IMG/VR virus record: IMGVR_UViG_3300046673_000306 | Coordinates: 32,001-96,000 of that record | Reading direction: 5' to 3' (one strand) | From: a virus | Length of the DNA: 64,000 nucleotides | Shown here: positions 1 to 64,000 of the stretch, piece after piece | Layout: every line of letters starts with the position of its first letter | Position numbering within the stretch: the first letter of the stretch is position 1 | Notes under the pieces: generated by a model | The model's database searches: none | What the model saw: only the letters and a program-made list of their open reading frames with translations | Told to the model about the DNA's origin: nothing | Position numbers and translations under genes: made by a program

Positions 1-1
1 G

Positions 2-1189
2 CTCAGCGACGGCTACTGCTTGTCCACGGTCAAGCACACGGAGCGGATCAGCGCAGCCGGTGACTACGTCGTCAGCAACCCCAGCGAGGACACCCCCGGA
101 GTGCTCTGGCTCAAGGAGCACGTGAGGTACTGCCGCCAGTGCTGGTGCGCAAACGCCTACAAGAACTACCTCGTCGAGTACCTCGAACAGCAACACCCGT
201 CCATGATCACGGCTTACCACCAGGGCAGGCTCTCTCCGACCATCCTGGGCAACGCCCTGCGCTCGATCCACAAGGCCAGGCCCAAGTTCGTGGACGAGAT
301 GATGAAGATCGTGACCTATAATGCGATGCCTCCGAACGCGCAGGCGGCCCTGGACTTCCGGGCGTTCTCCCAGGCCCTGGGCTCGTCTGGAGAGGCCATC
401 CTCAAGGGCACCCAGATCGTCAGGGTCGAGATCGAGGTCCTGTTCGACGCCTGGAACCTGCTGGGGTCTGCGCCGGAGTACGATAAGGACCGCCTCCTCT
501 CCGACTGGGAGTCGGGCAGGATCGTGCCGCCGTTCCCATCCACCTACTTCTCCCTGAGCGAGGGCGTCAACGACCACCTGATCAAGCACTTCTTAGACAA
601 CGTCCCTGGAGACCTGTTCGGGTCCTCGAACGCCCACGGCTTCCTCGCCATAAATCATGGAGAAAAACCACTCCTATTTGAGCGGTCTTACTGCCTGGAC
701 CCTAACGGGGAGGTGGCCAACGGATTCGCCAGGCCTAGCCAGGAGCAGATCGAGAGCCGGTCCTTCTTCTGGATCGTCCTGGTTCGGGCTCTCCAGGACG
801 AGGTCTTCGTCGCGGACAAGGTAATGGTCCCGGCCCGTGGCCTCAGGCCGAACCCGTGGGTCAAGGTGGTGTCGACCCCGGCGGACCTGTCCCAGGTCGT
901 CCCATTCTACGCCGTCCGCGCCAACCCCAAGAAGTCGTTCCGCGATTCTACGAGGGGCTACGGGCACCGCCAGATCGACTGGAGCCACCGCTGGTCCGTC
1001 ACCGGTCACTGGAGGCACTACAAGGATGGCCGGAAAATCTGGATCGGTTCCCACGTGAAGGGTCCGGAAGACAAGCCCCTGATCCCCTCGGTCCGGGTCT
1101 ACGCGAAGGATGGTCCGGGCGCTGCCGGATCGCCGGGCTGGCTGCGCCGCGTCTGGCGGCGCCTGGTCAGCCTCTGGCCTGGGTCTTGA
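2..1189 (+). CDS. Hypothetical phage protein, probably 5'-partial; C-terminal HRWxVxGHWR...WIxxHxKGP motif
   Basis: Frame is open from base 2 with GC-rich codon usage; this C-terminal motif recurs in uncharacterised phage proteins. Confidence 0.7.
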   Translation, partial: LSDGYCLSTVKHTERISAAGDYVVSNPSEDTPGVLWLKEHVRYCRQCWCANAYKNYLVEYLEQQHPSMITAYHQGRLSPTILGNALRSIHKARPKFVDEMMKIVTYNAMPPNAQAALDFRAFSQALGSSGEAILKGTQIVRVEIEVLFDAWNLLGSAPEYDKDRLLSDWESGRIVPPFPSTYFSLSEGVNDHLIKHFLDNVPGDLFGSSNAHGFLAINHGEKPLLFERSYCLDPNGEVANGFARPSQEQIESRSFFWIVLVRALQDEVFVADKVMVPARGLRPNPWVKVVSTPADLSQVVPFYAVRANPKKSFRDSTRGYGHRQIDWSHRWSVTGHWRHYKDGRKIWIGSHVKGPEDKPLIPSVRVYAKDGPGAAGSPGWLRRVWRRLVSLWPGS

Positions 1190-1220
1190 CAGTTTCAATT
1201 CATCATGGTATAATACTATT
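1181..1220 (+). promoter_or_regulatory. Consensus sigma70 promoter, copy 1 of a phage promoter repeat
   Basis: TTGACA 1186-1191, 17-bp spacer, TGG-TATAAT 1209-1214, ATG 6 nt downstream (1221). Confidence 0.9.
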
Positions 1221-1253
1221 ATGAACAAATCAATCTGCAAAATTGGAGGAGCT

Positions 1254-1787
1254 ATGAACAGGATAATGGGTTGGGTCGTGATCTTCGCTGTTCTTTGGTC
1301 GTCTTCCGCTTGCTCAAAGGTCAATCGGTCCTTGAGCAAGGGTGAGGTCAAGTCTCTGTGGGAGCAGGTCTCGGATAAGGACACGATCCGCGTGCGCGGC
1401 ATTGGTGTCCCCCCCGAAGGTACGAAGAGCCTGACCCAGCGCCGTGGACTTTCCCGCAACGCCGCGCTGGTCAATGCCCGGTACGAAGCCCTGGCGCTGC
1501 TGCGCGGGGTTAAGCTGACCGGCGGCCTCAGCGTCGCCAGCCTCATGGAGAAGGACAGCCGCATCCGCGAGATCGCGAACCAGGTGATCGCGGGGATGGA
1601 GGAGGTCCAGGTCGAGTGGGCCTCCGACGATGGCGCCGTGGTTCTCCTTGAACTCAAGCGCGACAAGCTGGAAAAGATGCTGGTCGCCGCCGGGGTCGCC
1701 GACGCCTCGGACTCGTACAAGCAGGTGGAGGCCGGGTCGCAGGCCTCGGACTTGAGACCGGAGCTGGCTAAGGCCAAGGCCCAGTAG
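1254..1787 (+). CDS. Lipoprotein, LPP20-like (alternative leaderless start at 1221)
   Basis: GGAGGA SD; signal peptide with lipobox-like SSAC; 'IRVRGIG...RNAALVNARYEALALLRGV' resembles LPP20 domains. Confidence 0.65.
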   Translation: MNRIMGWVVIFAVLWSSSACSKVNRSLSKGEVKSLWEQVSDKDTIRVRGIGVPPEGTKSLTQRRGLSRNAALVNARYEALALLRGVKLTGGLSVASLMEKDSRIREIANQVIAGMEEVQVEWASDDGAVVLLELKRDKLEKMLVAAGVADASDSYKQVEAGSQASDLRPELAKAKAQ

Positions 1788-1790
1788 AAC

Positions 1791-4700
1791 GTGGAAGAGA
1801 TCAAGGTCACCCACCCACTGGAACTGGCCCTGGGGGGCCTCGGGCAGGCGGCGTCCCTGCCCGGGGCCCCGGCCCCTGGCCGACCGTGGGCACCGGCCTG
1901 GACGCCCCAGGCCCCCGGTGCCTGCCCCTTAACAGGGCAGGAGAAGGTGCTGACCCTGAGCCTCCTGGAGGGGTCCCTGATCAAGGTCGAGGCCAGTCCC
2001 GCGAGCCCGGACCTGTTCATCGAGATCAGCCGACTCCCGACCAGGGTCCAGAGGAAGGGGGCCCTCGGGGCCTCGTTCTACGACCTGCCAGGAATCCAGT
2101 CCGTGGCCATGTCCCAGGGCTACCGGATCGAGTACGCCCCAGAGGTGCAGGCCCTGATCGACAAGTGGAACCTCTGGTGCCTGGACCTGGAGCAGGTAAA
2201 AACGTTCTCCGACGTCTCAGGCTTCAGGGTTCCGGGCCTAGACGTGGAGTTCATGCCGTTTCAGGCTAGGGGCGTCGCCTACGGCTGCAAGATCAAGTCC
2301 TTCATGCTCTTGGACACCATGGGGCTAGGAAAGAGTATACAGGTATTGGGAATTCTGTACACCCATCGCCTGTCATTAGGTGGGCGCCTGGAGACCCTGA
2401 TCTTGTCCCCGACATCGGTCGTCGGAGACTGGCAGGCCAAGTTCAGGAAGTTCGCCAAGATCGAGGTGTCGGTAGCGACCGGGAGCAAGGCCAAGCGAAC
2501 CAAGGTCTATCAGGGCAAGCCCGAGTTCCTGCTCATGAGCTACGACGTCTTCATGCGGGACATGGTCGAGGTCGCCAAGAGCTTCCGGCCAAAGGCCCTG
2601 ATCTGTGATGAGTGCTTCCCCTATAATCAATTCGTAGCTACTAAAAATGGCTCCATCAGAATTGGGAGATTATATAACTTGTGGCTGGCCGGGAAGGCTC
2701 CTTTGATAAAGAGCCTCAACCTCGACAGCGGATCATTTGAGTACAGGAGTATTCTGAAGGCGTGGAAGAGAGAATTGAAGCCCATGGTGTATGTAGGAGG
2801 AAGTGGTTTCGGTTTCAGGTGCACTCCGGGCCATCTAATTCTCACTTCTATGGGGTGGGTGCCAGCAGGAAATTTGCGTGTTGGAGACTTTGTGACGACT
2901 GGGGCTGACATCTCTGGCCGAATAAGGTACTTGGCTCCTATGTTGAACAGCGACCAGAAACAGGTCTTGATAGGATCATTCTTGGGAGATGGGAATATCC
3001 ATCGACTTGGAGGTTGTCGATATAGGATCAGATTCCTGCATGGCGCCAAGCAGCGGAGGTACTTGGTTGAGAAGTCTAGAATTTTTGGCTGTAATAAAAT
3101 AGCCAAGATAAAAAACAACGGATATTCCGGCGGGATAGCTTATAGGGCAGCCAGCCAGGCATTCTTTTGCAAGGATATTCCCAAAGGAAAAAAAGAGTTT
3201 ATCCCCGACTGGATGATCGAAGAGATGGATGCGAGGGCGATAGCTATTTGGCTCTTGGACGACGCGTCATTCAATCACAAAAAAAAGCAGGTGGTCATCC
3301 ATACCAACAGATTCCCGGAATACTTAGTCGAGAGGCTTTGCGTTAGACTCAGGGAATTCGGCGTGAACTGTTATTGCTCCATCACGGCAAAGCACGATGG
3401 CAGATTCTTCTACTATATACGAATACCGGCTAGGGGCTACAAAAGAACAATGGAGCTGTGCGGGAAATTTTTCTTTCTTGGCATGGAAAAGAAAATACCC
3501 ATGGGCAGTGAGATTTATGAATGGAGTCCAAAATACCCAGAGGTGTCTCTAGGGCTAGTTACAACGATAGAGCAGGATGACAAGCCAAGAATCGAATCAG
3601 AGAATTTTTTATTCGATATCGAAATCGATGAGAACCATAACTTTGTGATCTGTTCTCCGTCAAATAAATCCCAGTCTGGGGTGGTGGTCCATAATTGCCA
3701 GCGCATTTCTAACAGGAAGAACAAGGCCGCGATCAGGCTCTTCGACTTTGTCGACGCCGCGCGACCCCAGTACCGGATAATGGCCAGCGGCAGCCCCATC
3801 GCGAACAAACCCATAGACCTCTGGAGCCTGCTGCGCCTGGTCAACGCCGACCTCGCCGGTTCCCCGACCCTGTTCGAGAAGCGGTACGCCAGGGAGAAGC
3901 TGATATACCACAAGGACAAGGCCACGGGCGAGGTCAAGCCCAAGGGGACCACCTACGGGTCCGGAGACAAGGCCAAGTTCGTGCCCCTGAAGAAGTTCGA
4001 GAACCTGAACCCGAAAAAACCCGCCGACGCGATCCTACTCCGCGAACTCCGGGCCAAGATCAGCCCGTGGCTGATCCGCAGGCTGAAGAAGGACGTGCTC
4101 ACCGACCTCCCCGAGACCACGGAGGAGACGATCAGCATCAAGCTGGGGCCCCGGGAGCGCAAGGTCTACGAGGAGCTGCAAGCCCGCTTCGCCGAGGCCA
4201 TGGCCGGGGTCGCGGACGAGGACTCGGAGAACAGGGTCGACAATTTCTTTACCTGGTTCATCCGCGCGCAGCAGGTGTGCTGCTCCCTGGAGATCGGAGG
4301 ACACGGCAAGGAGTCGTCCAAGATCGATGAGCTAAGGAAGTTCGTCGAGGACTACTCCGAGGAGCAGAAAATCCTTATCTTCAGCCGGTTCAAGGGCATG
4401 ACCGACATCGTCCACCGGGAGATGAAGGAGTACAACCCCGCGTACCTGCACGGGGCCGTAGCGCAGGCAGACAGGCAGCCTCTGGTGGACAGGTTCCAGA
4501 CCGAGGACGACTGCCGACTCTTCATCTCGACCCTGGGCGCCGGTGGCGTGGGCTTGACCCTCACCGCAGGGTCCATCGTCGCCAGGCTCGACCGCTGGGT
4601 CAGCCCGATCCTCAACGATCAGTGCGTGGCCAGGGCTGACCGAATAGGTCAGAAGCGCAACGTCCTGGTCGTGGATTTCGTCGTCCGCGACAGCGTCGAG

Positions 4701-4835
4701 GAGCGCATCTTAGGAATCCTGGAGGGCAAGTCCAGGATGATCAACAGCCTCATCGTCTCGGAGCAGTCCGAGGAGCAGCAGGAGAAGAAGATTCTCCGGG
4801 CCCTAGGTAAGCAGGGGATGCTCAAGCTCATCTGA
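1791..4835 (+). CDS. SNF2-family helicase containing an intein
   Basis: Walker A DTMGLGKS; Walker B ICDE|CQ split by the intein; SGSPIAN; LIFSRF; GGVGLTLT; QCVARADRIGQ. Confidence 0.92.
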   Translation: MEEIKVTHPLELALGGLGQAASLPGAPAPGRPWAPAWTPQAPGACPLTGQEKVLTLSLLEGSLIKVEASPASPDLFIEISRLPTRVQRKGALGASFYDLPGIQSVAMSQGYRIEYAPEVQALIDKWNLWCLDLEQVKTFSDVSGFRVPGLDVEFMPFQARGVAYGCKIKSFMLLDTMGLGKSIQVLGILYTHRLSLGGRLETLILSPTSVVGDWQAKFRKFAKIEVSVATGSKAKRTKVYQGKPEFLLMSYDVFMRDMVEVAKSFRPKALICDECFPYNQFVATKNGSIRIGRLYNLWLAGKAPLIKSLNLDSGSFEYRSILKAWKRELKPMVYVGGSGFGFRCTPGHLILTSMGWVPAGNLRVGDFVTTGADISGRIRYLAPMLNSDQKQVLIGSFLGDGNIHRLGGCRYRIRFLHGAKQRRYLVEKSRIFGCNKIAKIKNNGYSGGIAYRAASQAFFCKDIPKGKKEFIPDWMIEEMDARAIAIWLLDDASFNHKKKQVVIHTNRFPEYLVERLCVRLREFGVNCYCSITAKHDGRFFYYIRIPARGYKRTMELCGKFFFLGMEKKIPMGSEIYEWSPKYPEVSLGLVTTIEQDDKPRIESENFLFDIEIDENHNFVICSPSNKSQSGVVVHNCQRISNRKNKAAIRLFDFVDAARPQYRIMASGSPIANKPIDLWSLLRLVNADLAGSPTLFEKRYAREKLIYHKDKATGEVKPKGTTYGSGDKAKFVPLKKFENLNPKKPADAILLRELRAKISPWLIRRLKKDVLTDLPETTEETISIKLGPRERKVYEELQARFAEAMAGVADEDSENRVDNFFTWFIRAQQVCCSLEIGGHGKESSKIDELRKFVEDYSEEQKILIFSRFKGMTDIVHREMKEYNPAYLHGAVAQADRQPLVDRFQTEDDCRLFISTLGAGGVGLTLTAGSIVARLDRWVSPILNDQCVARADRIGQKRNVLVVDFVVRDSVEERILGILEGKSRMINSLIVSEQSEEQQEKKILRALGKQGMLKLI
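2613..3695 (+). mobile_element. Intein (361 aa) with LAGLIDADG homing endonuclease
   Basis: Begins CFPYNQ, block B FRCTPGH, LAGLIDADG-like IGSFLGDG and AIWLLDD, ends FDIEIDENHNF...VVHN followed by Cys; markedly AT-richer than the flanks. Confidence 0.95.
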
Positions 4836-4844
4836 GAGGGAGCC

Positions 4845-5465
4845 ATGGCCAAGAAGAAGACGAGGCTGATTCCGACTTCAGACTACGTCACGGGGTACGC
4901 GGATCACGTCTGGCAGACCCTGGTAGACTGCGCTGAGGAGACCAAGTCCGTCTACCCGATGCTGACCTACGCCGTAGACGGCCAGGAGTTCTCGGTGCCG
5001 ATGTCCTTTCTCATGTTCACCGAGATGGGGAAGAGCGTGGTCGCCAAGCCCGCAGCCCTCCCGATCCTGATCGCGAGGATGGGTACTGAGTTCGCGCTGC
5101 TGGCCATGCAGATGTCCTCGTGCGGGAGCGAGGCCGACTTCACCCACGACGTCGAGTGCGTGCTCCGCCGGATCAAACCCCAATGCCTAGTCTTCTCGGC
5201 CCCGGTCAGGACCGTCCGGTCCAAGAAATCTTCACTGACCAGGGGCGAGATCGTCAGGGCCATGTCCGATGCCGTGGCCAAGGGCCCGGATGCCGTCGTC
5301 GTCGTGTCCCGGAACCCGGTTAGGACCTTCTCCGTAGTCAGGCCCATGTCTAGGAGCCTCTCTGGGGACATCGTCTTCGGGGAGCCCGAGACCATGGACT
5401 CTCTCCTGGGTGAACCCCAGCCCGGGGGATACTTTTCACGCGTGTTCGATCCAGACCAAAACTAG
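4845..5465 (+). CDS. Hypothetical protein
   Basis: 206-aa ORF with SD, tightly packed in the operon. Confidence 0.75.
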   Translation: MAKKKTRLIPTSDYVTGYADHVWQTLVDCAEETKSVYPMLTYAVDGQEFSVPMSFLMFTEMGKSVVAKPAALPILIARMGTEFALLAMQMSSCGSEADFTHDVECVLRRIKPQCLVFSAPVRTVRSKKSSLTRGEIVRAMSDAVAKGPDAVVVVSRNPVRTFSVVRPMSRSLSGDIVFGEPETMDSLLGEPQPGGYFSRVFDPDQN

Positions 5466-5475
5466 GAGGCAGATA

Positions 5476-5865
5476 ATGCGCTTGATCAACATCACGTTCG
5501 CGTCAGAACTCGGGATAAAGGCGATGATGGCCCTGTCCGAGGCCAAGGACTCGATGACCACCCAGGAGGTGGCGCGCAGGGTCAAGTGCTCCCCCGCGCA
5601 CATGTCCAAAATCCTTCAGCGCCTGACCAAGGGCCGCCTCGTGGTGTCGGCCCGGGGCCCGCGCGGCGGCTACCGGATCAACGGCCCCGCGAACATGACC
5701 GCCGCCTGCGTCATCGAGGTCGTGGACGGTCACCGGCACATCCTTCCCCGAGGACTACGCAGCCCAAAGGCGCGCGGGACCCCCTATAAGCTGATGATGC
5801 GCACGATCGAGCTGGACGCGTTCGAGACCCTGCGGTCGCGCACGATCTGCGACCTCGCGTCATGA
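5476..5865 (+). CDS. Rrf2-family winged-HTH transcription regulator
   Basis: AGGAGG SD; 'EVARRVKCSPAHMSKILQRLTKGRLVVSARGPRGGY...VIEVVDG'. Confidence 0.9.
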   Translation: MRLINITFASELGIKAMMALSEAKDSMTTQEVARRVKCSPAHMSKILQRLTKGRLVVSARGPRGGYRINGPANMTAACVIEVVDGHRHILPRGLRSPKARGTPYKLMMRTIELDAFETLRSRTICDLAS

Positions 5866-6296
5866 GCGAACTCATCAGCGTAGAGGAGGCGGCGGCCCAG
5901 GGCGTGACGGAGTCCCCGATCGCTGCGGTCGCGAGCATCGACGAGAACTACCGGGTCCCTTACTCGGTCCAGGGCTCAAACGTGCTCCGGTTCTGGTCCG
6001 AGAAGGCGGACCCCAAGACCCTGTTCTGCGAGAACGTGGTCATGCGCCGGGAACTCAAGGTCGGAGATGGTCTGATCCTGGTCCTGTCCATCGCTAAGCT
6101 CCTGGGCTTCTACAATGCCGAGCCCGATGTCATGTGCCCGGCCTACGGAAAGCCAGAGATGTCTGTGGCGTGGCGGGTCGTAGTCAAGAGCGTGATCCGA
6201 CCCACCCATATGAGCGGGGTCGTGGTCCACGATGCCGTGATCGTCGAGGTCGCGGAATCCTACAACCCGGTGCCGGTCGCGGAGGCCGCATTTTGA
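5862..6296 (+). CDS. Hypothetical protein
   Basis: ATGA overlap with the upstream gene; 144 aa. Confidence 0.7.
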   Translation: MSELISVEEAAAQGVTESPIAAVASIDENYRVPYSVQGSNVLRFWSEKADPKTLFCENVVMRRELKVGDGLILVLSIAKLLGFYNAEPDVMCPAYGKPEMSVAWRVVVKSVIRPTHMSGVVVHDAVIVEVAESYNPVPVAEAAF

Positions 6297-8428
6297 GGGA
6301 CATCAAGGAGTTCTTTGCCCCAGGCGGCCTGCTCGCGTCACAGTTCAGCAAGTACGAGGCCAGGCCCCAGCAGCTGAAGATGGCCGAGGGCGTGGCCTAC
6401 GCCGCCGACAATAACAGGTGCGCCTTGATCGAGGCCGGGACCGGGGTCGGCAAGTCCCTGGGCTACCTGATCCCGTTCCTGACCAGGATCGAGGAGGACC
6501 GCAACGTCCACGTCGAAGTCGAGGACCCGGAGACCGGGGACGTCAAGGTCGAGGACCGGCCCCGGCGCCTGATCATATCCACGGGAACTATCAACCTCCA
6601 GCAGCAGCTCATGGACAAGGAGCTGCCGATGCTGCGCAAACTCTTCCCGTGGCTGACCTACGCCATGGCCATAGGTACCGAGAACTACCTCTGCGGATGC
6701 CGCCTGGACAGGGCCTTGGCCGATGTCGCGAATAACCCCATGCTCTTCAGCTCCGTGGATGACCTGAAGATGATTGAGGCCTGGTCCCGGAAGACCAAGA
6801 CCGGAATGCGCATGGACCTGCCGAAGACCGTGGATCACAGCGTGTGGTCAGCGGTGAACCGCCAGGCCGATCTCTGCAAGTGCAAGGAATTCACGGAGGA
6901 GAACCGCTGCTTCTACCGCAAGGCTAGGGCCGAGATAAACCAGGCTCACGTCCTGGTCGTCAACCACTGGCTGCTGATGCTGGGGCTGACCGTGGAGAAC
7001 GTGAAGATACTCCCCGGATTCGACTACCTCGTGATCGACGAGGTCCACCAGCTGGAGGCCATCGCCGCCCAGGTCTTCGGGATCGAGGTCTCGAACTTCA
7101 AGGTCAAGCACCTGGTCGACGACAGCCGCCGGTTCTTCCGATCGATGGAGTCGGGGATGGTGAAGGCCAGTGAGGCCCAGGAAATCCTGGACATGATCGA
7201 GGGCGGCTCCGAGACCCTGTTCGATACGATGCGGACCAGGCTCAGGGCCGAGGACAAGGAGGTCCTGCGCCTGCGCCAGCCCATGCTGGCCATGGACCAG
7301 CTCCAGAACGTGGAGCTGATCACGCAGATGGACAGGATCGCGCAGTGGCTGGCAGACGCGGCCCCGCACATCGGAGATGATCAGAGGCTGATGGAGGTCA
7401 GGTCCCTGTCCAAGCGCGCGGCCAAGATCGCGGGGGAGACCCGGAGGTGGCTGACCCAGGCCGAGCCCGACCACGTTTACCAGGTCGCGAGCGAGTCCAA
7501 GGGCAAGCGGATAGTGGCCAAGTCCTGCCCCGTGGACGTCTCCTCGTACCTGCGGACCTGCCTCTGGGGCCTGGGCGTACCCGTGATCGGGACTAGTGCG
7601 ACGATCGCCACGGGCCGGTCCATGGACTTCATGAAGAGGAAGCTCGGGGCCGAGGCCGCCGAGGAGATGGTCCTGGACTCCCCCTTCGAGTACGACAAGA
7701 ACTCCCTGATCTACGTTGCCTCAGACATGCCCGAGGTCAAGGGCGCGAAGCAGGACGCTGGATACTACCAGAAGATAACGGGCAGGGTCGTGGACCTCCT
7801 GAGCATCACCAGGGGCCGGGCCCTGATCCTCTGCACCAGCAACTACGCGATGAAGACCATGGGCGCCAGCCTCAAGGTTATGCTGCCGGACCTCAAGATC
7901 ATGGTCCAGGGCGAGGACCTGGAGCGCCACGCCATGGTCGACGAGCTGAAGCGAAATCCTGGGGCCGTGATTTGCGCCACGGAGTCGTTCTGGCACGGGG
8001 TCGACATCCCGGGCGCGGCCCTGGTGCTCGTGATCATCATCAAGATTCCCTTCTCTAATCCAGCAGACCCCCTGTTCGAGGCCAAGTCCGAGAAGATCGA
8101 CCGCGCGGCCCAGGCCCTGGGCAAGCGCCAGCAGTTCATGGCCGGTTCCTTCATGTCCCTGTCCGTGCCCGAGGCCACGATCAAGCTGAAGCAGGGCTTC
8201 GGGCGCCTGATCCGGACCTCGACCGACTTCGGAGTCATCGCCATCCTCGACCCCAGGATCGTGACCAAGAAATCCTACGGACAGAGGATGCTCCAGTCCC
8301 TGCCCAGGACCTATGTCGTCGCGGACCTGGAGGCGGTGAGGAAGTTCTTCGCCGAGCGCCTGCCACCTCCGGGCTCTGAGCCCATGCCGGGGGTTGTGAC
8401 GGGCGAGATTGAAGAAATTCCCTTCTGA
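6293..8428 (+). CDS. DinG/YoaA-family Fe-S DNA helicase
   Basis: TTG start after GGAGG; Q motif EARPQQ; EAGTGVGKS; Fe-S cysteines (NYLC, LCKC, RCFY); VIDEVH; SFWHGVDIPG; QGFGRLIR; ILDPR. Confidence 0.93.
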   Translation: MRDIKEFFAPGGLLASQFSKYEARPQQLKMAEGVAYAADNNRCALIEAGTGVGKSLGYLIPFLTRIEEDRNVHVEVEDPETGDVKVEDRPRRLIISTGTINLQQQLMDKELPMLRKLFPWLTYAMAIGTENYLCGCRLDRALADVANNPMLFSSVDDLKMIEAWSRKTKTGMRMDLPKTVDHSVWSAVNRQADLCKCKEFTEENRCFYRKARAEINQAHVLVVNHWLLMLGLTVENVKILPGFDYLVIDEVHQLEAIAAQVFGIEVSNFKVKHLVDDSRRFFRSMESGMVKASEAQEILDMIEGGSETLFDTMRTRLRAEDKEVLRLRQPMLAMDQLQNVELITQMDRIAQWLADAAPHIGDDQRLMEVRSLSKRAAKIAGETRRWLTQAEPDHVYQVASESKGKRIVAKSCPVDVSSYLRTCLWGLGVPVIGTSATIATGRSMDFMKRKLGAEAAEEMVLDSPFEYDKNSLIYVASDMPEVKGAKQDAGYYQKITGRVVDLLSITRGRALILCTSNYAMKTMGASLKVMLPDLKIMVQGEDLERHAMVDELKRNPGAVICATESFWHGVDIPGAALVLVIIIKIPFSNPADPLFEAKSEKIDRAAQALGKRQQFMAGSFMSLSVPEATIKLKQGFGRLIRTSTDFGVIAILDPRIVTKKSYGQRMLQSLPRTYVVADLEAVRKFFAERLPPPGSEPMPGVVTGEIEEIPF

Positions 8429-8432
8429 CAGA

Positions 8433-8741
8433 ATGTGCTCCCGCTGCGATTGGCGCGAGTTGGTGTCCCAGGTCAAGGCCGTGGTCGCCGACAGGCCACC
8501 GGCCCTGGGCGAGCGCCAGCGCGACTGGATCGAGGCCATCGCCGTAACCGTCGACGACGACCACCACGCCACCGACCACCAGAAGGCGGTGGTCCGGCGC
8601 ATCCTCAGGGAGCGCGGGATCGAGTCATGGCGCGCGATCCCCAAGGCCTTGGACAAGTCCGAGTGGTCGGAGAAGAAGAAGCGGGCCTGGCGGGAGCGCC
8701 GGAATCTCGCGGCCAGGTGCCGGTCCCACTCCGGGTTCTGA
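8433..8741 (+). CDS. Hypothetical protein (N-terminal CxxC)
   Basis: Fills the gap after the helicase; start is uncertain. Confidence 0.55.
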   Translation: MCSRCDWRELVSQVKAVVADRPPALGERQRDWIEAIAVTVDDDHHATDHQKAVVRRILRERGIESWRAIPKALDKSEWSEKKKRAWRERRNLAARCRSHSGF

Positions 8742-8751
8742 CGGTGGCATC

Positions 8752-9054
8752 ATGAGCGAGTCCTACGACTGCTTCCGGGACAGGCTCCCGAACGCGGTGT
8801 GCATGGGCGACAAGCACTCGTGCTGCGCGCGCTGCGTCAACAGCAAGAGCGAAGAAGAGAGGAGGGCCCTGATAATGGGCCGGGAGATTCCCGATGGTAA
8901 TTATCCCTTGACAACACTTAAAACAAATAGGACTTTACAACGGAAAATAATATGCTATACTATAAATGCTCCCGGTGGATTTTCTATTTACGGGTCGTCC
9001 GTGCCGACGGGAAACCATCGGGAGCCACGGACGACCCACTTTTATGATTCTTAA
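8752..9054 (+). CDS. Small Cys-rich ORF whose 3' end is replaced by the tnpB element
   Basis: First ~48 codons are phage-like, then the frame reads into the element's left end. Confidence 0.4.
   Translation: MSESYDCFRDRLPNAVCMGDKHSCCARCVNSKSEEERRALIMGREIPDGNYPLTTLKTNRTLQRKIICYTINAPGGFSIYGSSVPTGNHREPRTTHFYDS
8934..8961 (+). promoter_or_regulatory. Probable tnpB promoter (extended -10)
   Basis: TTTACA 8934-8939, 16 bp, TGcTATACT 8953-8961. Confidence 0.5.
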
Positions 9055-10231
9055 AACTTTCCAGCTAAGGCTCTACCCAAATCGTCGGCAGACGCGCTTG
9101 CTATCCAAACATTTCGGCTGTGCCCGCTTCGTCTACAACTGGGGGCTGGCAAAGAAACGGGACGAATATGAGAAAACTGGGAAGTCCTCCACATGGGTCG
9201 CTCTCTGCAAAGAACTAACCATATTGAAGCAGGGCACCTATTGGCTGTGTGAGGTAGCCACTGCTCCATTACAATCTTCTATCCGGCATCTCGACGCGGC
9301 TTACCAGAAGTTTTTCAAGGAGAAGAAAGGATATCCGGCGTTCAAGCGCAAACACGGACGTCAGGCATTTCAGTATCCGGAGAACGTTAAGGTTAACGCC
9401 GAAAAGCGTCAGTTGTATTTCCCATGCATCGGATGGGTACGCTACCTCGATGGGCGCAGTATGGACGGGCAGATTAAAACCGTGACCGTAGTGCGTAGCG
9501 CGACGGGTAAGCACTACGCGCAGGTCCTGGTTTTACTACCTGATAATATCCCTGAGAAGAAGCCTCTCGATAAGTCGCGTGCGGTTGGCATTGATGTCGG
9601 CCTGACGACATTCGCTACATTCTCTGACGGGCGCAAGGTCGCTAACCCGCGTTTCCTAAAATGGAGTCTTAAAAAGCTGGCGACGGCAAACAGGCATCTG
9701 AGTCGGACGCGGAAAGGTTCAGAGAACCGTGGCAAGGCGCGGTTACATTTGGCATTGGCTCACGAGAAGGTCGCTAACCGCAGAAAAGATTTCCTGCATA
9801 AACTGACGACACAGATGGTAAACGAAAACCAAGTTGACACCTGGGTCATCGAGACGTTGAACGTAGCCGGTATGGTCAAACTGCGGAGCCTATCGAGAAG
9901 CATTCATGATGCCAGCTGGTCGGAGTTTGTACGTCAGCTAGTGTATAAATGTGACTGGCGTGGTAAGAACTTGATAAAGATTGGTAGGTTCATGCCGTCG
10001 TCTAAGATGTGCTCTTGCGGTGCAGTAAATGATGACTTGCGTTTGGCTGACCGGACGTGGACGTGCAGGATGTGCGGGGTTACGCATGACAGGGATATCC
10101 TAGCGGCCCAGAACATTCTGAAGTTTTCTAATCTAAATACCGAGGGCAACCCGGGAATTAACGCCTCTGGAGAGGAAGGTCGTAAACTTCCCCGTGGAAA
10201 GAGGAAATCCATACGTGTTCGGAAGGGATAG
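9044..10231 (+). CDS. tnpB: RNA-guided endonuclease TnpB (IS200/IS605 OrfB type)
   Basis: N-terminal RLYP...FGCARFVYN; RuvC-I GIDVG, RuvC-II IETL, zinc finger CSCG/CRMCG, RuvC-III DRDILAAQNI; catalytic D/E/D intact. Confidence 0.95.
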   Translation: MILKTFQLRLYPNRRQTRLLSKHFGCARFVYNWGLAKKRDEYEKTGKSSTWVALCKELTILKQGTYWLCEVATAPLQSSIRHLDAAYQKFFKEKKGYPAFKRKHGRQAFQYPENVKVNAEKRQLYFPCIGWVRYLDGRSMDGQIKTVTVVRSATGKHYAQVLVLLPDNIPEKKPLDKSRAVGIDVGLTTFATFSDGRKVANPRFLKWSLKKLATANRHLSRTRKGSENRGKARLHLALAHEKVANRRKDFLHKLTTQMVNENQVDTWVIETLNVAGMVKLRSLSRSIHDASWSEFVRQLVYKCDWRGKNLIKIGRFMPSSKMCSCGAVNDDLRLADRTWTCRMCGVTHDRDILAAQNILKFSNLNTEGNPGINASGEEGRKLPRGKRKSIRVRKG

Positions 10232-10256
10232 TTGCCTTCCCGATGGACGAGAACAA
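10090..10256 (+). ncRNA. Putative omegaRNA (scaffold overlapping the tnpB 3' end, guide from the right flank); boundaries approximate
   Basis: Expected position by analogy with TnpB systems; GGAATTAACGCC.CTGGAG...AGGAA tail typical of tnpB 3' ends. Confidence 0.45.
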
Positions 10257-11184
10257 GCAGATTCAGGCGGTGGGCAGCAAGGGCCTGGAGCAGATCGCGG
10301 AGGAGAAGGCTCAGGAGCGCGGACTACAGGAGCAGGCGGCGGCTCAGGGTCAGCGGGTAGCTCCCAAGGGGCAGCCCCCGAGGATCAACAACTTCTTCCT
10401 GATCAGGACCCCGATGGAGCCGCAGGCCTTCGTCGACTTTATCGATAAGGACGTCCTGAACAAGAACGAGATCAGGATCGATCCCTGCGGCGCGATGATG
10501 GGCATGATCACCCTCCGTTTCGCCTCTGGCCTGCCCAGGCCCGGGGCGGCCCTGCCCATCGAGACCCAGGGTCCCGGGGCATCGCCCCTGGTCAAGGTCG
10601 AGAACATGATCTTGGCCAAGCTCGACGCTGGGCCGTGGCCCTGGTACGACCGGGTCTCGACCGACATCCTGACCCAGATCGTGGAGCGCCTGAACGTCAG
10701 GGCCTGGGTCTGCGGCTGGGCCATGGACAAGGCCTGGTCCTGGGTAGAGGCCTGGCGACCGCACCGCAACACCGGGACCGCGACCATGACCGAGACTTTC
10801 GATGGTCCCTCAAACGGGGAGGTGACGAGGAAGGCGGCGGAGCGCTGGGGGATAAACGTCCGGGACGCGTTCGACGCCCTACACCTGGCGGCCCAGTACG
10901 AGGCCCTGCGGAGGTGGCTGATCCTGCCGGAGCCCAGGCCCGTGCCGTTCACGGCCCACGTCAGCTACCTCGCGGGAAAGCTGCTGGTCGGGGAGGGAGA
11001 TAGGGAATGGATCGTAAAAAAATGGGAAGAAAATTTTCCCTGGCGCAGGCCCGAGGATGGGCCGCTGCACATCCAACGCTACTACCTGCCCCGGAACCAG
11101 CAGGAGATGCTGGAAAAGATCGAGCAGGATAAAAAAGGAAAGGCCCCAACCTTTCGATTGGAGCCCCCCTTCGCTGGCCTCTAG
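10243..11184 (+). CDS. RuvC-like Holliday junction resolvase (putative)
   Basis: IRIDPCGAMMG (cf. GIDPGxxxxG), VKVEN (cf. xIE) and DAFDALHLA (cf. DAADALAIA) in RuvC order; recombination-gene context. Confidence 0.6.
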   Translation: MDENKQIQAVGSKGLEQIAEEKAQERGLQEQAAAQGQRVAPKGQPPRINNFFLIRTPMEPQAFVDFIDKDVLNKNEIRIDPCGAMMGMITLRFASGLPRPGAALPIETQGPGASPLVKVENMILAKLDAGPWPWYDRVSTDILTQIVERLNVRAWVCGWAMDKAWSWVEAWRPHRNTGTATMTETFDGPSNGEVTRKAAERWGINVRDAFDALHLAAQYEALRRWLILPEPRPVPFTAHVSYLAGKLLVGEGDREWIVKKWEENFPWRRPEDGPLHIQRYYLPRNQQEMLEKIEQDKKGKAPTFRLEPPFAGL

Positions 11185-11190
11185 GTCGCA

Positions 11191-11245
11191 GGGAGCTACC
11201 CTCGGGACTCAGGATGGGTGAGTCCCTATTGTAGCATGACTTCCC
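11191..11245. terminator. Hairpin between convergent genes
   Basis: GGGACTCA (11204-11211) pairs with TGAGTCCC (11219-11226), with an outer GCTAC/GTAGC extension. Confidence 0.45.
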
Positions 11246-11250
11246 TCCGA

Positions 11251-11562
11251 TTACAACCGGCCCAGGCGCCGGTCCTGCTCCCTCTTGAACGCGAGTATCG
11301 ACCGCAGGCCCTCCTCGTCCCAGAACCGGGGCCGCATCCGCTTGTGGTCCTTGCCCTTGGCTCCCTGGGGCTTGCCCATGCGCCTGCCCTTGGGGAAGGC
11401 TGGGTCAGTCTTGTCCAGGCGAATGACGTAGCTCTGGCTCCAGCCCACGATCCTGGCGACGTCGCCCGAGGAGTAGAGCTTTGTCTGCGGCTCCGGTTCC
11501 TCGGTCTTGGCGATCGCCTGCGCCAGGACCTGGCGGGAGACCGGCCTCACTTTGTTTTCCAT
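11251..11562 (-). CDS. AlpA/MerR-like HTH DNA-binding protein
   Basis: LYSSGDVARIVGWSQSYVIRL...FPKGR...RFW. Confidence 0.7.
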   Translation of the reverse strand: MENKVRPVSRQVLAQAIAKTEEPEPQTKLYSSGDVARIVGWSQSYVIRLDKTDPAFPKGRRMGKPQGAKGKDHKRMRPRFWDEEGLRSILAFKREQDRRLGRL

Positions 11563-11574
11563 GGTACCTCCAGA

Positions 11575-11748
11575 TCAGGCTTCGATTTCTTCACGGTCCT
11601 GGACCATTAAGAACCCATCACAGCATTCGAGTCCGCAGGGACAGGCGGTCGCCCGCAGCCCAGCTTGTCGCATTTGAACCCTGGACAGCCTGCTCTTTTT
11701 AGAGAACTTGTCCAGGAATTGCTCCTTCGTCATCTTCGGCGACCACAT
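11575..11748 (-). CDS. Small Cys-rich protein
   Basis: GAGGAGG SD; ACPCGLECCDG. Confidence 0.55.
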   Translation of the reverse strand: MWSPKMTKEQFLDKFSKKSRLSRVQMRQAGLRATACPCGLECCDGFLMVQDREEIEA

Positions 11749-11775
11749 ATCACTGTCCCTCCTCGTCACCTATTA

Positions 11776-12552
11776 TCAGGATTTGCTCTCCGGACCCGGA
11801 AGCATCAGGACCGACTTGTGCTTGGCGATCGTCAGGGCGAGACGATCCGGCGTCTTCGTGAAGTCCTGGATACGGCGGTTCAGCTCGGCCATAGCCATCA
11901 TCAGGCCGTGGAAAAAGAGTGCGGCCTCGTCCGAGTATGGCATCTCCTTGGCGTCCTCGGGGAGGCTGAACGACACCCAGGAATTGAGGCGTTCTGCGGG
12001 GTTGTCGTGGCCGTGGTGGTCTCCGCCCTCCCCATAGTAGCTCTCGTAGGTGACCTCGGACTGGTCTCCCCAGGTCGTGGTGACCTTGAGGGAGGCCTCA
12101 GCCCCCACGGTGAGTGAGAAGCCTCCCTTCGATCGGTGGCTGGCGCAGTGTCCCCCGTAGGTCTTGTCTCCTATGCCATCCCTCCACTCGGCGCCGGGGT
12201 ACCTAGCGTTGGGGAAGATGCGCCCTTCCTTATCCGTGGCGAAGGAGACGTGGGACTCGATGTTGTAGCGGATCACGGGGTCCTTAGTGACGGTCGGCTC
12301 CATGAAGGCCTCATGGGCCTTCTTCACGGCGTCCTCCAGCTCCTTGAAGGTCTCCATCCCAACCGTCTTAAAGAACCCCTCGCGGCACCGCCGCCGATTG
12401 TCGATTTTCCTCTCAGGGAAGGAGACCTTCAGCTTGTTTGGGACGTGGGCGTAGAAGGCTCCGGTGGCGCTGATCTCCACCGAGACCTTGAACTTGTCGA
12501 CGGCCCCGGCGTCGTTCTTCGCGACGAACTCGACGTCCTTGAACTTGGGCAT
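11776..12552 (-). CDS. Hypothetical protein
   Basis: 258-aa ORF with SD in a tight operon. Confidence 0.8.
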   Translation of the reverse strand: MPKFKDVEFVAKNDAGAVDKFKVSVEISATGAFYAHVPNKLKVSFPERKIDNRRRCREGFFKTVGMETFKELEDAVKKAHEAFMEPTVTKDPVIRYNIESHVSFATDKEGRIFPNARYPGAEWRDGIGDKTYGGHCASHRSKGGFSLTVGAEASLKVTTTWGDQSEVTYESYYGEGGDHHGHDNPAERLNSWVSFSLPEDAKEMPYSDEAALFFHGLMMAMAELNRRIQDFTKTPDRLALTIAKHKSVLMLPGPESKS

Positions 12553-12555
12553 GGT

Positions 12556-12708
12556 CTACTCCGTCCTTTTTTCCTTGGCGATTAAAATATCCAATGGGTC
12601 CATCTGGTCTTTAGATAAGATTTTTTCAATTCTGCTCGTAATGAGTCTTGGTGCTCGGTACTCGGACCAGCCATCGATCCAGATGCCAAACTCTGGGTTC
12701 TCGAACAT
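12556..12708 (-). CDS. Small hypothetical protein
   Basis: Fills an operon gap; 50 aa. Confidence 0.45.
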   Translation of the reverse strand: MFENPEFGIWIDGWSEYRAPRLITSRIEKILSKDQMDPLDILIAKEKRTE

Positions 12709-12712
12709 GTTC

Positions 12713-13021
12713 CTACTCTTTCGACCACCCCGCCTGCACCAGCCTGATCCCCAGGTTGAGGACCCACATCGATGTTGGGCAGATCGTCCCGGGTTGCAGG
12801 CCATTGAGGTCGCGGACCATGGCCTCGGCCCAGCGCTCCTTCTGGTCGCGCTCATTGAGCCCCGCCCAGTGGCGCCACCCCTTCTTGTAGAGATCGATGA
12901 TGAGGTCCTTCGCCCAGAAGGGCACCGTGCAGCCCTTGAAGCCCATGTCGTGGCCCATCGCTTGGATGGCCTCCTGTAACTCCGCCCTGGTGGGCCCCGC
13001 CTTGATCTTGATGCGGTCCAT
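12713..13021 (-). CDS. Hypothetical protein
   Basis: GGAGG SD; 102 aa. Confidence 0.7.
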   Translation of the reverse strand: MDRIKIKAGPTRAELQEAIQAMGHDMGFKGCTVPFWAKDLIIDLYKKGWRHWAGLNERDQKERWAEAMVRDLNGLQPGTICPTSMWVLNLGIRLVQAGWSKE

Positions 13022-13041
13022 GGTCGCCTCCCTAGCGCCTC

Positions 13042-13617
13042 CTACAACCCGGCCTCGCGCAGCGCCTTGCTGATCTCCTTGTTCTGCTCATCGGTGTAGC
13101 CCGTGAAGGTCTTCTGGTCTCGCTTCCATCCTCTGGACTTGACGAACTCGTCCTTGAAGGCCTGGTACTTGGCCACGCGCTCGATGCGCTCCTGCTCGGC
13201 CCGCTGTTCAGCCGCGATCTCGGCGCAGACCTCGCGCTTGATCATGAGGGGGTCGAGGCCCATGAACTTCATGAGGTGGTGGAGGGTCCCCAGGATCGTC
13301 CTGGCGTCGTCCTTGCCCACGAGGTTGTAGAGGTAGGCCTCGCTGAAGAAGGGCTGGTCCTCATCGCCCTTGCTGTAGCCGTCGGCGCTCTTGAACCCGC
13401 GCAGCGGCGGGGCCTCCAGCTTCAGGCGGAGGAGTTTCCTGAAGTAGGCCTTGGCGTCCTCGACCTCGGGGACGTACTCGGCGTGGGTGACGACGGCCTC
13501 CTTCGGGAGCGACCTCTCTACGCGCCGGGTGTCGTGGTTTAGGGCCGGATAGAACTCGCCGGGCTTCTCCCCCTCCATGGGGGGCAGCGGGACTTCGACG
13601 GTCAGTCTCATCTTCAT
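13042..13617 (-). CDS. Hypothetical protein
   Basis: ATGA overlap; 191 aa. Confidence 0.75.
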   Translation of the reverse strand: MKMRLTVEVPLPPMEGEKPGEFYPALNHDTRRVERSLPKEAVVTHAEYVPEVEDAKAYFRKLLRLKLEAPPLRGFKSADGYSKGDEDQPFFSEAYLYNLVGKDDARTILGTLHHLMKFMGLDPLMIKREVCAEIAAEQRAEQERIERVAKYQAFKDEFVKSRGWKRDQKTFTGYTDEQNKEISKALREAGL

Positions 13618-14291
13618 GGTTTGGGTTCCTCTTTGTGCTCCAGCAGCCCCTGGGCGTGCTGGCGCAGCTGCTCCAGGCCGGTGCGGCGAACGGCGGCCTC
13701 GATGAAGCCGCTGACCTCAGCCTTGGACTCGGCCACGATCTCGTCGGCGCTGTCGTTGAACTGGTCCATGAGGAAGGTCATGTGACTCTTCATCTTCAGG
13801 GCGATCTCCGCCGTCAGATCGATGATCCTCTTCTTGTCGGCGGCGAGAAGGGACTTCTTCTTCATCAGGGTCTCGACCTCGGCGCCCATGGCGTCAAACT
13901 GCTTCTTCCACTTGGCCATGTCGGCGGCGAAGGTCTGCCTGATCTTCTCCGCGCGCATCGGGACGTTGGGTAGCGGCTCCACGGGCTTGCCCGCGAGAGC
14001 CCGGATCGTGCAGGGGGTCCCGGGACCGCTGTTCATGGTCGTGATCATGGACGCGAACTGGGACTCGCTCATCATGACCTCGATGATGTGGTCGCGCTCG
14101 AAGTAGTGGTCATCGCCCAGATCGTGGACGACCTCGCACCGGCTGATCTCCAGGCTGATCCCGCTGTGGTTGTCTACAGAGGACCCGAAAAGCCGGTAGG
14201 CGCCGCGAACCCTGGTTCCGCCAGCCGTCCAGCGGGCGATGCTGATGAGGCCGTAGGCGGGGTGCGTCTCCGGCTTAGCGTTTGGGTCCAT
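13614..14291 (-). CDS. Conserved phage hypothetical protein
   Basis: HPAYGLI...LFGSS...IIEVMMSESQFA...GTPCTI motif seen in phage proteins. Confidence 0.8.
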   Translation of the reverse strand: MDPNAKPETHPAYGLISIARWTAGGTRVRGAYRLFGSSVDNHSGISLEISRCEVVHDLGDDHYFERDHIIEVMMSESQFASMITTMNSGPGTPCTIRALAGKPVEPLPNVPMRAEKIRQTFAADMAKWKKQFDAMGAEVETLMKKKSLLAADKKRIIDLTAEIALKMKSHMTFLMDQFNDSADEIVAESKAEVSGFIEAAVRRTGLEQLRQHAQGLLEHKEEPKP

Positions 14292-14638
14292 TACAGTGTC
14301 CTCCCATGAACTTTATCCCAACGTCTGACAACGGCAATCGCCCTCCGGGCCATTTCCTCACACGCGTCGTTGTCTGGACCAAGGTCCCGGCGCAGGGAGT
14401 CGACGACTAGGTCAGTGAGTGATTTTTTGATCCGCATTTTACTATGAGCCTGGGCCCCCTCCGGATACTTCAGCAGTCCAAGACTCCTGAGGCACATCCG
14501 GCACGTGACCTTGCTCAGGTCTGTGGTCAGATACGGCGGGTTCACCACGGATTGAAAACGATACTGCCACAGCCCACATGTGGGGACAAAGAGCTTAGGA
14601 TTCGGGTGCTCGTATTTGAAGTGGATAGCATGGGTCAT
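14291..14638 (-). CDS. Hypothetical protein (H..C..CxxC, possible zinc binding)
   Basis: GGAGG SD; ATGA overlap. Confidence 0.6.
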   Translation of the reverse strand: MTHAIHFKYEHPNPKLFVPTCGLWQYRFQSVVNPPYLTTDLSKVTCRMCLRSLGLLKYPEGAQAHSKMRIKKSLTDLVVDSLRRDLGPDNDACEEMARRAIAVVRRWDKVHGRTL

Positions 14639-14934
14639 CGCCGCCTCCGTCCGTACTCCAGAATTTCTGGGCTGGCTTCCTTGATCCACTGATCGAGCGC
14701 GCGCTTGTTCGGGAATGTGCAGAAATTGGTGTGCACATAGTCGATGCCGTTGAACCGCGAGGTCGTGGCCGATCCATTTAGGCGCATGATATCACGGATT
14801 AGGGAACCATCGGGGTCGGGCTGCACGACCTCGACCTGCCACTTCCTCTCGTAGTGGCGGGTCTTGCCCCAGAAGTCGACGCCGTTCTTGTTCGGTACGA
14901 GTTTGATCGCGGCGTGGCGGACGATGATTTTCAT
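14635..14934 (-). CDS. Hypothetical protein
   Basis: 99 aa; ATGA overlaps on both sides. Confidence 0.65.
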   Translation of the reverse strand: MKIIVRHAAIKLVPNKNGVDFWGKTRHYERKWQVEVVQPDPDGSLIRDIMRLNGSATTSRFNGIDYVHTNFCTFPNKRALDQWIKEASPEILEYGRRRR

Positions 14935-15086
14935 GATCTCTCTTGGGCGTCCCTGGCGTCACGCTCTGCTCCAACCTCAGAGAAGTAGGGGCCGTGCCAC
15001 GGCTCGGATTCGGTCGGAGATATCGGCCTCCAGAACCATCCTCTTTCATCGTTAAGGAATTCAGCCCAGGCCTCGATCTTTAGCAT
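14931..15086 (-). CDS. Small protein MLKIEAWAEF...GWFW...GPYFSE (51 aa; not in the ORF track)
   Basis: Translated by hand; coupled overlaps with both neighbours. Confidence 0.6.
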   Translation of the reverse strand: MLKIEAWAEFLNDERGWFWRPISPTESEPWHGPYFSEVGAERDARDAQERS

Positions 15087-15508
15087 CACACCCTCTCCCT
15101 AGCGATCGCCATGGCCAGCCCGTCTCTGGCCGGTCCCGTGATCCCGCACGCGTCCATGGTCACCAGGGCCTCGACGGCGGCCTGGAGCAGGGTCGGGACC
15201 TCTTGGCGAACGGTCGCGACGGCCACGGTCATGGGCGCGACGCCGGGCGCCTGGAGTTCTGGCAGGGCCCCGGGGACTGGGCGCCCAAGGTCGATGAAGT
15301 CGAAAACCTTCTCCACGTTCTGGAATTGGCAGCAGCCCTTGGTCCCGCGCTCGTCCAGGTACCAGACATAATTCCCGAATTGCGAGGCAGAGAAATTATA
15401 TCTGTAGAATGAAGTCCCGCGCATGACCGGCGTCAGGCCCTGGGCGATCCGATCCTGGATCAGGCTCAGGGCCTCGTCGGCGCTCTCGATCTCGGGTTCC
15501 GTATTCAT
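15086..15508 (-). CDS. Hypothetical early protein, probably leaderless
   Basis: ATG 6 nt after the -10 box of promoter copy 2. Confidence 0.7.
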   Translation of the reverse strand: MNTEPEIESADEALSLIQDRIAQGLTPVMRGTSFYRYNFSASQFGNYVWYLDERGTKGCCQFQNVEKVFDFIDLGRPVPGALPELQAPGVAPMTVAVATVRQEVPTLLQAAVEALVTMDACGITGPARDGLAMAIARERV

Positions 15509-15548
15509 AGTGGTATTGTACCAGGTAATACTGATGCTGTCAAGACCC
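15509..15548 (-). promoter_or_regulatory. Sigma70 promoter, copy 2
   Basis: GGGTC-TTGACA (15543-15538), 17 bp, TACAAT (15520-15515). Confidence 0.88.
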
Positions 15549-15597
15549 GGGCCAGAATCTGGGCCCCGATCCGGTTGAGGTCCCATGTCCAGTTTTT

Positions 15598-15637
15598 GGG
15601 TCTTGACAAGATCAGTTCAACCTGGTACAATACTAAT
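15598..15637 (+). promoter_or_regulatory. Sigma70 promoter, copy 3
   Basis: GGGTC-TTGACA 15603-15608, 17 bp, TACAAT 15626-15631. Confidence 0.88.
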
Positions 15638-15880
15638 ATGACTGAAACCAAGATCGACCTGGATCAGGACGAAGCCTACCTGATGAACGACGAGCTGTCC
15701 CGCCTCAGCGAGGACTACCATAGGGACGAGTCCGTCAAAGCAGCGGCCAAGGACTTACTGGCGGCCCTGAAGGGCCTCCTCTCGGACAAGTACTTGGCCG
15801 ACCCGATCAACGCCGACAGAATGACCGCCGCCCGCCTCGCCGTGGACAAGGCCGAGCCGTGGAGGAAACCGAGATCATGA
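15638..15880 (+). CDS. Small early protein, probably leaderless
   Basis: 80 aa; AAKDLLAALK..L...ARLAVDKA motif common in small phage proteins. Confidence 0.7.
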   Translation: MTETKIDLDQDEAYLMNDELSRLSEDYHRDESVKAAAKDLLAALKGLLSDKYLADPINADRMTAARLAVDKAEPWRKPRS

Positions 15881-15888
15881 TTCCGTCT

Positions 15889-15928
15889 GGGTCTTGACAA
15901 GCTGAGTTCAACCTGGTATAATACTATC
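15889..15928 (+). promoter_or_regulatory. Sigma70 promoter, copy 4
   Basis: GGGTC-TTGACA 15894-15899, 17 bp, TATAAT 15917-15922. Confidence 0.9.
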
Positions 15929-16051
15929 ATGACCATGAAACTGATGACCAAGGAAATCCGAAACCGCATTCGCATGGGCCTGGGAATCGAGCGCGACCTG
16001 AGCTTCCGGCCCACGCCTCTGTCCAAGATCAAGTCCGGGGAGGTCAGATGA
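15929..16051 (+). CDS. 40-aa basic leaderless ORF (MTMKLMTKEIRNRIRMG...)
   Basis: ATG 6 nt after the -10 box; ATGA overlap with the next gene. Confidence 0.55.
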   Translation: MTMKLMTKEIRNRIRMGLGIERDLSFRPTPLSKIKSGEVR

Positions 16052-16788
16052 ACATGGATGGCCAGCCGGTCCTGCCGGGCATGGAACCACTGCGCTACCA
16101 GATCGAGGACGCCGAGCACCGCCGGGACTACGTCCCGGTCCGGTGCGCGATCTGCGAGAAGGAGATGACGTACGACGAACACCAGAACGCGTCCTGCGGT
16201 GAGGAGGCCACCCAGTACGAAGGCGATCCGATCTGTGAGACCTGCTACTGCGAGGATGAGGCCGAGGCCACGTTAAGGGTCTTTGATGCGGATAACCCGG
16301 AAGGCGAGGGAGACTATGGAACCTCGATCTTCGAGATCGGGTCCTGCAAGAACATGACCGCTTGCGACGGCGACATCGGGACCTGGCGGACCAAGTGGGT
16401 GAGAACCGATGCCTGGCGCGGCTATATCGACCTGATCCCGCCCAAGGACTGGGCTCAGTTTCACTCCGACTGCTCGCTCATGGCCTCCGAGGACTCGGCG
16501 ATGCTGGAAAAGTACGACGCCGCAGTACGCAAGGCCTTCATCGCGAAGGGCGTGCGGCTGATCCGGGCTGCGCTCAGGACCTCGAACTGCTGCTCCACTG
16601 GGGTCGATTACTTCGTCGAGAAGAAGTTCCTGAAGTGGGCGACTGCGGCGTCGCGCAAGCTCGCCGACGTCTTCCGGGACCCGGTCCGGTTCAATATGAC
16701 GGCGATCACGGGCAAGGACCCGGCGAGCGCCGGGGTCGACGACTACGTCGTGGCCGCGCTCGGGGCCAAGCTCCTGGGAGGGAAATAG
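16048..16788 (+). CDS. Hypothetical protein with CxxC...CxxC
   Basis: 246 aa; GGAGG SD; WVRTDAWRGY motif. Confidence 0.78.
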   Translation: MNMDGQPVLPGMEPLRYQIEDAEHRRDYVPVRCAICEKEMTYDEHQNASCGEEATQYEGDPICETCYCEDEAEATLRVFDADNPEGEGDYGTSIFEIGSCKNMTACDGDIGTWRTKWVRTDAWRGYIDLIPPKDWAQFHSDCSLMASEDSAMLEKYDAAVRKAFIAKGVRLIRAALRTSNCCSTGVDYFVEKKFLKWATAASRKLADVFRDPVRFNMTAITGKDPASAGVDDYVVAALGAKLLGGK

Positions 16789-16789
16789 C

Positions 16790-16954
16790 GTGTTCAAGAT
16801 AAAAATCGATACTGATTGCATCGCTGCCGATGACCGGGAGCAGGAAATCCACAGGATTCTCCAGCGCGTGGCCGTCAGGGTCTGCGCCGGAGAAACGTCT
16901 GGGAAGTGCATGGATATCAATGGAAATTCCATTGGGGACTGGGAACTACAATGA
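16790..16954 (+). CDS. Small protein MFKIKIDT...EIHRIL...DINGNSIGDW (54 aa; not in the ORF track)
   Basis: GTG start after GGAGG; ATGA overlap; motif typical of small phage proteins. Confidence 0.65.
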   Translation: MFKIKIDTDCIAADDREQEIHRILQRVAVRVCAGETSGKCMDINGNSIGDWELQ

Positions 16955-17478
16955 GCGGAATCGCGAGCAAGCCGATCATTGTAACGTCCAAGGTTTACGC
17001 CAAGATCAAGGAGTGGGCAGACGCCGGTCGCGTCGTCAACCACTTCCTGTGCCAGGACCTCTCGTGCCTGACAACGTACTTCTCCCCGAACCCCGAGTGC
17101 TGCTGCCCCAACCACGCCTGGGCCTGCCCCGGGAAGATCGAGGCCGCAGACGTCAAGCTCGCGGACCTCAAGGTCGAGGCCGTGGTCGCTCAGCCCGTGG
17201 CCTTCAAGGACTTGGTGATCTACTGGAGAGAGTCGAACCAGATGTCGATCGTCCTGGAGATTCCCGGACACTGGCGCCCGATCAAGGCCGTGTCCTTCGG
17301 CTATATCGGCGGGATCATGGGCATGGACCGGGCCACCCGCGCCGAGATCAAGCGCGAGCACGGCCAGAAGAAGCCGACGAAGTGGCTCAAGGCCGCGCGT
17401 GAGGACGGGTCCCTGGAGGATATCCTGAACCGGTTCGGCTACACGCTGAACGCCGAGCCCAAGGTCCTGGAGGCCTGA
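16951..17478 (+). CDS. Hypothetical protein
   Basis: 175 aa; coupled start. Confidence 0.7.
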   Translation: MSGIASKPIIVTSKVYAKIKEWADAGRVVNHFLCQDLSCLTTYFSPNPECCCPNHAWACPGKIEAADVKLADLKVEAVVAQPVAFKDLVIYWRESNQMSIVLEIPGHWRPIKAVSFGYIGGIMGMDRATRAEIKREHGQKKPTKWLKAAREDGSLEDILNRFGYTLNAEPKVLEA

Positions 17479-17480
17479 CC

Positions 17481-17723
17481 ATGGAATTGTTCCGAGTCAC
17501 GTCCGGGGCCTTCCTCGGGAGATGGATAATCGAGAAGTGGGGGTATGCCCTGATCCTGGAGTGGTGGCGCAGAGCTGCCCCGGGGATCGGCGCCCACGGC
17601 TACGTCCATCCAATCGCCGACGGAGACTGGGCCGTGGACTTAACCGTAATGATGTGGCGCCGAGACCTGAGGAGCCAATTCGTCAATCACAACCCAGGCT
17701 TCAGGTACCGGCAGGGGGAATGA
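17481..17723 (+). CDS. Hypothetical protein
   Basis: GGAGG SD; 80 aa. Confidence 0.55.
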   Translation: MELFRVTSGAFLGRWIIEKWGYALILEWWRRAAPGIGAHGYVHPIADGDWAVDLTVMMWRRDLRSQFVNHNPGFRYRQGE

Positions 17724-18058
17724 TCATGCCCAAGAACAAGTGGTACTGCGTCAAGAAGGCCTTCTGGTTCACCTCGAAGAAGGCGGAGAAGAAGTACGAC
17801 CGCATCGTCGAGGCCCTGTCCGAGGCCAACGAGGAGGCCGTCGTCTACCACGGCTACGAGATGGCCCTCGTGGGGATAGCCCACCGCTTTGGAATGGAGC
17901 CGGTCGCGGCGTACGACCGCTCGACGTGCATCGCCATCCTCATGGACCGCGATGAGATGACCCACGAGGACGCCGAGGACTACTTCGGCTACAACACCCT
18001 AGGGACCGGAGTTGATAATGCCCCGATCTTCGTGGAGATGGCGGAAGACATACCGTGA
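17720..18058 (+). CDS. Conserved phage hypothetical protein
   Basis: GYEMALVG...AAYD...EDAEDYFGYNTLG...PIFV motif. Confidence 0.7.
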   Translation: MIMPKNKWYCVKKAFWFTSKKAEKKYDRIVEALSEANEEAVVYHGYEMALVGIAHRFGMEPVAAYDRSTCIAILMDRDEMTHEDAEDYFGYNTLGTGVDNAPIFVEMAEDIP

Positions 18059-18068
18059 GGAGGATATT

Positions 18069-19319
18069 ATGGTTATGAAGATTGTTGATTCCAGCGGCTC
18101 CTCTGGCAGGGGTTCATTCAGGGATGACCTCGTCAAGCTGATGAAGAAGCTGGAGCCGGGAGAAGGCGTCCAGGTCCCCCGGTCTGATCTACCGCGCAAC
18201 TACGGCCAGCTTGTCGTCGACCTCATGCGCGATCCCCTTCCGTTCCCGTGGCACCTGAACGAGGAATCAGATGAGTCCGTCACCTTCTATAGGGACGCCG
18301 CCAAACCCAAGTTTGAGCCAGCTGCGAAGCCAGCTCATCAGGCTCCAGACAAGCTTCTGACTCCGCCAGCCCCAGAACCAAAGCCCGATTCTCCCGTTTA
18401 CGACACCGACCGGGGCAGCATCAACAGGATCATCGAGGAGGTCAAGGTCAGGGGTGGGAGTTTCCCAGTCCCGAAGACGCTGTTCCGCGACGCGATCTCC
18501 CGATCCTTTTGTATGGGAGAACTGAGGCATCTAGGGTACAGGGTCGATAAGGGCATCAATTTCGACGTGATCATCGCTCCCGAACCTGTCCCGTGTCCGA
18601 AGGTCGAGAATGGTAAGAAGAACCAGGCCCCCAAGGATATTACCCATCGTTCGCCCTTGGTCAAGGTCCCGATGCGGGAGCGCATCCTTACCTCTATCAA
18701 GAAAAATCCCGGCATAGCTCACAGCGCACTCAGGAAGAAATTCACACGGAGCACCGAGGAGGGCAAAAAGTTCGATAATGCTATTGGCGACCTGCTCGTG
18801 GAGAACTTAGTTGTCTCCACTTCAGTGAAATGGACAGGACCATATGGTCTGAAGACGACCTATAGGATCGTTGGTGCCAAGGCAGCCGCGACCGAAGTCG
18901 CACCGGTCCACGGTCAACACCCGGCCAAGACAGTGGTTCTTGGAGTGGAGGCCGCACCCAAGCCTGTTCTTTCCCCGGCGCCGCCCGTGGTAACGCCCGC
19001 GCTGCCCAAGACGGAGCCCCAGCCGAAGCCCGAGCCGAAGCCCGAGCCGAAGCCCCAGCCGAAGCCCGAGGCCAAGCCCATCACCAGAGAAGAGGTCGCG
19101 GCTGTCCAGAAGATGATCAAGCCCGAGAAGTTCCCGACCGGGAACAGGTGCTTCGCCTGCGTGGACGAGGACCATGTCCGGGTCTGCGGCGAGACCGCGT
19201 CCGTGACCTACAAGCAGGTCCGGCTCTGCCGCACCCACATGAACAGGCTGTTTTATGCCCGGAAGCTCTACGTCCGGACTTCGTTGAAGCACAATCCGAT
19301 ACTGCTCAAGAAGACATAG
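18069..19319 (+). CDS. Multi-domain probable DNA-binding protein (wHTH-like segment, Pro-rich linker, C-terminal Cys/His)
   Basis: GAGGAGG SD; RERILTSIKKNPGI...LLVENLV; CFAC...C...CxxH. Confidence 0.6.
   Translation: MVMKIVDSSGSSGRGSFRDDLVKLMKKLEPGEGVQVPRSDLPRNYGQLVVDLMRDPLPFPWHLNEESDESVTFYRDAAKPKFEPAAKPAHQAPDKLLTPPAPEPKPDSPVYDTDRGSINRIIEEVKVRGGSFPVPKTLFRDAISRSFCMGELRHLGYRVDKGINFDVIIAPEPVPCPKVENGKKNQAPKDITHRSPLVKVPMRERILTSIKKNPGIAHSALRKKFTRSTEEGKKFDNAIGDLLVENLVVSTSVKWTGPYGLKTTYRIVGAKAAATEVAPVHGQHPAKTVVLGVEAAPKPVLSPAPPVVTPALPKTEPQPKPEPKPEPKPQPKPEAKPITREEVAAVQKMIKPEKFPTGNRCFACVDEDHVRVCGETASVTYKQVRLCRTHMNRLFYARKLYVRTSLKHNPILLKKT
19014..19079 (+). repeat. 12-bp tandem repeat encoding (P[E/Q]PK)n
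   Basis: About 5 units of gccgaagccc(c/g)a. Confidence 0.8.
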
Positions 19320-19332
19320 GGAGGAGACCACA

Positions 19333-19923
19333 ATGACCGAGGAGAAGAAGGCCGAGATGTGGCTGAAGCGCCACACGTCTTACGACTGCGCGATCTGCGG
19401 CGTGGCCCACGAGCCCGCCCAGCGCCCGAAGGTGGAATATGGCAAGCTGACCAAGGCCCAGCGCCTGCTCTGGGACGTGGCCTCCACTTACGAGTACCAC
19501 TCCCGCTTCGTGGTCGGGTCCGAGGAGGGTGAGGCCGTGAAGCGGATCAAGGCCTGGCTGAAGCCCGGAGACACCGTCTACACCGTGCTCCGGCGCCGGT
19601 CGTCGTCCGGGACGTGTAGCCACATCTCGACCCTGGGGATAGAGGTCGAGGGCGGTAAGCCCCGGATCGTGGACTACACCTGGAACGTGGCCAAGATCGT
19701 GGGCTGGAAGATGGACCGCGACACCGGCGGGATCGTGATCAGCGGCGGCGGCATGGACATGGGCTTTCACCTGGTTTATACCCTGAGCCGGATCGTCTTC
19801 GCCAAGTTCCCGTGCATCGGCGGAGCCTGCCCGAGCAACGACCACGTAAACGGCGACCGGAACCACGAGGTCGGCCACCTGCACAGCGATGGGGGCTACG
19901 CGCTGAAGCGCCAGTGGATGTAG
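19333..19923 (+). CDS. Conserved phage hypothetical protein
   Basis: GDTVYTVLR..S.SG...GGGMDMGFHLVY motif; GGAGGAG SD. Confidence 0.8.
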   Translation: MTEEKKAEMWLKRHTSYDCAICGVAHEPAQRPKVEYGKLTKAQRLLWDVASTYEYHSRFVVGSEEGEAVKRIKAWLKPGDTVYTVLRRRSSSGTCSHISTLGIEVEGGKPRIVDYTWNVAKIVGWKMDRDTGGIVISGGGMDMGFHLVYTLSRIVFAKFPCIGGACPSNDHVNGDRNHEVGHLHSDGGYALKRQWM

Positions 19924-19933
19924 GAGGGGGACA

Positions 19934-20155
19934 ATGAAGCTACGCTATGTCAGGGCATCGGGGGTCAGAAGTTTCTTTAAGGAACGTGGCTTGCGTACAT
20001 CGGCTGGGTTCCTAGAATCCCTAGATCGCGAGGTCTGCGAGATGCTGGTCAAGTACCAGGTCATGGCCAAGGCGGACCGGCGCAGGACTGTGCTGGCCTG
20101 CGATATTTCCCTTCCTGGGGTGATCGCTAAACTCAGTCGGGGGATGCGCCGATAA
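19934..20155 (+). CDS. Bacterial-type single histone-fold protein
   Basis: 73 aa, basic; VRxSxVR.....GLRTS..F...L...AKADRRRTVLACDI carries the RxTxxxxD histone motif; AGGAGG SD. Confidence 0.8.
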   Translation: MKLRYVRASGVRSFFKERGLRTSAGFLESLDREVCEMLVKYQVMAKADRRRTVLACDISLPGVIAKLSRGMRR

Positions 20156-20216
20156 TCGTCGATACAATATAAAATTGCCCCATTTCTGGACTTATTACCC
20201 CATTACCGACAGAATC

Positions 20217-20975
20217 TCAGGCTGCGGGGGCCCTGTCGGGCTCCCCGATCTGATCCTGGCAGTAGTTCCTGAAAATTCCAGCGAAAACGCCCCTGGATAT
20301 CAGCTCCCGATACCAGGCCTTCCTCAGCAGGTCCGTGGACGCGGGGTCAAAGGCGCTCCCGCAGTCCAGGATCGCGACCGGGACCTTGAGACCGGCGTAG
20401 GCCTGCTCGTCCTCCATGAGACCGGCCACAGGCTTGGGCTTGCGCCGGGTCCGCTTCGAGACCTCTCGGATCACGCCGTCGGCCAGCTCCGCAGCACCTC
20501 CGACGCCGTTGTGCCTGATCTCCAGGCCGTCGTCCTCGACGTAGTTCGTGATGTTGATCGCGACCACGATATCGGCGCGGATGTGCCTGGCGAAGTTGAT
20601 CCTGGCGTTCTGATCCTGCTCCAGGCACGTCTTCCCCTGCCCCCAGACGTCCTGCGACAGGTGCTCCTCCGTGGGGTTGGGCCTGAGGCTGGGCCTCATC
20701 CTGGCGTAGCGCAGGTAGTGGCTCGCGCTCTCGTGGAACAGCGGGTACTGGGACTTCCCGATCTCCGAGTGCGACCGCCTCATGCACCGGGTCGCGAAGA
20801 TGTCGGCGCCGATGATCCTGAGGAGGTCGTAGACGGTGGAGGAAATCTCTGACGTGATGATGTCTCCTGGAACCCCGACTACGGGCTTCCTTTGGTAGCG
20901 CCATTCGGCCTTGTCGTCCCGATAGAGCCCACCGAGGGGGTCGAGCAGGATTCTGCGTCCTCTGATGTCGTTCAT
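20217..20975 (-). CDS. Amidase_3 (N-acetylmuramoyl-L-alanine amidase) homolog with degenerate active site
   Basis: ILLDPLGG, ATR, ARINFA...ADIVVAIN, GLEI, VPVAILDCG, ISRGVFAGI. Confidence 0.72.
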   Translation of the reverse strand: MNDIRGRRILLDPLGGLYRDDKAEWRYQRKPVVGVPGDIITSEISSTVYDLLRIIGADIFATRCMRRSHSEIGKSQYPLFHESASHYLRYARMRPSLRPNPTEEHLSQDVWGQGKTCLEQDQNARINFARHIRADIVVAINITNYVEDDGLEIRHNGVGGAAELADGVIREVSKRTRRKPKPVAGLMEDEQAYAGLKVPVAILDCGSAFDPASTDLLRKAWYRELISRGVFAGIFRNYCQDQIGEPDRAPAA

Positions 20976-20980
20976 CTTTG

Positions 20981-21715
20981 TCACCAATTCGTCCTGAGGA
21001 TGATGCCGCCGCCCCAACCACCGGTCCATCCGGGGCCACCGCTGACCCCAACCTCGGTGTTGTCCATGTGCATAAACTTCGGGGTGAAGTCGTCGACGTG
21101 TCGTGTGAGTTCCAGACCCGGGTAGAAGAGATTGGCCTGGACCAGCCCAGACCAGCGGTGCCAATAGTAGTATTTCCAGTCCAGGACTGGGCTGATCGGG
21201 AGGTCGAGGCCGCCGCCGCTGCTGACGCGGTAGTGGATCACGTGCCCGGGGCTGGTGACCAGGCCGAAGCCGAAGCGCGAGGTGAAGCCGTGATCCTGGA
21301 CCGTGATCTGGGGCAGGGCCTCGGCCATCTGCGCGGTGGCGCTGCTGATCTGGGCCTCGATCTTGGCCGTATCCGACGAGGTCCTGGCGCCGTGGAGTTC
21401 GGCGAGGAGGGCCTGGTACTTGGCCTCCAGCTCAGACTGCTTCTTGACCACGATCTGGAGCCCGCCCTCGCTGGGGACGTACTGGGTCTGGACCACGGTC
21501 TTGCCCTGGGCGTCGCGCACGAGCTGGACCAGTTGGTTCTGCTTCAGCATGTACTTGGCGAGGACGTCCGGGGGTAGGCCCTGCTGCGCGAGCCTCATCG
21601 TGTCCTGGACCGCCACCTCCTTGTCGTGAAGGTGGATGAAGAAGACGGCGACGCATACGGCTAGGGCCAGGGCTATGTGTTCGATACGCCGGACCCAGAG
21701 TTGTATCTCATCCAT
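20981..21715 (-). CDS. Spanin-like lysis protein (N-terminal TM, coiled coil, C-terminal beta region)
   Basis: TM IALALAVCVAVFFI; follows the holin; ends IILRTNW. Confidence 0.5.
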   Translation of the reverse strand: MDEIQLWVRRIEHIALALAVCVAVFFIHLHDKEVAVQDTMRLAQQGLPPDVLAKYMLKQNQLVQLVRDAQGKTVVQTQYVPSEGGLQIVVKKQSELEAKYQALLAELHGARTSSDTAKIEAQISSATAQMAEALPQITVQDHGFTSRFGFGLVTSPGHVIHYRVSSGGGLDLPISPVLDWKYYYWHRWSGLVQANLFYPGLELTRHVDDFTPKFMHMDNTEVGVSGGPGWTGGWGGGIILRTNW

Positions 21716-22130
21716 TGTCGTCGCCTCCCGCCGCCGGGGTGTCCGAGTCCGGAGCCGTGTCGTCCTTCGGGGATTCTAAGGCAACCACGGGGTTGTCGGC
21801 GTCTCCTACCGGGGCCTGGGCTTGATCACCCGCCCACCCTGAGGTCCCCGGGATTGGGAACGCGTTCGCCGAATGCTTGTCCATCTGTCCGCTCCACACG
21901 TAGTGGACGAACACCCACCCCGCGAGGCTGCCAGTGGTCGTGATCGCGGTCGTGATGCAGTCGTGGCCGTAGTGAACTACGCCGTAGACGATGATCCACG
22001 TGTAGAGCGCTAGGAACAAATAGTTCCAGAGCGCCCTGAGCGATCCCAGGTCGTGGATGAACTTCTGCACCAGGTTTATCCTAGTGAATTTCTTCGCCTT
22101 CTTGGCGAGGAAGTTGAATATCTTCTTCAT
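21708..22130 (-). CDS. Holin (putative, 2 TM)
   Basis: Basic N-terminus and two hydrophobic segments; directly downstream of the endolysin. Confidence 0.6.
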   Translation of the reverse strand: MKKIFNFLAKKAKKFTRINLVQKFIHDLGSLRALWNYLFLALYTWIIVYGVVHYGHDCITTAITTTGSLAGWVFVHYVWSGQMDKHSANAFPIPGTSGWAGDQAQAPVGDADNPVVALESPKDDTAPDSDTPAAGGDDNG

Positions 22131-22146
22131 TTTGCCTCCCAGGTCT

Positions 22147-22797
22147 TCAGACCTTTCCGATCATCGTATAGACCCCGTTCTGCATCCTCAGGACCTGACC
22201 ACACCGCTTCGGGTCCCGGTAGGGTGCCCCGAGGCTCAGGTGTAGCCAGAAAACGCGGCCATACGATCTCTGCGCAGTCTCGACGATCAACTGCCCGAAC
22301 AAGAATTTTTTGAGGCGACCGAACTTCCACAGCTTCTGGAATGCGTCCTCGACTCCTGCGGCTGTGTCTGCCGATCCGTCTTCATGGACGTCGGCGGCCT
22401 CGCATAGCATGTGCTGGGAATGCGTCGCCGATCCCGGGGTAACGCCATTGAGTTCGGGACAGCGGTAGCCGCTGTTGGCCACCAGCCTCTTACCGATCAG
22501 GTCCTCGGCGCGGCACAGCAGGGTGTCGACCGCCAGGAGCTTGTCGATCTGCTCCGGGGTCAGCATCCGGTTCTTGGCCTGGAGCGCGGCGTTGCTGGTC
22601 ACGGTCAGCTGGTACAGCGTGCGCCGCATCAGCTTCCGGTCCGGGGCCACGATCGCTGGCCTCGGCGCGGGCGCCAGCGCCGGGATCGCCGGGGGCCTGG
22701 CCCTGGGCATCGCGCCCTGGGGGATGTAGCCCTCTCCCGAGGTCCCGGTTAGGACCCGGAAGATTCCAATGAGTAGTTCCACGAGTTTAGCCCACAT
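22147..22797 (-). CDS. Endolysin, peptidase M15A (Peptidase_M15_3)
   Basis: NSGYRCPELN, SQHMLCEAAD, WLHLS: all three zinc ligands present. Confidence 0.9.
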   Translation of the reverse strand: MWAKLVELLIGIFRVLTGTSGEGYIPQGAMPRARPPAIPALAPAPRPAIVAPDRKLMRRTLYQLTVTSNAALQAKNRMLTPEQIDKLLAVDTLLCRAEDLIGKRLVANSGYRCPELNGVTPGSATHSQHMLCEAADVHEDGSADTAAGVEDAFQKLWKFGRLKKFLFGQLIVETAQRSYGRVFWLHLSLGAPYRDPKRCGQVLRMQNGVYTMIGKV

Positions 22798-22832
22798 AGC
22801 GCCTCCTCTCGTCTCGGACGAAGCGGACTCGC

Positions 22833-23018
22833 CTACGCCAGCGTCCCGAAGTAGCCGACGTTTCCGCTGTACGTCTTCCCGGCAGGGACCGACTCGTCGC
22901 ACAGGGTGGTGGCCACGGTACCGTCGGAGTTGAGCACCTGTATGACGATGCGCTGCCCCGGAGTCAACCCCGAGACCTCGAACGCTTTTGTGGTTTGGCT
23001 CAATGTCATGTCAGTCAT
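22833..23018 (-). CDS. Small tail-fibre-associated protein B (paralog of 23757-23945)
   Basis: AGGAG SD; LxPGQ...V.N.DG.VA.TL...P.GKT...Y.G shared with the paralog. Confidence 0.7.
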   Translation of the reverse strand: MTDMTLSQTTKAFEVSGLTPGQRIVIQVLNSDGTVATTLCDESVPAGKTYSGNVGYFGTLA

Positions 23019-23030
23019 TTTTATTCTCCT

Positions 23031-23573
23031 TTAAGTTCTGATGATTGGGGTGTAGGCGCGGCATGGCTGGATGTTATTGTGAGACCCGTCGCCTCCGGTG
23101 CTGCTAGAATCCTGCGACCCATAATTGGTGTTATAATTCGAGCCCCCACCTTGGTTCGGAGTATACGCGTTCAGCGCGTAGGTGGAGTGGGTGTGCGCTG
23201 GCATCTCTGCGATGGTTAGAGTATGGAGTTCTTCCCCGTATGCTCCATAGAGGGTCTTCGCCGTCAGCCCTCCGGCTATTGACGGTTCAGTTCCTAGCCC
23301 CCGGTCGAAATCGACGGCCTCGCATTTCGGGTGCTGTGAAGTCGAACTGTGGCCGGGCAAGACCCCGTTGAGGGCGTCGCACCGGTACGCGCTATGGACG
23401 CGCATGGGGCCGACGAGCGGACGAGCTCCGCCTTCGAGCCACCCGGCAAGCATGGTGAGCTTTCCGACTTGGTCGTCGGTAACGTCGCGGTTCGCGTCCT
23501 GGAGCTTGGCGTTGTCCGTGCGCGTCATCTCATAGAGAGAGAAGTGCGTGGACAGGGATTGGTCGTCACGCAT
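23031..23573 (-). CDS. Chimeric ORF: N-half of an M15 endolysin fused to a tail-fibre tip (possible pseudogene)
   Basis: HFSLYEM...SAYRC...SQHPKCEAVD, then GEELHTLTIAEMPAHTH...HNNIQP...IIRT. Confidence 0.75.
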   Translation of the reverse strand: MRDDQSLSTHFSLYEMTRTDNAKLQDANRDVTDDQVGKLTMLAGWLEGGARPLVGPMRVHSAYRCDALNGVLPGHSSTSQHPKCEAVDFDRGLGTEPSIAGGLTAKTLYGAYGEELHTLTIAEMPAHTHSTYALNAYTPNQGGGSNYNTNYGSQDSSSTGGDGSHNNIQPCRAYTPIIRT

Positions 23574-23760
23574 TGCGCTTCCTCCTCTTCTTCTTGTAGT
23601 GGTCCTTACCTCGGCCTATCGCCTTGCGGCAATGGTCTCGGACTTCGGTCATGACCTTGACCAAGAGCTCCCGGATGTCGGCCAGGGCGCGGACGACTTC
23701 CATTGCGGAGCCGCCCACCACCACCAGGAGCTTGATGGTTTCTATGAGCAGGTGAATCAA
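23566..23760 (-). CDS. Small protein with hydrophobic N-terminus and basic tail (holin/antiholin-like)
   Basis: TTG start overlapping the upstream stop; LLVVVGG; KKKRRKR. Confidence 0.45.
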   Translation of the reverse strand: MIHLLIETIKLLVVVGGSAMEVVRALADIRELLVKVMTEVRDHCRKAIGRGKDHYKKKRRKRNA

Positions 23761-23945
23761 CCGAGTCTCCCACCGTAGTTGAGGCTGGCGGTCAGGGTCT
23801 TGCCTCCTGCCGGGTCGCATTGGTCGTTGATTAGAGTCAAAGCGACGCTCCCGTCGGCGTTCTTGACGACGGCGTAGAGCGACTGGCCCGGGGCCAGGGT
23901 GAAATCGACGTTTTCAGCGACGGATTTTGGGACGATGATGGCCAT
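23757..23945 (-). CDS. Small tail-fibre-associated protein A
   Basis: AGGAGG SD; follows the tail fibre gene. Confidence 0.7.
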   Translation of the reverse strand: MAIIVPKSVAENVDFTLAPGQSLYAVVKNADGSVALTLINDQCDPAGGKTLTASLNYGGRLG

Positions 23946-23953
23946 GAGACCTC

Positions 23954-26900
23954 CTATTGATACCTGATGATGAACATGACGTTGGCGTTCTTCGGGCGGG
24001 ACTCTTGGTTCCCACCAGTCGGGCTGTCGATGATGTTACCCGTGTTAGCGGCCTGCGGGTACGGCCAGTATGCTCCCGCGCCGCCGCTCAGATTTCCGGA
24101 GGCGGGATTCATCGGGTGGAGATGACCTCGGTCCACGTCCATCTCGTAGGAGCCCACAGTGTTGCCGCTCCGGCCGCCAGGCAGACGGTTGAAGCGAGAT
24201 GCGGCATCGGGGTCGGTGAGAGAGTCGGTAGAGTCGTGGCTCCAACCTCTAGGGAAGCACCCGCGCATGTCCGGGAGGTTGAAGTGGGTCCCGTCCGGGG
24301 TGCCCCACCGGTCTCCGATGACCGCGTAGAGGTCGGGATACGAGACCGTGAGCAGGCTCGTCCCGTCGCACTCCATCCATCCCGCAGGCGCGTTCGGCCC
24401 GCAGAACATGGTCATCGAGCCGACCGGGACCGAGGCGAGGGTCGTCCACGCTGCGGAGGACGGGCTGGTGGCCACCGGTACCTGGCCGACCGTCGGGGTC
24501 CCGGTCACGGGTATCGACAACGACCTAAGGAAGGGCCTGACGTCCTTGATATTCCCCTGGGTCACGATCGGAGATGATCCGTTGTTGTAGACGCAGACGA
24601 CCTCGGCCAGGACCAGACCCGGCGTCGGGTATGGCGGAGGCGTCGACGGAGTCAAGAGCGAGTATCCGGCAGAATTCTCGGGTACGGTGTTTAGGTTCCC
24701 GGAATCATCCAGATAAACCAGGCCCACGTAGCTGTTGGCGGCCAGGGCCAGAGGCACGGACGGGAGAGCGATGCTGCCTCCAGAGCACTGGACCTTGTTC
24801 GCACCGTCACTAGCAACGAAGTAGGGACCAGTTGCGACGTTCAGGTTGATATCCGGTGTCGCCGAGGCGTATGGCCGCAGCTGGTCGAGGCCGACCTCGG
24901 AGATGAAACCGTTGGTGCTCATGGCCGCGTTCATCCCGATCTCGATCTGCTGAAGCGCTCCCTGGACGGTAGTGGACGTTATCTGGAAGTTGTTGGGGTT
25001 GCTCCCGGTGACCGGTTGGATTCCGACTAGGGACGCGCCTTCATCAGGCCCGACTGCCGCCAGCGTGGTATAGCTCACGAACCCGCTCTCCAGAGCCACT
25101 AGGGAGATGTTCGGGCTGTACATGGCCACCGTGGTCGCAGCCGGTGACGGGGTATTGATCCCGTAGCTCAGCTGAGACCCGACCACGCCGTTTATAAAGT
25201 AGGATGGGAGCAGGGTCTTCGGCGCCTGGAAGAAGCAGCCCGTTACCGTGGGGTTGCTGGCGATCGGGGTCGGCAGCGTTACTCCGTCGAGGATGTTGAT
25301 CGCCGCAGATGCCGAGCCCGGACCCATAATGAATGTGGTGTCGATGATCAGGGGATTGGATATATTCGTTATGTCGATGATATCGACTGCCGCCGGTGTC
25401 CCGGAGGTGCAGTCCGCCGAGCTGAAGGTGCAGTTTGAGATCACTGGGTTCGATCCGTTCGCGACCACGGCGTTGTTCCCGTTGTTGGTGCACGAAGTGA
25501 TGCTGCAAAGGGCACCCGACTTCACTACTAGACCCAGGCTCGCGGCGTTATTGCCAACGGGGGTGTCTGCGGCGTCACCGGTTCCGCCTAGGATCAGGCA
25601 GGCCGTGAACGTGGCGTTCACCGAGAGTCCGGTCATGACCACGGTCGTCACCGTGCAGTCGGAGAAGGCGGAGGTTGATGTCCCGGAGATGAACATGCAA
25701 GCCCCGACCACGACGTCGGTCCAGGTCAAGGACGTGCCCGAGACCACGATCTGGTTGATCGTCGAGGTGATGTCGCTGCTGGTCAGGGTATTCACCGAAC
25801 CGCTGAGGCTAACGCAGTCCGTGGCCGTCCCCGCCACTGGGCTAGACAAGGACGTGATCGGGGCGATGTTAAAGTCCATGTCCACGGCAGTGAACGACTC
25901 GCTGCTATACAGGGCCCGATCATTGGATGTCACCGAGCACCCGCTGGCGATCATCGTCCCGTTGTTGACCACGGCTCCGATCCCGGGGTTCGGGCCCGTG
26001 CTGAAGGCGGTTACTTCGGTGTCGGTAATGGTCACGGTCGCGGTCGTGTTCACGACGCCCGCCGCCGAGGTCGCCCCGACCCAGTTCCCGCACCAGATAT
26101 AGGAATCTTGGATCGTGAGCGTCGACCCGATATTGGCCAGGACCCCGACGGTTCCGAGGGCGCCAACAGGAGCCGTGGCCTGGCTCTCGCCGTATATCTT
26201 TTGGCCGATCAGGCAGTTGCTGATCGTAGCCGACAGGACCGACGCCCCGACGCTGACGATGACGTCGTTCCCGGTTAGGCCGACGCCGATATCCAGGCCT
26301 AGATTCGAGACCGTGACATTGTTAGCCGAGATCGTGAGCGCGTTGAAGTTCCCGCCAACGATGGGCGCGACCCTGATCGTGGTCGTCGTCGGATCAAGGC
26401 CCGTTAGCGTGACGTAGGGATTGACCATCGTTATCGGGAACTCGCTGACGTAGGTCCCGGGCTCGACCAGGACCACGTACTGGTTCGCGTATCCTACGGC
26501 GGTCGGCCCAGACATCGGTATGCTGTTTAGGGCCTCCTGGACGCTGGTGAACTGGCCCCCGGTCTGAGACACGGTAATGAGGTTGTTTGGGGAGAAGTTC
26601 TTGGACAGGGCCGCGATCGGCCTCACGTCAATCACGTCTGAGGCGTTGATCGCGGTCTGGGCCGTGTATCGGTTCACCATCGCTAAGGGGAAGGTCCAGG
26701 ACCCGGTCGGGACCGCAGGGGCCAAGGGGTTGTTGACGTTGACGGATTGCGCTATGTTGATGGAGTACTGTACCTGCTCGCGGTAGGCGCCTGGGCCAAG
26801 GGTCGGGTCCTCGATATTGGGGTACTGGGTCGCGGTGACGTCCGCTATCGAGACCGTGAGGTAGATCAAGTCTGTCCTGGGTGCGGTCGGGACACCGACA

Positions 26901-27214
26901 GGCATGTTGTAGATGAACTGCGGGGGCGCGCCTATGGCCTGGTGCAGGCCATCGGGGAGGATTAGCCGCTGGCCCTGGGTGTAGATCGCGCCCAGGGTGA
27001 TGTTCACGGCATTGTCCAGGCCGCTGGCGACGACGAGGAAGCCCTCGCCCAGGGCTCCGTCAGTGATCAGGTTCTCGATGAACCGCTGCCTCTCGTTGTT
27101 CTGGATGTCCTGGAGTTCGACCATCTCGAAGTCGGCGGGGTGAGTCCCCTCCTGGAAGACCACGGTCTCGAAGCGGTTGGCTTCGTCGAAGGTTCTCTTG
27201 CTCAGCTCTGGCAT
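23954..27214 (-). CDS. Tail fibre/spike: DUF4815-like N-terminus, beta-helix, C-terminal collar and tip
   Basis: FDEANRFETVVFQEG...ELQDIQ; GGQFTSVQEALN + VEPGTY pectin-lyase-like start; PVGSM...PAGWMECDG...FNLPDMRG...ESRPKN. Confidence 0.88.
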   Translation of the reverse strand: MPELSKRTFDEANRFETVVFQEGTHPADFEMVELQDIQNNERQRFIENLITDGALGEGFLVVASGLDNAVNITLGAIYTQGQRLILPDGLHQAIGAPPQFIYNMPVGVPTAPRTDLIYLTVSIADVTATQYPNIEDPTLGPGAYREQVQYSINIAQSVNVNNPLAPAVPTGSWTFPLAMVNRYTAQTAINASDVIDVRPIAALSKNFSPNNLITVSQTGGQFTSVQEALNSIPMSGPTAVGYANQYVVLVEPGTYVSEFPITMVNPYVTLTGLDPTTTTIRVAPIVGGNFNALTISANNVTVSNLGLDIGVGLTGNDVIVSVGASVLSATISNCLIGQKIYGESQATAPVGALGTVGVLANIGSTLTIQDSYIWCGNWVGATSAAGVVNTTATVTITDTEVTAFSTGPNPGIGAVVNNGTMIASGCSVTSNDRALYSSESFTAVDMDFNIAPITSLSSPVAGTATDCVSLSGSVNTLTSSDITSTINQIVVSGTSLTWTDVVVGACMFISGTSTSAFSDCTVTTVVMTGLSVNATFTACLILGGTGDAADTPVGNNAASLGLVVKSGALCSITSCTNNGNNAVVANGSNPVISNCTFSSADCTSGTPAAVDIIDITNISNPLIIDTTFIMGPGSASAAINILDGVTLPTPIASNPTVTGCFFQAPKTLLPSYFINGVVGSQLSYGINTPSPAATTVAMYSPNISLVALESGFVSYTTLAAVGPDEGASLVGIQPVTGSNPNNFQITSTTVQGALQQIEIGMNAAMSTNGFISEVGLDQLRPYASATPDINLNVATGPYFVASDGANKVQCSGGSIALPSVPLALAANSYVGLVYLDDSGNLNTVPENSAGYSLLTPSTPPPYPTPGLVLAEVVCVYNNGSSPIVTQGNIKDVRPFLRSLSIPVTGTPTVGQVPVATSPSSAAWTTLASVPVGSMTMFCGPNAPAGWMECDGTSLLTVSYPDLYAVIGDRWGTPDGTHFNLPDMRGCFPRGWSHDSTDSLTDPDAASRFNRLPGGRSGNTVGSYEMDVDRGHLHPMNPASGNLSGGAGAYWPYPQAANTGNIIDSPTGGNQESRPKNANVMFIIRYQ

Positions 27215-27227
27215 GGTAATGGCTCCT

Positions 27228-28373
27228 TTAGAACGCTATTGCCCAGCGAATGAAAACGCCCTGGCCCGTGGTTATGTTCGTGAACGTCGGCACGCCCCAG
27301 GCCAGTATTTTCGTGCCCGCGTTCCCTATGATGGCGATCTCCCTGATGGTGTCGTTTATCCCGAGGTTGAACTGGGCCCGGACCAGAAGGTTCGGGTTCG
27401 GCTGATCGGAGACGTCGAGCAGGTTCGGTTGCAGGAGTTCGAGCGCAACCGGTCCATTGATGGCGCGGTCGCCCAGGAACGATACCTGGGACGGGGAGAC
27501 CCTGCCAAGCTCGTGGAACATCCGCGTGGGGTTGTAGAAGGTCCTGGCCCCGATGTCGCACTCCACGTACCCGATGTACACGATCGTCCCGTTCGGAGGC
27601 GTCGGCGGCGTCGTCTTTCCCAGCGATGGCATGTTCTGGACCTCGCCGATGCCGTAGGCTCCGGACATGGTCCCGGTGTCTATGAGGAACAGATGGTTGA
27701 AGCAGTCCTGCTGCAAGCAGTTCGGCCCCGTGGCGCTGTTCCCGAAGCTCAGGGCCAAGTCGTGGGAGGTGTTGGCGACCTCGATGAAGTAGAAGGTGTT
27801 AGGGAACCCATTCGGACCGAAATTGTACACGGGGAAGTCGTTGTGGAGGATGACCGGGTCTATCCCGGTCATCTCGAAGTTGTTCCCGAGGCGGGGGTTG
27901 GTCCCGAACGAGGAGTAGGCGCCCCCGACGCCGGAGCCGACCGCGACGTGTGATATCCCGGCGAGGGCGCTCTCCGGGGTCTGGCCCATGTCAAACAGGG
28001 TCAAAGACGTGGTGTTCCCAATGAGGCCCAGATCATACGTTGGGTTCCCGGATACGGTGCGGTAGACGTTGTAGCTCAGGGCCCCGGCCACCGCTGACCA
28101 TGAGATCGAGTTGTAGTTTGCTGACCCTAGGCCAGCGTTGCCCGTCGCCGTCGTCGCGATAGAGAACGGCAGGCCTTGGCCGTAGGCGGTAACGGACTTT
28201 ATCACATATGCCCACGTCGAGGAACCGGCGGCTCCGACGTTGGCCACCGCCGATGACCCCGGAGCCGGGATCGAGAAGTCTGTAAGCTGCTGCTCGGCGG
28301 TACCGGCCATGAGCTGGGAGATCAGGGTCCTTCCGTCTCTGCTCATCTGTTGCTGCGTGCTGAGTCCGCTCAT
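27228..28373 (-). CDS. Baseplate/tail-fibre attachment protein with an inserted FN3-like domain
   Basis: GRTLISQLMAG...ISHVAVGSG...IREIAI...WAIAF resembles fibre N-terminal/baseplate folds. Confidence 0.6.
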   Translation of the reverse strand: MSGLSTQQQMSRDGRTLISQLMAGTAEQQLTDFSIPAPGSSAVANVGAAGSSTWAYVIKSVTAYGQGLPFSIATTATGNAGLGSANYNSISWSAVAGALSYNVYRTVSGNPTYDLGLIGNTTSLTLFDMGQTPESALAGISHVAVGSGVGGAYSSFGTNPRLGNNFEMTGIDPVILHNDFPVYNFGPNGFPNTFYFIEVANTSHDLALSFGNSATGPNCLQQDCFNHLFLIDTGTMSGAYGIGEVQNMPSLGKTTPPTPPNGTIVYIGYVECDIGARTFYNPTRMFHELGRVSPSQVSFLGDRAINGPVALELLQPNLLDVSDQPNPNLLVRAQFNLGINDTIREIAIIGNAGTKILAWGVPTFTNITTGQGVFIRWAIAF

Positions 28374-28383
28374 GATATTTCCC

Positions 28384-31300
28384 CTATATTCCTGCGTTGA
28401 ATCGGAAGAGTTTGGCCGTGTCCAGCGAGCGCCCATAGAAGAAGACCCCGCCGTCGAAGGCCAGGCCCTGCACCCGCTCGTTCACGACGTAGGTCTTGGT
28501 CAAGACCAGGGTCTGACCCAGGGTGATCGGCGGATTCGGGATCGAGAAGACATGGACCGTGGTCGAGGTCCCGTTATACAGGGCCGTGGCCACCAGCGAG
28601 CCGCCCCCAAGTTCGATCGAGATCGAGCCCGTGGCGAGGTTGATGAGGTCTCCTGGGTGCCCCACCGGGTCCTCAGTCACCGTGGGAGGCACGTACACCG
28701 ACGGCAGGGGTATGCTCCCGACCACGGCCCCGATCGGCAGGGGGTTGTAGCCCAGGTACCCGGCGCTGGCGCTGGGCGGGACGAGGCTCATGTCCACCAG
28801 CCAGATTTTCCCGGCCAGGTCCACGATCAGGACCTTGGAGACGGCGTCCGAGACGAAGTCCAGGACGTAGTTCTGGATGTTGAATATCTCCACTGCCTGA
28901 TTCGTGCTGCGCTGGACCTGGAACAGCGTAGTGTTGTAGGACGTGGTCGAGCCTGAGCTGTCGGTCTGGAGGACCATGCACAGGCCGTTGCCTCCAGCAG
29001 CCTCGATGCGCAGGGGCTGCGCTGAGGCTCCGACCTCTCCCAGGAAGGGGAGGGATATGAAGGGCTCAATCGGGTGCGTGATCGCCAGGGTCCTGTCCCA
29101 GTTCTGGAACTCGGTCGGGGCCGAGTCCCAGGGTGCGATGCCGCTGACCCCCGCGCCTTCCTGGGTCGCGAAGGTCCAGCCATCGTAGATTCCCAGGCCA
29201 AGCGCGCCCCAGGACTGCGAGTTTCCGGAGAACCCCGCACCTTGACCCGCGATCCCGACGTCGAACAGGCCGCTGTCGTTGCTGGCCCCAGACCAGGCCA
29301 GGGTACTGATGGGGGCGACCACGCGCGCCAGGGTCACCGCGTCTATGAGGTACATGGAGTCCCCGGCCCCGGCGGCGACCACCCTCGTCAGGTCCCCGCT
29401 CTGGATCGACGCGGTCCCGGCGTAGTCCGAGGAGGACGCGAGGAGGATCGGCTCGTAGCCCACGGGGTTGTTCGTGACCTTGACGATGCCGTTAGCGCAC
29501 CCCGCGAACACGCCGTTTCCGTTCTCGGTCAGGGCATCCCTAGAGCCGAAGGTCCTGACGACGTTGACCATGCCCAGGGGCATGAAAACGGCGTCGTACA
29601 GGGTCTGATGCACCGTCACCGAGTTCGGGCCCGACTCGATCGCGGAGAACATCGACGCCGAGTAGCTGAGGACGTCGCCGATGTTCCCGGGGGCGACCAG
29701 GGCGTTGTCGACGTACGTCATGGGGGAGGCCGAGGCCGGTATCGTGGCGATGGCGCTCATGGCCGAGCCATTGACGCTGCGGCTGATCAAGACTTGATCG
29801 CCAGCGGCGTAGGCGTACCCCGCCGGGGGCGTGATCGTGAGCGTGACCTGGGTTCTGTTCGTCTGCGACGTAGTGATAACGGGCGCGCCCATTCGGCAGG
29901 TGAAGACGGCGATGTTTGATTGCGGAGAGGTGTTGTCCGCGTCCACGGCGTAGACCCAGTACTGCACGGTGTCGCCCATGTTCATCGGGTATGTGTCCCG
30001 GTAGCTCCTCAGCGCCGGGTTCGCGTCGTTGCAGACCAGGATCGGGGCCTCGTACGAGGTGGGGGACCCGGTCACGAACTTCTGGCGCCAGACCTCGAAG
30101 CCGGTGGCCAGGGTATTGGCGTCGGACCAGGTCACTAGGTTCTGGGTCGACAGGGGCCTAGTCACCGCGACCCCGGTGGGGGCGGACAAGGCCAGGTCGG
30201 TCGAGACCGTTAGGGAATAGGCCCCGAGGTTCTTGGGCACCGCGACGTCGCTGAGTATGAGGTAGGCCTGCTTGATCTCCCTGACCCTGAACGAGACTAG
30301 GGCCCCGGGGGCGCCGTTGACGGCGACCGTGACCGTCGTCTGCCCAGGGGGCACGCGCGCGACCTCCACGAACGTGCCGTTGTTCGAGAACGCGGTCTCG
30401 ATCGCGGTGTAGTCCATGTAGAGGTTGTTCGTGGTCCAGGTCAGGGTCGCCATGTTATCCGGAGTCCCCACGACCTGGAGGTCCTGCGGGGGGTCGAACG
30501 GGGTCGTGACGATGATCGGGATTGAGGCCGGACCCTGCTCCTGGTTGTCGAAGTTCTGGACGGAGTAGGCGTAGACCGCCCCGGAGATGATCGGGGCGTC
30601 GTCGACGAACTCCGTGACCGAGGCCGCGACGCTGGCGATAAGGGTCAGCGGGGCTCCGTCCATGGACTTGTAGACCAGGGTCCCGCGCACGAACGGGCTT
30701 ATGTTCTGCCAGGACACGTTGATGACCCCGGCCCCGGTGATCGCCACTGAGACGTTGTCTGGCGCAACCAGCTCCTGGACGATGATGATCTGGATAGAGT
30801 TCGACCAGGGGCTGACCGCCGTCGCGTTATCGGCCCGAACCCGGTACGAGACGAAGGTCCCTACAGGGTAGTCGAAGACGTCGGTGAAGGAAGTGGTCCC
30901 CCCCGGGACCGTGATCAGGGGTCCGATCACGGGCAAGAACGCGGGAGCCTCCATGATCGTGCGCTGGATCGAGTACGATGTCTCCAGGTCCTCGTTGATG
31001 ACCAGGTTCGTGTCGGTCCAGGTCAGGATCGCGCCGATGTCTGCGGCGGGGACCACGGAGACGAGGACGGGCGCGTTCAGGGGCGCTGTGACGCTGAATG
31101 CCGCTGACGTCGGCCCCGCGAAGTCCTGGTTGAAGGCCTCGACCTTGAAGGTGTATATCTGTCCAGGCACTATGACCACGGAGTAGACGTAGGTCAGCGT
31201 CCCCGGGGCAACGACGGCGACCTGGTCGAAGACCGTGGTGCTGCCGACGTCCAGGTACACGCGGACCCCCTTCTCGTCGGACACTGCCGGGTAGTTGGGG

Positions 31301-32310
31301 TCGGTCCAGACCAAGGTGATCTGGGTCCCTCCTCCGATGGTCGCGGAGGTGATGACCGGGGCCGCCATAGTCTGCGGCACGACCACGCTCTGGGCTGCGG
31401 AGAATGGTCCGACGTCGCCCGTGGACGGCGACACCGCCCTGACCCTGTAGGTGTAGGTCCCCGGGACCATGCCCAGGTACCCGAAGGCGTCGTCGTAGGC
31501 CCCGGTTGGGGCTGGCCCAGCGGCCATGGTCATCGAGGACAGGAGCAGGAACGGTCCGGCTCCGACGCTCCTCCAGACTTCGACCTGGTCACCGGCGCCG
31601 TAGGTGTTGGGGTCGGTCCAGGCCAGGGCAATGAGCCCGACCTTGATCGCGGGGATGGCCAGCGGCGGGGAGATCGTGAAGTCCGGGGTGTAGATCGGGA
31701 CCGCCAGGGTCTGCGCCGAGAACGAGGATGGGACGGTGATGGAGGACGGGGCGCTGAGCGTCGTGGTCTGGTACTTGTTCGTGACCTGGACTTCGTAGGA
31801 GTAGGTGTGTCCGGGGGGAGGCGCGGAGGCCGCGATGGTCGCCCCCGGCAGTATGGTCATCCCGGGGGTTCCCGCCGTGACCGTGACGGCCCCGGAATCG
31901 GTGGCCGCCGCCGTATCCAGAGACATGATCACGGGAGTGGGTGAGGCGAGGACCCCGGCGGGGATCACTGCGTCGGAAAATGCGTAGGAGATTCCCGAGA
32001 AAGTGTACCCCTCTTCGGTCCCGGCTCCGGCGGACACGGTGTAGAAGTACTGGGTCAGGGACGACTCCACGGCTCCGGTATCGATCCTGTGACCATCGTT
32101 GCCGTTATCCGGGTTTCCATCCACGTAGTATTTCAGGAAGTAGGAGTACCGAGTCAGGTCCGCCCCGGAATTGGGGTCGCTGAGACCCAGGATCAGGGAC
32201 GTCCCCGAGGCGGAAATCCCGGTGATCGACACCGGTTGGAGGGGGACGAAGGTATCGACCTCGAACAGCTCGAAGAAGTTGCCGCTGCGTACGGGTCTGA
32301 TGACGCTCAT
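28384..32310 (-). CDS. Large virion protein with tandem FN3 domains and a C-terminal beta-propeller-like region
   Basis: Repeated L.WTD...YxYxVxA.N...S motifs. Confidence 0.8.
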   Translation of the reverse strand: MSVIRPVRSGNFFELFEVDTFVPLQPVSITGISASGTSLILGLSDPNSGADLTRYSYFLKYYVDGNPDNGNDGHRIDTGAVESSLTQYFYTVSAGAGTEEGYTFSGISYAFSDAVIPAGVLASPTPVIMSLDTAAATDSGAVTVTAGTPGMTILPGATIAASAPPPGHTYSYEVQVTNKYQTTTLSAPSSITVPSSFSAQTLAVPIYTPDFTISPPLAIPAIKVGLIALAWTDPNTYGAGDQVEVWRSVGAGPFLLLSSMTMAAGPAPTGAYDDAFGYLGMVPGTYTYRVRAVSPSTGDVGPFSAAQSVVVPQTMAAPVITSATIGGGTQITLVWTDPNYPAVSDEKGVRVYLDVGSTTVFDQVAVVAPGTLTYVYSVVIVPGQIYTFKVEAFNQDFAGPTSAAFSVTAPLNAPVLVSVVPAADIGAILTWTDTNLVINEDLETSYSIQRTIMEAPAFLPVIGPLITVPGGTTSFTDVFDYPVGTFVSYRVRADNATAVSPWSNSIQIIIVQELVAPDNVSVAITGAGVINVSWQNISPFVRGTLVYKSMDGAPLTLIASVAASVTEFVDDAPIISGAVYAYSVQNFDNQEQGPASIPIIVTTPFDPPQDLQVVGTPDNMATLTWTTNNLYMDYTAIETAFSNNGTFVEVARVPPGQTTVTVAVNGAPGALVSFRVREIKQAYLILSDVAVPKNLGAYSLTVSTDLALSAPTGVAVTRPLSTQNLVTWSDANTLATGFEVWRQKFVTGSPTSYEAPILVCNDANPALRSYRDTYPMNMGDTVQYWVYAVDADNTSPQSNIAVFTCRMGAPVITTSQTNRTQVTLTITPPAGYAYAAGDQVLISRSVNGSAMSAIATIPASASPMTYVDNALVAPGNIGDVLSYSASMFSAIESGPNSVTVHQTLYDAVFMPLGMVNVVRTFGSRDALTENGNGVFAGCANGIVKVTNNPVGYEPILLASSSDYAGTASIQSGDLTRVVAAGAGDSMYLIDAVTLARVVAPISTLAWSGASNDSGLFDVGIAGQGAGFSGNSQSWGALGLGIYDGWTFATQEGAGVSGIAPWDSAPTEFQNWDRTLAITHPIEPFISLPFLGEVGASAQPLRIEAAGGNGLCMVLQTDSSGSTTSYNTTLFQVQRSTNQAVEIFNIQNYVLDFVSDAVSKVLIVDLAGKIWLVDMSLVPPSASAGYLGYNPLPIGAVVGSIPLPSVYVPPTVTEDPVGHPGDLINLATGSISIELGGGSLVATALYNGTSTTVHVFSIPNPPITLGQTLVLTKTYVVNERVQGLAFDGGVFFYGRSLDTAKLFRFNAGI

Positions 32311-32936
32311 GGGCCAGGTATCTCCTGCTGGGATATGAGGGCGATGAACTGGTGCGCGGGCGTGACGAAGGCCAGGGCAGGCGGGACGAAGGTGAGCATC
32401 CTTATATCCGCAGTATTGGCGACGCTCACGACCTGGACCTGGGTCCCGAACGGGTCGAATCCAAGGCTCCTGAGGAGCACGCCCGGCATCCACTCGGCCA
32501 AGGGGTTGTTCCAGGTATTGTTGGGCAGGGGGCTGTTCAGGATAAAGAACTGGGTCGGGTCCGGGGGCACGCCGGGGCCGATGAACCTGGCCGCGTCATT
32601 GAAGTAGTCCCGGATCACGACCGTGGCCGATGGTGCGTAGGCGTGAACCATGTCGATCAGGCACTGCTTGAACGGGGCCTCCAGGCGGGACTTGATAGTG
32701 CCTAGGAGGATGTTCCGGTACTGCTCCGTGGTGAAGCTGGGATCGAACGCCACCTGTAGGAGCGTGCCCCAGTTCGGTTGCAGGGTGTCGGGCCTGGCCG
32801 TGGCGATGTTCCGGTCGGAATTGACGCTGTTGATCTCGGCGTCCGCCGCGTTCATCTGGTCAGCCTGGAGCCAGATCGTGAGCAGGATGTTCGACGAGGT
32901 CAGCGACACCGGTACGAAGTTTATTGGGGTTGGCAT
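32307..32936 (-). CDS. Baseplate wedge protein (gpI/gp48-like)
   Basis: L..NWG.L.......E.YR..L motif; position after gpJ. Confidence 0.6.
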   Translation of the reverse strand: MPTPINFVPVSLTSSNILLTIWLQADQMNAADAEINSVNSDRNIATARPDTLQPNWGTLLQVAFDPSFTTEQYRNILLGTIKSRLEAPFKQCLIDMVHAYAPSATVVIRDYFNDAARFIGPGVPPDPTQFFILNSPLPNNTWNNPLAEWMPGVLLRSLGFDPFGTQVQVVSVANTADIRMLTFVPPALAFVTPAHQFIALISQQEIPGP

Positions 32937-32939
32937 GTT

Positions 32940-33296
32940 CTAGGGCACGTAGTACTGGGCCCGGATCAGGCTCGGGCCGGGGTTGAGCACGATCGTGGTG
33001 GACCAGCCCCCGGTCGCATCCGCGACGATGCTCGTGGTCGGAGACTGGTTGATGTTGTTGACGAGGACGATGATCGTGGACCCTGGGGTGGCCGTGCCCC
33101 TTACCGCTACGGACTCGATCTCCGGGACCGTGAAATCCGTCGAGGAGTTGTAGACGTAGTATGGGATAAGCTGGGCCATGGCCACGAAGAACTTGTTCGA
33201 GGCCTCAGGGAGGACCACGATCATGTCGATGATCGGCGTCGGCCCCACGGGGACCTCGATGCTTACCTGCGACGGCAGAGACTGGACTATCGGCAT
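32940..33296 (-). CDS. Small Ig-like virion protein
   Basis: VRGTATPGSTI...ADATGGWS...LNPG. Confidence 0.55.
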   Translation of the reverse strand: MPIVQSLPSQVSIEVPVGPTPIIDMIVVLPEASNKFFVAMAQLIPYYVYNSSTDFTVPEIESVAVRGTATPGSTIIVLVNNINQSPTTSIVADATGGWSTTIVLNPGPSLIRAQYYVP

Positions 33297-33303
33297 AGGT
33301 TTC

Positions 33304-34929
33304 TCAGCTCGCGATGTAGATCGTTATATCCCCGGCCAGCGGATACTGATCCCGGCCCAGGACGATGGTCGAGGCCGTGGCCTGGCCCCTGATCGCCAGC
33401 AGCGCCAGGGGCTCGGTATCGTTGACCCCCGCGACGCTGTCGATCAGATCGAAGCTGGTGCTGTACTTGATTGTGGCCCCGAGCGTCAACCCCCCGATGT
33501 ACTCGGCGATGTTCGATTGAATCTGGGCCACGGTCGCGACGGGATCGGCGCCGGGCACGAGCGTGATCGTATCCGTTACGTCGATGAAGACCTCGATCGC
33601 GGACCTGGGCAACAAATTCCTGGCCGGGACCGCGTTCATGTTCTGGTTCATGAAGAAGTCGAGGGCGTTCTGCAACACGCCGTTGTACTGGTAGGTCACG
33701 GTCAGGACGTCGCCACCGCTGACCCCGGAGATCACGACCAGAGAATCGGTGGAACTCGTGCTCTCGGAGACGTCGCTGACGTCCTTGGCCAGCAAATACT
33801 GGGTCGGGGGCAGGGTCACGGATGTCGTGGTGTCGTAGACGCTTGTGATCGAGAGCACGGGCTGTAGGCTGAGGACCATCGGGGTTCCGACTAAGGTCGG
33901 GACCGTGATGGTGTCGACCTGAGTCAGACCTATGTTTGCCTCGGCCTGGATGTAGAGGTCGACGTAGCCTCCCGCGCCCTCGGCCCTGGTCAGCAGAGGG
34001 TCACCGGCGCCGACGACCAGGGCATCAATTACGTTTGGAAGCGTCAGGGCCAGGCGCCGGATGCCACGGAAGGTCACGGCGTCATTGGCCAAGAACGTGG
34101 CCTGTATCCTGGCCGCGAAGTCGGCGGCGGACTCGGAGTCGGTTCCGCCCGTGGTCGCGTTCTGGTTATAGACCGTGGACACGCCCGTGATCGTTGACCC
34201 CAGGAGCGTGATCGTCCCGGGGCCGACATTGCCCGCCGCGCCCGCGACCTGGGCCTGGATCGGGATCGTGACGCTGGATTGCCCCGGGTAAATGGTCCCG
34301 CTCTCGGTCGTGATGAAACCCAGTGACGTCTGGGCCGTGGTCGAGAGCGTGGACACCACCTCTCCCAGGGGCACGACGATCGGAATCGTCGTGATCTGAG
34401 GCGCACTGAACGTAGCGAACCCGGTGCTGAACGTTGGCCCGCCAGGGGTCAGATTGAAGTTGGCGCCGTAGTCGGCGAGTTCGGTGCCCTGAAACTCGTC
34501 GACGTTGGAGAGGGAGTAGATGTCGGCCACGCGTTGGATCGAGGAGTAGAGGTTGGCCAGGCTCGTGCTCGGGAGGTCGCAGAACAGGTTCATGGTCACG
34601 GACCCGTCCTGGGTCGAGGCCAGAGGCTGGAGCGCCCCGAGGTTGGTCTGCATCTCGGTCCTGACCGTGACGAAGTCCTTGAACGACGAGTCCCCCTGGA
34701 AGGTGTAGGTCGCGTAGTAGGCAACGCCGGTGGCGGGCTGCTTGCCCGGCAGCGACCAGTCCACGCCTCCGCTTGTCAGCTGATAGTCGACGCCAAGGGT
34801 GAAGTCGGCCTCGGACGCGGAGTACCCGACGTTGACTAGGGATAGGGCGGTGAAGGCCAGGGCGTCGATCCCCCCGGGATCGCCCTTGAACACCCGCTCT
34901 GTTATCTGGTTAATAAGAGGGATTGCCAT
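33304..34929 (-). CDS. Baseplate J-like protein
   Basis: AQVAGAAGNVGPGTI...GGTDSES..DF..R; GYVDLYI. Confidence 0.9.
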   Translation of the reverse strand: MAIPLINQITERVFKGDPGGIDALAFTALSLVNVGYSASEADFTLGVDYQLTSGGVDWSLPGKQPATGVAYYATYTFQGDSSFKDFVTVRTEMQTNLGALQPLASTQDGSVTMNLFCDLPSTSLANLYSSIQRVADIYSLSNVDEFQGTELADYGANFNLTPGGPTFSTGFATFSAPQITTIPIVVPLGEVVSTLSTTAQTSLGFITTESGTIYPGQSSVTIPIQAQVAGAAGNVGPGTITLLGSTITGVSTVYNQNATTGGTDSESAADFAARIQATFLANDAVTFRGIRRLALTLPNVIDALVVGAGDPLLTRAEGAGGYVDLYIQAEANIGLTQVDTITVPTLVGTPMVLSLQPVLSITSVYDTTTSVTLPPTQYLLAKDVSDVSESTSSTDSLVVISGVSGGDVLTVTYQYNGVLQNALDFFMNQNMNAVPARNLLPRSAIEVFIDVTDTITLVPGADPVATVAQIQSNIAEYIGGLTLGATIKYSTSFDLIDSVAGVNDTEPLALLAIRGQATASTIVLGRDQYPLAGDITIYIAS

Positions 34930-34941
34930 GGTTTTTCCTTG

Positions 34942-35376
34942 CTATTGGGTTTGCCCTTGACCTGCGAGCTGCTGGGCGAAGACCAGGCGCTCCCCGGCCT
35001 GGCTCACGATCGCGATCTGGACCTCGATGCCGGTGTTCGAGGTCGGGATCACGGCGATGGCGTCGACGTGGTCGATCAGCTCCGAGTAGGTCATGGTCTG
35101 GATCGTGGTCTGGGTCGCTTGCAGGGATTGGAGCAGGGACAAGGCCTGCGAGCAGGTGTTGGCCACGATCCCCTGCACCGTCGAGAAATCCATGGGTTTG
35201 CCCATCAGGCCTCTCAGCTTCGTCCCGTACTGGACGTTCCCGGGGTCGGAGCCGAGTGGGGTCAGCATGATCTTTGACACGTCCTGGGCCAGCTTCGCCG
35301 TGTTCTGGACGATCATGGGGTTGCCGTCAGAGCCGAAGGAGATGTCGCCGTTGAGGAGCTGGAGGTCGTAGCTCAT
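34942..35376 (-). CDS. Baseplate wedge gp25/gpW-like protein
   Basis: DLQLLNGDI...KLAQDVSKIMLTPLGS...YGT. Confidence 0.8.
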   Translation of the reverse strand: MSYDLQLLNGDISFGSDGNPMIVQNTAKLAQDVSKIMLTPLGSDPGNVQYGTKLRGLMGKPMDFSTVQGIVANTCSQALSLLQSLQATQTTIQTMTYSELIDHVDAIAVIPTSNTGIEVQIAIVSQAGERLVFAQQLAGQGQTQ

Positions 35377-36893
35377 GCGAGTACCGTTATGTTTCCTGTG
35401 GTTATTTTTGAAGTCAAGGACGACGGCGCCAGATTCACCGCCGCCGCCGCCGCCGCAATCGATCCGGACAGGGCGCCGGGGGGAAGCACAGACGGGGCTT
35501 CAGATATGAATAAATTCAGGAACGCGGTTAGGGCCTGGACGAAGGGCCAAAATTTTGGGTCCGATGCCACATCGGACACCACGGTGTCATTGATTCTGGA
35601 AATACCTTGTCCGGTATATCCCATTGACGCAGGTATTGTTGGGGGGCCTGCCCAGCTGTTCAACACGATCTGGTTCCCGGACAGGTTCAGGGTTCCGGTG
35701 GCGGCGGCGATGCTAATGTGGCCTTTGAGTGCTATTAACTCGTAGTCCCCGGTCGCGAGCGTGGTGCTGATGTCTCCGGTGATCTCCACCGTGGAGTCCC
35801 CGTAGACGTTCCGGAACTCGTTTCCATATAGGATCATCTGATCCGGAACCGATCCAGTCGCGGTCCCGATCTGAGTGACTCTCCCGTTGCCCAGGGGATC
35901 GCCACTGATAAACACCGTCGCCGACGCGGCCTCGTATGAATCGGAATTGTCTATGCTCAGGTACCTGTCGGACATGCTTAGATTCGCGGGCCCGGTCAGC
36001 GTCTCATTCAGGCTATACGAATTTAGATTTATGCTGTTGTCGGCGTTGATCGTTCGGTCCTGGGAGCCCTCGACCAGGGACTGATTCGTGTCGAAGCTCT
36101 TGTTCTGAGTCATCTCCGTCACGGCGTTATCGGCCTTGACCATGTAATTCTGGCACTGGACCGAGAACGTGCCATTTGATTCAAAACTGACGTCCCCGGC
36201 GTTGGCGAATGTGACCTCTCCGGTCTTCCCATTTATGTAGAGCTGGAACAAGCTGGTCTTATCTCCCGCAGACTGATCCATGAGGTTGTCGGCCATGTAG
36301 CTGAGTTCAGCCTGGTTGGTCATGTACAGAGTCGATCCCAAAAGTTGCTTGTTGATCGAGGCCGGGAGCGGCAACTGCGTGACTGGGTCCATCAGGAAAG
36401 CCGGAGCATGGCAGTTCGGGCATTGCTCGATCAATGTCGTGGCGTTGATATTCGCTTCCCAGGCGGTCAACAAGGACGTTACGCCGCAGGTAAGGCACTT
36501 GGCGGAATCCCCGCGAACTCGAATATATACCTCTCCCTCTTGCAGGTCCTCAGGCATACCATAGACCTGCTTGTACATCTGGTAGTATGAGTCCGGGGCC
36601 ATGGTGTTAAGGGGATAGTAGCCGAGGACCAGGGGCATCTGCATCGGTCTGATCCCGACCACGACATGTGTCCCCACCGTGGGAACGGCGAATATCCCTC
36701 CGCCGGGGTAGGCCATGGGCATAGGGATCGGGACCGTGGTCCTCGTGCTGGTCTTATCCAAGATGTTCAGGCTGCACATCATATTCACGGTGTCAACGCT
36801 CGTGATCTGGGCGAGCCTCAGGTACTTCACTTCCTCGACCGCCTGCCGGTTGCCCTGGTTAAAGAATAGGTCAGATAAATTATTTTTGATCAT
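35373..36893 (-). CDS. Baseplate central spike (gpV/gp45-like)
   Basis: OB-fold AQITSVD...P.VG..VVVG...VLGY followed by beta-helix repeats. Confidence 0.7.
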   Translation of the reverse strand: MIKNNLSDLFFNQGNRQAVEEVKYLRLAQITSVDTVNMMCSLNILDKTSTRTTVPIPMPMAYPGGGIFAVPTVGTHVVVGIRPMQMPLVLGYYPLNTMAPDSYYQMYKQVYGMPEDLQEGEVYIRVRGDSAKCLTCGVTSLLTAWEANINATTLIEQCPNCHAPAFLMDPVTQLPLPASINKQLLGSTLYMTNQAELSYMADNLMDQSAGDKTSLFQLYINGKTGEVTFANAGDVSFESNGTFSVQCQNYMVKADNAVTEMTQNKSFDTNQSLVEGSQDRTINADNSINLNSYSLNETLTGPANLSMSDRYLSIDNSDSYEAASATVFISGDPLGNGRVTQIGTATGSVPDQMILYGNEFRNVYGDSTVEITGDISTTLATGDYELIALKGHISIAAATGTLNLSGNQIVLNSWAGPPTIPASMGYTGQGISRINDTVVSDVASDPKFWPFVQALTAFLNLFISEAPSVLPPGALSGSIAAAAAAVNLAPSSLTSKITTGNITVLA

Positions 36894-36894
36894 A

Positions 36895-39800
36895 TCAGCA
36901 CTTTGGATCGATGTATGCGATCGCCAGTCCCATTATGTAATACTGCTGCGTCAGCTGGTTGGACGGGGTCACGGTCAGGCTTAGATTTTTCTGCACGGAG
37001 CCTGAGGAGTTGGTCGCGATGATCGTAAAATTAATGGTGTTGGTCTGCCCGCTCATGACCGTGCTCGTCGTAATTGCTGCACTCGGACCGACTGGGGCGG
37101 AGTACGTTGTTGTGGTGGGTACAGACCTCGCCGCTGGGGCAGAACTTGAGGTCAGGACACCGGATATTTCTCCTGTATATTTATTTATCGATAATCCCTC
37201 GGGGAGACCGAGAGCGTTATATGAGGTGGGGTTGTTCAGAGCCACGATCGCGTACGTGAACGGGACCCCAACTTTTGCAGACGCCGACAGTTGACTGGTT
37301 ATGACAGGAGCGGGCAACCGGGAGGAACCTGGAGCGGCAGAAGACGGAGCCGCTCCCAAAAAAGAGCTTAGCATAGAGGTAAAAGATGGTGGCACCGAGG
37401 CCGGAGGCGCGGATGGGGTAGATATGCTGACGTGGTTCCTGTCTATCGCACTGGGCAGGAATGAGTTAGTGTTGATCCAGATCGTGGGGACGCCCTTTAT
37501 CGTATTCCCCAGAAATTCTGGGAGGTCGGCAATGATTGCTTGGGCCGCTACGACTTCCAGGGCGTGGCCCAGGCTGTAGGGGGACTGGGCTACATAGATA
37601 TATGCCGCGATCGGGAATTTGAACGATATTATTGGCGTAGTGTCGATCCCGGCCTGCTGCAATGGCGCGAGGAAGGCGGAGGCCCCAGTTTTTTGCAGGA
37701 TGTCCCCGGTTGGGAACGTCTCCCTGAGTACGAACTTTATCTTTGAACTCCCTAGATAGGCCTTGAATGCCAGTACCTCGGGGTTCGCGATCAGGGCCGC
37801 AAGCTCTTGTTCGGCGGAATTTATTTCCTTCCCTATGAAATTATTCAACTTAGTTAAGTAAGCCGCGACCAGCTCCGGGCCTTTGTTTTTTACATCTTTG
37901 AGGAAATTCCATATCTTACCCGGGGCGTTCTCGATGTCGGTCACGGCATTATTATACGCTGTTACCACCGAAGACCAGGCTTGAGATCGGGCCGCTACGA
38001 TTCTGGGCTTTGACTGCTTCGGGTTCTTCTTCTTGCTTTGCTTGTTGCAGAGTGCGGATCGGATCACCGAGGTCGAGAGCACTGCTGAAATCTTGGTTAT
38101 GAACGTTCTCGTGGCTGAGGCCTTCACCGGTTGACAGGTGAATCCGAACTGACTTGAGGTACCGGGGTTTAACGCTGCGGGATTTCCCGTCGCGATGAAG
38201 TTCAACTTGGCGCTGGCAACGCTCACGAAATTAGTGGCGTTCACCGCCGCGTTCCCCTGGCCGTAAAAGTTACACATGCTGGTGTACGTTTCGTCCGTCT
38301 GTGGTCCGGACGTCCCATATCCCACGCTACCGCTGGGAAGCGCGTCTGTCCAATGCCGACCATGGGTGAGCCCTAGGGTTGTGGTAAAATCCTTGCCCTG
38401 CGTGTAGCTGTGGTTAATGGTTGATATGTAGTAGACGAGCATCTGCTGCAACGACGTGAGAGTGCTGTTCGGGGTCGTGGTCGAGGGTGCCGTCGACGTA
38501 GACGTGGCCGTCGAGACCGTGGAGTTGGCGGGCAAGGACACTCCTGGAGCCGAGGTCGCAAACGGGTTTAGGCTCACCGATTGCAGGGCGCCCCCCAGGT
38601 TTCCGACAAAGGCTACGGTGTTGCACAGCCTCAGCTCGGGAGTCCCGTTTATGGTCACGGTCGCCGACTTCAGCTCGGCGTTGCGTCGGTTCAGGAGCGC
38701 GCGACAGTAACTGGCGCGGCCCTGATCGACATTATACTGGTCACCTTGGTTGGCCTGGCTCGGACCAACCTGCCCAGACGGGGGCGGGGTCGTGCCACTG
38801 AAAATTGGCGATGATTTTTTCTGGTACCTGACCGCGTACCTCTGGAGGACTGGGGTTGAAGTCTGGACAAAGGACCTGCCCTGGATAATAGGATCGATCG
38901 TGCTACCGTTTGCGAAGAAGCTCGGTTGCGTGTCGAGTTCCATCACGGTTACCACCGCCTTCTCGTCCACGGAGTGAGCTTCGGAAATAATGTCGATGTC
39001 CTCGATGTAGTACTGGGGGGCGAACGGGTTCAGATAGTAGAGCGGCGGATGATAGTTGAGGACCCCCATGTTGTCGGCGTACCACTCGAATTCTTGGACC
39101 TCGGCGATCTGGGCGCAGACCTCCCATTTTGTTAGTTCATCCGTCTCCCACATCCTGAACGCGTCCCGGAGCTGAGTCGCGTACGGTGGCCAGTTATTGG
39201 CCAGATCATTGAAGATGTTGACCTTGATGTCCTTAAAATCCCAGGCCAAGTTCACGACCTGGTTCCCGATGCTCACGGTTGATGTAGTTGTGCTCTTAGT
39301 CGCCGCCGCATTGGTCGCGGTCGATGTCGCGGCGGTGGACGCGGTTGGAGTCGTCCCGGGGATGGCAAGTACTGGCGCTGGAGTAGTCGCTTGATTGGAC
39401 AAAGCGGTCGCGGAAGCCGAAGTCGATGTCGCGGTCATGACCGTGGCTGGCATGTATCCGGGGCCGCTTTGAACATTGACCGTCGTAGCCACGAACGTGG
39501 CGTTGGACATTCCCAGGATGGAGCCCGTCTGACCCTGGATTACGCTCTGCACCATTTCGCCGCCGGTAAGATTATTGGGCTGGTTCTCGGCGGCGATCAG
39601 GCTGCTTCCAAAGACCGTGGTCTGTAGGCCGAGGCTGTTCAGGGTCGTATCCAACTGGGGGTCGATGTTTATCCTGGCGAGGCGCACCATCCTCCCGACA
39701 TCCTCGCCATCGACCTTTACGGCCACGGTGCTGCCTGAGTAGGAAACGCTAGTTTTAGTCACGAATCCGGTGAAAATGGGGTAGTAATCGGTGGGGAAGT

Positions 39801-40983
39801 TAGCGCTCACAGAGTAGCGCCTCCTGGCCCAAATCTGAATCATGTCGAAGGGCGCGATCGTGGTTTCCCGCATGTTCGCGGTTAAGATGCTCAGGGTCCG
39901 AGCCGGGATCGCCGACCCGCGCGTGGTCGTTGATCCGCTAGACACCTGCTTCTCAAGGTTCGCCATGTTAAAGACGTCATTGACCTGGAGCCCGAAGAAG
40001 AGGTCTGGAACCTGACCGTTGGCTGCCAGGGGCAAGTGGAAGGTAACGGACCCGGTGCCGGGCTGTCCCTTCCTGTTCATCGAGGTCTGCATCGAGTAGG
40101 GGCCGAGCAGGCAGTCGAGCAGGATCGGATCGTAGAAGGGTTGGAGCGCTGAGGACTTTTTCAGGACCGAGAGGTTGCTCTTGGCGTCGTTCAGCTGAGT
40201 GTTCAGGATCGCAATCTGTTGCTGGAGGTCTATTGCGAGTCCGAGTTTGTCGGTGGAAACCCCGACCAGATTTTGGAGGGCATTCAAGTTGGTGATCAAA
40301 TTGCTGAGCAGCGTCCCCGTGGTCTGCTGTCCGGGGATTGCCGAGGTCCCGATGCTATTAATAAAGGCACTGGCGACGTTGTTCTTGATCAGAGTCGTGA
40401 GCGCATCCTCTATGGCTGTACATGTGTTCTGGATGTCGGCCATCGGCAATGGTATGGTGTTTGATATTGAAGTCACGTTGTTTAAGGTCGTCTGGAAATT
40501 TGAAGAGGCCTGGGAAAGAGGGGACGGTGCAGTCGGGCTACTCGGAATCGAGTTGAAATTATTTATGTTCGTAACCAACTTCGGGTAGAATGCGAGGTCG
40601 GTCTGGAGCTGGTTCTGCTGCGCCGTGCTGAGGCTGAACTCGGAGGGGTTTATTGATAGGCCAGCCAACTCATTTTTGAAACTGGTTAACTGGGCGCTCA
40701 GGCTCGCCACGTTCGCGATTGCCTTTGCGAGGTTGTCCTCGAATTCGGTGGCCACGGACCTAGCCTTGATCGTGACCTGCTTATTAAACTGCGTTGGCTG
40801 ATACGATGCAAAGGCCTGTTTTATCTGCTTATCCGAGGGCATCGTCACGTCCTGGGAATAGGCCGAACCCGTGATCTGGCTCGGGGCGAGCGTAACGCCA
40901 GGAACATAGGTCAGCTCTCCGGGGACCAGGAGCCTCCGGAAGAAGACCTTGATGTCCGGTTGCGGCGTGATCACGTTCGGCAT
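36895..40983 (-). CDS. Baseplate hub-like protein with a C-terminal He_PIG-type Ig domain
   Basis: IFTGFVT...DGED; FEWYAD..G; GTPELR...YYI..I.H; GLPEGLSINKYTGEISG. Confidence 0.75.
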   Translation of the reverse strand: MPNVITPQPDIKVFFRRLLVPGELTYVPGVTLAPSQITGSAYSQDVTMPSDKQIKQAFASYQPTQFNKQVTIKARSVATEFEDNLAKAIANVASLSAQLTSFKNELAGLSINPSEFSLSTAQQNQLQTDLAFYPKLVTNINNFNSIPSSPTAPSPLSQASSNFQTTLNNVTSISNTIPLPMADIQNTCTAIEDALTTLIKNNVASAFINSIGTSAIPGQQTTGTLLSNLITNLNALQNLVGVSTDKLGLAIDLQQQIAILNTQLNDAKSNLSVLKKSSALQPFYDPILLDCLLGPYSMQTSMNRKGQPGTGSVTFHLPLAANGQVPDLFFGLQVNDVFNMANLEKQVSSGSTTTRGSAIPARTLSILTANMRETTIAPFDMIQIWARRRYSVSANFPTDYYPIFTGFVTKTSVSYSGSTVAVKVDGEDVGRMVRLARINIDPQLDTTLNSLGLQTTVFGSSLIAAENQPNNLTGGEMVQSVIQGQTGSILGMSNATFVATTVNVQSGPGYMPATVMTATSTSASATALSNQATTPAPVLAIPGTTPTASTAATSTATNAAATKSTTTSTVSIGNQVVNLAWDFKDIKVNIFNDLANNWPPYATQLRDAFRMWETDELTKWEVCAQIAEVQEFEWYADNMGVLNYHPPLYYLNPFAPQYYIEDIDIISEAHSVDEKAVVTVMELDTQPSFFANGSTIDPIIQGRSFVQTSTPVLQRYAVRYQKKSSPIFSGTTPPPSGQVGPSQANQGDQYNVDQGRASYCRALLNRRNAELKSATVTINGTPELRLCNTVAFVGNLGGALQSVSLNPFATSAPGVSLPANSTVSTATSTSTAPSTTTPNSTLTSLQQMLVYYISTINHSYTQGKDFTTTLGLTHGRHWTDALPSGSVGYGTSGPQTDETYTSMCNFYGQGNAAVNATNFVSVASAKLNFIATGNPAALNPGTSSQFGFTCQPVKASATRTFITKISAVLSTSVIRSALCNKQSKKKNPKQSKPRIVAARSQAWSSVVTAYNNAVTDIENAPGKIWNFLKDVKNKGPELVAAYLTKLNNFIGKEINSAEQELAALIANPEVLAFKAYLGSSKIKFVLRETFPTGDILQKTGASAFLAPLQQAGIDTTPIISFKFPIAAYIYVAQSPYSLGHALEVVAAQAIIADLPEFLGNTIKGVPTIWINTNSFLPSAIDRNHVSISTPSAPPASVPPSFTSMLSSFLGAAPSSAAPGSSRLPAPVITSQLSASAKVGVPFTYAIVALNNPTSYNALGLPEGLSINKYTGEISGVLTSSSAPAARSVPTTTTYSAPVGPSAAITTSTVMSGQTNTINFTIIATNSSGSVQKNLSLTVTPSNQLTQQYYIMGLAIAYIDPKC

Positions 40984-40984
40984 A

Positions 40985-41725
40985 TTAGAAGAGCTGGACC
41001 CCCCAGCCGCTGCCGTACTGAACGGGAGACGCTGCGATCGCGCTTATGTTAGTTTTATTGATGTTGCCGAGCTTGTTCATGTTGATGAGATTCGCTGCCG
41101 TCGTCGCGATGTTGCTGCTGAGGACAGAAGTCACGTTCTTGGTCACGGTAAACGTGAAGCTATAGGTAAACTGGTACGGGACGTCGGCGCTAAGGCTATA
41201 GGAAAAATCGTTGAAGTACCCGTTCAGGACCTGACTCTCGTATAGCATGGAAAGGATCGGGTTACCGAGGAATGGCTGGGCATCGTTGAATCGGCTCTGG
41301 TAGCACTGGCGCTTGAGCAGCTCGAACGCGGCCAGAGGTTGCTTGCTGACCTGGAAGTAGGCGGTGGCCGCCGTCACGGTTATGATCTCAAGGTCGTGGC
41401 CCCAAAACTGGACGACGAAGCCGCCGCGCGTTGGTTTCTTGTCCAGGAGTACGTTCTTCTTTACCTCTATCGTCTTCGGGTTCAGGTAGAGTTGGACCAC
41501 GGGGTTCTGGACCTGCCCCAGCAAGAAGTCTGCGGAGTTGAAATTTGCGGTCAGGCTGCTGAAGTTCTTCAGCTGGCTGGCGCTGGGGACGGCGGCCTTC
41601 AGGAAATTGGTGGCATTCTGCCCGACCTGGGCCGTCAAGCCGTTGGCTCCTAGGGTCGCGACCACGAGGTCGGTGAACGCCATCTTCGTCACGTGGAGGC
41701 TGGATGCTGTCGGGATTATGGCCAT
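40985..41725 (-). CDS. Tail tube initiator-like protein
   Basis: LYLNP..I...TRGGFVVQFWG...GYF..FSY...PY.F.Y.F.F. Confidence 0.7.
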   Translation of the reverse strand: MAIIPTASSLHVTKMAFTDLVVATLGANGLTAQVGQNATNFLKAAVPSASQLKNFSSLTANFNSADFLLGQVQNPVVQLYLNPKTIEVKKNVLLDKKPTRGGFVVQFWGHDLEIITVTAATAYFQVSKQPLAAFELLKRQCYQSRFNDAQPFLGNPILSMLYESQVLNGYFNDFSYSLSADVPYQFTYSFTFTVTKNVTSVLSSNIATTAANLINMNKLGNINKTNISAIAASPVQYGSGWGVQLF

Positions 41726-41727
41726 AT

Positions 41728-43659
41728 CTATACCGAGTAGATGGCTCTGCTGGCTTGTTCTGTTATTTTATCTGCCAGCTCGGAACACGCTAGTTTTATG
41801 TCGTCGCCTATTTCCCGACGACTCGCACCCACCGTGACATGAGCTTGAACATGTATGGTGGTGGTCGACGATCCGGCTTCTTCCTTGATATACCCAACAG
41901 GAGAGCGTGGCATTGGTTTTCTGGTACCGAATTTCTTATCCGGATTCGGATCACTGGTAAATATCATCGGTTCCCAACTTCCTTCCGGATGTTCTTTCCT
42001 TTCTTTTTGTTCGCGGGCCGCTTCATTCCATCCGTTCTTGAATCCCTCTCCGAAAGAAGTGGTACCGATACCTGTGTTGGGAACCATTTTCTTTGGATTT
42101 TCAGCAAAATCCCCTGCTTTTTTCATGGCCGATACTAACCCTTCCCTACCAAGTATCCCAAGTTCCCTATCTATTTCCAGTATCCTATCCGATAATTTCC
42201 TGGCAGAATCAGCAGCTTTTTCACCAGCTGTTGAAAGATTTTTTAGTGCGACTGTGGAAGCATCGCGCTGCTTATCCATGGTGTCGGCTACGGATTCTTT
42301 TCTGGTTAGATCGAGTTTTTCTGGATGCTCAAATTGCTTCTGATATTCTTCCGGGCTTGCCAGAGGGGAGCCCGAGAAAAGGTCATAGAGTTTTTGGAAT
42401 ACCAGCAGTTGATTTTGCCCGCCCATTTCCTTGGCCATGGTCTGGGCTAATCCGGCAGCCCCCCCAGATGCTTCGTAGGCCGATTTCCCACGATCGCTCA
42501 TCATTGTGTGCAGAATCTCGTCCATGGACATGCCTTGACGCAGGCCCATCTTGGCGGCCATGTCCGGAGAATGTTGCATTATCATCGTGGCGCGCTCGAT
42601 CATTTTGTCAAAGCCACCGGCTTCCGTCGAGTATCCTGCTGCAAGTTGCTGAGCAGTCACCGTGCCACGCTGAAGTTGCTTAGCGAATGTTGACGTCAAT
42701 GCCGACGCCTCATCTGCCGATCCCCCAAGGGTCTTTATGGAATCTGATACGGAATCGAACTCCTTTGAGAATACAGTGATCCCGACACCGGCCTTGTGCG
42801 CTCCGGTCACGAACGACGCATAGGCGCTATCCATGGCTGGTCCAGATAGCTGGAATTGAGTTCCGAGTCTCGACACTATCTCAGTGCTTCTGCCTAGTTC
42901 TAATCCATTGGCAGAGTGCATCAGGGCTGCCAATCCAACAGAATGGGCAAGAGCATCGGTCGCCGCCTGACCGCGAGACATGCTTGACGTTGTGGCCCCA
43001 ACAGCTATTCCGGCCTCAGAGAAAGATTGAGCCATCTTTGCCGCTTGTTCCTGTTCTATGTTGAGCTGGGTTCCAGCTGATATCATGCTATCAGCCATCG
43101 TCTTAAACCCAAGTCCGGTTTCTTCGGCGGAGCCGCCCATTGCCAGAACAGATTCCCCGGCTGCTCTTTGAGCCATAGTCGCGTCATCAGCTGCCCTGAC
43201 CTGGGCGGTCAAGGCATTAGCGGCTGCGGCAGCTATTGTCGCAAGGGGCGCCATCTCAGGAACTAATGCGCTGATGGTTGTCGCCAGACCATTCGCCACA
43301 TTATCTATAGCGTTTCCCAAATTCCTGGTTAAGGCTGTTCCTGTTGTTACCGTGACCGCATTGATCACCGACGAGATTGTGTTCAGAGCCGACTCGGTGG
43401 CAGAGACTGCTGTTGCCAGTTGCCGCAGCTTCTTGTCTGACTCCTCCCTAGTTTTCCTCTCGGCATCGGTAGCATGGAGCATCTTCCCTAGGGACTCCGA
43501 GACCTTGTCCATGGCATCGGCAGCCCGGCCCATCGCGTCCGAGGCCTTCCCCGTATTCTCGGAAGCGCTCTCCACGGATTTGATGTAGTCTTCCAGTTTT
43601 GGGTTCGAGGGCATCAGCGACCCCGGCCCCGGCATATTCGGCACTTCCGGATCAGCCAC
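41728..43659 (-). CDS. Tape measure protein (putative)
   Basis: Ala/Gly-rich helical protein directly after the tail chaperones. Confidence 0.75.
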   Translation of the reverse strand: MADPEVPNMPGPGSLMPSNPKLEDYIKSVESASENTGKASDAMGRAADAMDKVSESLGKMLHATDAERKTREESDKKLRQLATAVSATESALNTISSVINAVTVTTGTALTRNLGNAIDNVANGLATTISALVPEMAPLATIAAAAANALTAQVRAADDATMAQRAAGESVLAMGGSAEETGLGFKTMADSMISAGTQLNIEQEQAAKMAQSFSEAGIAVGATTSSMSRGQAATDALAHSVGLAALMHSANGLELGRSTEIVSRLGTQFQLSGPAMDSAYASFVTGAHKAGVGITVFSKEFDSVSDSIKTLGGSADEASALTSTFAKQLQRGTVTAQQLAAGYSTEAGGFDKMIERATMIMQHSPDMAAKMGLRQGMSMDEILHTMMSDRGKSAYEASGGAAGLAQTMAKEMGGQNQLLVFQKLYDLFSGSPLASPEEYQKQFEHPEKLDLTRKESVADTMDKQRDASTVALKNLSTAGEKAADSARKLSDRILEIDRELGILGREGLVSAMKKAGDFAENPKKMVPNTGIGTTSFGEGFKNGWNEAAREQKERKEHPEGSWEPMIFTSDPNPDKKFGTRKPMPRSPVGYIKEEAGSSTTTIHVQAHVTVGASRREIGDDIKLACSELADKITEQASRAIYSV

Positions 43660-44077
43660 GTTCAGCCTCCTCTGCCCACTTCTTCCTCAGCTTCGCCAGG
43701 GCCACAGGGCCCTCGGCGTCGACCTTTCTTCCGTTCGTGATCAGCTCCTGTACCCGGCGCTCATGATCGAAGTCCACTATCTTTTTTACCTTCACCTGCG
43801 TGCTGCCCGCAGCCGTCTTCGACATCGACGAGGTCTCCGTCACCGGCTTCTCCGGGGTCGGGTCATCGTCGCTACCGCCCCCGCACATGATCCTGGAGAT
43901 GGCCTCTACGACTTGCCTGGCCTTCTCCCACTCCCGGTGATCCTCCATGATAGCGCACCGGATGTACATGCGTCTCTGCCACTGCGGCAGCCGGTAGAAC
44001 TGGTCGAAACCTCCGAGACCCAGCGCCCCGACTACTTTCCAGCACCAGTAGAGGTAGTCGGGGTCGGTGCGTTTTTT
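43652..44077 (-). CDS. Tail assembly chaperone C-terminal extension (gpT-like), reached by -1 frameshift
   Basis: The -1 frame is open from the slippery site: RTDPDYLYWCWK...QRRMYIRCAI... Confidence 0.8.
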   Translation of the reverse strand, partial: KKRTDPDYLYWCWKVVGALGLGGFDQFYRLPQWQRRMYIRCAIMEDHREWEKARQVVEAISRIMCGGGSDDDPTPEKPVTETSSMSKTAAGSTQVKVKKIVDFDHERRVQELITNGRKVDAEGPVALAKLRKKWAEEAERG

Positions 44078-44439
44078 TCGAGCGCCGCGACGGCCTGGTC
44101 CCTCTTGGCCTCCAACTTAACCAATTCCTCGTATACCCGGTTGATCACCGGTGGGTGCCACTTATAGATCAGCTTCCTGGCCTTGCCCAGCTCCGTCAGG
44201 TTCTGGGACTTCTCCTCTTCCGTCACGGAAAAAGGCACGCCGTCGATCGTGCTGATCGCGCGTGCCAATTTCTCGATCTTGAGGACGTGCTCTTTGGCCT
44301 TGTCCGCGAAGGGCGTGGCAGCGGCATGGGCCATGACCTCCGCGTCCGAGTCCAGCGTCTGCATCGCGAACTTGTGCCCGAGTACGGTCGGCGCGTCCTT
44401 GACGCTTCCGATTGCGGCCAATTCTTCTGCGGGAATCAT
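44032..44439 (-). CDS. Tail assembly chaperone (gpG-like)
   Basis: AAGGAGG SD; between tube and TMP; LARAI..IDG motif. Confidence 0.85.
   Translation of the reverse strand: MIPAEELAAIGSVKDAPTVLGHKFAMQTLDSDAEVMAHAAATPFADKAKEHVLKIEKLARAISTIDGVPFSVTEEEKSQNLTELGKARKLIYKWHPPVINRVYEELVKLEAKRDQAVAALEKNAPTPTTSTGAGK
44071..44077 (-). other. Programmed -1 frameshift heptamer A AAA AAC
   Basis: In-frame GAA AAA AAC near the end of the chaperone gene. Confidence 0.85.
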
Positions 44440-44501
44440 TAGATTTCCCTCCTTATTCTGTCGTAACTAGCCCTTTTAGGCTCCCGGCAACCGCCCACTG
44501 T

Positions 44502-45104
44502 TTAGTAGGCGATCTGATTCTGGGTCACGGTCACCTTCGACTGCGCCGTCGACGTGTTCTGCGCGCTGATGTCCATGGTCTCGACGACCAGGAGGTCCCC
44601 CGTGGCCTTGATCGGCCTGGTGTAGCGCGTGATCCAGCAGTTGTTGTAGGTCGTGATCTGCTGCGCGGTGGGGTCGACCGGGCTCTGCTCGTAGACCTTG
44701 GCCGTGAAGCCGATGGGCATGTGCGCCAGGTCGAAGATGCTGTCCATGGTCGTGCCCTGGGCCTGTAGCCATGTCGTCAGGGCCGTCACGGTCTGAGCCA
44801 TGGTCAGGCCCGCTGCGGCGCTGATCCCGGCCAGGTTCCCGCTGTCGATCGCTAGCGCCACGATATTGATCATCGTCGCGCCGTAGATCGCGATGTGCTC
44901 CAGGGCCAGGGTCACCGGCTTCGGCTGCCCCGGCGCCATCTCCACGACGCCGACGCTCCCGATCTCGTAGATCGGGGTCACTTCTCGGGACTGAGTCTCG
45001 GTTGCTTGCCTGGCGTAGCCGATCGTGAACTGGCCGATGGCCAGCTGCACGTTCGGGCTGAGGACTGCGTTCGTTATTGCGTGGTTTCCGGTCACGTCTG
45101 CCAT
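44502..45104 (-). CDS. Tail tube protein
   Basis: IG....E.QSR...IYEIG...PG; YNNCWIT; follows the sheath. Confidence 0.85.
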   Translation of the reverse strand: MADVTGNHAITNAVLSPNVQLAIGQFTIGYARQATETQSREVTPIYEIGSVGVVEMAPGQPKPVTLALEHIAIYGATMINIVALAIDSGNLAGISAAAGLTMAQTVTALTTWLQAQGTTMDSIFDLAHMPIGFTAKVYEQSPVDPTAQQITTYNNCWITRYTRPIKATGDLLVVETMDISAQNTSTAQSKVTVTQNQIAY

Positions 45105-45133
45105 GGTACTCCTCCTCTCTCAAAGATGACGGC

Positions 45134-46840
45134 TTAGGCCAGGCTCAGGTCGATCGTGAAGTTGATGAGGATGTCCAGGACCTCGCCAGCGGGCTTGTAC
45201 GAGAACGACACCGTGTACTTGGTGATCGATCCCGGGTTCAGGAACGCGGACGACGGAGCAAAGGCCAAGATATCGCCGGAGGCGATCCTGGTCGTCAGGT
45301 ACAAGTCCGTGATGTCCTCGATCTCGGACGGGACCGTGGGGCTGCCGCGTTGGCCCAGGACCTGGCGCCGCAGCTCGTTGCGCAGACCCGAGATCATGTC
45401 GTCCCTAGTCTCCACCGTGGGGATGCTCTTCTCGATGTCGCTGGAGATGTCGACGGTGACGTCGTTGGCCGTGGTTACGACCCCGCTGAAGCTCTCCAGG
45501 ACCATGCCGCCGTTGTCGTCCATGGTGTCCATCTGCACGGGGTTGAACACGGTCACGAAGTCGTCGAAGACGGGGATGATCACGTTGAGTTCGGTCAGCG
45601 ACACCTGCTGCGTGCTCCGGTACGCCGCGAGGGCAACGGCCACGTACGAGCCGTCGAGCGTGAGTTCCAACGCCGCGTTGTTGGACACGATCGACAGCTG
45701 CGGGTCGTAGTTGCAGGCGATGGTCAAGCGGCAGTTGTTGATGGCGTTGAAGCCCTGAAGCGCGGAGATCAGGGAGTTGTACGTGGAGTTGTTCTTGAGA
45801 CCGGCGTAGCACCGGCGCTCGGACAGGAACTGCGGGTCCGCCATCTGGATGCAGTGCGCGAAGCACGCGGCGATCACGGGGTTCACGGACCCGTCCGCGA
45901 GGTTCCCGATCAGGGGCACGATGTAGTAGGGCTTGATCCCGGCCACCGGCTGCTGGAGCTTGAGCAGCGCCGCCTGGAAGTCGGCCAGGGTCGGGGCGCC
46001 GGGGGTCGCGGGCGTGATCTGGCACAAGATCAACTGGCTGGCGCCGATCCCGGGGTCCATCGCGATCTGGGCGGCCATGGACAGCTGCGAGGCTGGGTCC
46101 AAGGTCCCGGGGCTGATCACGGACGTGATGGGTCCGTACTGGGATATGATCGGACCGAGGTTTCCTCCGGAGAAGTACATCGGGACGTAGTCGGAGGCGA
46201 CCTTGGCATAGGTGTAGGTTGTCCAATACACGGCATCCGCCGCCGGTCCGTGACCCGCGATCCAGACGATGCCGGTGGGCCCCAGGACGTAGTCAGTGCC
46301 CAGGGCGTAGTCGGTCGTGGTCTGGAAGTTGCCGACGCGGGTGATCACCAGCGGGGGGTGAGCCAGGGTATCGGTGCTGCCGACGGGCACGGGGTCCGTC
46401 GCCACGATCCCGGTGTCGCTGAAGGTCAGGCCCGTTACTTGACCGATCAGGCCGAGGCCGAGGGTCGCGGGGGAGTCGCCCTCGACCGTGCGGTAGACGT
46501 TGTAGCCGATGGCGCCGGGGATCGCGGTCCAGGACAGGGCATTGTAGTTCGTTTTGCTGAGCACGGCGTTGCCCGAGGACGTGGTCGCGCCTGCGGAGGC
46601 CACGCTCTCTCCGCCGGGGTTGGCGGCGGTGATGACGTAGGTCCAGGTCGCGGTTCCGGCAGTGCCCATGACCGTCAGGGTCTGAGACGCGGGGGGCAGG
46701 AGTCCGAAGCGAGTGTCCTCCTCCGTGACCGTGAACGTGGTCGACCCCTCTCCGATGATGGCCAGGACCCTCTGGGAAGCCGAGGTCGGGGCTCCGGTCG
46801 GGGACGGCGTGTACTGACTCGTGACTCTAGGCAATGCCAT
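45134..46840 (-). CDS. Tail sheath protein with an FN3-like insertion
   Basis: LAIIGEG N-terminus; HC..M......ER; C-terminal V.FSYKP...I.I.F. Confidence 0.9.
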   Translation of the reverse strand: MALPRVTSQYTPSPTGAPTSASQRVLAIIGEGSTTFTVTEEDTRFGLLPPASQTLTVMGTAGTATWTYVITAANPGGESVASAGATTSSGNAVLSKTNYNALSWTAIPGAIGYNVYRTVEGDSPATLGLGLIGQVTGLTFSDTGIVATDPVPVGSTDTLAHPPLVITRVGNFQTTTDYALGTDYVLGPTGIVWIAGHGPAADAVYWTTYTYAKVASDYVPMYFSGGNLGPIISQYGPITSVISPGTLDPASQLSMAAQIAMDPGIGASQLILCQITPATPGAPTLADFQAALLKLQQPVAGIKPYYIVPLIGNLADGSVNPVIAACFAHCIQMADPQFLSERRCYAGLKNNSTYNSLISALQGFNAINNCRLTIACNYDPQLSIVSNNAALELTLDGSYVAVALAAYRSTQQVSLTELNVIIPVFDDFVTVFNPVQMDTMDDNGGMVLESFSGVVTTANDVTVDISSDIEKSIPTVETRDDMISGLRNELRRQVLGQRGSPTVPSEIEDITDLYLTTRIASGDILAFAPSSAFLNPGSITKYTVSFSYKPAGEVLDILINFTIDLSLA

Positions 46841-47681
46841 GGTAATCCTCCTGTGGTTTTTTGATCAGTGAATGCTCAGCCTTCCCCGATACGGATATCT
46901 CTGAAACGGTTTCCAGGTACTGGGCGGCTGCCGCCCACTCAATGGCGACGGAGACGCTGAGCTTGGACTGGTAGATTTGGTCGGCCCCGTACGGGGCCTG
47001 GGCGAATCCGGCGTGGGCGACGTCCAGGACTATGACCCCGTGCTTGCGCAGCTCCCGCTTCTTCTCGATCCACATTATGGCCATGGCCCGATCCGTGAGC
47101 AGGTCCCGGGCCTGCGTGTTCCGGGCCGAGGCCGTGACCTCCATGGTCATGTCGTAGAAGCCGCCGAAGACCATACCCGTGGGATGATGCGGGGAGGAGG
47201 CCCGGAAATTCTTGGCCGGGAACTCCTCGGGGCCGATCCTAGTCCCGAGCAGGGTCACGAAGTGGATGACCTTCCCCTCCGCCCTCTTCTCCTCGACTTT
47301 GAGCGAAAACTTGGGCCTCGGCTCCATCGCGGAGTGGTCACCGGCGTAGCCGAGGACTATGTCGTCTCCCGGGGTCGTGATCAGGGGCAGGTCGAAGACC
47401 CTCCTCGTGGCCGTGCCCCCGGGCTCCTCGACCAGGGCCAGCCCGAAGTAGTTTCCCATGGCGTCCCCGATGCCCATGCGCCGGAACTTGCCCGGCTTCC
47501 CGGTGACGGTCAGGCACGGGAAGTCCCGGACCTGATAGCCCCAGGCGTCGAGGACGATCGACTCCTCTGACCGCGACGGGCCCGTCTTGTCGGGCTGGAA
47601 CAGGGCGTCGGAGGACAGGGCCCGGCGCAGGGTCGAGATCACGATCCTGGTCGCCGCGAAGGAGAGGTGGATTTCAGCCAT
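46827..47681 (-). CDS. Neck/tail terminator protein (putative)
   Basis: Position before the sheath; RDFPCLTV...SARN...RD.L.D. Confidence 0.6.
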   Translation of the reverse strand: MAEIHLSFAATRIVISTLRRALSSDALFQPDKTGPSRSEESIVLDAWGYQVRDFPCLTVTGKPGKFRRMGIGDAMGNYFGLALVEEPGGTATRRVFDLPLITTPGDDIVLGYAGDHSAMEPRPKFSLKVEEKRAEGKVIHFVTLLGTRIGPEEFPAKNFRASSPHHPTGMVFGGFYDMTMEVTASARNTQARDLLTDRAMAIMWIEKKRELRKHGVIVLDVAHAGFAQAPYGADQIYQSKLSVSVAIEWAAAAQYLETVSEISVSGKAEHSLIKKPQEDYHGIA

Positions 47682-47682
47682 G

Positions 47683-49140
47683 TTAGCCCAGGAAATCCTT
47701 GGGATTGACGAATATCGTGCCGTTTACGTTCTGAGGGTCGGTGACTAGCCCCGATTCCTTTCCCTGCAAGACGCGGAGCCTGTTGAGGTCACCGGCTTGG
47801 ACGTCCAGGGGCGCGCCCAGGTCGAAGATCGACTCCACGCCGTAAATGGGGTGGGTTTGATCCATGAGTTCGACGTTGGCCTCTTGGATGATCATGACGC
47901 CCTGGACCCGGTACGGGGATACCGAACCTATCTGGTACCGGAGCGTGGCGTTGATGGCGGCCTCGTAGCTGACGTAATAGGTCGAGGACTTCTGGGGTCG
48001 GCGGCCCTCCGGGAGCCAGAGGATGCCGCTTCCGACGATGGTCGCGATGAAGCCCGAGGCCGGGAACTTGTCTTGGTCCGATATCCCGGAGCCGTAGCCG
48101 CCGTCTAAGGTCACGATGAAGAACCCGGCGTCGGCCATAGTCCCCTTCCGGAGGGTGGCGGTCACGCGCTTGCGCTTGGCCGCCTGGCAGAAGACGCTGA
48201 CGGTCAGGCCCGGGGCGAAGCCAGCGTCAGCGTAGAGCGTGACCTTGGGCTGCGTCACCCCCAGGAGGTTGTCGTGCGCCGGTGGGTCCAGGGGCGCGAC
48301 CTTGCCCAGGACACGGAGGACCCGGGAATCCGGGTCCGGGGGCGGGGTCAGGGCGTCGGCGACCGCGAGTTCGCCGCCGGTCAGGATGTAGTCGACGCCG
48401 TCGACGAAGTCCTCACCACCGCCGACCTGGGGAGGCACGTCGTAGCCGTTGTCCGGCGTCGAGATCGGGGCGGGGTTGGGGACGGATAGGGTGGAGCCGT
48501 CACGGGTCCTACTGATCTTGAGGACCTTCCGCGCGTTCAGCTTCAATAGGGGATCGACGTTGGGGTCCAGGGCGCCCCGGATCACGGGCTCGGCCTGGAA
48601 CCTGACGCAGTCCGTGACCGGGGCCCGGGATAGGGAGACGACGAAGTCCCGGTCCCGAAGCGGGAAGTTTGGCATCAGCGTCAGCATCGGCTTCTGCTCA
48701 AGGGTGATCCCCAGCTCCGTCAGCTTCCTGGCCATGGGGTTGGGGCCGATGGTTCCTACGCTGCGGCCCATGAAGTCGTAGCCGCCCACGAACCTTGTGT
48801 TCCAGCAGATGCGGCAGCCGTCCTGGGCCTGATTCGTGACGGGGTCGACGCAGGCGCAGGTCTCGCCGAAGCGCTTCTGGCGGTAGATCAGCAGGTCCTC
48901 ACCCACGGCCTTGAGCGCCAGCACCCGCGTGTTCAGGGCCTGATTCACGACCAAGTCCATGGCCATGATCTGGTCAGGCTGATCCTGGTAGGGCCCCAGG
49001 GGGTCGGGGAACGCCGACGCCGGGTCCACGGCCCCGGGGACGGGCGGGCGCCAGCCGGACTCGGGGGGAGCGACCGGGCTGAAGGCCTGGTCCGCAGGAC
49101 CCCCGACGCTGCCGAACGGCTTCTCGAATTTTCCGTTCAT
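47683..49140 (-). CDS. Head closure/neck protein (putative)
   Basis: GE...Y.....GETCAC......CRICWNTRFVGGY motif; position. Confidence 0.6.
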   Translation of the reverse strand: MNGKFEKPFGSVGGPADQAFSPVAPPESGWRPPVPGAVDPASAFPDPLGPYQDQPDQIMAMDLVVNQALNTRVLALKAVGEDLLIYRQKRFGETCACVDPVTNQAQDGCRICWNTRFVGGYDFMGRSVGTIGPNPMARKLTELGITLEQKPMLTLMPNFPLRDRDFVVSLSRAPVTDCVRFQAEPVIRGALDPNVDPLLKLNARKVLKISRTRDGSTLSVPNPAPISTPDNGYDVPPQVGGGEDFVDGVDYILTGGELAVADALTPPPDPDSRVLRVLGKVAPLDPPAHDNLLGVTQPKVTLYADAGFAPGLTVSVFCQAAKRKRVTATLRKGTMADAGFFIVTLDGGYGSGISDQDKFPASGFIATIVGSGILWLPEGRRPQKSSTYYVSYEAAINATLRYQIGSVSPYRVQGVMIIQEANVELMDQTHPIYGVESIFDLGAPLDVQAGDLNRLRVLQGKESGLVTDPQNVNGTIFVNPKDFLG

Positions 49141-49144
49141 CTTC

Positions 49145-50476
49145 CTATCGAATCCTCATTTGTCTTGGCGCGTATACCCTTATACGGAAAGAGAGCGGGC
49201 TCGTGAGGATTCCCTCGCCGTGGACGAAGCGCATCGTGCAGTAGAGCTTGATGGATTTGAGTTCTGTGGCGAAGGCCGACTCCTCGGCCTGGACCATGTT
49301 GTTGTAGAGCATGGTCCGGTTGATGCTGATCGTGGTCCCGCCAGCCCCGAGGTTGAACTCCTTAGCGGCCTCAAGCGCGGCCTGAGACCTCAGAGCGGCC
49401 AGGCGCGCGGCCACGAGGATGTAGTTGAAGAAATCCTTCGGTGCAGTCTCAAGGTTGAAGTCCGTGACCATGGGTATGGCGTTGACGCGGCTGAGACCCA
49501 TGCTGATCGCCAGCCAGAGGTCGTCGTCGGACCAGCGCCTGACCCTGGGGTCCGGGGGGTTGTCCTTGAGCAGGGCCCGGAGGTTGACGATGTACCTCTC
49601 CGCCTGCGGCGAGAAGTTGCAGATGGACTCGGAGGGGGCGCTGCACCGGCCCGACCTGTCCATGGACGTGACGAAGTAAGTGTAGTAGTCGGGGAAGAAC
49701 TCGACGCCGCCGCCGACAGAGTCGTCGCAGAACTCCAGGCGCTCGCAGGCCCTGACGCAGCCGATCCTGTGCTCGTTGCGCCAGACCTCGTAGAGCACGA
49801 TCTCGGGTATGGCCGCGACCGCGCTCCACGTCAGCTTGATCCGGTGCTTGTTCCGGTCCAGGGGGTTGGAGGTGTAGACGGCTTGGAGCGCCGTGGGCGG
49901 AGGCACCGGCTTCTCGGGCTCGCACTCGCGGCGATCGCCGCAGGGGCTGGGCTCGCCGTCGCAGCGGTGATACTCGCCGTCACGGTACCTGAAGAGGGCG
50001 TTGTCGTGGTCCCGCCACCACCAGGTCCAGTCATAGAGGTAGCACCAGCGGTGCCGGTAGGGGTCGTACCACCAGAAGCAGTCGTTGTAGTAGACCGTCC
50101 AGGTATAGACGTCGCGGAAGTAGAACCCCCAGCGGTGGTACGATCCATCGAAATGGTGGCAGAGTTCGTGCTCGGACCAGTGCCGCCAGTGGTAGCCCCG
50201 GTCGTTGATGTCCCAGGATATGTCCTCGGCCCTGATCCTATCCTCGACCTCGCGGTCCATCATGGGCCTGAGCCGGATTTCCTCAGGAGCGATCAGCCTG
50301 TGGTCGTCGCGCTCGATGGGCTTCTGGCAGATGGGCCTGCCCTGGGGTCCCGTCGCGGGGTACTGGATGCTGCCGGGAGAGCCGTGCTCGACCATGCGGT
50401 CGCCGACAGGCCTGCGGCGCCAGTGCTCCTGGCGCGGGTGCTGGTCCTGGTGGGGGTCGGGGATAGGATCGCCCAC
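49145..50476 (-). CDS. Head-tail adaptor-like protein with an N-terminal aromatic-rich domain and FN3
   Basis: C-terminal LRALLKD...WSDDDL...N.IP adaptor-like; central WSA..YEVWRN..YTYFV. Confidence 0.6.
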   Translation of the reverse strand: MGDPIPDPHQDQHPRQEHWRRRPVGDRMVEHGSPGSIQYPATGPQGRPICQKPIERDDHRLIAPEEIRLRPMMDREVEDRIRAEDISWDINDRGYHWRHWSEHELCHHFDGSYHRWGFYFRDVYTWTVYYNDCFWWYDPYRHRWCYLYDWTWWWRDHDNALFRYRDGEYHRCDGEPSPCGDRRECEPEKPVPPPTALQAVYTSNPLDRNKHRIKLTWSAVAAIPEIVLYEVWRNEHRIGCVRACERLEFCDDSVGGGVEFFPDYYTYFVTSMDRSGRCSAPSESICNFSPQAERYIVNLRALLKDNPPDPRVRRWSDDDLWLAISMGLSRVNAIPMVTDFNLETAPKDFFNYILVAARLAALRSQAALEAAKEFNLGAGGTTISINRTMLYNNMVQAEESAFATELKSIKLYCTMRFVHGEGILTSPLSFRIRVYAPRQMRIR

Positions 50477-50566
50477 TTAGCTGACCCCCATGATCGTCGG
50501 CGCTGAGATCGGGGCTGCCGAGCGCGTGAACGTACCGACGGTCACTGATTGGTTGGCCATATCACA

Positions 50567-53500
50567 CTACCGCCAAACTGAAACACGGACAACTGCACCT
50601 GCACCTTGAGCCGAGGTCCAAGTCACGTCCAGGAAGTCGCTGATCTGATTGGCGAATCCCACGATGATCGTCGGGACTGCCCCCGGAACCTTGTACGCCA
50701 CGGTCATTATGGTATCTGAAGTCAAAAGACCCGCTAACGACATGGTTTCGGTCGCGGTAGCACCGGTACCCGGTGCACTATCGATGACTACGATTCCCTT
50801 CGGTACCGTAGGCTCCCATTGGGAATCGGTGGCACTATAAGTTAAAACCTGGCCATCGGTTGGGGTGGCCTCTGTTACTGGGGTGTTTCGGATACCTGCG
50901 ACTGTGGGATTAGGTAATGTCCCTGAGAGGTCTCCGCCAAGAGCGGACGACCCACCAAATAATAGCGAGCCTCCTACATTGATACTACCGTTCACGTCAA
51001 GAGGATGTGCCGGAGATGATGTGTTTATGCCGACCTGGCCCGTAGAGTTGACAAAGATCGACGATGCTGGCGCCGCATGGTCCAGGTGGAACACAGCTGC
51101 ACCGTTAAATCCATTACTGCCGGTAAGAGACTTTAGTTCAAAAGCTCCACCGGTATTTCTGGCCACAACCTGCCACCTAGTAGTCGCCAAGGTGTATGGG
51201 GTAAGGGTCAAGGAGCCGTCTAGGATTTGCCCATATGTTGCGTTACCGCTAGAGCTGATACTAGCTCCATTAACGGCATCGACCTGAAACACGAGGCCCA
51301 CGGAATGGCCGTAATGCCCGAGCTGAACTGTGAACACACCGCAGCCACCAGTGCCTGGGATGGTCTCTACACCACCGTTGGCTACGCCGAGCTTAAGGCT
51401 CGCCGCGACATCCAGGCCAGAGAGGCCAGTAGTCACGACCAGGGAAGCATTGTACTTATTGAAGGCGTCTCCGGGAGTGGTAAGCGTATATATTGTGTTC
51501 GTAAAACTCGCCGTGAACGATGCGTAAGAATGCGAGTACGCACCCCCCGTGGGGTGCGTCGAAGGAACTGGCGCTGTCTGAGCATGACTTGGGTCACCAC
51601 TCACCGCAACGCCAACCAAAATCGCGGCGGCGGGGTATGACAAAACTGCCACCATGACCTGCGCTGCCGTCGAGACCCCCGATGCTATCTGGACATGTAT
51701 GGCCGCCGAGGATACTGTCACGACCTCTGAACCTGCGGTGCCGCCGGTTTGGTAAGAGATTGCGATGGCACGTCCCGCAAGCCCAGTCGAAATAGAAGTA
51801 TACGTGAGGTCCTGTATGACTACGCTCGATACACTATCCACGGAAGCCGGAGTAGAGGCGCGCACGGCGCTCTGGATGGCTGCTGCAATATTGGCCCCAC
51901 CGGTTATAGCAGATGAACCCAGGTTAATGGTCAATGGGGATTCCCCATTGATAGTCATCGTCAACGTGGAGTTCGCCGCCACCGAAGTCGCGGCTCCAGA
52001 TCCCCCTACGGACTGCCACCCAAAGATAGATCCCGTCCAGAGAGACAAACCGCCACCAGTCGCCCCTGCTGACCCAGAAAGAATATTAACAGACCCGCCA
52101 TTATAATCGGAGTCGCCTGCGAGCGCGTATATAGCACCGCCCCCAAGCGAGCCGCTAGTCCCATAAGCTCTGCCGCCAATAAGTATAATTCCATCCCCAG
52201 CACTGCCTGGAGCCACTGCTCCAGAGGGGCCCATTATTTCAACCGGAGACAAGTACCCACTGGCATTTATAGACGGCACAAGGATAGCGCCTGGTGAATT
52301 TAATGGATTGCTGGATTTGAGATTAACCCCTGAGATGGCCGCACCATATCCAGGTCCAAAAATAGTTGGCAGAAACGCCGGACCCACTGGAGACCAATTG
52401 AAGATTGGCATTGAATTGTTCGTGTCGCTAGAGAAGGTCTCACCCTGAATAGCGTGAACGGAAGTCACCGAAGGATTCGGGTATTCCCCGGATAAATCAC
52501 CGCCTGCATAGCCGGTTGGGGTGGCCTCTGTGATTGGGGCCGGTAGATTAGTTGGCTCCCATTGGGAATCGGTGGCACTATAAGTTAAAACCTGGCCATC
52601 GGTTGGGGTGGCCTCTGTTACTGGGGTGTTTCGGATACCTGCGACTGTGGGATTAGGTAATGTCCCTGAGAGGTCTCCGCCAAGAGCGGACGACCCACCA
52701 AATAATAGCGAGCCTCCTACATTGATACTACCGTTCACGTCAAGAGGATGTGCCGGAGATGATGTGTTTATGCCGACCTGCTCGGAGGAATTGACGAATA
52801 GTGCTGGTGGGACTCCAAAACCGGAACCGGAACCAGCTTTATATAACCCGAAAGAACCATCGGAATCCGAATGTTCAAGAACCCACATTCCTGATCTATT
52901 GGCGGCATGAAGAAACACTCTTGCGTTAGGATTCTGACCCGAATTCGAACCTCCGAATATATTTAGACCATCCCCATCCCAATAACCGATCGTAGATGTC
53001 CCCGGACTACCGCTCCCTGCGATGAAGTGAAATCCACCAGTGCCTCCCACGCCTCCGAAATACTCTTGCCCACCATTATCAATTCCTAATTGCAGAGCTG
53101 CCGCCACGTCTGGACTAGACAAACCAGTGCTGACCACGAGACTGGCTTGCATGTGGGTTAGAACATCCCCTGGGGCCACCATCTGGTACGCGCCTCCAGA
53201 AAATTGACACTGGAATCCAGAATACGAGATTTGATTCGTGGGAGTCGCGGCAGTCAAGGCCTGAACCTTGGCTTGGATATCAGCCGCAATCGCAATCCCC
53301 GTGCTATTGGCGGCCAGGACAATAGTCTGCGCAGCTTCACCATCGATAGACATGGTCAATGTCGCGCCCGCAGAGACCGAGGTTGCGGGGCTATCGCCGC
53401 TATCGGATTCCCATCCGAGCACATTGCCTGAGAAGAAAGTCATGCCGCCGCCTGAGGTGCCTCCACTGATACCAGCCGCGATGTTCATCCCGCCGCCGCT

Positions 53501-54184
53501 GAAGTCAGGGGAACCAGCAGAAATGAAAGCGTTGCCCCCGGATTGAGTGAAGTTCGTTCCGAAGACAGGCGCCCCCGAAATCCATGCCCCGCCGCTTAAT
53601 CCGAGAGCACTAGGATTGTTTTGACCCATGGAAGGAGCCATCACCGCCGGATACGAGTATCCATCGGCATCCACGTCGGGGGCCAGGAAACCGCCTGCAA
53701 AGTATCCCTTTGGATTGGGCGACAAGAGCGTGGCCCCGTACATAGCCGCGCCACTGGCGGGGAATGGCGGCGCCGGGAATGATGCGGCGGTTATAACCGG
53801 AGTCGCATCCGACGACACCGACTCGCCATTCGGCATGAGCACGGACTGCGCAACGACGGCCTGCCATGTCGCGGTCGTGGCTGACGTCGCAATCAGGGCC
53901 TGCCCCGGGGCCGGTGGCGCGGCTGCGCTTACGACGACCGGGGAACCAGTAGTGGCCAAGCTCGTAGCTGCCCCACCTCCCCCGCTACCCGGGGCCCAGG
54001 ACGTCCCGTTAAAGACCAGGGCCTGCCCCGTAGTCGGTGCCGTTGGCGACAGCGGGGTACCGGCCAGCATCAGCGCCGCAGTGTCGATCGCGGTGAAGTT
54101 GGCGTTGATCTTGGCCCCAAACAGGTCGTAGGCGCTGATCGGGGGCAGGTCTAGGTTCAGGTTCGGGGTGAATGTATCGGGCAT
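50567..54184 (-). CDS. Gly/Ser-rich fibre protein with two paralogous modules
   Basis: TPNLNLDLP...INANF..ID N-terminus; GQ.L.. spacer motifs; GGDLSGT.PNP; VGINT.SP. Confidence 0.8.
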   Translation of the reverse strand: MPDTFTPNLNLDLPPISAYDLFGAKINANFTAIDTAALMLAGTPLSPTAPTTGQALVFNGTSWAPGSGGGGAATSLATTGSPVVVSAAAPPAPGQALIATSATTATWQAVVAQSVLMPNGESVSSDATPVITAASFPAPPFPASGAAMYGATLLSPNPKGYFAGGFLAPDVDADGYSYPAVMAPSMGQNNPSALGLSGGAWISGAPVFGTNFTQSGGNAFISAGSPDFSGGGMNIAAGISGGTSGGGMTFFSGNVLGWESDSGDSPATSVSAGATLTMSIDGEAAQTIVLAANSTGIAIAADIQAKVQALTAATPTNQISYSGFQCQFSGGAYQMVAPGDVLTHMQASLVVSTGLSSPDVAAALQLGIDNGGQEYFGGVGGTGGFHFIAGSGSPGTSTIGYWDGDGLNIFGGSNSGQNPNARVFLHAANRSGMWVLEHSDSDGSFGLYKAGSGSGFGVPPALFVNSSEQVGINTSSPAHPLDVNGSINVGGSLLFGGSSALGGDLSGTLPNPTVAGIRNTPVTEATPTDGQVLTYSATDSQWEPTNLPAPITEATPTGYAGGDLSGEYPNPSVTSVHAIQGETFSSDTNNSMPIFNWSPVGPAFLPTIFGPGYGAAISGVNLKSSNPLNSPGAILVPSINASGYLSPVEIMGPSGAVAPGSAGDGIILIGGRAYGTSGSLGGGAIYALAGDSDYNGGSVNILSGSAGATGGGLSLWTGSIFGWQSVGGSGAATSVAANSTLTMTINGESPLTINLGSSAITGGANIAAAIQSAVRASTPASVDSVSSVVIQDLTYTSISTGLAGRAIAISYQTGGTAGSEVVTVSSAAIHVQIASGVSTAAQVMVAVLSYPAAAILVGVAVSGDPSHAQTAPVPSTHPTGGAYSHSYASFTASFTNTIYTLTTPGDAFNKYNASLVVTTGLSGLDVAASLKLGVANGGVETIPGTGGCGVFTVQLGHYGHSVGLVFQVDAVNGASISSSGNATYGQILDGSLTLTPYTLATTRWQVVARNTGGAFELKSLTGSNGFNGAAVFHLDHAAPASSIFVNSTGQVGINTSSPAHPLDVNGSINVGGSLLFGGSSALGGDLSGTLPNPTVAGIRNTPVTEATPTDGQVLTYSATDSQWEPTVPKGIVVIDSAPGTGATATETMSLAGLLTSDTIMTVAYKVPGAVPTIIVGFANQISDFLDVTWTSAQGAGAVVRVSVWR
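50811..51037. repeat. Perfect 227-bp direct repeat, copy 1
   Basis: Identical to 52554-52780. Confidence 0.95.
52554..52780. repeat. Perfect 227-bp direct repeat, copy 2
   Basis: Identical to 50811-51037; offset 1743 bp (in frame). Confidence 0.95.
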
Positions 54185-54187
54185 AGA

Positions 54188-54541
54188 TCAGACTCCGTAG
54201 GGGACCTCGGCGTTGGCTGGTGGGGCTGCGGCCTCGCCGTATGGACGCGCGCCGTAGTCCGTGCACTCGACGGCGACCAGGGTATAGTAGACGTCCTGCC
54301 CGAAGATGGGGTCGTCGACGTCGACGTCGGTGTAGGACGTGGCCCTCGGGCCCAGGTCAAACTCACTGGCGATCATGGGCCCGGGGGCGCTGACAACCGG
54401 GCTCCGAAAGAGCCGGTACCCGATCACGTGGTGGCCTGCGGCGTCGGCGGGCGCGTACGGGGACCAGGATAGCAGGACGCTATTGCGGTTGGGCAGTAGC
54501 GTCGCGCTCAGTCCCGGGGGAGCGATCAGTTCATAGGCCAT
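54188..54541 (-). CDS. Single FN3-domain protein
   Basis: PPGLSA...LLSW...GYRLFRS...YTD...YYTLVAV. Confidence 0.75.
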   Translation of the reverse strand: MAYELIAPPGLSATLLPNRNSVLLSWSPYAPADAAGHHVIGYRLFRSPVVSAPGPMIASEFDLGPRATSYTDVDVDDPIFGQDVYYTLVAVECTDYGARPYGEAAAPPANAEVPYGV

Positions 54542-54544
54542 GTC

Positions 54545-55939
54545 TCAGCTGCTCAACACATTGAGAATGTTGGTGACCGAGGTCACGTCCTGATGCCGGT
54601 AGACCCCGATGTCCGGGTAGCCGACCGGGGTGGTCTGGCCGGGCATGACGCTAGGGAACCCGGCGTTCTTCAGTTCCAGGCCCCCGACGGCGGCGGAGTT
54701 CAGGGAGAAGTCGTTGCCTCCGGGGTTGTTGAAGGGGGACGCTGACATCGCGATGCTGTTGGGTCCGGTGTTCAGGTTATTGGTATCCCCCAGGGTATTG
54801 CTGTAGTACCCGTTGTAATTGATGGATGCGGAAACGGGGTGAGCCTGGGCCGTCACGACGTTGATCCCGTACCCGCTGCTGTTGCTGATGATGTTGTTAA
54901 CGATTATGTTGGTTGAGATAGAGACGGTGGCTGACAACCTGATCCCATCCCTTCCGCTCCCGTAGATCGTGTTCCCGACGATGGTGGCGACCCCGAGGTT
55001 GGTGGCATAAATGATTCCGTCGGAGGAGGCTCCGGTGCAGTTCGTGATCAGGCAGTCTATGACCTGATTCTGCGCGTTAGTGCCGCCTAGGTATATCCCG
55101 ACGCAGGTGTTGTCGTGGACCCAGCACCCCATGATGCAGTTGTTTCCTCCGGAGTTGCTGGAAATCCCGACTATGGTGCAGCCCATGACCTCGGTGTTGT
55201 AGACGTAGCCGGTGTTGGTGGTGACGATCCCGGACGCGAACCCTGTGACCTTGCAATTCGATATCTGGGTACCGTCCGAGCCCACGGAGATTCCGATGAC
55301 GCCGCCCGAGGTGCTGCTGAAGATAAGGTTCTGCAAGCACCAGCCGGTGGCCGCCGAAAACGTGATCCCGTTTATGGCGTTGGACCCGGTCGAGATCAGG
55401 GGCCGATTCGAGCCCGTAGGGATCGTGCTGTGGTTGGTGACATAGCCTATGAGGCTGTTCTGGTAGTTACCGGCGGTCACCGAGGGGGCCAGCGCTGAGG
55501 TTATGTTGTAGGTACCGGACGCGACGTAGATGGTCTGATCGGGAACAGTCATGGCGGCTATCCCCTGGGCTATGGTCAGGAACCCGCCGCCCATCCTCCC
55601 GGTCATGCCCGTGGCCCCGGTGGTGCAGCAGATGGCGTTCACGCTCCATGTATTGACGGACGTGTTGACGGTCGTGACCTCGTATCTCCCGGGGGTAAAG
55701 CCAGTGCCGCCCGTGATATTGACGATGTTCCCGACGTCGGTTGCGGCCACGGTGTAGCCCGTGACCGTGAAGGATGAGCCTGTCTTGTAGGTGGCGGTGA
55801 TGGTCGAGCCGTCAAAGACGACTTGGGCGGCATTCTGCTGGCTGTGGTCAGTGCCCCCGGCACCGACGGTGTATCCGCCACCGTTGGAGTCGCTGCCCCC
55901 GGTCCTGACCTCCCACGCCACCGCGCTGGTGAGTGCCAT
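54545..55939 (-). CDS. Right-handed beta-helix virion protein
   Basis: TIAQG...IYVASGTY; GI.....N.I.. repeats; PDIGVY. Confidence 0.8.
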   Translation of the reverse strand: MALTSAVAWEVRTGGSDSNGGGYTVGAGGTDHSQQNAAQVVFDGSTITATYKTGSSFTVTGYTVAATDVGNIVNITGGTGFTPGRYEVTTVNTSVNTWSVNAICCTTGATGMTGRMGGGFLTIAQGIAAMTVPDQTIYVASGTYNITSALAPSVTAGNYQNSLIGYVTNHSTIPTGSNRPLISTGSNAINGITFSAATGWCLQNLIFSSTSGGVIGISVGSDGTQISNCKVTGFASGIVTTNTGYVYNTEVMGCTIVGISSNSGGNNCIMGCWVHDNTCVGIYLGGTNAQNQVIDCLITNCTGASSDGIIYATNLGVATIVGNTIYGSGRDGIRLSATVSISTNIIVNNIISNSSGYGINVVTAQAHPVSASINYNGYYSNTLGDTNNLNTGPNSIAMSASPFNNPGGNDFSLNSAAVGGLELKNAGFPSVMPGQTTPVGYPDIGVYRHQDVTSVTNILNVLSS

Positions 55940-55940
55940 C

Positions 55941-56108
55941 TCAGTTCACCGGTTGGAAGAATTGGGGATTTCCGGTCACGAAGTTGCAGGCGACGTAGAC
56001 GCCGAGATTGCTCATGTCCTGGAACGGGGCGACGCCGTCTCCCTGCAACGCGTCTCCGACGGATACCCCGTCCTGGCCCGGGTCGGCGATGACCTTGTAC
56101 TGGATCAT
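55941..56108 (-). CDS. Small hypothetical protein (55 aa)
   Basis: GGAGG SD; coupled to its neighbours. Confidence 0.55.
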   Translation of the reverse strand: MIQYKVIADPGQDGVSVGDALQGDGVAPFQDMSNLGVYVACNFVTGNPQFFQPVN

Positions 56109-57469
56109 CAGATGGCCTCCTCTGAGTAGGCGACGCTCTGGTTCGGGGTCGCGACACCGTAGATCGCGCCCGTGCAGTAGAGGGCGAGTGGGTACCCAGC
56201 CAGGCCCTGTAGGAGCTGGCCCGTGGTCGTGGTGACGGCGCTGCCCCCGATGAAGACATTGGTGGTCCCGAGGTTGGTGATGACGATGCGCTTGCGGCTG
56301 GTGTTCGCGGCGATGATAAGCGTCGGCGTGTTCCCGACCGAGACCTGGTTCGTGTTCAGAGTCGAGGCCCGCTGCGTCGTCACGACCGCAGCCGGGTCCG
56401 TCGCCGCCGCTGGCGTGCTCGCGGGCTTGATGACCATGGTCTGGACCGCCAGCGGGTTCGAGGTGTCGCATAACCTCAGGGGGTTGGCGATGTAGAAGAG
56501 CGTGGGGTTGCTCGAGACCAGGCAGGATACGGTCGCGGTCCCGGTTATGGCGGCGATGGCCCTGACCCGGATATAGGACTTGCCCCCGACATTGGCCGCA
56601 CCGAAGATGTTGGCCGTGAACGAGGACGCGAATATCGCGGTCCCACCGACGTGGAGGGATCGGGTGACCCAGGTCGTGCCATCCCCTGAGACTTCCACTT
56701 GCAGGGTCCCGGTCCAGGTCCCCGTGATCTCCAATTGAGTGGTTTCGCACGAGGGCATCGCGAATGTGGCCGCGCTCCCCGCAGTTGGGGTCCCGGAGTA
56801 CCAGGTCTGGCCGTCCGCGACTACGGTCGAGGTCGACCCCGTGTCCTGGACCGTTATAGTCTGCGAAGCCAGGGCGACGTCGGCCTGGGTATTCGCTGTC
56901 ACCGTCCCCGAGACCGGCTGACTGGCCGGGAAATTAGAGACTGCCACGGTCCCAGACACGGGCAGTGCCGTCTGATTAGAGGCAATAACCACGGGCAGGG
57001 ACGCGGCCATCGCGGCCTGGCCCAGGGCTATGGGAGCGCCACCGACCTCTGCCAGGTTCTCGCTGACGTCGAACGAGCCTCCGGCGATCGTGACCGGGAT
57101 CGCGGCCTGCGTCGCGCTGACGGTCACGACCTGGGCGTTCACGGCGCCCACGGGGATGATCGATCCCAGGGTTCCGCTCGCCCCGTCCTTCAGGGTGACG
57201 GCCCCGACCGAGATCGAGCCGCTGAATGTGGCGTCGACCGAGAGCTGACCGTCGACCCAGTTTACGGGCTTGAACTGGCTGCTCAGGGGGTCGTAGGCGA
57301 AGACCTGCACGTGCTTGGGGTTGTCTGAGCCCTCAGGCAGGGGCAGGGGCACGTTGGGGGTGTTCACATTGGACGGGGCCGTCGGGGTGAACTGCGTCGG
57401 CACCTGTTTGGGAACGCCGTCGTAGTCCCCGGGTGCGAAGAACGGTGCTGGCAGCGAATCCGTAGGCAT
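56108..57469 (-). CDS. Virion structural protein (beta-rich)
   Basis: GQAAMAASLPVVIASNQ and QPVSGTV repeats; TWTGTLQVEVSGDG; C-terminal R...I.N.G...VFIG domain. Confidence 0.7.
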   Translation of the reverse strand: MPTDSLPAPFFAPGDYDGVPKQVPTQFTPTAPSNVNTPNVPLPLPEGSDNPKHVQVFAYDPLSSQFKPVNWVDGQLSVDATFSGSISVGAVTLKDGASGTLGSIIPVGAVNAQVVTVSATQAAIPVTIAGGSFDVSENLAEVGGAPIALGQAAMAASLPVVIASNQTALPVSGTVAVSNFPASQPVSGTVTANTQADVALASQTITVQDTGSTSTVVADGQTWYSGTPTAGSAATFAMPSCETTQLEITGTWTGTLQVEVSGDGTTWVTRSLHVGGTAIFASSFTANIFGAANVGGKSYIRVRAIAAITGTATVSCLVSSNPTLFYIANPLRLCDTSNPLAVQTMVIKPASTPAAATDPAAVVTTQRASTLNTNQVSVGNTPTLIIAANTSRKRIVITNLGTTNVFIGGSAVTTTTGQLLQGLAGYPLALYCTGAIYGVATPNQSVAYSEEAI

Positions 57470-57488
57470 GTGAACACCCCCTATGCGT

Positions 57489-58091
57489 CTATTCGATGAT
57501 CCCGGACTCGACTCCGGCCCTGCGGACGATCCCGGCCCCGACTGTGGCTGTGGCCGTGGCCGCCTCAGGCGCGCCGTTGACACTGCCGCTGCGGATCAGC
57601 TCCGTCGGCTTCGCCGAGGTCTCCTCGGAACCAGGGATCAGCTCCCCGGAGTCCGTGCGGTTTCCCAGGAGGATGTCGGCGCGGAGCTTGGCCGCCTTCG
57701 CGATCTCCGGGTCCTTGTTGGCCATCCAGTCTTCCAGAGCGCTCATGCTCGATGAGTCGCTGATGTCGCGGATCAGGTTCTGCCTGATCCGGTCCTGCAT
57801 CTCGGCCTGGGTCGGCATACCGGTGTTCACCGGCGCCGGGCCCTTGGCCGCTCCTTCCCCGATGTCCAGGAGATGGCCCGTCCTGATCAGGGACGCGATC
57901 TCGTGCGCAGCGTCCACGACCTGGGATTTGCGGAAAGCCGTCCTCAAATCCAGAACCTGCCCGGGTCCTATCTCGATGCCGTTGAGCATCGACAGAACGA
58001 TCTTCGAGTTCCTCGTCGCGTTCTTGATCACCGTATAGACCCGGCCCTCGTTGTCCCAACCGTCCGATCCCGCTGATGTCGGCATGTTCAT
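57489..58091 (-). CDS. Hypothetical protein downstream of the major capsid gene
   Basis: AAGGAGG SD; 200 aa. Confidence 0.75.
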   Translation of the reverse strand: MNMPTSAGSDGWDNEGRVYTVIKNATRNSKIVLSMLNGIEIGPGQVLDLRTAFRKSQVVDAAHEIASLIRTGHLLDIGEGAAKGPAPVNTGMPTQAEMQDRIRQNLIRDISDSSSMSALEDWMANKDPEIAKAAKLRADILLGNRTDSGELIPGSEETSAKPTELIRSGSVNGAPEAATATATVGAGIVRRAGVESGIIE

Positions 58092-58171
58092 GCCCTCCTT
58101 GAATTTTTTTGTTGTAAGTTGACTTTCGCCGGGGTGTCTCCCCTATCCACTGCCTCACGTTTGCGGACTTT

Positions 58172-58199
58172 GCCCGGGGCCCCTCGCGGGGCCCCGGGC
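58172..58199 (-). terminator. 12-bp GC hairpin (GCGA loop) after the major capsid gene
   Basis: GCCCGGGGCCCC-GCGA-GGGGCCCCGGGC; no U-tract on the sense strand. Confidence 0.6.
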
Positions 58200-58216
58200 T
58201 TTTCAACCGCCCTCGT

Positions 58217-59098
58217 TTAGAACGGAACGAAGGTGGGTTTGCCCGTGACGTTGATCCGGGAGCAGGCGCGGGGGTTGACCACCGCGATTCCCAGTTCCTC
58301 GTACACGACCCAGCCCAGGCGCAGGCGCTCGGGCTTGTCCGCAGGGATGACGTTGACGTCCTGGCGGATCGGGATCACGCCCGTGAACTCGGGCTCGGCG
58401 ATGACCCAGATGGTCCCGCGCGGCACGATCTTGGAGACCAGGATATCCAGGGTCCAGAGGTGGCCGACGAGGCCGGTCTGGAGGACTTCCCGCTGGGTCA
58501 CGGGATCGAACTGATCCCGCCCGAACTTCATGAGGTCGGAGTACTCGGAGAAGTTCATGACGAACTTCCCGGGCACGAGGTCCCATTTCCCGATCTCAGC
58601 GAGGCCGCTGACCAGAGCGTCTCGGGTCAACTGGTTGGCCACGGTCGTCTCGGGGTTCAGCAGGTTGCTGGACCGATCGATGGCGTTGAAGACGTTCCGG
58701 TCTTCCTCGGCCATCAGATCGAGCTTCGCGCGCTGCTGGGCGCGGTCGATCAGGTTGTAGCGGCGCTCCTTGACCTGACTGAACCGCACCTGGGGGTAAG
58801 ACACGATCTCCCAGGTCCCGACGGTGATGCGCTCGCCCTCCACGATCGAGTCCGGCGCGGAGCCGCGCTTGGAGACCACGATCACGGGGATTTTCACGTC
58901 CTTGTCGTAAACCGGCAAGGCGCCCTGAGGCAGGGGGTCCACGACGAGGAGCTTCCGTCCGATGCCTTGATAGTCCAAGGACAAGCGGATCGGGTTGGCC
59001 ATGCTGCTGGCCAGCGCCATGCGACCGGCTTCGGTCTTCAGCGCTTCCTCGATCAGGAACTCCTTCTGCTCGGGGGTCATCGTTGCTTGTGCGTTCAT
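58217..59098 (-). CDS. Major capsid protein (HK97 fold)
   Basis: GRMALASSMANPIR..LDYQGIGRKLLVVDPLPQGALPVYDKD...AEED...GWVVYEELGIAVVNP; strong SD. Confidence 0.88.
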   Translation of the reverse strand: MNAQATMTPEQKEFLIEEALKTEAGRMALASSMANPIRLSLDYQGIGRKLLVVDPLPQGALPVYDKDVKIPVIVVSKRGSAPDSIVEGERITVGTWEIVSYPQVRFSQVKERRYNLIDRAQQRAKLDLMAEEDRNVFNAIDRSSNLLNPETTVANQLTRDALVSGLAEIGKWDLVPGKFVMNFSEYSDLMKFGRDQFDPVTQREVLQTGLVGHLWTLDILVSKIVPRGTIWVIAEPEFTGVIPIRQDVNVIPADKPERLRLGWVVYEELGIAVVNPRACSRINVTGKPTFVPF

Positions 59099-59194
59099 GC
59101 TGACCTCCTCCTTCGATGCGCGGGCCACTGGCCGTCCGGGCCCGTCGCGGTGCGACGTCTGCGTCTGCGGCGTGAGACTCGTCTCAGGTCAGCT

Positions 59195-59752
59195 CTAGCT
59201 GACCTGCCAGTGGAATCCCAGGAGCACGCCGTTGGCCAGGTCCGGGACCTGGAAGACGTGCCCGACCCTCTTCCCCGTGCTGGTGATCGGGGGTCCGGCG
59301 CTGTAGCCTGCGGCCTTGGTCAGGTCGATGGTCAGCAGACCCCGCACCGGATCGGCGACGCCGGAGCCAGCCACGACGTAGAGGTCCATGCCCACGAGGT
59401 ACGGAGCGTTGGCCGGAGTCAGGTCGAACTGGTCCGTGAAGTAGTCCCCGAAGAAGGCGTAGTACGTCACCTTCCCGGACTTCAGCGTGTCGATGAAGGA
59501 ATCCGCGAAGATTCCCTCGGGCTGCGTGCCATCGGAGATGGTCACAGCCAAAGTCCCGTCGGTCTCGGCCACGAGCTGGGCGATCTTGCCCGCCGCGAAG
59601 CCGAGTTCCTGCTCGCCGTAGGGCTTCTGCAAGCCCAGGGCCGAGGCCCCGAGCAGCTCGGCGGTCACGCCGCCGAACGCAGCTTCCACTCCGGAGAACA
59701 GCTTCTTGTCACCGATCGGAACGCCCTCGTACATCCCTTGCGTTCTGAGCAT
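59195..59752 (-). CDS. Capsid decoration/cement protein (putative)
   Basis: Directly upstream of MCP; SGKVT.....Y.TDQFD....Y..G..LY. Confidence 0.7.
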   Translation of the reverse strand: MLRTQGMYEGVPIGDKKLFSGVEAAFGGVTAELLGASALGLQKPYGEQELGFAAGKIAQLVAETDGTLAVTISDGTQPEGIFADSFIDTLKSGKVTYYAFFGDYFTDQFDLTPANAPYLVGMDLYVVAGSGVADPVRGLLTIDLTKAAGYSAGPPITSTGKRVGHVFQVPDLANGVLLGFHWQVS

Positions 59753-59821
59753 TTCCGTTCCTCCTTACTCAGGCGTTGCCGCGCACTGTGCCGTCGGCGG
59801 CTTCCGCCCTATATCTCTCGC

Positions 59822-62776
59822 TTACGCCTCTGCCTTGGGAGTCGGCGGCACGCGCCACAGCGATCCCAGCTGCTCCTGCAACCCGCCGGTGCTGACGCTG
59901 CTGGCGGGGAGCACGGTCGCGGTCTTGAGGCCGCCACCGGCGGCGGCCATGCGGATCAGGTCCCGGGCCGTGGTCTTGCCCGCCTCCTTCTTCTCGCCGT
60001 CCTTGCCCTCCTCCTTCTTGTCCTCGGGCTTGGGCGCCGCAACCTTGTTCATGTTCTGCACGATCTCCGCCGTGGCCGAGAACGAGGTCTCGTCCCCGAC
60101 CATGAGCTTGTCGATGAACGAGGCCTTCTTGTCCTCGTTGAGCAGGCCCTTGTCGATGGCGACGTCGGCCAGGGCCAGGGCCCTGGTCGCCTTCGCCCGC
60201 ATCTCCATGTCCTTCTGGAGCGCGTCGCTGCGGTGCTCCTGGGCGGCCACGGTCTTCTTGAGCGCGGCCAACTCCTTGGCCATCGCCTGCCGCTGCTCGT
60301 ACTGCTTCACCAGCTCCCGGGCGAACTCGGCGCTGCCGTAGGCCTTGGTGTAGAAGGCCAGTAGGTCCTTGCCCTCCAGACCGGGGTTGTCCGCCGGTCC
60401 CGAGGTCAGGGCCTTCTCCGGGGCAGCGGGGCGCGAGGTCTGGTACTCGTTGAAGGCGCCGGAGGAACCGGCAGCCTGCCGGACCATGGGCGAGACCCCG
60501 AGGAGCCTCGCGGTCTTGGCCAGGCCCTCGTACTTGACCGAGGCCAGCAGCTTCTTGCCGTAATCCCGGGTCGCGAACCAGGCGAAGGCTTCCGCCTGCT
60601 TCTGGGCGGTCTTTACCGGGTACGCGTCCGCAGCGCAGAGCTTGAGCACGGTCTCGCCGTTGCGCAGGACCTCCCAGTAGGAGGCCAGGACGTCGGCCTT
60701 GGCGGAGTCGGCCTTGGACGCGACCTTGAGGAACTGGGCCTTCCACTCGGAGCCCTTGCGGAGTTCGTTGATCTGGGCGCGCCGAGTCCCGGCGTCGAGC
60801 TTGGTGTTGCTCGCGATCATCTCCACGGCCTCGTCCTCGGCCCCGAAGTCCATCGGGCCCTTGGCCCCGGGCAGACCCTCTCCAACCTCGGGCTTGGACG
60901 GGCCCTTCTTGTCCTCGGCTTCGGCCCCGCCCTCGGCCTTCTCCTCCGCCTTCTCGCCCTTCTCCTTCTTCTTCGCGAGTTCGGGGTGGCCCATCTCCTT
61001 GAGGAGCTTGATGATGGTCTGCTCCATGTCTTCGACGGTCTCGCCCAGGGCCTCAAGGAGGTCCAGGGTCTGATCGGCGGCGCCGGTGCCGTGGGGCTTG
61101 TCCTTGGACGACTTCACCTCCTCGTGGGAGTCCTCGGCCATCTCATTGATGTCGGGGAGGACGGCGGCGATGACGGCGAGGCGGTCCAGGGTATTGGCCA
61201 TGGCCTCGGCGAAGGGCAGGCCCGTGCGGACGCCGGAGGCCTTGGCCAGCTCCTTCTCCCCCTTCTCGATCTGGGAGTTGAGGTTGTTCAGCTTCTCCTC
61301 GGAGCCCTTGTCCTCGGAGGTGATGCCTTTTAGCGCGGTCTTCCACTCGTTGACCTGCTTCCGGAGTTCGTCCCGGCCCTCGGCCTTCTGGAGCTTGCCC
61401 TCGTAGCCGGTGTCGGCGGCGGTCTTGACGGGACCGTACGCGGCCCAGAGGCGGCTCATCATCGGGCTGAACGGGTGCGTATCGTTCTTACGCTGGGCGT
61501 GCTCGGTGCTGATCTCGCCCTTGGTCTTCCCCGCCGCGCCCGCGAAGTCCATGTCGCTGGCCTCGTCCTTGTTGTAGTGGCGGCGCTTCAGGTGCAGCCG
61601 CAGCGCGACGTCGTCGGAGGCGATGACGTCCTGGAGCGCGGCGACGCGGGTGATGAGTTCGCGCTTCATCAGCGCGAGCGTCGGCAGCTTCTCCTGGAGT
61701 TCCTTGTTGATGGGGCGGTCCGTCGCGGGCTCCTTCTCGAAGCGGCGCTCGTCGGCCTTGTTCTTCTTCCAGTAGGACTCGGCCTCCTCGTCGCGGTTGT
61801 CCTCGTCGCGCTTGTAGCGCTGCTTGTTCTCGGGCATCGGCGCCACGGGCCGGTCCTTCTTCTCGGCGGTGACGGCGGCGGCCTTCTCCGTGCCGCCGTC
61901 GCCCATGGAGGCTGCGCCTTCCTTGGGGTCCTGGGCCGCGCCGTCACCGGCGGGGTCGATCAGGGCGCCCTCGACTTTGGCGCGCCGGGACATCTCGGCC
62001 TTGATCGCGGCGACCACGTCCCTGCGCGAGGTCCTGCCGGAGAGGGACGCGCCCTTCTCGGCGCCGCCGTCGCCCAGGGTCTTGGCCGACTGCTGGGGGT
62101 TCTTGGCCGGGTCTCCGGAGACCTTGCCCTGGCCGCCGTCCTCGGTCTTGCCCGCACCGGGGTGCTCGCCGACTTCGGTCGCGGCCTTCCTGATCTTCTC
62201 GGCTCCGGAGAGCACGGCCTGGGCCCGGGCCACGATCTGGTCGACCTCGGCGCTGGCGTGCAGGGACTTGTAGGGGTCGGTGGTCCCGACCTGGGACTCG
62301 ACCTGGGTCTCGACCGCCTTCTCGATGGCGGGGTGCTGCTTGCTGCTCAGCATCTCGGCCTGGGTCTTCTCGACGCTGCCCAGGGCTCCATCATTGGACT
62401 TGTCCTGGGAGACTTCCTGGCCGGGGAGGCCCTCGACGGCGGCGGTCACGGCCCCGGCGATCGTCGCGGGGATCGCGGAGTCCCCGTTGTGGGGGTCGTT
62501 GGCGCGGGCCAGCGCCATGAGATCGGTTGCGGGCACGTCCTGCCGGGCCGCAGCGGCGGCCATCGCCTTCACGTCCACGAGCTTCCCGTCCCGGACTTCT
62601 CCGGGAGCGTTCGAGGCCTGGCTTCGCGTCACTTTCATGGTGTTGTCCCCCACAGTATTTTCTTGGCCGCTGGCTGCGGTCGCATCGGGGTTGCCCCCAA
62701 ATTTGGCCTGGATGATCTTGTTGAGCATCCCGGACTTTTCGGCGATGACCTGGTGCAGCGGCTTCTCGTCCTTCAT
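59822..62776 (-). CDS. Large charged coiled-coil protein, putative scaffold/internal head protein
   Basis: Between protease and capsid genes; K/E/A-rich; GGAGGAG SD. Confidence 0.65.
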   Translation of the reverse strand: MKDEKPLHQVIAEKSGMLNKIIQAKFGGNPDATAASGQENTVGDNTMKVTRSQASNAPGEVRDGKLVDVKAMAAAAARQDVPATDLMALARANDPHNGDSAIPATIAGAVTAAVEGLPGQEVSQDKSNDGALGSVEKTQAEMLSSKQHPAIEKAVETQVESQVGTTDPYKSLHASAEVDQIVARAQAVLSGAEKIRKAATEVGEHPGAGKTEDGGQGKVSGDPAKNPQQSAKTLGDGGAEKGASLSGRTSRRDVVAAIKAEMSRRAKVEGALIDPAGDGAAQDPKEGAASMGDGGTEKAAAVTAEKKDRPVAPMPENKQRYKRDEDNRDEEAESYWKKNKADERRFEKEPATDRPINKELQEKLPTLALMKRELITRVAALQDVIASDDVALRLHLKRRHYNKDEASDMDFAGAAGKTKGEISTEHAQRKNDTHPFSPMMSRLWAAYGPVKTAADTGYEGKLQKAEGRDELRKQVNEWKTALKGITSEDKGSEEKLNNLNSQIEKGEKELAKASGVRTGLPFAEAMANTLDRLAVIAAVLPDINEMAEDSHEEVKSSKDKPHGTGAADQTLDLLEALGETVEDMEQTIIKLLKEMGHPELAKKKEKGEKAEEKAEGGAEAEDKKGPSKPEVGEGLPGAKGPMDFGAEDEAVEMIASNTKLDAGTRRAQINELRKGSEWKAQFLKVASKADSAKADVLASYWEVLRNGETVLKLCAADAYPVKTAQKQAEAFAWFATRDYGKKLLASVKYEGLAKTARLLGVSPMVRQAAGSSGAFNEYQTSRPAAPEKALTSGPADNPGLEGKDLLAFYTKAYGSAEFARELVKQYEQRQAMAKELAALKKTVAAQEHRSDALQKDMEMRAKATRALALADVAIDKGLLNEDKKASFIDKLMVGDETSFSATAEIVQNMNKVAAPKPEDKKEEGKDGEKKEAGKTTARDLIRMAAAGGGLKTATVLPASSVSTGGLQEQLGSLWRVPPTPKAEA

Positions 62777-62789
62777 CTGCTCCTCCCTC

Positions 62790-62855
62790 AAAACAAAAAG
62801 CCAGCAACCTTGCGTGGTTGCTGGCTTGCTGGCTTGCTGGCTTGACCTTTCGGTC
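62790..62855 (-). promoter_or_regulatory. Terminator/attenuator-like leader with triple AGCCAGCA repeat
   Basis: 11-bp stem 62799-62809/62816-62826 plus U-tract just before the SD; GACC-GAAA-GGTC hairpin. Confidence 0.6.
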
Positions 62856-62918
62856 TCGCGCGCTCGCTGACTCGCTCGCGGGCGCCCTTGCCTAAGGGGC
62901 TACGACGGCGGTGTCATC

Positions 62919-63080
62919 TTACATAGCTTTGTTCAGGTATAGACCGCTGGTCTTCGGCGCAAAATTCATGGTGTAGACCTTGGACTCCCCGTTGGGGAGC
63001 CGCAGCGTTATCGTCTTCGGCAGATCGTAGATGTTGAGCACGATCTCGGTATTTTGGTCCTTGGCCACTTCCTCTGCCAT
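62919..63080 (-). CDS. 53-aa ORF MAEEVAKDQNTEIVLNIYDLPKTITLRLPNGESKVYTMNFAPKTSGLYLNKAM (not in the ORF track)
   Basis: Translated by hand; GC-rich codon usage; fills the gap. Confidence 0.55.
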   Translation of the reverse strand: MAEEVAKDQNTEIVLNIYDLPKTITLRLPNGESKVYTMNFAPKTSGLYLNKAM

Positions 63081-63110
63081 ATTATGTATCAAGTCCTCAA
63101 TTTAGTCAAG

Positions 63111-63998
63111 CTACGCCAGGATGGCCTGCGCGATCCCCATGTCCAGGAGGTTGCTCACCTTCTGCCAGTCGCAGAGGCAGTTCTTGTTCAGCTCGGACTC
63201 GGCCTCGGCCAATATCTCGGCCATGCGCGCCTGGCCCTTGACCTTGCGCAGCGCCGCGATCTTCTCCAGGTGCTTGGCCTTGGTGTCGGCGCCGACGGTG
63301 ACCCACGACTCCTCGATGAACTCGACGCCGCGATTGTCCTCGGCGGCGAGCACGTTCTTCCACCCGGTCTCGGGGCCGCTGTACTGCTGCCCCTTCCAGT
63401 TCTTGACATGGGGGCAGTACTCGGCCTCGTTGTGGGCGACGTTCGCGCAGATCGTGCAGATGGAGTAGGCGACGCGGCAGTTGTGGACGGCCATGCCGTT
63501 GGCCACGAAGGACTCGTCGCCTTCCACTTGAAGGTCGACGACTGGTCCGTAGTACTTGACGATCTCTTTGGACTTGATCGGTGTCCAGATGCACCCGTCC
63601 TGGATGAATTTGTTGTGGTGCGGCCTCTTGGGCTCCACTATGGAAACCTTAGAGACCGAAGAGAGCTTCTGGGAATAGGTGCATCCCACGGCGACCTGGA
63701 ACTCCACGGTGTCCTTCCTCACGACGGAGTTCTTGGAGGGCTTGTGCTTCAAGACCTGGATGTTCGCGATGATCCCGCAGCGCGCGAAGATGGACTGGGC
63801 CTGACGCGCTAGGACCTCGGAGGAGGTTGAGTAATAGACCATCCCCGTCTTGGTCTGGAAGCCGTCGCCATTGATCATGGCTCCGAGCATCTCCATCTGG
63901 ACGGAGGGGTCCCAGAGGGTGACCTCGTTGGACAGTGACTTGGTCTTGGCGCCCCGGCCCGCATGGTCCGTGAAGACCTTGGGCCAAACGCGATCGTG
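63111..63998 (-). CDS. Prohead protease-like protein with intein (5'-partial)
   Basis: C-extein CRVAYSICTICAN......CPH...E.N..VEFIE.SWV...AD; open to the window edge; head-module position. Confidence 0.7.
   Translation of the reverse strand, partial: HDRVWPKVFTDHAGRGAKTKSLSNEVTLWDPSVQMEMLGAMINGDGFQTKTGMVYYSTSSEVLARQAQSIFARCGIIANIQVLKHKPSKNSVVRKDTVEFQVAVGCTYSQKLSSVSKVSIVEPKRPHHNKFIQDGCIWTPIKSKEIVKYYGPVVDLQVEGDESFVANGMAVHNCRVAYSICTICANVAHNEAEYCPHVKNWKGQQYSGPETGWKNVLAAEDNRGVEFIEESWVTVGADTKAKHLEKIAALRKVKGQARMAEILAEAESELNKNCLCDWQKVSNLLDMGIAQAILA
63480..63998 (-). mobile_element. Intein C-terminal part with LAGLIDADG motif (partial)
   Basis: LGAMINGDG; YGPVVDLQVEGDESFVANGMAVHN followed by Cys. 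Confidence 0.92.
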
Positions 63999-64000
63999 GA

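Follow-up and report, generated by a model that had tools for sequence, protein, structure and literature searches.

How does a tnpB gene that has no transposase beside it come to lie in a phage genome between inverted repeats and an exact 8-bp duplication, and which enzyme moves it? To address these questions we analyzed a window of 64,000 nucleotides, corresponding to positions 32001–96000 of the 106.5-kb virus record G000 (~64% GC; CheckV completeness 64%). The element of interest occupies window positions 8896–10236 (1341 bp), contains tnpB as its sole gene, and has a GC content of ~50%, as opposed to 64% in the phage. Its features are collected in the table.

Features of the tnpB element and its flanks (window coordinates).
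Feature	Position	Strand	Remarks
Small Cys-rich ORF	8752–8895	+	enters the element and stops at 9054; maybe not a genuine gene
Left target-site duplication copy, TTCCCGAT	8888–8895	.	identical to 10237–10244
Left inverted repeat, IS1595 type	8896–8921	+	26/26 to L175/L182 end; holds a TTGACA -35-like hexamer
Predicted sigma-70-type tnpB promoter	8934–8961	+	TTTACA, 16 nt, TATACT, TG extension; 10/12 consensus-scan match
Structured leader	8966–9043	+	two crossing helices, U-run, in-frame AUG 4 nt past the -10 box
tnpB, 395 aa, intact	9044–10231	+	three Pfam TnpB domains
Predicted omegaRNA scaffold	10090–10236	+	conserved stem-loops; overlaps the tnpB 3′ end and spans the right inverted repeat
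Right inverted repeat, IS1595 type	10211–10236	-	19/26 to left end, 19/26 to consensus
Right target-site duplication copy	10237–10244	.	presumed first bases of the guide template
Downstream phage gene, 313 aa, no Pfam family	10243–11184	+	ATG within right duplication

The two ends of the element are related as an inverted repeat. Specifically, 8896–8917 matches the reverse complement of 10215–10236 at 17 of 22 positions (19 of 26 when 26 nt are compared), both arms begin with GG, and an exact TTCCCGAT abuts the element on either side. The chance rate in this genome is 4e-5 per position for exact 8-mer matches at a set offset and at most 3.5e-5 for an inverted identity of at least 17/22; because each is this rare (~4e-5 per position), the combination of duplication and inverted repeat is not a product of chance. 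The tnpB frame is intact, and its product contains the HTH_OrfB_IS605, OrfB_IS605 and Cas12f1-like TNB domains (E 1e-18 to 2e-27). Residues D184, E270 and D351 and four cysteines are invariant among the 10 TnpB relatives compared; going by established TnpB motifs, we take the former to be the catalytic acidic triad and the latter to form a zinc finger. Genes for a Y1 transposase (PF01797), a serine recombinase (PF00239) or an IS1595 transposase (PF12762) were not found in the 106.5-kb record, which CheckV estimates to be 64% complete. On this basis the element is non-autonomous, and because tnpB is its sole gene and the record contains no PF12762 match, membership of the IS1595 family is possible only in a non-autonomous form. 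An initial annotation of this DNA had described the 8-bp target-site duplication, the 17/22 repeats starting with GG, an intact tnpB without a transposase and the lack of a long palindrome at the right end (where we find a weak local hairpin only), and all of this holds at the positions it gave. It had also remarked that the duplication can be read as 10 bp, which is true as read, but solely since the two bases after the right copy chance to be GG, as are the first two of the element.

To find relatives of these ends, we searched IMG/VR for a degenerate version of the end motif; this gave seven loci. L175 (the same element as L182) is a 1420-bp autonomous IS bounded by a repeat of the cassette type, and its transposase-proximal end is identical to window positions 8896–8921 at all 26 nucleotides. 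An exact 8-bp duplication of its own flanks it, and its 286-aa product has DDE_Tnp_IS1595 (E 9.8e-46) and Zn_ribbon_IS1595 domains. L181 has the same ends and its own 8-bp duplication, but is a transposase-less element of 562 bp whose cargo is a 173-aa ORF of no assigned family. A search with the L175 transposase yielded 80 loci, and among them are nine further elements with the same end type and exact, mutually different 8-bp duplications. All nine hold a homologue of the L175 transposase (35–69% identical); two are Pfam-confirmed, and these two have passenger genes, for a DNA methylase and a DUF6338 protein. Including L175/L182 and L181, elements of this end type with exact 8-bp duplications number eleven in viral contigs. 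The length of the duplication is that made by IS1595 members (PMC12561309), and the family includes passenger-gene forms (ISApl4; Siguier et al. 2009 as cited in PMC12561309).

The tnpB element of the window, hereafter copy 1, is present with the same flanks in three independent contigs from two samples, including metagenome contigs L011 and L012. Copy 2 is a paralogue in the same phage (G000:24597–25941, equivalent to L002 1119–2463), 16 kb upstream and outside the window; it shares the layout of copy 1 at 71% DNA identity and 69% protein identity. Its inverted repeat, read by eye, is the better of the two (20/24), but its terminal base is A, not G, and it has no duplication (left flank TAAAGTCG, right flank TTTCAGAT). 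The third member, L013, is located in a related phage, has 73% protein identity and the opposite orientation relative to a helicase gene; its contig includes the right end but not the left. The three provide three insertion contexts, with both flanks and a duplication available for one member of the sub-lineage, copy 1. Comparison of the arms reveals that they co-vary: the TATCCC core is followed by TT in copy 1 and by AT in copy 2, in each case in both arms. The left flanks of copies 1 and 2 have no 4–5 nt motif in common (n = 2). All three right flanks start with TTY, which is the only hint as to how the duplication is read and a weak one given n = 3 and an AT-preferring transposase. Close TnpB homologues (P0001–P0004) are 99–71% identical. 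A right-end pattern search for closer family members gave no match, blastn and tblastn against isolated phages and plasmids gave no family member above 60% identity, and a viral scan with the family alignment gave none above 49%.

We then scored the ends over 26 positions against a consensus built from 22 ends of IS1595-type elements. The left and right ends of copy 1 match it at 24 and 19 positions, the left end of copy 2 at 20 and the right end of copy 2/L013 at 21. These scores fall within the range of the IS1595-type ends themselves against their own consensus (11–24 of 26); the right ends of the nearest Y1-associated TnpB relatives match at 8–11 of 26.

From its ends and footprint, window 8896–10236 is very probably a non-autonomous DDE transposon of the IS1595 family with tnpB and an omegaRNA tail as its sole cargo. 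Because a cassette with only tnpB has IS1595 inverted ends and an 8-bp footprint, a transposase encoded elsewhere most likely moves it. An IS1595-type transposase supplied by the host, another phage or an IS would bind the two ~26-bp inverted repeats in trans, and staggered cuts at insertion would be filled in to give the 8-bp duplication. The initial annotation had proposed just such a cassette, dependent on a DDE transposase acting in trans, had listed IS1595 as one of the candidate families, and had called for transposase-encoding elements with the same ends; L175/L182 and nine others now supply these, and the match to L175/L182 supports the proposal. Its expectation of different 8-bp duplications is borne out in ten further elements of this end type and fails in copy 2. 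The alternative it had foreseen for copies without a duplication, a fixed 4–5 nt motif together with a Y1 partner, does not apply, as copy 2 has neither.

Several observations speak against this assignment. Copy 2 lacks a duplication and has A instead of G as its first end base, and the right end of the cassette matches the left at just 19 of 26 positions. The nearest TnpB relatives are Y1-associated, and the right end retains the small hairpin and tail layout of their canonical ends. In addition, an IS1595 transposase is absent from the phage record, and in the loci examined none shares an element with a TnpB of the cassette type; the only co-occurrence of an IS1595 transposase and a tnpB is in L233, where tnpB is outside the IS ends.

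The TnpB relatives offer a view of how this arrangement may have arisen. The IS1595 end pair was found at 0 of 251 loci of TnpB relatives at no more than 50% identity (viral, metagenome and genome collections), and in ~18 of the 251 a Y1 TnpA gene immediately adjoins tnpB; in relatives at 42–47% identity, it is immediately upstream. The canonical right ends of the relatives consist of a GAATCC-like motif, a hairpin and a ~9-nt tail, and the element ends 27–29 nt past the motif. In our sub-lineage, the counterpart of this motif is 26 nt from the element end and the stretch between the two is the IS1595 repeat, which in copy 2 and L013 still folds into a small hairpin. Given the absence of the end pair from the 251 loci and the presence of Y1 TnpA in ~18, we propose that an IS605-lineage tnpB and its guide-RNA tail were rebuilt inside IS1595 ends. 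The tnpB lineage would have its roots in IS200/IS605 elements with a Y1 TnpA as their transposase; a promoter-carrying IS1595 end would then have taken the place of the left end in this sub-lineage, and the final ~26 nt of the omegaRNA gene would now double as the second IS1595 end. Over their outermost 12 nt, the canonical right ends agree with the IS1595 consensus in 6–8 of 12 positions, and this prior likeness may have eased the capture.

Other explanations of the locus must be weighed. The one that survives best accepts that the element arrived by IS1595-type transposition but holds that it is now an immobile relic, in which the guide is fixed by the present flank and TnpB now serves the phage, for example against competing phages or as a regulator. 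The dN/dS of TnpB, 0.06–0.10 in comparison with copy 2 and L013, indicates that strong purifying selection acts on the protein, which is in favour of this view, and the single insertion in three independent contigs from two samples, with no empty allele seen, points the same way, as do the mutated first end base and missing duplication of copy 2 and the absence of a transposase from the record. However, related phages carry the element at three distinct sites, its ends are conserved and co-varying, and its composition is still foreign; moreover, the record is just 64% complete. We therefore regard a fixed relic as unlikely, although it deserves more weight than the alternatives that follow.

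A second possibility is that a canonical IS605-type tnpB element is nested within an IS1595-derived miniature shell, retaining its own ends and its TnpA-dependent mobility, while the repeats and the duplication would be those of the shell. Transposase-less shells with these ends do exist, as L181 demonstrates (562 bp, 8-bp duplication), and the right end retains the canonical small hairpin and a GATAGTT-type tail. Nevertheless, there is no space for separate IS605 ends, since just 12 nt separate the left repeat from the promoter in copy 1, and at the right the outer end of the repeat is precisely where the canonical spacing from the motif (26 versus 27–29 nt) places the element end. This fused layout is common to copy 1, copy 2 and L013, and the record, at 64% completeness, has no Y1 gene. 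A nested origin is thus quite improbable.

Still less probable, to the point that we give it hardly any credence, is an ordinary tnpB-only element of the IS200/IS605 family (IS1341 group) moved by Y1 TnpA, in which the repeats are coincidental or reflect a similarity between target and right end. The Y1 TnpA immediately upstream of tnpB in the relatives at 42–47% identity, the lack of a duplication in copy 2 and the TTY that begins all three right flanks would suit such an element. Yet its left end matches an IS1595 element at 26 of 26 positions, eleven elements of this end type have 8-bp duplications, and repeat and duplication each have a chance of only ~4e-5. Furthermore, the two left flanks have no common 4–5 nt motif, and no subterminal hairpin is seen within the first 40 nt of the left end of copy 1; the right end has an 8-bp bulged hairpin that is weak in copy 2/L013 and weaker still in copy 1.

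The remaining candidates were rejected. Cutting out 8896–10236 (1341 nt, a multiple of 3) would fuse the ORF at 8752 in frame to the ORF at 10243, as a group I intron or IStron might, but there is no Rfam intron, the closest homologue of the downstream gene shares its start codon with the ORF at 10243, and what had looked like suggestive N-terminal similarity to the L091 homologue is low-complexity. Elements of the IS607 family use a serine recombinase TnpA and have neither inverted repeats nor duplications; an IS607 element with a GG crossover is ruled out here, as the record has no serine recombinase and the ends are of the IS1595 type. Long-range RNA pairing of the ends (19/22 on the plus strand with G-U allowed, 17 on the minus strand) is too weak to be told apart from a protein-binding repeat.

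The predicted promoter would drive tnpB via the structured leader, and copy 2 has a counterpart of this promoter (TTGACA, 17 nt, TATACT). An ATG upstream of tnpB, at 8966, is in frame with the gene. In one helix of the leader, copies 1 and 2 differ by 6 double-sided changes that leave the pairing intact; the second helix, which crosses it, was spotted by eye. At the other end, copy 2 and L013 agree at 51 of 51 positions of the 51-nt non-coding 3′ tail, the end repeat included, against only 68% identity at their third codon positions. In the predicted stem-loops of the omegaRNA region, 4 pairs are kept despite double-sided changes; an Rfam search gave no family match for the omegaRNA-like tail. 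The tnpB frame of copy 1 and of the 87%-identical P0002 is 17 codons longer than that of copy 2. In copy 1 just 5 nt follow the stop codon before the element ends, and the downstream ATG (10243) is 11 nt past the frame. This longer frame could permit coupled translation of the downstream phage gene.

The insertion site itself can be partly reconstructed. Taking out one TTCCCGAT puts GGGAG 7 nt ahead of the ATG at 10243, and the closest homologue of the downstream gene (74% identical) shares this start codon. Based on the GGGAG spacing and the homologue's same start codon, the element landed between a ribosome-binding site and a start codon. The shared start codon also fits an empty site with a single TTCCCGAT. 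A pattern for the empty site with one or two copies of TTCCCGAT had no match in viral contigs, and the related phage L091 is too divergent; because no empty site was found, we infer the single copy before insertion rather than read it from an uninterrupted allele. Upstream, the small ORF at 8752 has no Pfam family and no counterpart in L091.

What the nuclease would do from this position is a more speculative matter. If the omegaRNA ends at 10236, its guide would be read from 10237 on and would consist of the duplication and the adjoining flank, and TnpB could cut an element-free allele provided that a suitable TAM happens to adjoin. One may imagine that the right IS1595 repeat is a working omegaRNA 3′ end, that the guide is rewritten at each transposition, and that uninterrupted alleles in co-infecting phages are cut by TnpB and then acquire the element by repair copying; we consider this possible but doubtful. 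The guide would be useful only if the uninterrupted allele has a TAM 5′ of the duplication, and a DDE transposase guarantees none: unlike TnpA, it has no built-in coupling between TAM and insertion site (PMC13565253). DDE excision may itself leave a break, which makes the benefit of TnpB questionable (PMC13565253). If homing does occur, the TTY of the right flanks would be a trace of the nuclease's target requirement.

The association of TnpB with DDE transposons is not new in itself, and the initial annotation overstated novelty in this respect. Altae-Tran et al. (2023, PNAS; PMC10691335) describe six DDE-associated TnpB branches (DDE-1 to DDE-6) with inverted terminal repeats, as well as solo TnpBs whose ends match transposase-bearing elements. 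The partner family named in the text of that study is IS630, and those named in a 2026 review are ISL2, IS630 and IS1031 (PMC13565253); neither text names IS1595 as a partner. In a literature search for IS1595 with TnpB, the pairing was not the subject of any match by title or abstract. DDE-borne TnpB has thus been known in outline since 2023, and we found no report that names IS1595 as a carrier family.

Comparison with these systems places the cassette more precisely. Like the DDE TnpB branches (PMC10691335), it has inverted repeats and a tnpB gene whose 3′ end is no more than 250 bp from the end of the transposon (5 nt in this case), but it co-encodes no transposase and its replicon is a phage of bacteria. 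It resembles the solo TnpBs of the same study in that its ends match transposase-encoding elements, which implies movement in trans. With the IS1595 family it shares inverted repeats starting with GG, 8-bp direct repeats and the existence of cargo-carrying and transposase-less derivatives; it departs from the family in lacking a transposase gene and in its cargo, an RNA-guided nuclease whose guide-RNA gene overlaps one repeat. Its TnpB has the domain set, acidic triad and zinc-finger cysteines of the IS1341 group of IS200/IS605 and of the ISDra2 TnpB-omegaRNA system, and, as in the IS1341 group, the omegaRNA-like tail shares sequence with the 3′ end of tnpB and would stop at the element boundary, with Y1 TnpA in the nearest relatives. 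However, IS200/IS605 elements have no inverted repeats or duplications and insert 3′ of a fixed 4–5 nt motif that is the TAM (PMC13565253), whereas the cassette has inverted repeats, an 8-bp duplication and no common left-flank motif (n = 2). Fanzors ride as cargo in duplication-making DDE transposons, and their guide RNA runs out through the transposon end; of the two duplication copies, the 5′ one forms part of the TAM and the 3′ one acts as scaffold (PMC13565253). The cassette is similarly an RNA-guided nuclease carried by a DDE transposon with inverted repeats and a duplication, but its nuclease is a prokaryotic canonical TnpB, and its duplication, which may be read as guide, scaffold or TAM, is 8 bp and variable rather than a fixed TA or TTAA that could be used as a TAM.

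These results have implications for how such elements are read. Elements of this kind are routinely labelled IS200/IS605, but a phage-borne 'solo' tnpB is not necessarily a relic of IS605, and here a matching autonomous partner has been identified. An unrelated family of DDE transposons would have lent its ends to the nuclease and its guide-RNA gene, with a single stretch of 26 nt apparently acting as transposase binding site and guide-RNA tail at once. The cassette offers a compact bacterial system for a question so far debated chiefly with respect to eukaryotic Fanzors, namely how a useful guide and TAM can be obtained when the transposase duplicates a variable target and leaves the TAM to chance. 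If the homing reading is true, a DDE transposon would gain a homing drive.

Besides the tnpB cassette in the window (copy 1), this phage has another member of that cassette family outside the window (copy 2), with both ends intact. Comparison of the sequences flanking copy 2 revealed no 8-bp duplication around it, and an AT-rich stretch of 36 nt separates its left end from a terminator-like hairpin. The 8-mers adjoining the two copies are identical at six of eight positions, and TTY begins the right flank of both copies and of L013, a third family member from a related phage. This shared start may reflect a target preference or the trace of a requirement of TnpB itself, three flanks being too small a sample to separate the two. 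The octamer duplicated around copy 1, TTCCCGAT, occurs 14 times in total over the two strands of the 106.5-kb record, where about three occurrences would be expected under equal base use. This excess is probably a codon-usage effect; the chance rate for that particular repeat is somewhat raised by it.

Elements with IS1595-type features are also found in other phage contigs. The cargo of the transposase-less element in L181 is one ORF of 173 aa that belongs to no Pfam family, and the element occupies exactly the junction where one phage gene stops and an acyl-carrier-protein-like gene starts. Both decayed copies (L176 and L180) keep an intact end repeat together with the promoter it carries, but the transposase match is confined to the first 136-137 residues; in L176, the transposase ORF reaches an IEADETY motif, continues into a Gly/Val-rich run and then ends.

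Coordinates of the tnpB cassette features and of IS1595-type elements in phage contigs (G000, whole virus record; L002, locus containing copy 2)
Feature	Location	Description
Copy 2 cassette	G000:C1:24597-25941; L002 1119-2463	
tnpB leader	copy 1 window 8966-9043; copy 2 L002 1180-1269	two crossing helices, then U-run, then main ATG
3′ end of tnpB frame, copy 1	window 10180-10245	
Right-flank TTY	copy 1 window 10237-10239; copy 2 L002 2464-2466; L013 1092-1094	
Transposase-less element	L181 8666-9227	562 bp; IS1595-type ends and 8-bp duplication
IS1595-family element	L209 2926-6371	passenger within ends: N6/N4 DNA methylase
IS1595-family element	L210 2899-5824	passenger within ends: DUF6338 protein
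Decayed copies, same IS1595 lineage	L176 692-2085; L180 3619-4614	

Between copies 1 and 2, double-sided changes preserve pairing within the tnpB leader. The main tnpB ATG has no Shine-Dalgarno sequence in this leader; because an in-frame AUG lies 4 nt 3′ of the -10 box, the tnpB mRNA may be leaderless. On the minus strand beyond the window, at about G000:C1 9085-9198, a comparable promoter and leader accompany a third phage gene, HNH-like by eye.

The tnpB frame of copy 1 is 17 codons longer than those of copy 2 and L013, and these extra codons cross the predicted guide-RNA tail and enter the end repeat. With 11 nt between the end of the copy 1 frame and the ATG that opens the downstream phage gene, the two may be translated in a coupled fashion.

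What the first reader, a model, noticed from the sequence alone, without database searches (positions are those of the whole stretch)
19934..20155. Phage-encoded bacterial-type histone at the end of the early operon
The 73-aa basic protein has single histone-fold spacing and AKADRRRTVLACDI (RxTxxxxD), closely resembling Bdellovibrio Bd0055-type histones as I recall them. It could coat phage DNA, shield it from nucleases or interfere with a host histone. It also hints that the host lineage encodes histones.
Basis: partly seen in the sequence, partly recalled or inferred. Interest (0 to 1): 0.7.

Follow-up and report, generated by a model that had tools for sequence, protein, structure and literature searches.

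The report
Phage-encoded Bdellovibrio-type miniature histone
A large uncultured tailed phage carries a real 73-codon gene for a small, very basic bacterial-type histone that probably pairs up and binds or bends DNA early in infection. A 2024-2025 computer survey already catalogued phage histones of this kind, so this is a well-supported new member and not a new kind of thing.

Summary
The ORF at 19934-20155 (+) is real: ATG start, GGAGGGGG ribosome-binding site, 73 aa, pI 10.9. It is the last gene of a rightward gene block that begins at two consensus sigma-70-type promoters. It sits in an IMG/VR virus record with sheath, baseplate, tail-fibre and endolysin genes.

Pfam and PHROGs find nothing. 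A profile of 25 family members matches Bdellovibrio HBb/Bd0055 at E=9e-11. An AlphaFold2 model (pLDDT 88) gives HBb, HLp and HTkC as the three best matches, and nearly all the other top matches are histone-fold proteins.

R50-x-T52-xxxx-D57, D48, the loop-1 Ser, basic alpha1 residues and the hydrophobic dimer core are kept. The face-to-face tetramer residues are absent.

About 23 relatives of 69-77 aa (one called as 123 aa) share an extra conserved amphipathic basic C-terminal helix. All four members with known context lie at a syntenic spot in related phages with contigs up to 139 kb.

[quoted passage not shown] (hLife 2025). This scan has also flagged phage histones on at least 15 other genomes.

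DNA binding, dimerisation, timing and host are inferred, not shown. The hint that the host encodes histones could not be tested.

The parts
19934..20155 (+). Gene for the 73-aa HBb/Bd0055-type histone-fold protein. Predicted helices: alpha1 at 8-16, alpha2 at 24-47, and alpha3 plus C-terminal helix at 56-71. RxTxxxxD is R50..D57.
19923..19930 (+). Shine-Dalgarno sequence GGAGGGGG, 3 nt before the ATG. It starts at the last base of the upstream gene's stop codon (19921-19923), so the two genes are probably read from one transcript.
   Evidence: sequence read directly
15894..15922 (+). Perfect consensus sigma-70-type promoter (TTGACA-17-TATAAT with TG) at the head of the rightward gene block that ends with the histone gene.
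   Evidence: 4 such sites in the window, 0 expected
15603..15631 (+). Second rightward near-consensus promoter (TTGACA-17-TACAAT with TG).
15515..15543 (-). Divergent leftward near-consensus promoter of the same type.
16048..19923 (+). Upstream genes of the same rightward block: ORFs 16048-16788, 16906-17478, about 17720-18058, 18012-19319 and 19333-19923. All are of unknown function, and none is conserved in the related phages.
20217..20960 (-). Convergent conserved gene of unknown function that starts the leftward lysis and tail module. It is the conserved downstream landmark of the histone locus in all relatives. The start coordinate is approximate.

Best explanation
The gene encodes a miniature histone of the alpha3 family and the HBb/Bd0055 ('bacterial dimer') type, carried by a lineage of large uncultured myovirus-like phages. 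Inferred mechanism: two chains pair antiparallel along alpha2 through a conserved hydrophobic core. The paired L1/L2 loops and the N-terminus of alpha1 then contact the DNA backbone without sequence preference, and so bend or compact DNA as HBb does. The family-specific amphipathic, basic C-terminal helix either adds DNA contacts or joins dimers together. Host RNA polymerase probably transcribes the gene from strong sigma-70-type promoters, so the protein would be made early. It probably acts as a phage nucleoid-associated protein on replicating phage DNA, or on host DNA. Shown here: the gene is real, sits in a phage, has a histone fold, is homologous to HBb, keeps the key residues, and is conserved and syntenic. 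Inferred: dimerisation, DNA binding, timing of expression and biological role.
For: Sequence: phmmer against PDB gives HBb (8fvx/8cmp) at E=3e-4. The profile of 6 extended members gives E=1e-8. The profile of 25 members gives E=9e-11 for HBb, 5e-9 for HTkC, 4e-5 for HLp and 0.018 for histone H3.

Structure: the AF2 model built on the 25-sequence alignment has pLDDT 88.4 and a helix-loop-helix-loop-helix layout. Foldseek ranks HBb, HLp and HTkC chains first (TM by target 0.82-0.87, rmsd 1.0-1.7 A), and every listed match is a histone. VIA-align against 48,161 chains, run without Foldseek, gives HBb Z 7.0, HLp 6.9 and HTkC 6.7, then TAFs, MHF, CENP-A and other histone-fold proteins.

Residues were mapped with the alignment onto the HBb DNA contacts listed in PMC11317129. 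Counts are out of 23 extended members: T52 23, D48 23, S23 20, basic at position 12 in 23, basic at position 21 in 23, K/R51 20, S/T9 19. The dimer-core positions 11, 30, 34, 37 and 58 are hydrophobic throughout, apart from one Arg at position 37. pI is 10-11.8.

Context: the record has tail sheath, baseplate wedge, tail collar and endolysin genes and is an IMG/VR virus record. The gene is single-copy and syntenic in related phage contigs L010, L011 and L012. In L012 a TTGACA-17-TATACT promoter lies 30 nt upstream of the ATG. In the window, consensus promoters head the block.
Against: No multimer model and no experiment, so dimerisation and DNA binding rest on homology alone. The HBb contact R57 is replaced (C56 here; V or I in most of the family). 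K10 is G in this protein. The RD clamp is not universal in the family: D57 is H in 7 of 23 and R50 is M in 5 of 23. How HBb itself binds DNA is disputed, as filament or as bending (PMC11390915, PMC13681535). Early timing is inferred only from promoter consensus. Pfam and PHROGs give no match.
Confidence: 0.75

Rival explanations
1. The protein forms higher-order assemblies (tetramers or filaments) through its long alpha3/C-terminal helix and wraps, bridges or coats DNA, rather than acting as an isolated bending dimer. In that case it could shield phage DNA from host nucleases.
For: The deeper AF2 model predicts one helix over residues 56-71, much longer than the single turn of HBb. In nucleosomal histones the end of alpha2 plus alpha3 form the dimer-dimer four-helix bundle. 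The C-terminal helix is conserved (L60, I64, L67, R73) and amphipathic.
Against: pLDDT falls to 63-71 over residues 61-73, and the shallow-alignment model split this region differently. A conserved Leu-Pro at 60-61 suggests a kink, so this may not be a true long alpha3. Liu et al. predict dimers for their Bd0055-like viral class. No multimer prediction could be run here.
Confidence: 0.15
2. The protein is an anti-host factor. It heterodimerises with, or competes against, a host-encoded histone or other nucleoid protein and so disrupts the host chromosome or silencing.
For: It is homologous to bacterial histones. It appears to be expressed from strong host-type promoters. The nearest Atlas clusters include Bdellovibrionota, Planctomycetota and Spirochaetota histones.
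Against: The host is unknown, so no host histone is known. Identity to HBb is only about 35%, and the exhaustive search found no close bacterial relative (8 hits with E up to 0.001 among 1.84 billion representatives). The residues that contact DNA are conserved, which a pure protein decoy would not need.
Confidence: 0.07
3. It is a histone-fold protein that has lost general DNA binding and serves as a protein-protein module or a specific regulator, for example of the early-to-late switch.
For: Schwab et al. caution that not all histone-fold proteins organise genomes. The gene lies at the boundary between the early-type block and the late lysis and tail module.
Against: The net charge of +8 to +11 and the conserved L1/L2 backbone-contact residues fit non-specific DNA binding.
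Confidence: 0.03

Closest known systems
[quoted passage not shown]
   Same: Encoded by Caudoviricetes records of IMG/VR. Detected by similarity to bacterial-dimer/Bd0055 histones. High structural similarity to Bd0055. The C-terminus forms a helix in place of Bd0055's flexible end.
   Different: Whether this exact protein is in their set could not be checked, because no supplement text is held. Their class is predicted only and none has been tested. Here the family is also tied to one lineage of large phages with a fixed genomic position.
HBb / Bd0055 of Bdellovibrio bacteriovorus, the 'bacterial dimer' alpha3 histone (PDB 8fvx, 8cmp, 9ezz, 9f0e; PMC11317129)
   Same: About 35-37% identity over 55-59 residues. 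Same alpha1-L1-alpha2-L2 layout with a short alpha2. RxTxxxxD with the extra Asp (D48, matching HBb D49), the K/R-T pair in L2, T/S-S in L1, and the hydrophobic dimer core.
   Different: Phage-encoded, not cellular. It has an extra conserved helix of 11-16 residues after the alpha3 turn. The HBb R57 contact is lost. It has an added conserved Arg (R49) in L2.
Face-to-face (FtF) alpha3 histones HTkC (9f2c) and HLp (9qt0)
   Same: Same alpha3-family fold (Z 6.7-6.9) and profile hits at 5e-9 and 4e-5.
   Different: The FtF dimer-dimer residues are absent. In the FtF logo these are N two residues before, and R six residues before, the R of RxT. The matching positions here are invariant D48 and hydrophobic position 44.
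'Phage histones' of Schwab et al. 2024 (A0A2E7QIQ9 type; VTTHFP of Liu et al.)
   Same: Phage-borne alpha3 histone fold with a C-terminal helix.
   Different: Those lack RxTxxxD and carry a long tetramerising helix joined by a loop. This protein keeps RxTxxxxD and has only a short helix directly after alpha3.

Membership tests
Histone fold (superfamily) | alpha1-L1-alpha2-L2-alpha3 helix-strand-helix architecture | tested here: met
   AF2 model with pLDDT 88.4 and helices at 8-16, 24-47 and 56-71. All listed Foldseek matches and nearly all of the top 35 VIA-align matches are histone-fold proteins.
alpha3 histones, 'bacterial dimer' / HBb type (Schwab et al. 2024) | Significant sequence similarity to HBb/Bd0055 | tested here: met
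   E=3e-4 with the single sequence, 1e-8 with the 6-member profile and 9e-11 with the 25-member profile.
alpha3 histones, 'bacterial dimer' / HBb type (Schwab et al. 2024) | RxTxxxxD / RKTxxxD motif (RD clamp) | tested here: met
   R50, R51, T52 and D57 are present in this protein. Across the family T52 is in 23/23, R50 in 16/23 and D57 in 16/23, with H in the other 7.
alpha3 histones, 'bacterial dimer' / HBb type (Schwab et al. 2024) | alpha2 shorter than in nucleosomal histones | tested here: met
   alpha2 spans 24 residues (24-47) in the model. It aligns end to end with HBb alpha2.
alpha3 histones, 'bacterial dimer' / HBb type (Schwab et al. 2024) | alpha3 truncated to 3-4 residues | tested here: inconclusive
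   The deep model gives one helix over 56-71. The shallow model gives no alpha3 and a separate helix over 60-70. A conserved Leu-Pro at 60-61 may mark a short alpha3 turn followed by a distinct C-terminal helix.
alpha3 histones, 'bacterial dimer' / HBb type (Schwab et al. 2024) | Conserved basic residues on alpha1 | tested here: met
   R12 and K16 are present. Position 12 is basic in 23/23. Position 10 is K in 18/23 but G in this protein.
alpha3 histones, 'bacterial dimer' / HBb type (Schwab et al. 2024) | Dimer as the only confident oligomer; category described as exclusive to bacteria | not testable with these tools
   No multimer prediction was available. The gene is phage-borne, so it belongs under the viral counterpart class (BBVHFP) and not the bacterial category.
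BBVHFP (Liu et al. 2025) | Caudoviricetes-encoded, Bd0055-like fold, C-terminal helix in place of a flexible end | tested here: met
   Phage context. HBb is the best structural match. A C-terminal helix is predicted and conserved.
Face-to-face (FtF) histones | Tetramerisation residues N52 and R48 (FtF logo numbering) | tested here: not met
   The equivalent positions are D48 (23/23) and position 44 (I, V, T or M).
Schwab 'phage histones' / VTTHFP | No RxTxxxD; long loop-linked C-terminal tetramerisation helix | tested here: not met
   The RxTxxxxD motif is present. The C-terminal helix is short and directly follows alpha3.
DNA-binding nucleoid-associated protein (functional class) | Binds DNA | not testable with these tools
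   Only inferred, from conserved HBb contact residues and pI 10.9.

The most novel reading that the evidence does not exclude
In this phage lineage the histone has regained a long alpha3/C-terminal helix that lets dimers polymerise on DNA. Made at once from strong host-type promoters, it would coat the incoming or replicating phage genome as a protective chromatin against host nucleases. In relatives it may be removed again by the adjacent HExxH (SprT-like?) protease before packaging.
Probability: 0.1. Interest if true: 0.75.

Novelty: new member of a known kind. Interest (0 to 1): 0.38.

Why it matters
Bacterial histones were recognised only in 2023-2024, and phage copies were catalogued by computer in 2024-2025. 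I found no bench test of a phage copy in the held literature. This locus offers a clean candidate: a short gene, about 23 orthologues for design and covariation work, a clear promoter context, and a lineage-specific C-terminal helix that may alter oligomerisation. It adds no new class. It does give a defined family in which to test what a histone does for a phage.

Tried and rejected
- Pfam and PHROGs on the protein gave no family. Scanning all 25 members against Pfam gave only sub-threshold DUF1931 and CBFD_NFYB_HMF hits.
- tblastn of the protein and blastn of the region against 50,697 GenBank phage records found nothing.
- Single-protein scans of IMG/VR with P0001, P0007, P0003 and P0010 found nothing. 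Only P0018 gave loci. The A1 alignment was too variable for a pattern scan.
- Host inference failed by every route tried:
  - TnpB relatives are only 34-43% identical and lie in Firmicutes.
  - Helicase and tail-sheath matches reach isolated phages only remotely.
  - The window has no tRNA genes.
  - The ends of the two relatives that IMG/VR labels 'provirus' are phage-like with no host flank.
- No intrinsic terminator follows the gene. A GC hairpin about 70 nt downstream is not better than shuffles (z -1.07).
- P0006, a 567-aa hit, is a low-complexity repeat and was discarded.
- An HU/IHF-type 'histone-like' fold was considered. Neither fold search gave it support.

Full report
**Observation.** The ORF at window 19934..20155 (+) exists as described and encodes the quoted 73-aa protein. 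The upstream gene (19333..19923) stops 10 nt before it. A GGAGGGGG Shine-Dalgarno sequence lies at 19923-19930, 3 nt before the ATG. The protein has pI 10.9, with 17 K+R against 7 D+E. R50-R-T52-V-L-A-C-D57 fits RxTxxxxD.

**The replicon.** The window is bases 32001-96000 of a 106,545-bp IMG/VR virus record that CheckV rates 64% complete. The exact protein occurs on 15 contigs, the longest 159 kb. The window carries these phage genes:
- tail sheath
- baseplate wedge
- tape-measure-like gene
- tail-collar fibre
- M15 endolysin
- two helicases, one of them SNF2-type with a LAGLIDADG intein
- a TnpB gene

This is a large myovirus-like phage. It is only remotely related to any isolated phage.

**Is it a histone? 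Sequence evidence.** Pfam and PHROGs give nothing. Direct phmmer against PDB sequences gives HBb/Bd0055 (8fvx, 8cmp) at E=3e-4 over residues 7-60.

An exhaustive phmmer search of 1.84 billion cluster representatives found only 8 hits with E up to 0.001. A profile search then raised the family to about 25 proteins. JGI had already named some of them 'histone H3/H4'.

Profile searches against PDB gave these E-values:

| Profile | HBb | HTkC | HLp | Histone H3 |
|---|---|---|---|---|
| 6 extended members, leaving out the shorter P0010 | 1e-8 | 2e-6 | 0.015 | 0.092 |
| All 25 members | 9e-11 | 5e-9 | 4e-5 | 0.018 |

**Is it a histone? Structural evidence.** AlphaFold2 on the 25-sequence alignment gives pLDDT 88.4, with helices at 8-16, 24-47 and 56-71. 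Foldseek against the PDB lists only histones. HBb, HLp and HTkC come first, with TM by target 0.82-0.87 and rmsd 1.0-1.7 A. VIA-align against 48,161 representative chains, run independently of Foldseek, puts HBb (Z 7.0), HLp (6.9) and HTkC (6.7) on top. TAFs, MHF, CENP-A and nucleosomal histones follow. These Z values are modest in absolute terms, as expected for a 73-residue chain. The uniformity of the list and the sequence E-values make the assignment safe.

**Which kind of histone.** I mapped the alignment onto the HBb residues described in PMC11317129 and counted the 23 extended members.

Conserved positions:
- Dimer-core positions 11, 30, 34, 37 and 58 are hydrophobic throughout, apart from one Arg at position 37.
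- D48 (HBb D49) and T52 (T53) are invariant.
- Position 51 (K52) is K or R in 20.
- S23 (S24) is kept in 20.
- Position 12 (K12) is basic in all 23.
- Position 21 (N22) is basic in all 23.
- Position 9 (S9) is S or T in 19.

Differences from HBb:
- HBb R57 is replaced by C, V or I.
- K10 is G in this protein.
- D57 is H in 7 of 23, and R50 is M in 5 of 23.

The face-to-face tetramer residues are absent. In the FtF logo these are N two residues before, and R six residues before, the R of RxT. The matching positions here are D48 and hydrophobic position 44. The 'phage histone' type of Schwab et al. lacks RxTxxxD and has a long loop-linked helix, so it does not fit either.

All 23 members also share a conserved tail after alpha3, of the form (D/H)-I-x-L-P-x-x-I-A-x-L-S-R-x-L-x-R. 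It is amphipathic and basic. It is predicted as a helix, either continuous with alpha3 or separate from it. [quoted passage not shown]

**Context and conservation.** Four perfect or near-perfect TTGACA-N17-TAYAAT promoters with a TG extension occur in the window, against none expected. Three cluster at 15515-15922, and two of these face the rightward block 16048-20155, whose last gene is the histone. Beyond it the genes converge: a conserved unknown gene, membrane proteins, the endolysin and the tail fibres.

Three related phage contigs carry one histone copy each at the same landmark:
- L010, from a JGI metagenome
- L011, a 139-kb IMG/VR record
- L012, a 62-kb IMG/VR record

In each the histone lies upstream of the homologue of window 20217-20960 (-). 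The other genes of the window's block (16048-19923) have no counterpart in those contigs. The histone is thus the conserved element of an otherwise variable region.

In L012 the histone is the first gene after a TTGACA-17-TATACT promoter, 30 nt upstream of its ATG. So 'end of the early operon' is true for this phage but is not a family trait. Early expression is inferred from the promoter type only.

**Function.** The most likely reading (about 0.75) is an HBb-like dimer that binds the DNA backbone non-specifically and bends or compacts DNA, acting as a phage nucleoid-associated protein. The C-terminal helix may add DNA contacts or link dimers. A higher-order, DNA-coating assembly is the main rival (about 0.15). 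A decoy against a host histone is possible but unsupported, because the host is unknown and no close bacterial relative exists. The ESM Atlas gives viral (Uroviricota) clusters as the nearest by features, then Bdellovibrionota, Planctomycetota and Spirochaetota histones. That agrees with the assignment but does not name a host.

**Novelty.** Schwab et al. (PMC11390915) defined the alpha3 histones. Liu et al. [quoted passage not shown] I found no experimental work on any phage member. Earlier notes of this scan report phage Bd0055-type or alpha3 histones on at least 15 other genomes, with the same verdict. I reached mine from my own searches before reading them. This is a well-supported new member of a known, predicted-only class.

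**Limits.** The host is not identified. Whether this protein is in the published BBVHFP list could not be checked.

Noticed in passing
L011:10229-10900, L012:10222-10869, L010:5756-6385: In all three related phages the histone gene is followed directly by a conserved gene of 205-225 aa (46-67% identity to one another). It has an HEIAHxYD...GHRA zincin-like motif and a basic coiled-coil tail. Its Pfam SprT-like hit is below threshold (E=8e-4, 19.7 bits against a 25.6 cut-off). There is no PDB match and no homologue in the 106-kb record of this window. This may be a histone plus metalloprotease pair.
   Followed up: partly
window 1791-4835 (+): SNF2-family helicase interrupted by an intein with a LAGLIDADG homing endonuclease. 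Liu et al. report a histone-SNF2 association for giant viruses. Here it may be coincidence.
   Followed up: no
window 8966-10231 (+): TnpB (OrfB_IS605 plus Cas12f-like TNB) in a lower-GC stretch (0.567). The closest genomic relatives are only 34-43% identical and lie in Firmicutes.
   Followed up: partly
window 1186-1214, 15515-15543, 15603-15631, 15894-15922: Four consensus TTGACA-N17-(TG)TAYAAT promoters, against none in 100 shuffles. Three cluster in one divergent control region.
   Followed up: partly
window 18012-19319 (+): A 435-aa protein in the same block, with a (PEPK)n-type proline-rich linker and a Cys/His-rich C-terminus. No Pfam or PHROG match.
   Followed up: no
L010:6382-7563 (+): A caspase-domain (Peptidase_C14) protein with a lipoprotein-like N-terminus lies two genes after the histone in the related contig.
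   Followed up: no
G001 and G002 (records of L011 and L012): IMG/VR labels both relatives 'provirus', yet both ends of each record are phage-like and similar to G000, with no host flank or tRNA.
   Followed up: partly
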